A stretch of 20,000 bases of DNA from the IMG/VR virus record IMGVR_UViG_3300032087_004917; one strand, written 5' to 3'. Position 1 is the first letter of the stretch. Each line of letters opens with the position of its first letter. Positions 1 through 20,000 of the stretch are shown here, one piece after another. Position numbers and translations under genes: made by a program. This stretch comes from an uncultured virus (IMG/VR IMGVR_UViG_3300032087_004917). Lineage: Duplodnaviria; Heunggongvirae; Uroviricota; Caudoviricetes. The notes beneath the pieces were generated by a model. It was given only the letters and a program-made list of their open reading frames with translations. It made no database searches and was not told the DNA's origin.

Positions 1-851
1 CGATTTGGGAAACGATCTCTGTCAATCGGAGTCACCAACCGACCTCCTCGACCGACTTTCCCTTGGGCTACCATTTTGTTATAGTGCGCCCTCGCAGACA
101 TCTCATCAACCTGCTCGACATCCTCTTTAAACATTTTGACCTTTTGACCGATTTTCGCACCGGGAAGTTCCATGACCTTTTGTCCAAACTTCTTCTTCTT
201 CTTGGCATCCTTCTCTGTCATGCCAGCGGCGATGATCATGCCTCTGCCGTCTACAATCGCGTGAAACTTTTGTCCACCCAAAGCAGAGACACTTGCAGGT
301 CGCTTGTAGAAAATCTGCGATTCCTCATTCTGCACATCATCCATCATCATTCTGTTGACATCAAACATGCCGGGGTTGTCTTTCATAATCTGGTCAGCAG
401 CCTTCTTGACATTACCCCTATGCTTCTTGAGCATATTGCGAACAAGAGTGTCGCTCTGTTCACCCATACGGAATCCTTCCTTGTCAAGAATCTTGAAGAC
501 CTTCTCCATATCGCTGCCTTTGTATTTTTTCATCATCGCACGATATTCGGGCGTGCCTTCTTCAAGTTCCTCAGTGCCTTCGTTCAGTTTATTTTCATAT
601 TTGTCCATAAACTTATTCATTGTAGCGTTATTTGTAAAAGTGATTTTGTAAACTTTATCTTTCACTTTCTTGCCACTGACAACCAAACCTCTACGTCCAG
701 TCTCGGAGCCAATGGCAGCAGCACCATCGGCATCTTTCTTGAATTCAATATCAACAGTCACGGCTTCTTGCAATGCTCGTTGTTGCTCTGCAATGATACG
801 AGAGTAAAATGGGTTGGCTGGATTATTTCCGGGGTTTGGCAAGTTAAACAT
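1..851 (-). CDS. Modular Lys-rich protein with repeated acidic linkers, putative internal head (poly)protein; 3' end runs off the window
   Basis: Not in the ORF track because it is truncated. ATG at 851 overlaps the TAA of the upstream gene (TAATG). The frame is open to the window edge: MFNLPNPGNNPANPFYSRIIAEQQRALQEAVTV...KLNEGTEELEEG...MMDDVQNEES...FKEDVEQVDEMS... Confidence 0.8.
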   Translation of the reverse strand, partial: MFNLPNPGNNPANPFYSRIIAEQQRALQEAVTVDIEFKKDADGAAAIGSETGRRGLVVSGKKVKDKVYKITFTNNATMNKFMDKYENKLNEGTEELEEGTPEYRAMMKKYKGSDMEKVFKILDKEGFRMGEQSDTLVRNMLKKHRGNVKKAADQIMKDNPGMFDVNRMMMDDVQNEESQIFYKRPASVSALGGQKFHAIVDGRGMIIAAGMTEKDAKKKKKFGQKVMELPGAKIGQKVKMFKEDVEQVDEMSARAHYNKMVAQGKVGRGGRLVTPIDRDRFPN

Positions 852-1126
852 TAGTCATCCTTCCGAGTTGAAAGTTCATTGCGAATCCAGATCAGATCCG
901 TCTTGATTTCTGCGAGTTGAGTTTGGATAGTAGTTCGAAGAGCATCGGCATCTTTCATTCTTTCTTCCAACGCCGTGTTTTTCTCCTCAAGAGACTGGAT
1001 TCGATACTCCATTTCTGCATGATTCGCTGAGAAGTTCCAGATAAAAATCGAGATCGTCAACGCCCATCCGACGATTGTTGCAACAAAAGATGGGGTGAAC
1101 CATTTAGATTGAGTATTAGAAGCCAT
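851..1126 (-). CDS. Small membrane protein, one N-terminal TM helix plus coiled coil (possibly holin/XhlA-like)
   Basis: GGAG SD upstream; hydrophobic FVATIVGWALTISIFIW followed by a heptad-like helix; function is inference. Confidence 0.75.
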   Translation of the reverse strand: MASNTQSKWFTPSFVATIVGWALTISIFIWNFSANHAEMEYRIQSLEEKNTALEERMKDADALRTTIQTQLAEIKTDLIWIRNELSTRKDD

Positions 1127-1146
1127 TTATGATATCTCCGTGCTAA

Positions 1147-1153
1147 TATGTAT
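1147..1153 (-). promoter_or_regulatory. Putative T4-like late promoter variant (ATACATA)
   Basis: Minus strand gATACATAttag upstream of the gene at 1126; same ATACATATTA context as at 4786-4792. Confidence 0.5.
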
Positions 1154-1170
1154 CATTACTTTTTGTTGCA

Positions 1171-1178
1171 TATACATA
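1171..1178 (+). promoter_or_regulatory. Putative T4-like late promoter variant (TATACATA)
   Basis: One mismatch to TATAAATA, upstream of the GGAG SD and ATG 1196; back-to-back with the minus-strand copy. Confidence 0.5.
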
Positions 1179-1195
1179 ACTTGACGGAGTAAAGT

Positions 1196-1414
1196 ATGAG
1201 ATTGAACCCCAAAAATAGGCACGGAAAGCATATCATCAACATTCACGGTGAGCGTGAGGTTGTGAAAGAGGAGCGTCCTGCCGCTTTTTCTGACACTTTA
1301 GACTCAGACGTTGAATCTGGTGATGTGGCTGATGTGATTATTCGTCAAAATCAAATCATCAACCGCGCACTGAGAAGGACTTTCAGATCGCGGATTGCAC
1401 GAAAGGCAATCTAA
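1196..1414 (+). CDS. Hypothetical protein (72 aa, basic C-terminus)
   Basis: GGAG SD before the ATG; stop lies 1 nt before the next ATG (1416). Confidence 0.7.
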   Translation: MRLNPKNRHGKHIINIHGEREVVKEERPAAFSDTLDSDVESGDVADVIIRQNQIINRALRRTFRSRIARKAI

Positions 1415-1415
1415 C

Positions 1416-2588
1416 ATGGCAGATAAAAACGATGATGTCTTGGGTGATCTCCTTGATCCCAAGAAATTGCTTGAGCAACTTCGTGAATGTGAAACAAAGC
1501 AATTTAAAAACGCCATCGATCTTCTGCAAGAATGTGAAGAGCGTCACCGTCGAAACGAAAAGAAGTTATCTCGCCTGACAATCGCCGCCTCTGCTGGCGG
1601 TGCTTTGGTCGGTCAAGAAGCAGTCAAAGAAGCAGGTGCAATTGTTGAAACACTCGACTCTGTTATCTCTGGCGATGTATCCGCTATTACAGACGTAGCC
1701 GAAGGTGCTGGATTTGATCCGGCATCCATTGGTTTGTCCGTTGACGAAAATGGTAACGTTGTTCTTCCCGGTGGATTCTTTGGTGGTGCTGGTGGTGCAG
1801 GTGGTAATGGTTTTGGCAACTTAGGCGTAAATCCAGAGAAAGCAAACCCAACCACAGAGGACGAAGAAGACGCTACCGACGAGGACGAAGAAAAAGGTAA
1901 GAAAGAGGAAGAGGAAGAAGAGGGCGAAGAAGAGGAAGAGGAGGAAGAGTCCGAAGAGGAGGAAGAAGAGGAGTCCGAGGAGGAAGAGGACGAAGACGAA
2001 GAAGAGGATGAGGAAGAGGACGAGGAAGAGGACAAAGAAGAAGAGGAAGAGGAAGAGCAGGAAGAAGAGGAAGAGGAGCAGGAAGAGGAAGAGCAAGAAG
2101 AACAGCAAGAACAAGAGCAGGAACAGGAGCAGCAGCAAGATACGCCTGAGCCTGACCCACCCTCATCCGACCAATCTGCAAGTATTCCGAGTCTCCCTGA
2201 CAATACACAAGAAACGAAACTTATGGATTTCTTTGAGGATGTTGCCCTTACAGAAATGGAGCAGGCAATAGAAACAATCATCCAAGACACACCCGACCTC
2301 CTTGAGAACCTGCCTGCAATCTTGAGATCAAGAAAGCCCGACGCTGGTGAGGTGATTGTTGGTGATTACGATACGAACGATCCGACCCCGCCTATCGTGA
2401 TTGATGAGGAAGTGGATGTCATGGAGGAGGTCATTGAGACTGTCGAGGTTCCGGCTTCACCTATCGACCCATATATCCCACCGATTGCGGGTGTTCCGAT
2501 TCCTGAGCCGGGGGTGCTTAGTGTCGTTATTTTAGTGGCTTGGTTCTGTGCCGGTTGGTCATTCAGACGCAGGCGAGATAAGGATTAA
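1416..2588 (+). CDS. PEP-CTERM sorting-domain protein with long poly-Glu/Asp/Gln low-complexity region
   Basis: C-terminus VPIPEPGVLSVVILVAWFCAGWSFRRRRDKD = PEP motif + TM helix + Arg cluster; Gly-rich and roughly 95-aa acidic tract; ATG 1416 preferred over TTG 1395. Confidence 0.85.
   Translation: MADKNDDVLGDLLDPKKLLEQLRECETKQFKNAIDLLQECEERHRRNEKKLSRLTIAASAGGALVGQEAVKEAGAIVETLDSVISGDVSAITDVAEGAGFDPASIGLSVDENGNVVLPGGFFGGAGGAGGNGFGNLGVNPEKANPTTEDEEDATDEDEEKGKKEEEEEEGEEEEEEEESEEEEEEESEEEEDEDEEEDEEEDEEEDKEEEEEEEQEEEEEEQEEEEQEEQQEQEQEQEQQQDTPEPDPPSSDQSASIPSLPDNTQETKLMDFFEDVALTEMEQAIETIIQDTPDLLENLPAILRSRKPDAGEVIVGDYDTNDPTPPIVIDEEVDVMEEVIETVEVPASPIDPYIPPIAGVPIPEPGVLSVVILVAWFCAGWSFRRRRDKD
1855..2140 (+). 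repeat. Imperfect GAR/GAY/CAR trinucleotide low-complexity tract encoding poly-E/D/Q
   Basis: Purine-rich gaagaggaa... run; produces the poly-Ser/Leu/Lys shadow ORFs in other frames. Confidence 0.9.
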
Positions 2589-2803
2589 ACCTTAGAATCC
2601 AAGTAGTCTGCCATTCCGTCAAGATTGTCAACGGCAATAGCAACTTTGTCAGTCCACCATGATGGTAGCATGGCTTCATTTGGAAGTTTGTCTAATTCCA
2701 TTTGCATTGTCATCAATGCCTTCGCTGCAATTTTGACTTTATTTTTTGCAGAGGCGACATCAGTATGTCCGTCTTCACTCAGTTCTTTGGGATCAAGTTT
2801 CAT
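2585..2803 (-). CDS. Small T4-like phage protein (EDGHTDVASAK...LPSWWTDKVA), possible internal head protein
   Basis: ATGA overlap with the upstream gene; N-terminal ..LSE site; resembles, from recollection, helical LPxWxxxK modules of marine T4-like phages. Confidence 0.75.
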   Translation of the reverse strand: MKLDPKELSEDGHTDVASAKNKVKIAAKALMTMQMELDKLPNEAMLPSWWTDKVAIAVDNLDGMADYLDSKV

Positions 2804-4500
2804 ACGGTGTCTCCTACCTTTTTGGCTGCACCACGAATTTGTCGAATCATCAACTTTCGTGGTTGAATTTGTTTCTTTAAGTAAAGTTTTGCGTCTCCGG
2901 TATCCGTGGGACCGTATACTATTTCTTTAGATCTACGGTCGATCACATATGTCATCGCTCTTTCATCAAGGCTCATTTTAAGACTCTCAAGTTTCATCAC
3001 CTTTTTCATTGCATTAAACAAATCTTTAGGTTTGAACTTGTGAACATTGTCCACTCTTGCCTCATAGTCACCATAGCCTGAAAGATTCATGTCATTCAAG
3101 GCATCTGCGATCTCTTGCTTGGCTCCCCTTTTCAGTCCTTTGATCATGCTCTCCAGATCACGGGCTATCATGGTTTCGTCAAGTTGCACATCTTCATCAA
3201 CATGAGCATAAATTCTGTCTAATTCAGCCACCATATTATCAAAATTTTTGAGGACTCTTTCCGCGCGTTCTTTATTCTCGCGGTCTAATTTCGCTTTGTT
3301 CCTTGGTAAATTGTTATACGCTCTTGCAAGCCTGTCCAACTTCCTCTCCACCTTGTCCAACACTTTATCAAGTTTACCCAAGATTGATTCGTTGATATCC
3401 TCAAACACTTTCACCATCAAAAAATCATATTCACTTTCAAACCTGTTGAACTGTCGCCTACTGTTGAACGTGACATCAAACATTTTACCTTTTGCTGCGC
3501 TCACATCTTTGGCATCAACGAACATGTTCTTTTTCTTTGCATCTCGCATATCAGAGTTATTTTGGTTTGGTCTGCCAAAAAATGCGACCCGTGCCTTGAT
3601 AACCTCTTCACCAAGTTGCACATCCTCAATCAGACCATCTTTCTTAGCAAACTTCTTTGCTGAGTCTGTGTCCATGTGTGTTCCGTAGTATGCCGACACC
3701 TTACCCCGTTTGTCGAAGATTGCCATCATCACTCCGGCTTGGCTGGATGGACGGGAAGTCTTGATGGGAATGACGGCAAAAGTGCCACCATCGGCTGCGG
3801 GTGCAGAGAAACTATACTCTGATGGCTTGGTCATTTCAAGTTGATTTCTTGTGTCTCTGCCAATCTTGGTTGCAGGCTTACGTTTCCCACTACCCATAGG
3901 ATTGAACGGAGCCATCGCTTCATCGACTTGCACATCCTCTTTCATCGCATCAACATGACGCTTTGCAACGAAGAAGTAGGAGCCTTTGTCTTTAGGGCTT
4001 TTTGCACCGACAAATCTATCACCATCAAACGGGTGCAAGTCAATGACCTGTCCCTTTTTGAACATCTCTTTTGGCATACCCGACTTTTGTGATTTGTTGT
4101 ATCCGGTTCTCAGTCTGCCTTTCATCCACTTACTGCTGGTAGGTGAAATGTCAAACAAACTTTTCTCTTCGTCAATCTGCACATCCTCGTTCATCAACTT
4201 ACGGAATTTTTCACGCGAGGCGGCAGTTTTGAATTGTAAAAGAATTTCTTTATCATCTTCTTCACGACCGATGACAAGATTAGCCATTTGCTTTTGCTTC
4301 TTGCGACCAGCCGGAGTCTCGTCATCAAGAACCTTTTGCATTTTCTTTGCCATGGTGGAGGTCTTGGGCAATGCCATCTTGATACCAGACACAGGAGCGA
4401 CACCGGGAGATCTTGCACGATAGGTCGTACGTCGCGTTATCTCGCTAAGAGGATGGTTGATATTGTCCAATGCACGCTGAATGATTGCTTTTTTATCCAC
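2800..4500 (-). CDS. Modular Lys/Arg-rich polyprotein with repeated EDVQ(I/V/L)(D/G)E linkers, putative protease-processed internal head protein
   Basis: Likely GTG start at 4500 (GGAG 7 nt upstream; MDKKAIIQRALDNINHPLSE); linkers MNEDVQIDEE, MKEDVQVDEA, LIEDVQLGEE, FEDINES, VDEDVQLDET, SLDER. Confidence 0.8.
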   Translation of the reverse strand: MDKKAIIQRALDNINHPLSEITRRTTYRARSPGVAPVSGIKMALPKTSTMAKKMQKVLDDETPAGRKKQKQMANLVIGREEDDKEILLQFKTAASREKFRKLMNEDVQIDEEKSLFDISPTSSKWMKGRLRTGYNKSQKSGMPKEMFKKGQVIDLHPFDGDRFVGAKSPKDKGSYFFVAKRHVDAMKEDVQVDEAMAPFNPMGSGKRKPATKIGRDTRNQLEMTKPSEYSFSAPAADGGTFAVIPIKTSRPSSQAGVMMAIFDKRGKVSAYYGTHMDTDSAKKFAKKDGLIEDVQLGEEVIKARVAFFGRPNQNNSDMRDAKKKNMFVDAKDVSAAKGKMFDVTFNSRRQFNRFESEYDFLMVKVFEDINESILGKLDKVLDKVERKLDRLARAYNNLPRNKAKLDRENKERAERVLKNFDNMVAELDRIYAHVDEDVQLDETMIARDLESMIKGLKRGAKQEIADALNDMNLSGYGDYEARVDNVHKFKPKDLFNAMKKVMKLESLKMSLDERAMTYVIDRRSKEIVYGPTDTGDAKLYLKKQIQPRKLMIRQIRGAAKKVGDTV

Positions 4501-4780
4501 GGGTGATCTCCAGAATTCTTTGAATTTGTGCCTCACAAGCCGCGACTCGTTTTGCACCATCCCACACGATATAGTCTCGTTCAGGGTTTTTCTTTAAATT
4601 GTAAAGAATGGGAAGCATGAGTTTTTCAAGATTTGACATCTTGGACTTCACATCATCGGATACACCAGAAACCTCACTCACCTCTACCTCATCGGCAAAG
4701 GTAAAATCAAAGTCACCAAATGTGTCTTGTGAGAGAAGAGCCTCAAACTCTGCGTCGATTTTGTCTCTATCGAATGCCAT
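4493..4780 (-). CDS. Conserved T4-like phage hypothetical protein
   Basis: Acidic N-terminus with FDFTF and a P.LYNLKKNPERDYI.W motif recalled from environmental T4-like phages; late-promoter-like motif 5 nt upstream of the ATG. Confidence 0.8.
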   Translation of the reverse strand: MAFDRDKIDAEFEALLSQDTFGDFDFTFADEVEVSEVSGVSDDVKSKMSNLEKLMLPILYNLKKNPERDYIVWDGAKRVAACEAQIQRILEITRG

Positions 4781-4785
4781 GTTAA

Positions 4786-4792
4786 TATGTAT
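4786..4792 (-). promoter_or_regulatory. Putative late promoter (ATACATA), near-leaderless
   Basis: aATACATA-ttaac-ATG(4780), no SD. Confidence 0.55.
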
Positions 4793-5091
4793 TAGAACAT
4801 ATGTTTTTCGCGTAGTTGCTTCTCGTACTTGGTTCCCTTGACACCGGCTCCGTTGCAGACTCTCTCCATCATGTCTTGGAATCCACCCTCATTGTGCGGT
4901 CTGTCAATACGCTGATTGTCATCCATCTTCATCGAAGGTGCAGAACCATTGGTTGAGACATACCCTTGTTTGATCTTTTTCTTTCCACACTCGGGACAGA
5001 CTTCCTTTTCAGGCTTCTTTCTGTCATCGAGCCATTGAAAGGACTCAAACTGGTAATTACATTCACGGCATTCATATTCATACGTTGGCAT
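4792..5091 (-). CDS. FmdB-family zinc-ribbon protein
   Basis: [16 protein letters not shown]...CPECG signature; GAGGAG SD. Confidence 0.9.
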
Positions 5092-5542
5092 TGTTCTCTC
5101 CTCTGAGATCTTTCAAATATTTATCACTTCTCTCTGCGGCTTTATCATTATACAGATTCCATTCTTGAAGCAACAACAAAGCCCGTCTTTCTGCATCATC
5201 CTCAAGAGCATGACTATTCGCCTCATTGTCGTTCTTGTCCCATGCAAGGTAGATCGGATCGTCTTCGTACCATTGCATCAAATGTGAAAATTCGTGTGCA
5301 AGAGTATGCAAAACTTCATCTTTTTCTTTACCAATGCAAATCACCAAAGAACCAGACTCACCTTTCTCTGGATGCTCAAAAAAACCATCGCACGGCTCAC
5401 CCCCACGAATGACCTCTTTATCAGGCGAGATAAGGAAATTGACATTAAATTTTTTACATTTTGACATCACATATACAACAAAAGGCAAAGAGATGAACTC
5501 TTTGCCCTTCGCATATTTTGGTAAATTGGATCGCTTCGCCAT
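5078..5542 (-). CDS. HExxH zinc-metallopeptidase-like protein (ImmA/IrrE-like fold possible)
   Basis: [12 protein letters not shown] plus downstream E..AE; start moved to ATG 5542 ([10 protein letters not shown]) to avoid a 200-nt overlap with the lysozyme gene. Confidence 0.75.
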
Positions 5543-5546
5543 GTAA

Positions 5547-6128
5547 TTATTTAGGAGGGATCGGTCCAGCATTGTGAATGTGTTGAAGGAAGCGTTGAAC
5601 TTTTTCTTTACGCTTTCTGACAATGACCTCCCATACCTTGTCCCAGTATTTCTTGGTCGCCTCTTTCTTGTGACCATTGGGACCACCATTGTGCATTCGT
5701 GCCATTTTCTCAAGAGTGACAACACCGAGTCTTCGTTCTGTGGCATAGATCTTGAGCCATTCGATCACGACCTGTCGAGCATACTCTTTGTTAAAACAAT
5801 CTTCATATTTGCCACCCAAATTTGATCTTTTGTTTACGTCTGTCCAGTAGATACGCCAGATCTGATATGCCCCGATTGCATTTCCATTGTCTCCGATGGC
5901 TCCGCTCTGACAATTTGATTCGACTTCACATATGGCATCGAGCAGAGCATCAAGGTCATCTTGCATGATGCCGGGAATGACACTTTCTTTGTCTTCTTCA
6001 ATGACAAAGGTGACTTCTGGAGCAGGTGGTTCAGCGAACGTAGGGATCTCCACAATGGGTCCGGTGAAGAGTTTGACGAAGCATCCTACGGTAAATCCAA
6101 CGACGATAGAGGCAAACGTATTGTGCAT
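5547..6128 (-). CDS. Invertebrate-type (destabilase-like) lysozyme with N-terminal hydrophobic anchor; candidate endolysin
   Basis: LDAICEVES, G.YQI...YWTD, YEDC, ARMHNGGPNG, T..YWDKV match i-type lysozyme motifs; N-terminal FASIVVGFTVGCFV; AAGGA SD. Confidence 0.85.
   Translation of the reverse strand: MHNTFASIVVGFTVGCFVKLFTGPIVEIPTFAEPPAPEVTFVIEEDKESVIPGIMQDDLDALLDAICEVESNCQSGAIGDNGNAIGAYQIWRIYWTDVNKRSNLGGKYEDCFNKEYARQVVIEWLKIYATERRLGVVTLEKMARMHNGGPNGHKKEATKKYWDKVWEVIVRKRKEKVQRFLQHIHNAGPIPPK
5548..5554 (-). promoter_or_regulatory. Putative late promoter (CTAAATA), near-leaderless
   Basis: cCTAAATA-attac-ATG(5542); same 5-nt spacing as at 4786. Confidence 0.55.
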
Positions 6129-6212
6129 GTTAAAGAGTCCTTTTTCTAGCGAGATAAGAGTGAAATCTTTGTTATTAGTTTTTAAAAAGCGAAAAGCGTA
6201 AATTGTTTCAGT

Positions 6213-6239
6213 AAGTAAAGCCCGCAGGTCAAGGCGGAC
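6213..6239 (-). terminator. Possible intrinsic terminator downstream of the VWA gene
   Basis: Minus strand GTCCGC-cttgacct-GCGGGC followed by TTTACTT; an ATAAATA late-promoter-like motif lies just upstream (6244-6250). Confidence 0.4.
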
Positions 6240-6268
6240 ATACTATTTATTTTTGAAAATTTTTGATT

Positions 6269-8470
6269 TTAGGCGGCGATAAAATCAGTAATTTTTTCGA
6301 CCAGCGGACGGCACGCGGCACGACTCTGGAGTGACTTGACATAAGCCGAACGAATCTTTGCCTTTGAAGCATCATCTTCAAGATTGTCCATCGCATCATC
6401 GACATCCGTAGCGGCATTGTCGTAGACAACGAACGCGGCATCCCAACCTTCTCGGGCTGCCTTCTCTTGAGACAGAAGACCCCAACGTTCCTTCTTCCAA
6501 GTCTTGACGTTTTGATCACGTTGGGCTGGCGTGCTGGAATACTCCAACATGTTTTGACCCTCTCGCTTGCCAGTCATGAAGAAGTTGATGACCTTCGAAC
6601 CAGTCTCTCCACGAATCCAATCGCAGATAGCCATCTGTCCAATGTTGCGACCGTATTCGCTTTGGGCAGTGTAGGATCGACGGGAGATCGGATCGGTCAC
6701 CACGACGGCTTTGCTGCCACGTTCCTGCACACCGTGATCGCCTTGACCATCGGTGAGGAAAATGATGTTACCGACTTCGGCGTTGGTGCGAGCCATGAGC
6801 GACTGGTGGGTGAACTTGGAGATCGTGAGAGCAGCACCAAGAGGAGTCGATCCAAGATTGAACCCGTCAAGAGTGAACATGCGATAGTCATCAGCAGACT
6901 CACCAAGGAAGAGAGCCGTGGTCACATCTTGATTGAAAAGATTGTTTCGCACAGAAGTGTCAAGAATCTGCAAAAGTTTAGCATTGTTTTCGATAGTGCC
7001 ATCCTTGAAGACGACATCGTATTCGCTGGTGAAAAGGTAAACTTCGCAAGGGACATTGACCTTCTTGCAGAACATCGCCAGCGTAACGGCTTGCTTGATC
7101 GTCGATTGACACTTGCCATTCATCGAACCCGACCAGTCGATCACCACGGTCAGAGCGTGGTTCTTGCCATCGGGACGCTGTTGGGTCTTGAGGAAGATGT
7201 CTTCCGTCAACTTGTAGTTAACAAGTTTGTTCATATCGAGCCGACCAGACTTGGCGACTTGAGTACGACGGGCGATGTGTGCAGCCTGCTTACGAGTGAA
7301 AGCCATCGCCATAGCGTTGACAGTAGGACGAAGATCAGCAGCAGAATCGGACAACTTTTTGATCTTTCGCTGGCTGATGTGTCCACGGGAAACCGAATCG
7401 GCGAAACGCTTGCGAGTCTCGGAGACAGGAAGAACAGCCTCGTCGGTGATACCAGTGGGCATCTTGTTGCTGCCGACATCTTTGTAGTAAGAGGAATCCT
7501 CTTTACTTGCCATTTCTTGAAGATTCTTTGCCATGGCATCGGCAGACTTCGCCATCACATCGCTCCAGCCATCGCTGGCGGCATTGGTTTCTTGATCGCC
7601 TTCGGCAGTGGAACCATCGTCTTCGCCTTCGGCAGCGGATTCCATAGTGCCTTCGCCTTTAGTCTCGACACCATCCTCACCGCCTTCGCCAGTCTCGTCA
7701 CCTTGCTGGTCACCAGTATCGCCGGAGGCATTGTTTTCGGTTTCGTCACCCTCGTCGCCAGTATCTTGTGACTGCTCGCCAGCAGATTGTCCATCCTCGG
7801 AACCTTGGGGAGCATCGTCACCAGACTCGACATCGCCGGAGTCGGATTCTTCTTCGGGTTGATTTTCTTGATTCTCGTCACGCTGCTGCTTCATCAAGTC
7901 GAGAACGTCGGCAGTCAACTCCAAGACCTCTTCGTAAGTCTCGGTGTTCTCTGCACGCTCGACCAGCGTACGCTCTTCGTTGGTGAACATCACTTCGCCA
8001 TTGTAGGCTTTCGCATTGAGATTCATGCGGTCAAGGAACGAACGCTCGTTGATGTCCTCGTCCTCACCGACTTCGAAGAGATTCATCTCACGCATCTCGG
8101 GGTAGCCAGCAGCATAGTCCGAAACCAAACCGCGATATTTGCGTTGGATCAATCGGTCGATGCGAACATCTTCGACAACGTTGAGGGCATTCATCGCAAC
8201 CTGTTCGGGAACGCCAGCATTTTTTGACAAAGTTTTTACAGTTTGAAGAAGATCATCGTCGATAGTATGCAGAGCATGGGACACTTCGTGACCGAGCAAC
8301 ATGTCCGTCAATGATTCGCTCATGTTTTCCCACACTGGCATGATCAACTCACGCGACTCGACATTGAACGATGCCGTAGGTGCGGACGAATCAACACGAA
8401 CCGAAATGTTTTCGGTAGCCAAAAGTCGGGCAAAACCAGAGGAAACGGTAGGAATGGACAGGTTGCTCAT
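6269..8470 (-). CDS. CobT-like protein: N-terminal HExxH metallopeptidase-like domain, acidic linker, C-terminal VWA domain
   Basis: LGHEVSHALHT, NVVEDVRIDR; long D/E/G linker; SGRLD; MIDAS DWSGSM...GSTP...LTDG. Confidence 0.9.
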   Translation of the reverse strand: MSNLSIPTVSSGFARLLATENISVRVDSSAPTASFNVESRELIMPVWENMSESLTDMLLGHEVSHALHTIDDDLLQTVKTLSKNAGVPEQVAMNALNVVEDVRIDRLIQRKYRGLVSDYAAGYPEMREMNLFEVGEDEDINERSFLDRMNLNAKAYNGEVMFTNEERTLVERAENTETYEEVLELTADVLDLMKQQRDENQENQPEEESDSGDVESGDDAPQGSEDGQSAGEQSQDTGDEGDETENNASGDTGDQQGDETGEGGEDGVETKGEGTMESAAEGEDDGSTAEGDQETNAASDGWSDVMAKSADAMAKNLQEMASKEDSSYYKDVGSNKMPTGITDEAVLPVSETRKRFADSVSRGHISQRKIKKLSDSAADLRPTVNAMAMAFTRKQAAHIARRTQVAKSGRLDMNKLVNYKLTEDIFLKTQQRPDGKNHALTVVIDWSGSMNGKCQSTIKQAVTLAMFCKKVNVPCEVYLFTSEYDVVFKDGTIENNAKLLQILDTSVRNNLFNQDVTTALFLGESADDYRMFTLDGFNLGSTPLGAALTISKFTHQSLMARTNAEVGNIIFLTDGQGDHGVQERGSKAVVVTDPISRRSYTAQSEYGRNIGQMAICDWIRGETGSKVINFFMTGKREGQNMLEYSSTPAQRDQNVKTWKKERWGLLSQEKAAREGWDAAFVVYDNAATDVDDAMDNLEDDASKAKIRSAYVKSLQSRAACRPLVEKITDFIAA

Positions 8471-8476
8471 GTCTCA

Positions 8477-8485
8477 AGTGTACCA
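8477..8485 (-). promoter_or_regulatory. Extended -10 promoter, leaderless
   Basis: TGGTACACT-tgagac-ATG(8470); identical 9-mer and 6-nt spacing at 11170. Confidence 0.65.
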
Positions 8486-8518
8486 TAAATCCCCCGGCAG
8501 GATAGCCCATAGGGTCAA

Positions 8519-8829
8519 AAAACTGACAGAATGTGTCAGTTGACGCAAAAAACAACAAAAAGTGTCGCAAAACGCTACAAAAACGCCGACCGTGGCGTAA
8601 AACTTGCATTTTACGCTGATTTTACGACATTTTAACGTTTTTGACGCAAAATGATACCTTTGTGTCGCAAAAATCAGATTCCGGCTCCAACTGTGTCTTT
8701 TTGACACACCCTGACGCAAAATACGAGTAAATTTCACTTTTCCCGCCACGGTCGGCGTTTTTGTGGCGTTTTGCGACAAATGAACGTTTTTATGCATTTT
8801 TTACGCCACTGACACATTCTGACAGTTTT
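8519..8829. repeat. Nested inverted repeats plus an iteron-like TGNCGYAAAA array in the divergent intergenic region
   Basis: 8519-8540 vs 8808-8829 inverted (21/22 identical); 8563-8597 vs 8744-8778 inverted (34/35); about 10 TG(A/T/G)CG(C/T)AAAA copies; phased A/T tracts. Confidence 0.9.
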
Positions 8830-8843
8830 CTTGAGAAACAGGC

Positions 8844-8872
8844 TTGAGGGCTGGCGGGTTTTCGATTAAACT
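8844..8872 (+). promoter_or_regulatory. Sigma70-type promoter, leaderless
   Basis: TTGAGG-17 nt-TAAACT-ttgggc-ATG(8879), no SD. Confidence 0.65.
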
Positions 8873-8878
8873 TTGGGC

Positions 8879-10231
8879 ATGAGCAAATTGAACAAATCAC
8901 GACGCGAGTGGCTTGATGCCCTTTCTGCTACTGGTTCCGTGCGATTCGTCACGGACGAGGCTCTGGTCGTTGCTAAGGCAAACGGCTGGAATGGCATCCC
9001 TCTCTGGTTCCGTTCCTCTGGCTGCGAATACAAAAAAGGTCGCGGCTTTTGGGACATTTCTTCTTACGTCAATGGCGAGGCTGCTCCTGCTGCTCCCGCT
9101 CCTGCTCCCGTGACTCCTGCTCCGGCGGTCGAGTCTGTTCCTGCTTCCCCCGTTATGCAAATGGCGGGTGCGGAAGCACGAATCGTTCCCGAAAAAATGG
9201 AAGGCTACGTCAAGTGGGGACACCACAAGACCGTCGCCACGATTCTCGCCTCTGGTGAGTTTTACCCCGGCTATGTGACTGGTCTTTCCGGCAATGGTAA
9301 GACCACCATGATCATGCAGGCTGCTGCCGATGCCAACCGCGAAATTTATCGCGTCAATATCACCGCCCAAACCGATGAGGACGATCTCATTGGTGGCTTC
9401 CGTTTGCTCAATGGTGATACCGTGTGGGTCGATGGTCCCGCTGTCGTTGCCGCCAAAAAGGGTGCGATCTTGCTTCTCGACGAGATCGACCTTGGCGGTC
9501 CTGCCCTCATGTGTCTCCAGCCTTTGCTGGAAGGTAACGGCATCTTCGTCAAGAAGACTGGCGAGTATGTCGTTCCTGCTGCCGGTTTCAATATCTTCGC
9601 CACTGCCAACACCAAGGGTAAGGGCGACGAAACTGGTTCGTTCGCTCACACCGGAATCATGAACGAGGCTATGCTCGACCGATTCCCCGTGACGCTTGAG
9701 CAGCCATATGCCACCGAAGCCACCGAGAAGAAAATTCTCAAAGGAAAATGTCAAAAGTTTGGCGTTGATGTCAAAGCCGAAGAAAACTTTATCGCCGATC
9801 TTGTCTCTTGGGCAAACAATATTCGTAAATCTTACGAAGTCGGTGCTTCGACCGAGATCATCACCACCCGACGTTTGGAGTCGATCATGAAAGCCTTCGC
9901 CATCTTCGGCAACCATGCCAAGGCGATTGAGATGGGTATTTCTCGCTTCGACGAGCAGACCAAAGCCGATATGCTCAAACTTTATGAAAAGATTTCTGGC
10001 GAGCGTGCCACTGCCACCATGGAGGAGGTCATCGACCTCACCCAATCCGCCCGCGTCAACCTCAACGTGCCATATGCTTCCAAGGATGAAGCCAAGGCAT
10101 ACGGAGCCAAGTGGGATGATGTCGAGCGTACTTGGTACACCACTGGCGAGAACTATGCCCAACACAAAGATTTCTTTGACGGTTACAACCCCACCGCCTC
10201 ACAGGAGAACACCAATGCCTGCCCATGGTAA
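8879..10231 (+). CDS. cobS: CobS-like MoxR-type AAA+ ATPase with N-terminal extension and C-terminal DUF5710-like domain
   Basis: Walker A GLSGNGKT, Walker B LLLDEID, ATANTKGKG, LDRF; Pro/Ala linker; C-terminal LNVPYASKDEAKAYGAKWD..W. Confidence 0.9.
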   Translation: MSKLNKSRREWLDALSATGSVRFVTDEALVVAKANGWNGIPLWFRSSGCEYKKGRGFWDISSYVNGEAAPAAPAPAPVTPAPAVESVPASPVMQMAGAEARIVPEKMEGYVKWGHHKTVATILASGEFYPGYVTGLSGNGKTTMIMQAAADANREIYRVNITAQTDEDDLIGGFRLLNGDTVWVDGPAVVAAKKGAILLLDEIDLGGPALMCLQPLLEGNGIFVKKTGEYVVPAAGFNIFATANTKGKGDETGSFAHTGIMNEAMLDRFPVTLEQPYATEATEKKILKGKCQKFGVDVKAEENFIADLVSWANNIRKSYEVGASTEIITTRRLESIMKAFAIFGNHAKAIEMGISRFDEQTKADMLKLYEKISGERATATMEEVIDLTQSARVNLNVPYASKDEAKAYGAKWDDVERTWYTTGENYAQHKDFFDGYNPTASQENTNACPW

Positions 10232-10343
10232 TCTGACTATCGTACAGGGAGAGCCTGATCTCCCCGACTTCGACATCGAACTCATTGAGGATCTCGATGC
10301 CGACCTTCTCAACGACCCCTGCCTTGGAGGCTCCGAGTTTTGA
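10215..10343 (+). CDS. Small acidic hypothetical protein (42 aa)
   Basis: AGGAG SD at 10203; MPAHGNLTIVQGEPDLPDFDIELIEDLDADLLNDPCLGGSEF. Confidence 0.55.
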   Translation: MPAHGNLTIVQGEPDLPDFDIELIEDLDADLLNDPCLGGSEF

Positions 10344-10433
10344 ACTCTTTTGAAACAATTCTTGTTATTGGCGGTATCATCACCCCAATTTTTGGACTTT
10401 TTAATCTTTACATCACCAAAGGAGGCAAATAAT

Positions 10434-10676
10434 ATGCCACGACCAAAAAAGGTTATCGTTCTTCCCGAGTCTCAAATCCAAGACTCACTCACCAACGGTC
10501 GCGTGACTGTTGCTATGCTGGCTACTGCTGCTGGCTGCTCTGTGCCTACCATGCGTAAGCACCTTGCGGAAGCCTATGGCGACCGCATCACCTTCTCCCG
10601 TGGTCGGACTGGTGGCATCACGCTCACCGCTCCCGTGACCACCACCCCCGTGGGCGAAACCCCACTCGCGTCCTGA
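10434..10676 (+). CDS. Winged helix-turn-helix DNA-binding protein
   Basis: Strong AAGGAGG SD; VTVAMLATAAGCSVPTMRKHL HTH followed by ITFSRGRTGGI wing. Confidence 0.8.
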   Translation: MPRPKKVIVLPESQIQDSLTNGRVTVAMLATAAGCSVPTMRKHLAEAYGDRITFSRGRTGGITLTAPVTTTPVGETPLAS

Positions 10677-10695
10677 TCGGGACGTTTGCTCATAC

Positions 10696-10726
10696 GCTGC
10701 CGCAGGGGGAAACCCTTGCGTGCAGT
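10696..10726. other. GC-rich hairpin with GAAA tetraloop (terminator or stabilising stem)
   Basis: CGCAGGGG-GAAA-CCCTTGCG with a ctgc/gcag extension; no U-tract on the plus strand. Confidence 0.5.
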
Positions 10727-10848
10727 ATTCAAAAAAACAACAAAAAGTGTTGTGTATATTGCAAAAAAACAGTGTATGCTAACACGACCCCTATGAGCCT
10801 CTGGTGGGCTAGCCCCCGGTTGCTCTTCCTTCCCCGGAGTAAAAAAAT

Positions 10849-11052
10849 ATGTCAAGTTTGATTCTTTTTCTTTTTCTTTGTTTGATCATCATCGGGCTTC
10901 CTTTCGGATTCATCGTTTCTTTGAATACCCTTTTTGATCTGGGTATCGGATACGGATTCTCCGAGTGGCTTTCTGCAATGTTCATTCTTTGTGTTTTCTG
11001 CTCTCGTCAACTCCCCGTTGAAAAAACAGAAGAAGAAGATACAGAAAAGTGA
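10849..11052 (+). CDS. Small two-TM membrane protein
   Basis: GGAG SD; two hydrophobic segments; LNTLF motif; acidic tail. Confidence 0.75.
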   Translation: MSSLILFLFLCLIIIGLPFGFIVSLNTLFDLGIGYGFSEWLSAMFILCVFCSRQLPVEKTEEEDTEK

Positions 11053-11169
11053 AAAGTTTTTTGAAAAATCGATTTTCAAAATTTTTTTCGGGGCAAAAAT
11101 CTGACCTAGACCCCAATCAAATTTTTCTGGCTTTTTTCTTCCTTCTCTAGTTTCTTGGTCTTTTATTTC

Positions 11170-11178
11170 TGGTACACT
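11170..11178 (+). promoter_or_regulatory. Extended -10 promoter, leaderless
   Basis: TGGTACACT-atccac-ATG(11185); AT-rich upstream region with a near-palindrome centred on ATCGAT near 11070. Confidence 0.65.
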
Positions 11179-11184
11179 ATCCAC

Positions 11185-11586
11185 ATGGCAATCACCAATC
11201 ACAATCTTTATCTTTCCGCTCCGACCAACTCTTCATACGGATACCAAGTTGCCCGTTTTCGTTTTCAACACCATTCTGAAAAGGGTAAAGTTTTTATTCG
11301 AACTTACTGCGATCAGTTTGGTGACAACGAGCAAGAGTTTAATCTTCACCGTGACTACATGCAGAGTCAATATCACTGGGCAATCTCCGATGCATTGAGA
11401 CAGGAGTTTGATGGCATCGCAAATGAAATGGTGACACAAGAAGCGGCAGAGTCAGACGATGGTGACTACAATGAATACACCGCTCGGAAGATTTGGAATG
11501 CCCTCGCCAGCCATGGCTGGTCTACGGACATGGGTGAAGTGATCGGAAAGAACGATGAGCGACAACTGGCATTTCAGGCTTCGTAA
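11185..11586 (+). CDS. Hypothetical protein, ARxxW..L...GW family (paralog 1)
   Basis: C-terminal EYTARKIWNALASHGWS. Confidence 0.8.
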   Translation: MAITNHNLYLSAPTNSSYGYQVARFRFQHHSEKGKVFIRTYCDQFGDNEQEFNLHRDYMQSQYHWAISDALRQEFDGIANEMVTQEAAESDDGDYNEYTARKIWNALASHGWSTDMGEVIGKNDERQLAFQAS

Positions 11587-11601
11587 GGAGGAAGCATACC
11601 A

Positions 11602-11919
11602 ATGAACAAATGGCAAGCATGGTGGGACAAGGCAAACGAGGTGATCGATGCTGCACCAAACGGTGTGGACTATTACTGGCTCGCTGCTCCTCCCACAGAC
11701 GCAGTACCCGAAGTCAAACTTTTTCGTTTTGAACAAATCGTTCCCGGTCAAATCGAGATTGTCAGACATAGGATCTACTTCGAAAAGGATGCCTACCAGC
11801 CCGCCGCTCGTCAAGAGGGTCGCCAAATCATGGGGGCAGGAGAAGCAAGATGCTTTTGGGACAATCATGTTGAGTACGGATGTTTTCGTTTGCGTTCCTT
11901 AGAAGGAGAAACAGTATGA
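11602..11919 (+). CDS. Hypothetical protein, ARxxW family (paralog 2)
   Basis: AAGGAGG SD; GEARCFWDNHVEYGC. Confidence 0.8.
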   Translation: MNKWQAWWDKANEVIDAAPNGVDYYWLAAPPTDAVPEVKLFRFEQIVPGQIEIVRHRIYFEKDAYQPAARQEGRQIMGAGEARCFWDNHVEYGCFRLRSLEGETV

Positions 11920-12287
11920 AGTTTCATCGTGTTGTAAAGAATCACAATCGTCAAGGCGGTTCTCATTATCAAACTTTGTGGTCTGACATGGGCGAGAGCC
12001 GTTGGATCATCTGCTCTTCTTCTTTCATCGAGATCAACGGAGAGACAATGTGCGATGAGGTGATGGCTTTCCAAAGCAACTCCAAGGGTGATTTGTTTAC
12101 TGCATCATATCTTGATGTTTGTTATCCTCACTCCGTGGATCACAAGGTTCACCAAGCACTGGCATCGTCCGCCTATGACGAACTCGCCAAGCAACACATG
12201 GGTGTCGATGGTGGTATGCAAGAACTCCGTGACGAGCAAGCCAACTCCTCTGGCTGCACGCTCGCTCACATGGAGGAAGCAATCTAA
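11916..12287 (+). CDS. Hypothetical protein
   Basis: AAGGAG SD, ATGA overlap, MKFHRVVKNH... Confidence 0.8.
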   Translation: MKFHRVVKNHNRQGGSHYQTLWSDMGESRWIICSSSFIEINGETMCDEVMAFQSNSKGDLFTASYLDVCYPHSVDHKVHQALASSAYDELAKQHMGVDGGMQELRDEQANSSGCTLAHMEEAI

Positions 12288-12560
12288 ATGGCAAAACAAA
12301 CGTTTACTCTTTACACGGAAGATGCAAACATTGGTGGGTATGATCCATCAAAGTTTTATCGTGCAGAGTATTCGTTTGTTCATTGGGATGACGAAGAGCA
12401 TCCCGACTTCATCGTGACGCTGCGATTCCTTGAGAAAGATGTCGATAACGAATGCATTGAACACGGTAACACACAGAACACTCGCAACAAGACAAAAGAT
12501 ACAGCGAGAGATCTGTGGAACTCTCTGGCAAGAAAGGGGTGGGAACGTGGCTGTCACTGA
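12288..12560 (+). CDS. Hypothetical protein, ARxxW..L...GW family (paralog 3)
   Basis: GGAGG SD; KDTARDLWNSLARKGWE. Confidence 0.8.
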   Translation: MAKQTFTLYTEDANIGGYDPSKFYRAEYSFVHWDDEEHPDFIVTLRFLEKDVDNECIEHGNTQNTRNKTKDTARDLWNSLARKGWERGCH

Positions 12561-13074
12561 TATCAATCACATGTTGACCTTTCCTAAAACTTTGCCGGAA
12601 GACAAAAGAAAGATTTACATTCCTCTTGAGGAGAGAATGGATCACTCAAAAAACCGTACCTGCCCAACCGACTTTACTTGGTACGGGTTTCAACTCCGAG
12701 CCGAGGTTGACAAGGTTGTTCCGTCTGGTCCCACGAAAGGTCAATTGATGAGAGACACCGTTCCTGTTCTGTTCTGGCACAGCAACATGAAACAGAATGA
12801 AGACGTAGTGATCTTCTCGTATGGAAGATTGTATGGTGAAGATTTTCAGTATGATGTTTTCACCAAAGACGAAGCAAGAAAACTTTGGGATCGATATGTC
12901 AATGATCGCTCCACTGTCGAAATGTTTATCTCAAAAAAAGTTGATCCAACATATGCGTGTGTGGTGTCTCATATAAATCCCGAGTTGGCATACGACAAGA
13001 AACTCGGAGGATCTTGGTTCATGGGAAATGTGCCGTGGAAAAAAACCGTAAAGGAAATGTTGAATGCAAGTTAA
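12547..13074 (+). CDS. Hypothetical protein, ARxxW family (paralog 4)
   Basis: Probable GTG start at 12547 (start uncertain); KDEARKLWDRYV. Confidence 0.7.
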   Translation: MAVTDINHMLTFPKTLPEDKRKIYIPLEERMDHSKNRTCPTDFTWYGFQLRAEVDKVVPSGPTKGQLMRDTVPVLFWHSNMKQNEDVVIFSYGRLYGEDFQYDVFTKDEARKLWDRYVNDRSTVEMFISKKVDPTYACVVSHINPELAYDKKLGGSWFMGNVPWKKTVKEMLNAS

Positions 13075-13408
13075 AACAAACAAACTAGTCCGCGATAAAG
13101 TCTGCGAAGTAATGGCTGATCGTGGAATTGCAAAATCATCAAAGGTTCGTTATGCAAAAGGTAAAGAATATCAAACTTACCTTTTTGCGAAACTGATGGA
13201 AGAGTGTGCCGAAGTGATCGGTGCAAACACCAAAGAACAAACCACAGAAGAACTCGCGGATCTTCTGGAGGTCGTTGACGCGATTCGTGAAGAGTTTGGT
13301 ATTTCTCTGATGGATGTCAAAGAAGTAAAGACTCAGAAAAAGTGTGAAAAGGGTGGCTTCTACGAGGGCTGCATTTTGGAAGGAATTAACTATGAGTGTG
13401 AAGATTGA
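13064..13408 (+). CDS. All-alpha NTP pyrophosphohydrolase (COG4997 / PRA-PH, MazG-like superfamily)
   Basis: NKLVRDK, KLMEECAE, EELADLLEV, K..EKGGF motifs. Confidence 0.9.
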   Translation: MQVKTNKLVRDKVCEVMADRGIAKSSKVRYAKGKEYQTYLFAKLMEECAEVIGANTKEQTTEELADLLEVVDAIREEFGISLMDVKEVKTQKKCEKGGFYEGCILEGINYECED

Positions 13409-13790
13409 TATGGGAATGGATCGTTATGTTTGTGCTGTTGGTTTCAAGGATCATACTTGGGGAACCTATGCTCAAAATGCTACTGCGGACAACGAGGCTC
13501 AAGGTTTGCTTCGGTCGTACTTTGATGACAGAATCAAGAATGGCAACGGATTCAACGAAGATTCTGCTACCGTGGAATTTATCAAAGTCCTTCGTGTCGA
13601 AAAGATTGAAGAAGAATACGAAGACGATGATGATTGGGCAATGAATGACAAGCCCACCAAGATCATGCGAGCGAAGCCCGTGAGCAACGTGGACTACAAT
13701 GATGATCTTGATGAAGATCTTGACAACATTCCCTTCTACGGAATCGACCCGGAAGATGATGATGATCTTGAGGATGATGTTCACCAATGA
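13392..13790 (+). CDS. Hypothetical protein with very acidic C-terminus
   Basis: AAGGA SD before ATG 13392; D/E-rich tail. Confidence 0.75.
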   Translation: MSVKIDMGMDRYVCAVGFKDHTWGTYAQNATADNEAQGLLRSYFDDRIKNGNGFNEDSATVEFIKVLRVEKIEEEYEDDDDWAMNDKPTKIMRAKPVSNVDYNDDLDEDLDNIPFYGIDPEDDDDLEDDVHQ

Positions 13791-13888
13791 ACAATTGGGA
13801 CACTGAATGTATTCTCTTGATGCTCTTTACACTTGGAGTCGCTGCTTTTGTTAGCATCATGCTCGACAGTGATAAGGACAATAAATGA
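13787..13888 (+). CDS. Small single-TM protein (33 aa)
   Basis: ATGA overlaps at both ends; MNNWDTECILLMLFTLGVAAFVSIMLDSDKDNK. Confidence 0.65.
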   Translation: MNNWDTECILLMLFTLGVAAFVSIMLDSDKDNK

Positions 13889-14484
13889 ACAAAATGCGTG
13901 TCAAAAACTTCGATGTAATACCTTGTGATATACAAGTTATTCGTGAGTTTGTGGAGACATGGCATTATTCAGGTAATGTCAATGGACTACGACTGGCACA
14001 ATGTTTTGCTTTATTCAATGGTAAAGATTTGATTGGTGCAATGATCTATGGTTCCTTGGGCATGGCAAACGCATGGAAGAAGTACGGTGAGTCGGAAGCA
14101 GATGTTGTAGAGTTGAGGCGGTTGTGCTGCATTGACGAAACACCAAAGAATACCGAATCGTATTTCATCGGACGCACTCTCAGATGGTTGCGTAAAAATA
14201 CTGGCTACAAGGTTGTTGTCTCATACGCAGATACACACCACGGACATGAGGGTACAATCTACAAGGCATCTAACTTTGAGCATGTAGGTATGACTGCGAA
14301 AGGCAGAATCATCAAGATGGGAGAACGTGAATACCATGACAAAACAATCCGAACCTATTACACCAACAAAGATGGTGTCAAAAAACTCAAACCCTTTGCT
14401 CAAAGAGTAAAGGATGCACTTGAAAGCGGAGAGGCAGAATACATGAACCGTCCGCCAAAACACATTTACCTTTATTCTTTATGA
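13885..14484 (+). CDS. Mom-like GNAT-fold adenine-modification protein
   Basis: WHYS, LIGAMIYG, ELRRL, PKNTESYFIGRTLRWL, VVSYADT..GH.GTIYKASNF motifs. Confidence 0.85.
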   Translation: MNKMRVKNFDVIPCDIQVIREFVETWHYSGNVNGLRLAQCFALFNGKDLIGAMIYGSLGMANAWKKYGESEADVVELRRLCCIDETPKNTESYFIGRTLRWLRKNTGYKVVVSYADTHHGHEGTIYKASNFEHVGMTAKGRIIKMGEREYHDKTIRTYYTNKDGVKKLKPFAQRVKDALESGEAEYMNRPPKHIYLYSL

Positions 14485-14708
14485 AAACGATGGAGATTAT
14501 GATGAAACCAAATAAAGACTACTATGAACTTCGCCTGTCCGCCGATGAACTTCGCATGATTGATGAATCTCTCAAGCGTGGTCCCATTGACAAAGACAGC
14601 GAAGATGATTACAATCGTCTACGTTGTTTGCTTTCTAAGCATGTCGAAGTGTCGGACGTTATGGACGGCACTATTCCCGAACCAGCCCCGGAGACTATTC
14701 TTCAATGA
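14481..14708 (+). CDS. Hypothetical protein
   Basis: Translationally coupled ORF (ATGA overlaps). Confidence 0.7.
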   Translation: MKTMEIMMKPNKDYYELRLSADELRMIDESLKRGPIDKDSEDDYNRLRCLLSKHVEVSDVMDGTIPEPAPETILQ

Positions 14709-14995
14709 AACCCTCAACCTTTACCGTGTCTGATCATATCGAAGCGATTCGCATGTTCACAACTTTTTACATGTACGAAGATCCCCGAAGTGAAAGTTTT
14801 TTGCAAAATGCACTTCCCGCATGTGCCGCAGCGAAATACATTTCTGATAACTGGGATCACATCTATCCATCTCTTTCTGAAAGGGAAGCGGACGATTTGG
14901 TGAACATGATTGATCGTGCCGCTGATCGCATGGAACAATTCAAGCGTGATTTGTTGAATCAAATGGAAAAGGAGATGGACAATGAGTGGGACTGA
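14705..14995 (+). CDS. Hypothetical protein
   Basis: ATGA overlap, helical composition. Confidence 0.7.
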   Translation: MKPSTFTVSDHIEAIRMFTTFYMYEDPRSESFLQNALPACAAAKYISDNWDHIYPSLSEREADDLVNMIDRAADRMEQFKRDLLNQMEKEMDNEWD

Positions 14996-15242
14996 ATACA
15001 ATAAAAATACCGATCTTGGATTTTCTTTTTTCATTGATGAAAATCATGAAAACAAACCTGCACTTTTTATGTCCGGCGTTGACTGTGAGGAGAAGTCTTG
15101 TGGGTTTACTTTGCATGACCTAAATAACTTTATCAGGTTCCTAGAAGGACAACGTGTTCTTTTGAAAGACCGTTTGAGTGAAGATAAACAAAATTTGCTT
15201 TTTGAAAACGTAAAGGATGAAACAAATGGCGAAAAGAATTGA
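14982..15242 (+). CDS. Hypothetical protein
   Basis: AAGGAG SD; fits the operon packing. Confidence 0.7.
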   Translation: MSGTEYNKNTDLGFSFFIDENHENKPALFMSGVDCEEKSCGFTLHDLNNFIRFLEGQRVLLKDRLSEDKQNLLFENVKDETNGEKN

Positions 15243-15543
15243 CATTACCGAAGAAGATTATGCGATGCTCATGCCCACGGGTGATCGCATTCTGGTGAAG
15301 CGTGACAAGGGTGAAGAAAAAACCGACGCAGGTATTTTTTATGTGAAAGAACAACGCCGCCAAACTGGAATCGTCGTTGCCATTGGTGATGGTGATAGAT
15401 TCGCCGATGGCAAAAGTCGTATCCAACCCGGATCAAAAATTTACTTCTTGGAAGAGGGCTACGTCCCTATCGGTGATTACATGCTCATGCAAGAATCATC
15501 TGTTCTTGGTGTGTTCCACCCAAGCGAAGTAAAGAAAAAATGA
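15226..15543 (+). CDS. groES: GroES/Cpn10-like co-chaperonin (functional analogue of T4 gp31)
   Basis: PTGDRILVKR...EEKTDAGIF...GIVVAIGDG...E..VLG; start 15226 (AAGGA SD) or 15217. Confidence 0.9.
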   Translation: MAKRIDITEEDYAMLMPTGDRILVKRDKGEEKTDAGIFYVKEQRRQTGIVVAIGDGDRFADGKSRIQPGSKIYFLEEGYVPIGDYMLMQESSVLGVFHPSEVKKK

Positions 15544-16382
15544 GACACGAACTGATCGACATTGTTGGTCGAGAGAGCGGAAAGGCTGGACTTGTCCTTG
15601 GATTGGGACCAAGTGTAAATGAAAACTTGGATCTAATCAAAGAGGTAGACTCAAAGGACGATGAGTGGTCGATTGTTTCTTGCAATAGTATCGACCGCCT
15701 GATGCCAGACCTGAGCCATGACTATTGGATCTTGGCACAACCGGCAACAGAGGAAAATGAACAATGCCTTTGTCATGATGAAATGATTCAAAGAATTATT
15801 GACAAAAATGCATTTTGGATCTACACGGACAATCTTGACAGGACACCCAGAGAAGAAGTTGATGAAAAACTCAAAAGTGTAAACTTTGCAGGATACGATC
15901 AACATCATTTTAGAGGTGCTGGTGAGAATGGTCAATGCGGCGCACCGGGACCGTGTTGTGATCGCAATAAAGAAATCCCAAATAGAATTTCCATTCAAGA
16001 TTTGCTCAAAGCCATCTGTGGTCCCGACCCCGAAACTGAGCATGGATCTTATGGCGGGGGAGACACGGTGAGCGTGCATATGTTGGCTCTGTCTGTCATC
16101 TTGGGACTAAACCCGATCTATGCCACTGGTATTGATTTAGATTATACGGGTGGTTATTTTAACAATGAAGTCCAGTTTAAACACGGTCATGGTTTATCAA
16201 TAAAACAAGATAGAAAAATGATGGGATTAATTTCAATCAACAATGATCAAGTAATGACGAGCAGGGTTCTTCGTGATATTAAAATTATTGCAAGAATGGC
16301 AGAAAAAATTGGTACAAAAATTTACGCACTTGATCAAAGTCCCGGCAGACTTCATGAAAGTCTTCCTGTTCAGCGTCCATGA
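15540..16382 (+). CDS. DUF115/MptE-Maf-like Rossmann protein, putative glycosyl(nonulosonate)transferase
   Basis: LVLGLGPSV, IVSCN, G.TVS..ML.L..ILG.NPIY..GIDL.Y motifs. Confidence 0.7.
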   Translation: MRHELIDIVGRESGKAGLVLGLGPSVNENLDLIKEVDSKDDEWSIVSCNSIDRLMPDLSHDYWILAQPATEENEQCLCHDEMIQRIIDKNAFWIYTDNLDRTPREEVDEKLKSVNFAGYDQHHFRGAGENGQCGAPGPCCDRNKEIPNRISIQDLLKAICGPDPETEHGSYGGGDTVSVHMLALSVILGLNPIYATGIDLDYTGGYFNNEVQFKHGHGLSIKQDRKMMGLISINNDQVMTSRVLRDIKIIARMAEKIGTKIYALDQSPGRLHESLPVQRP

Positions 16383-16487
16383 TTCTTTCACTTTTACTTT
16401 GGAACCGTCTAATGATTGCAACAGATTGCCCAAAGATTGTTTACTGTTTTCAGGAAAACAAAATAAACGAATTTTTGTCAACGAGTG

Positions 16488-16515
16488 TTGACACCGTGTT
16501 GATCTAAGGTACAAT
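16488..16515 (+). promoter_or_regulatory. Sigma70-type early promoter
   Basis: TTGACA-16 nt-TACAAT. Confidence 0.7.
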
Positions 16516-16590
16516 CAACATGTAAAAGGAAGTGGCTGGCGGCAGAGTCTCTTCCTTCTCTTGAATCTGCCGTTACTTTAGGAGTTTGTT

Positions 16591-16854
16591 ATGAATAACA
16601 GCAAGACCCGTCAAATCATTCGTTTCCTTGGTACGGGCAAGGATCTTACCACCTCACAAATCCAAAACCAGTTTGGCATTTCTAACGTGTCATCCACCAT
16701 GTCCCGCGTTCGCTCAATCGTGGAGCAGTATGGCAACTGGCGTATGGTCAACACCCCATTGAAGAACGGTAACGGTCAACGCTACTCGTTCAAGCGAGTC
16801 ATCCTCGCCAACCCAATGGTTGACGTTGCTCAAGTCGAATCCGCCCTCGCGTGA
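16591..16854 (+). CDS. Winged-HTH DNA-binding protein
   Basis: AGGAG SD; IIRFLGTGKDLTTSQIQNQFGISNVSSTMSRVR...RY. Confidence 0.8.
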   Translation: MNNSKTRQIIRFLGTGKDLTTSQIQNQFGISNVSSTMSRVRSIVEQYGNWRMVNTPLKNGNGQRYSFKRVILANPMVDVAQVESALA

Positions 16855-16894
16855 TTCGACCCTGTGTTACTTTGGTAGAACAGTAACACCATCA

Positions 16895-16928
16895 GCAGCC
16901 GATTCTGGAAACGGGATCGGCTGCCTTT
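16895..16928 (+). terminator. Strong hairpin, probable terminator or processing stem
   Basis: GCAGCCGATTCTG-GAAA-CGGGATCGGCTGC then CTTT; second hairpin GTGTTACT/AGTAACAC at 16864-16889. Confidence 0.6.
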
Positions 16929-16948
16929 CCGAAAGGAGACAATTGAAT

Positions 16949-17101
16949 ATGGCAGGAAAAGGTGATACATATCGTCCCACGAATCAAAAAAAGTGGGAAT
17001 CAAATTGGGATCTTGCTTTTGGCAAGAAGAAAGGAAAAAAGAATGAGCGAAGTTCAACTGGTAAGACTGGCAAGCGGGGAAGAAATTCTCGCAAAGATTG
17101 A
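16949..17101 (+). CDS. Small basic phage protein (MAGKG..RP...W..NW..AFG)
   Basis: AAGGAG SD; motif recalled from environmental phages. Confidence 0.7.
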   Translation: MAGKGDTYRPTNQKKWESNWDLAFGKKKGKKNERSSTGKTGKRGRNSRKD

Positions 17102-17363
17102 AAACTTGGGAGAGGCACACAAATTTGCCAAACCACACATCATCATCCCTACACAAGCGAAGGGTATTGCTTTGATGCCGTGGTGTCCCTACTCCAACAT
17201 TCAAGAAGAGGGTGTCGTGGTTCCTAATGATAAAATTGTTTTCATTACCACTCCTCACAATGATTTGGTAAAAGAATACACCACGATGGTCACTGGTATC
17301 GAGATGCCAACCGCTGGCGAAGTTGCTGGAACCATCGGCAAGAACCTTTTGACGGAGGATTGA
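17043..17363 (+). CDS. Sm-like fold protein of T4-like phages
   Basis: VQLVRLASGEEILA...P.......IALMPW.PYS...IVF...P...L..EY. Confidence 0.75.
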   Translation: MSEVQLVRLASGEEILAKIENLGEAHKFAKPHIIIPTQAKGIALMPWCPYSNIQEEGVVVPNDKIVFITTPHNDLVKEYTTMVTGIEMPTAGEVAGTIGKNLLTED

Positions 17364-17364
17364 A

Positions 17365-17508
17365 ATGCGAGCAGCACTTGGTGTCGGATTGAAAAGTGGA
17401 ATGGTGTCACGGGGAAAGCCCCGTCGCCCCGGAAAGAAAAAGGCTTGGTCAGTTAGTGGCAAAAGTAAAACTTCTCGATCCGGTAATGGTAAAAAGTTGC
17501 GTTACTGA
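17365..17508 (+). CDS. Small highly basic protein (47 aa)
   Basis: GGAGG SD; MRAALGVGLKSGMVSRGKPRRPGKKKAWSVSGKSKTSRSGNGKKLRY. Confidence 0.65.
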   Translation: MRAALGVGLKSGMVSRGKPRRPGKKKAWSVSGKSKTSRSGNGKKLRY

Positions 17509-17513
17509 TATCT

Positions 17514-17587
17514 GGTCGCGTAGCATAATTGGATAATGCAACGGACTTCTAATCCGTAGATTGCAGGTTCGAGTCCTGCCGCGACTG
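17514..17587 (+). tRNA. trnR: tRNA-Arg(UCU)
   Basis: Full cloverleaf: GGTCGCG/CGCGACT acceptor, ACGGA-CTTCTAA-TCCGT anticodon arm, GCAGG-TTCGAGT-CCTGC T arm, A20; no encoded CCA. Confidence 0.95.
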
Positions 17588-17593
17588 TTAAAA

Positions 17594-17666
17594 GATCTCG
17601 TAACTCAGTTGGTAGAGTACCGGACTTTTAATCCGAGAGTCGTGAGTTCAAGTCTCACCGAGATCA
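17594..17666 (+). tRNA. trnK: tRNA-Lys(UUU)
   Basis: GATCTCG/CGAGATC acceptor, CCGGA-CTTTTAA-TCCGA anticodon arm, GTGAG-TTCAAGT-CTCAC T arm; no encoded CCA. Confidence 0.95.
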
Positions 17667-17711
17667 TTCCTTCGGAGGGCAAAGTTTAATTTTTTTAAAA
17701 AGGAGATAATT

Positions 17712-17864
17712 ATGATTTCAAAAATTTGTTACGGTCTGGGTTTTGCATCGATTGGTCTTTCTATTTTGTCGTATAGTTCTTACGGAATCGATATGGCAAC
17801 CTACATCGGACTCTGGGTTCCATCTTTCTTTCTGGTGGGACAGTATTTTGATCGGAAAAATTGA
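17712..17864 (+). CDS. Small two-TM membrane protein (50 aa)
   Basis: AAGGAG SD; MISKICYGLGFASIGLSILSY...YIGLWVPSFFLVGQYF. Confidence 0.75.
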   Translation: MISKICYGLGFASIGLSILSYSSYGIDMATYIGLWVPSFFLVGQYFDRKN

Positions 17865-18040
17865 TGCCAAACAGTAAACAAAAACTTGCAAAACGAAAGC
17901 ACCGTCAAAGAGCCGCCAGAAAAAAGGCTTTGCGAACAAGTGAAATTTCGAATGCAAAGATTAAAACAATTAATGAACTTTATCGTCAAGGTTCACTTCC
18001 AAAAGAATTACATGAAAGGGTAACGGTGACACGGAAATGA
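17864..18040 (+). CDS. Small basic protein (58 aa)
   Basis: TGATG and ATGA couplings; MPNSKQKLAKRKHRQRAARKKALR... Confidence 0.7.
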   Translation: MPNSKQKLAKRKHRQRAARKKALRTSEISNAKIKTINELYRQGSLPKELHERVTVTRK

Positions 18041-18324
18041 AGGTGGAAAATAAGAATGCCCATCGAGCGGCAGATAAACATTACTTTTTTGCAACCCACG
18101 TTCGGGATGGCGATGGAAGCGGCGATGATGTCGTGATGCTTCTTCTCACTGACAAAGAACTTGAGCGTGCGTCGAAGCGTGCTGAAAAGAACAAAGAAGA
18201 TTTGCCAAAACATTTTGCAATCATTCAAGGTAAAAATGAAGAAGAAACGACTCTTCTTGATGATACCGATGTTGCAGAGCCAAAAAAGTCTACTGGTTTC
18301 TTCGGCTGGTTGATGGGTGACTGA
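18037..18324 (+). CDS. Hypothetical protein (LLLTDxE...RAxxN family, copy 1)
   Basis: THVRDGDG...LLLTDKELERASKRAEKNKED. Confidence 0.8.
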   Translation: MKVENKNAHRAADKHYFFATHVRDGDGSGDDVVMLLLTDKELERASKRAEKNKEDLPKHFAIIQGKNEEETTLLDDTDVAEPKKSTGFFGWLMGD

Positions 18325-18511
18325 AATGTATATTGTCACTCACACTGATGGAAATGGGGTCACCCGAAAACTTCTTTTGAGTGATGCCGAATATCAAGAA
18401 AGCCTTCGCCGCGCACAAGAGAATCCCGGTGACCTGAATCCACAAAAACTTCGTGAGGTCACTGGAGAGAAAAACCTCAACGAACCAAAAAGAGATCAAC
18501 TCAATGGCTAA
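18317..18511 (+). CDS. Hypothetical protein (LLLSDxE...RAxxN family, copy 2)
   Basis: THTDGNG...LLLSDAEYQESLRRAQENPGD. Confidence 0.75.
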   Translation: MTEMYIVTHTDGNGVTRKLLLSDAEYQESLRRAQENPGDLNPQKLREVTGEKNLNEPKRDQLNG

Positions 18512-18689
18512 ACGTCAACTTGACCAATTTGATTTAGAAGCCGAACGCGAAGGGTCTGCCGTTCGTAGGCACACCGTGGTTCGTTCGGCTTGGGGCAAAG
18601 GCACAATCAAGTCCCGCCGTGGGCGTAAGGATGCAGAAGCAGCCATTGAACGCCGTACGGTGAAAGGTTACTACGCAAGGAGCGTATGA
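18504..18689 (+). CDS. Small basic hypothetical protein
   Basis: ATG 18504 overlapping the upstream stop; MAKRQLDQFDLEAER... Confidence 0.7.
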   Translation: MAKRQLDQFDLEAEREGSAVRRHTVVRSAWGKGTIKSRRGRKDAEAAIERRTVKGYYARSV

Positions 18690-18910
18690 TGGGTAAATAC
18701 CACGCACTTGGTTTTAGTCTTATCTTCGCTGCCTTTACGCTTTGGATGCTCGCAATTTACATGCCCCGAGACTTTGTGGATGTCAGCGAGTATGCAAACA
18801 ATATTATTTGGCTTGGCAACGGTGTCGGGCTTGGCTGGCTTTTATGGCTTTATGTTTACATAATTCACAAACTCAAAAAACACTTTAGAGAACTGGGGGA
18901 GGATGACTAA
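18686..18910 (+). CDS. Small two-TM membrane protein
   Basis: AAGGAG SD; two hydrophobic helices. Confidence 0.75.
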   Translation: MMGKYHALGFSLIFAAFTLWMLAIYMPRDFVDVSEYANNIIWLGNGVGLGWLLWLYVYIIHKLKKHFRELGEDD

Positions 18911-19011
18911 TGGTCACTGCAATTTTTACACTTGGTGGATTTACGATTGGTTTGATTCTTGGCGTTTGCTTTGGAACAGGGTTTCTTGATGAATACGGAA
19001 AGCGTTGGTAA
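18910..19011 (+). CDS. Small single-TM protein (33 aa)
   Basis: GGAGG SD; TAATG couplings on both sides; MVTAIFTLGGFTIGLILGVCFGTG... Confidence 0.65.
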   Translation: MVTAIFTLGGFTIGLILGVCFGTGFLDEYGKRW

Positions 19012-19631
19012 TGGGCAAACTCAAATATGGTGTTGGAATTTATGACTTGAGAAGTGATCCTAATTACGTCATACAAAAAAAAATTAATGGAAAAGTTTGG
19101 CGATGTCCATTTTACCGTAAATGGCAAGCCATGATTAGACGTTGCTACGCGGAGGAACACCTTCAATATAAACCCTCCTATCGTGATTGCTCAGTCTGTG
19201 AGGAATGGCAAACTTTTTCCAACTTTATGGCTTGGATGAAATCCCAACGCTGGGAGGGAAAGTGTCTTGACAAAGATATTTTGATTCCCGGCAACAAAGT
19301 CTACTCACCCGAAACTTGCGTTTTTGTCACCAATGAAGTGAATGTTTTACTTTGTAATGGCAGACGTTCTTCCAGAAAAGGAAAATATCCAGTGGGCGTG
19401 AAGTCTCATAAAGGTCATAAAAAGTTGAGTGCGGAGATTTCTAGATATGGGAAAACATGTCATCTTGGATATTTTTACACTGCCGAGGAAGCACATGAAG
19501 TATACAAAAAAGAAAGAATAAAATACATCTTGGAGATTGCAGAAAATCTTACAGAAGATGATACCTCTGATGTTGAAAAAACAAGACAAGGTTTGATTCG
19601 TCATGTTAAGGAAGGATCTTTTTTTAAATGA
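19011..19631 (+). CDS. HNH-type homing endonuclease with C-terminal AP2-like DNA-binding domain
   Basis: Y..W..M..RCY, Y..C.VCEEW..FSNF..W, LDKDIL..GNKVYSPETC.FV...N; then PVGV...HLGYF.TAEEAH. Confidence 0.88.
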   Translation: MGKLKYGVGIYDLRSDPNYVIQKKINGKVWRCPFYRKWQAMIRRCYAEEHLQYKPSYRDCSVCEEWQTFSNFMAWMKSQRWEGKCLDKDILIPGNKVYSPETCVFVTNEVNVLLCNGRRSSRKGKYPVGVKSHKGHKKLSAEISRYGKTCHLGYFYTAEEAHEVYKKERIKYILEIAENLTEDDTSDVEKTRQGLIRHVKEGSFFK

Positions 19632-19675
19632 ATCTACTTGAGTTTTTTGGTTATTGTTTCGCACCCTTTTTGTGC

Positions 19676-19703
19676 TTGACATTGGCGACTGCTTTTGTAG
19701 TAT
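19676..19703 (+). promoter_or_regulatory. Sigma70-type early promoter
   Basis: TTGACA-16 nt-TAGTAT. Confidence 0.65.
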
Positions 19704-19725
19704 GGTATGTAAAGGATAACTCATA

Positions 19726-19833
19726 ATGAATGGAAACGAATACGACATTATCGAAATGATTGACATCCTTCGTTGGTACTGGCATCCTGCGTTTTTTGTG
19801 ATGCTGCTTAGGTATCTTTCAAGTATCGGATAA
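19726..19833 (+). CDS. Small hypothetical protein (35 aa)
   Basis: AAGGA SD downstream of the promoter. Confidence 0.55.
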   Translation: MNGNEYDIIEMIDILRWYWHPAFFVMLLRYLSSIG

Positions 19834-19851
19834 ACCACAACGGAGTAAAAA

Positions 19852-20000
19852 ATGAATTGTATTGATTGTGGAAACGTGATTCCCGCTGCTCGTCTTGAGG
19901 CTGTTCCCGGCACTCACCATTGTGTGAAGTGTGTGGACAAGCATATTCCTGAGCGTAAGGGTTACATGATTTACGGTCACAAGACCGCAGGTGAAATCGT
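19852..20000 (+). CDS. TraR/DksA C4-type zinc-finger protein (partial)
   Basis: GGAG SD; MNCIDCGNVIPAARLEAVPGTHHCVKC. Confidence 0.85.
   Translation, partial: MNCIDCGNVIPAARLEAVPGTHHCVKCVDKHIPERKGYMIYGHKTAGEI

Follow-up and report, generated by a model that had tools for sequence, protein, structure and literature searches.

Mirror-symmetric putative early promoters with a helically phased activator-like box between the divergent VWA and cobS genes of uncultured T4-like phages

Among the closest described systems are the promoter-early stem-loop (PeSL) cassettes of the T4-type phages RB49/phi1, PST/T4 and nt-1/KVP40 (PMC2839356, PMC4122927). PeSLs are many and dispersed, carry a terminator stem-loop and a Shine–Dalgarno site, and drive deletions and the formation of mini-circles; a repeated (here putative) sigma-70-type early promoter, AT-rich upstream DNA, a T4-like phage background and recombining copies are features that the locus described below has in common with them. 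Class I CRP sites of E. coli are described in PMC4132738 as working near −61.5, −71.5, −82.5 and −92.5, and here the likeness lies in a palindromic box, in distance steps of one helical turn and in nearly the same positions. Predicted NtcA and Pho sites in cyanophage promoters (PMC3037559) provide a further parallel, namely T4-like marine phages with host-regulator sites upstream of their genes.

The locus compared with these systems is a 408-bp spacer (8471–8878) in the window, i.e. the whole 20,000-nt stretch of DNA that was analysed. The gene to its left (6269–8470, minus strand) encodes a VWA/CobT-like ‘peptidase’ of 733 aa (phrog_459, E 3.9e-125, with a weak CobT_C match) and has a leaderless-type start, and the gene to its right (8879–10231, plus strand) encodes a CobS-like MoxR AAA+ ATPase of 450 aa (phrog_249, E 3.5e-90; AAA_5 and DUF5710) with a small N-terminal alpha/beta domain and DUF5710 at the C terminus. 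The folds nearest to the model of the CobS-like protein were NorQ and CbbQ, its score was far below the cut-off for cobaltochelatase CobS (69.8 versus 558.55 bits), and the VWA protein is likely to be its partner. A strand switch at the spacer, reported in an earlier note on this DNA, was confirmed: the accepted genes to the left of 8470 lie on the minus strand, with the exception of 1395–2588 (+), and the right-hand genes lie on the plus strand.

The phage was considered to be T4-like because its relatives encode gp23 (three of five partial records) together with the T4-type replication genes gp43, gp41, gp59, gp32, gp45, gp44 and a RecA-family (UvsX-type) protein. When 126 proteins encoded by relatives were scanned against Pfam, T4 core genes and no usable host marker emerged, and a search for the host among genome contigs gave two short MAG contigs only, one of them binned as Latescibacterota. 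The sole plus-strand gene to the left of the spacer (1395–2588) encodes a protein with a long acidic repeat and, at its C terminus, a tail resembling PEP-CTERM (13.8 bits, below the NCBIfam cut-off of 16), which may hint at an exosortase-bearing host. Proteins with recurring EDVQ-DE motifs, also visible as 34-bp DNA repeats, are encoded at 3–851 and 2800–4560; they had no family match in profile scans of the window ORFs, and we take them to resemble head-internal proteins with protease sites. Other genes in the window encode a Mom-like DNA modification protein (13885–14484), GroES (15217–15543), tRNA-Arg and tRNA-Lys (17513–17666) and an HNH endonuclease (19005–19631).

The VWA (‘peptidase’) gene and cobS were co-directional in all records of cultured phages that were checked, namely those of cyanophages and a pelagiphage. 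The 206 rows with a cobS match, duplicates included, comprised 79 with divergent genes, 76 with VWA then cobS, 11 with cobS then VWA and 40 with no VWA gene in the stretch. A quick tree of 74 representatives placed 21 of the 22 divergent ones in one group (SH-aLRT 93), which also included four tandem representatives. The set of 62 spacers used for the comparisons was drawn from the 79 divergent rows by removing 10 duplicates or near-duplicates, three rows from a separate AT-rich lineage whose spacer contains an ORF and two rows with no assigned right −10, adding L336 and then dropping three exact duplicates. The −10 anchors on the cobS side (right) were hand-picked from scored candidates, and long-range skew and motif counts were made on six partial relatives.

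Both inverted pairs given in the earlier note were reproduced, the outer pair (8519–8540/8808–8829) being complementary at 21 of 22 positions and the inner pair (8563–8597/8744–8778) at 34 of 35, far above the shuffle maximum. The longest inverted pair with at most one mismatch was 35 bp, compared with maxima of 15 bp in 100 dinucleotide shuffles and 14 bp in the 47 other 408-bp tiles of the window. With a longer reach (8563–8629/8712–8778) the inner pair matched at 55 of 67 positions, and gapped mirror symmetry extended out to the start codons on both sides. Folding of the spacer strand gave z = −12.85, a value reached in 0 of 100 shuffles; neither Rfam nor ARAGORN gave a match within the spacer that would mark a structured RNA or a tRNA, and the T4 late promoter TATAAATA was not found in the window. 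Each outer arm is itself a dyad, again as previously noted. The left box (ACTGWCA-N5-TGWCAGT, 8522–8540) is perfect and centred 48.5 bp upstream of the left −10 (approximately −61), and the right box (8808–8826) has one mismatch and is centred 49.5 bp upstream of the right −10 (approximately −62). Between the boxes, a phased A-tract array (8541–8807) contains six copies of TGWCGCAAAA, at 8541, 8563, 8642, 8663 and 8712 (+) and at 8778 (−). The left arm of the inner pair (8563–8597) includes a GACCGTGGCG-type module, and the 146-bp core enclosed by the two arms (8598–8743) varies in length between relatives.

The earlier note had raised the possibility that the repeats are an assembly artefact. 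This was rejected, since the whole spacer was spanned by one contig piece at flat depth in all four sea-water runs, of which the best-matching may be the window's own source. Letters differing within the spacer in these runs, as seen in contigs, which drop rare variants, were confined to 8678 (four of four runs) and 8724 (one of four). One loose contig end, at 8565, corresponded to a 19-mer common to the spacer (8547) and 10732.

The putative left promoter consists of an extended −10 (TG-n-TACACT, 8477–8485, minus strand) 6 nt before the VWA ATG, with a poor −35 region at approximately 8500–8505. On the right (plus strand), a predicted −35 (TTGAGG, 8844–8849) and −10 (TAAACT, 8867–8872) are separated by 17 bp, match the consensus at 8 of 12 positions and likewise precede the ATG by 6 nt. 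As both ATGs in the window sit 6 nt after a −10 hexamer, the VWA and cobS mRNAs are probably leaderless. A simple consensus scan called neither promoter (one unrelated match versus 0.6 expected), and the promoters are proposed because they are conserved in relatives; by a loose test, a −10-like hexamer, often with a TG extension, lay 6–8 nt before the VWA start in approximately 60 of the 62 spacers. The two core promoters of the window were just 0.48 alike, and their weakness (8/12 on the right, a poor −35 on the left) would suit activator dependence. There was no helical phasing of the distance between the two −10 elements (R ≤ 0.32), and the twin promoters therefore need not face each other. 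Early expression of cobS is presumed from the type of promoter and from background knowledge. The fraction of words present in six RNA runs was 0.09–0.17.

The spacers of some relatives carry additional elements. In L003, L009, L012, L014, L016, L021 and L336, cobS has a 50–70-nt leader with a GC-rich hairpin (5945–5998 in L003) and the VWA gene is leaderless; this arrangement could raise AAA+ over VWA output. A perfect TTGACA occupies the spacer centre in L003 (approximately 5738–5795) and also in L004, L005, L016, L171 and L174, and is followed after 16–17 bp by a −10-like TATTCG without the final T and then by an alternating CG/TG tract and a CCTT-TATA motif. This central element is a candidate pseudo-promoter, small-RNA promoter or Z-DNA-prone tract between the divergent promoters.

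Conservation of the repeats in relatives, which the earlier note had put up for checking, was borne out for the dyad and not for the inner pair, which proved dispensable (see below). The TGWCA-N5/6-TGWCA dyad was present in 28 of the 62 spacers, with two copies in 24, and its density was 2.81 per kb in spacers versus 0.03 in flanks. When sought elsewhere in long records, as the note had proposed, the strict form was confined to the spacer in three of four (these three being 49–123 kb long) and was absent from the fourth. The distance from the dyad centre to the −10 was 37.5, 47.5–49.5, 58.5–60, 67.5–70 or 80 bp, corresponding to positions of approximately −50, −61, −72, −81 and −92 when the hexamer is taken to begin at −12. 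These positions step by approximately 10.6 bp (R 0.98 for class means, reached in 10 of 5000 simulations), part of which could stem from the gain or loss of whole 10-bp repeat units; the −50 class consists of four near-identical spacers and is not a class I peak. Because the dyad position (approximately −61) steps by about one helical turn among relatives, the box appears more in line with a site for an activator, or for a protein that contacts the alpha-CTD, than with a repressor operator. Thus, of the mirror-image operator system originally suggested, the mirror-image control region with a conserved dyad upstream of each promoter was upheld, whereas the position of the dyad suits an activator over a repressor.

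Confinement to one spacer would be odd for a general early-promoter activator. The exact dyad was found in 119 viral loci (L217–L335) representing 84 contexts, a single one of which was near cobS and there lay inside the gene; one protein family may thus have a widespread binding site in it. In several of these loci the dyad was accompanied by matching flanks and A/T tracts. The dyad-binding protein is probably derived from the host, given that the dyad is tied neither to the CobS N terminus nor to the 10434 protein and is found in unrelated viral contexts. In the left dyad of L145, a 99.7 %-identical relative, the 5-bp centre is the reverse complement of that in the window, a candidate micro-inversion or conversion. 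No paper was found with the dyad motif strings (six spellings), and neither locus nor motif was described in the literature found; the portion of PMC7029224 drawn on contains no description of the VWA/cobS spacer region.

A-tracts in the spacer recur with a period of 10.0 bp, the spacer ranking top among 197 windows of the 20 kb with a signal that 0 of 200 shuffles reached. Of 22 spacers, 16 beat all 200 A-tract shuffles, two nearly did so and four did not. Measured from the −10 elements, the A-tract centres clustered at distances of approximately 38, 47, 59, 67, 78, 87 and 98 bp. A signal of at least 0.3 was detected in 50 of 72 divergent loci, compared with seven of 76 VWA-then-cobS loci, five of these seven belonging to the L006/L007 lineage. 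The spacer was the strongest A-tract window in four of six long contigs, tied in one and was not top in one. The arrays are 160–430 bp long, which exceeds what promoter contacts need.

The two arms of a spacer evolve in concert. Over the 40 bp before the −10, the arms of one phage were 0.57 alike, compared with 0.42 between phages (17 representatives); the own-arm excess was positive in 129 of 136 pairs and was reached in 0 of 10,000 permutations. Between L147 and L157 the right arms were identical and there were five left-arm differences, at all of which L157 had the right-arm state, and two promoter alleles occurred on either side among 16 related phages. Paired changes outnumbered anti-paired ones by 38 to 13 (131 site patterns); the corresponding numbers in the window's own five-member group were 0 and 1 of three patterns. 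L006 and L007 carry an inverted VWA block, their promoters lying 2.8 kb apart in direct orientation, and still the promoter pairs match at 25/31 and 24/31, against a cross-phage range of 18–24 in which one cross-phage L006/L007 pair also reaches 24/31.

The inner 35-bp pair, by comparison, is labile and dispensable. Two extra mismatches separated its arms in L137 and L145, L138 and L153 lacked the left arm, L140–L143 had a single module, both arms carried different sequence in L002, and one arm was missing in relatives at 90–93 % CobS identity. Given this lability, and since the L006/L007 promoters match in direct orientation, the conserved thing is the matched promoter pair and not the palindrome. 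To judge from the sequences compared, the long near-perfect arms would largely be products of arm-to-arm recombination. Copying between arms by phage recombination would be the simplest route to their likeness, to which shared selection by one factor adds.

We therefore favour, with a probability of roughly 0.6, the interpretation that the spacer comprises two early promoters set back to back, each with a phased activator-like box, and that recombination homogenises the two. Leaderless transcripts would start at both ATGs through the action of host RNA polymerase, the leftward one encoding the VWA protein and the rightward one its AAA+ partner plus the small genes behind it. A dimeric protein, probably the host's, would occupy the ACTGWCA-N5-TGWCAGT box at approximately −61, on the polymerase's face of the DNA, and aid polymerase recruitment, and the 10.0-bp A-tract array between the boxes would bend or wrap the DNA in phase with both promoters. 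Recombination of the T4-like phage would repeatedly overwrite one arm with the other, so that the cassettes stay alike; the inner pair would accordingly represent a recent recombination product. Co-expression of the two subunits would follow, and balanced VWA/AAA+ expression, as envisaged in the earlier note, is plausible. MoxR hexamers usually take one VWA partner, and matched promoters would therefore mean matched timing, not equal subunit numbers.

It is conceivable, if doubtful, that the spacer serves also or mainly as a once-per-genome nucleoprotein platform, either a replication origin or a host-factor sink, with host proteins (DnaA in many relatives, an IHF-like protein, the dyad binder in the window) assembling on the bent array and negative supercoils generated by the outward promoters aiding opening or loading. 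Perfect TTATCCACA (DnaA) boxes were present in 24 of the 62 spacers, often as an 11-bp tandem and in three cases together with the dyad; in five long records 10 of 19 matches fell in the spacer, the other nine equalling the count of the reversed-pattern control (nine). The IHF-like palindrome occurred at 0.92 per kb in spacers versus 0.011 in flanks, and the IHF consensus with at most one mismatch at 2.2 per kb (all spacers) versus 1.0 (flanks); a Fur-like palindrome, TAAC-N7-GAAC, TATCGGAC and an alternating CG tract were also enriched in the spacers of relatives. The labels IHF, Fur and DnaA are the names of consensus sequences. No phage DnaA C-terminal domain and no HU/IHF domain was detected (five partial records each), so that host proteins are the probable ligands of the DnaA and IHF-like boxes, and the rank of the spacer as top A-tract window in most of the long contigs would agree with a platform. 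The spacer of the window itself, however, has no DnaA box, no IHF consensus and no unusually AT-rich stretch (lowest 30-bp GC 0.27, equalled by 4.7 % of window 30-mers), and no DnaA-trio run was seen, by eye, beside the tandem boxes of relatives. Moreover, L006/L007 divide the array between two distant promoters, and the relatives encode a full T4-type replisome. Cumulative GC skew, a check called for in the earlier note, gave a divided answer: the minimum was at the spacer in G004 and within approximately 4 kb of it in G004, G001, G005 and G006 (partial contigs, in which skew follows the coding strand), but near 11,500 in the window and far from the spacer in G002 and G003. Extended to the uncultured T4-like clade as a whole, the idea of the VWA–CobS spacer as one dedicated hub is similarly tentative; it would be a 10.0-bp bent-DNA scaffold with exchangeable host-protein boxes (DnaA, IHF-like, Fur-like and the TGWCA dyad) between self-homogenising outward promoters, acting as an origin that depends on host factors or as a sink that draws them off the host chromosome. 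T4-like phages are not known to use DnaA.

Autoregulation, in which a phage protein (the CobS N-terminal domain or the HTH-like 10434 or 16591 protein) would sit on both dyads and give equal subunits, is unlikely. Confinement of the dyad to the VWA/cobS spacer in three long records would suit it, as would the N-terminal 65 residues of CobS, for which a confident model has the order helix-strand-helix-helix-strand-strand, a possibly winged-helix-like arrangement; Atlas matches to this domain were uninformative (≤0.79), and a single-sequence model was poor (pLDDT 67.6) and disagreed with the alignment model. The 10434 protein had HTH-type look-alikes at 0.85–0.86, which are leads only. The presence of the dyad nevertheless tracked neither the CobS N terminus nor the 10434 protein, both of which the earlier note had named for binding tests: L001, L144 and L146 (CobS 73–80 % identical, similar N terminus) lack it, L011, L012, L014 and L021 (CobS 48–56 %, different N terminus) have it, and a 10434 homologue was present in the dyad-less L001 and L008 and was not found in the fetched stretches of the dyad-bearing L011 and L012. 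Nor would autoregulation sit easily with the rarity of the exact dyad near cobS among its 84 viral contexts, or with sites at −61 to −92, clear of the core promoter. A packaging start, genome end or DNA-entry site, another proposal of the note, is still less probable. Early-type genes radiate from the spacer, and of the 11 contigs that reach 45 kb or more, seven end no more than 8 kb from cobS versus 2.2 expected (p ~0.0015), but these ends lie at varied distances on both sides, L012 and L013 share a spacer and end differently, and in four of four runs contigs crossed the spacer at flat depth, with no loose ends and no depth step there, a headful pac step being invisible to contig depth. The circular permutation of T4-group genomes (PMC4122927) also counts against a fixed terminus. 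The cobS-proximal ends, seen at different places in L004 and L011–L016, suggest that the region is hypervariable or hard to assemble, or that a packaging start lies nearby. Least credible of all is a phase switch, in which the inner inverted repeats would bound an invertible segment. The 35-bp near-perfect arms, the reversed left dyad centre of L145, modules that by eye look flipped between distant lineages and the larger inversion in L006/L007 would be in keeping with such a switch. Yet the predicted inversion of 8598–8743 left no strand-changing joint in the contigs of four runs (from which rare variants are dropped), and the main match of the core had the same orientation in all seven matching relatives (23 compared). 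Both promoters lie outside the inner pair, so that a flip would switch nothing obvious; an inner arm is missing in close relatives, and no recombinase family was found among the 30 and 34 window ORFs scanned.

After the HTH-like gene, at 10665–10850 and 11050–11178, the window contains another non-coding element that is conserved. One of its hairpins covers the stop codon, and another is terminator-like, with stems that covary; then come an A7-CAGT-n-TAT motif that hardly varies among 19 aligned loci, more hairpins, A/T tracts and a leaderless-type promoter at 11173. A 67-aa ORF (10849–11052) appears to be inserted into this element. The element, which has a 19-mer in common with the spacer (10732 and 8547, respectively), is a candidate packaging or origin site.

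Twin early promoters with phased boxes, as favoured here, would offer a clade-wide picture of how uncultured, abundant T4-like marine phages turn on a widespread and unexplained CobS/VWA pair. The helically phased boxes probably read host state, and they could help to trace the host as well as an undescribed regulator. Should the DnaA and IHF-like boxes of relatives mark an origin or a decoy, they would bear on the start of replication in T4-like phages other than coliphages or on the arrest of replication in the host.

Bacterial oriC and datA are DnaA–IHF platforms. The spacer resembles them as a unique bent-DNA site and, in many relatives, by its tandem DnaA boxes and IHF-like sites, and differs from them in that the window lacks such boxes and a clear unwinding element and that the phage has its own replisome. 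With regard to the MoxR AAA+/VWA pairs NorQ–NorD, CbbQ–CbbO and CobS–CobT, the fold matches NorQ and CbbQ and a VWA partner adjoins; unlike the situation for cobaltochelatase CobS–CobT, no CobN was seen in the window. The CRP box is TGTGA-N6-TCACA, from which the TGWCA-N5/6-TGWCA box of the spacers differs, and a −50 class also occurs among the latter. In cyanophages cobS is a core gene; unlike in the cultured phages checked, VWA and cobS diverge here, and the kind of box (dyad, DnaA, IHF-like or Fur-like) changes from lineage to lineage. With respect to PeSLs, as characterised in the papers cited at the outset, the spacer has two back-to-back leaderless copies, a phased dyad and a 10.0-bp array, and the visible outcome is homogenisation. 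In six contigs of 49–135 kb there were 0–2 further promoter-core look-alikes per contig, unlike the dispersed PeSLs; the window has one further leaderless-type promoter (11173). The one terminator-like match in the spacer (8598–8583) compares with 1.2 expected by chance, and a spacer between divergent genes receives no incoming transcript. Because its copies are not dispersed and the 6 nt between each −10 and its ATG leave no Shine–Dalgarno layout, the spacer is not filed as a PeSL and may, by analogy, be regarded as a two-copy, inverted, leaderless relative of these cassettes.
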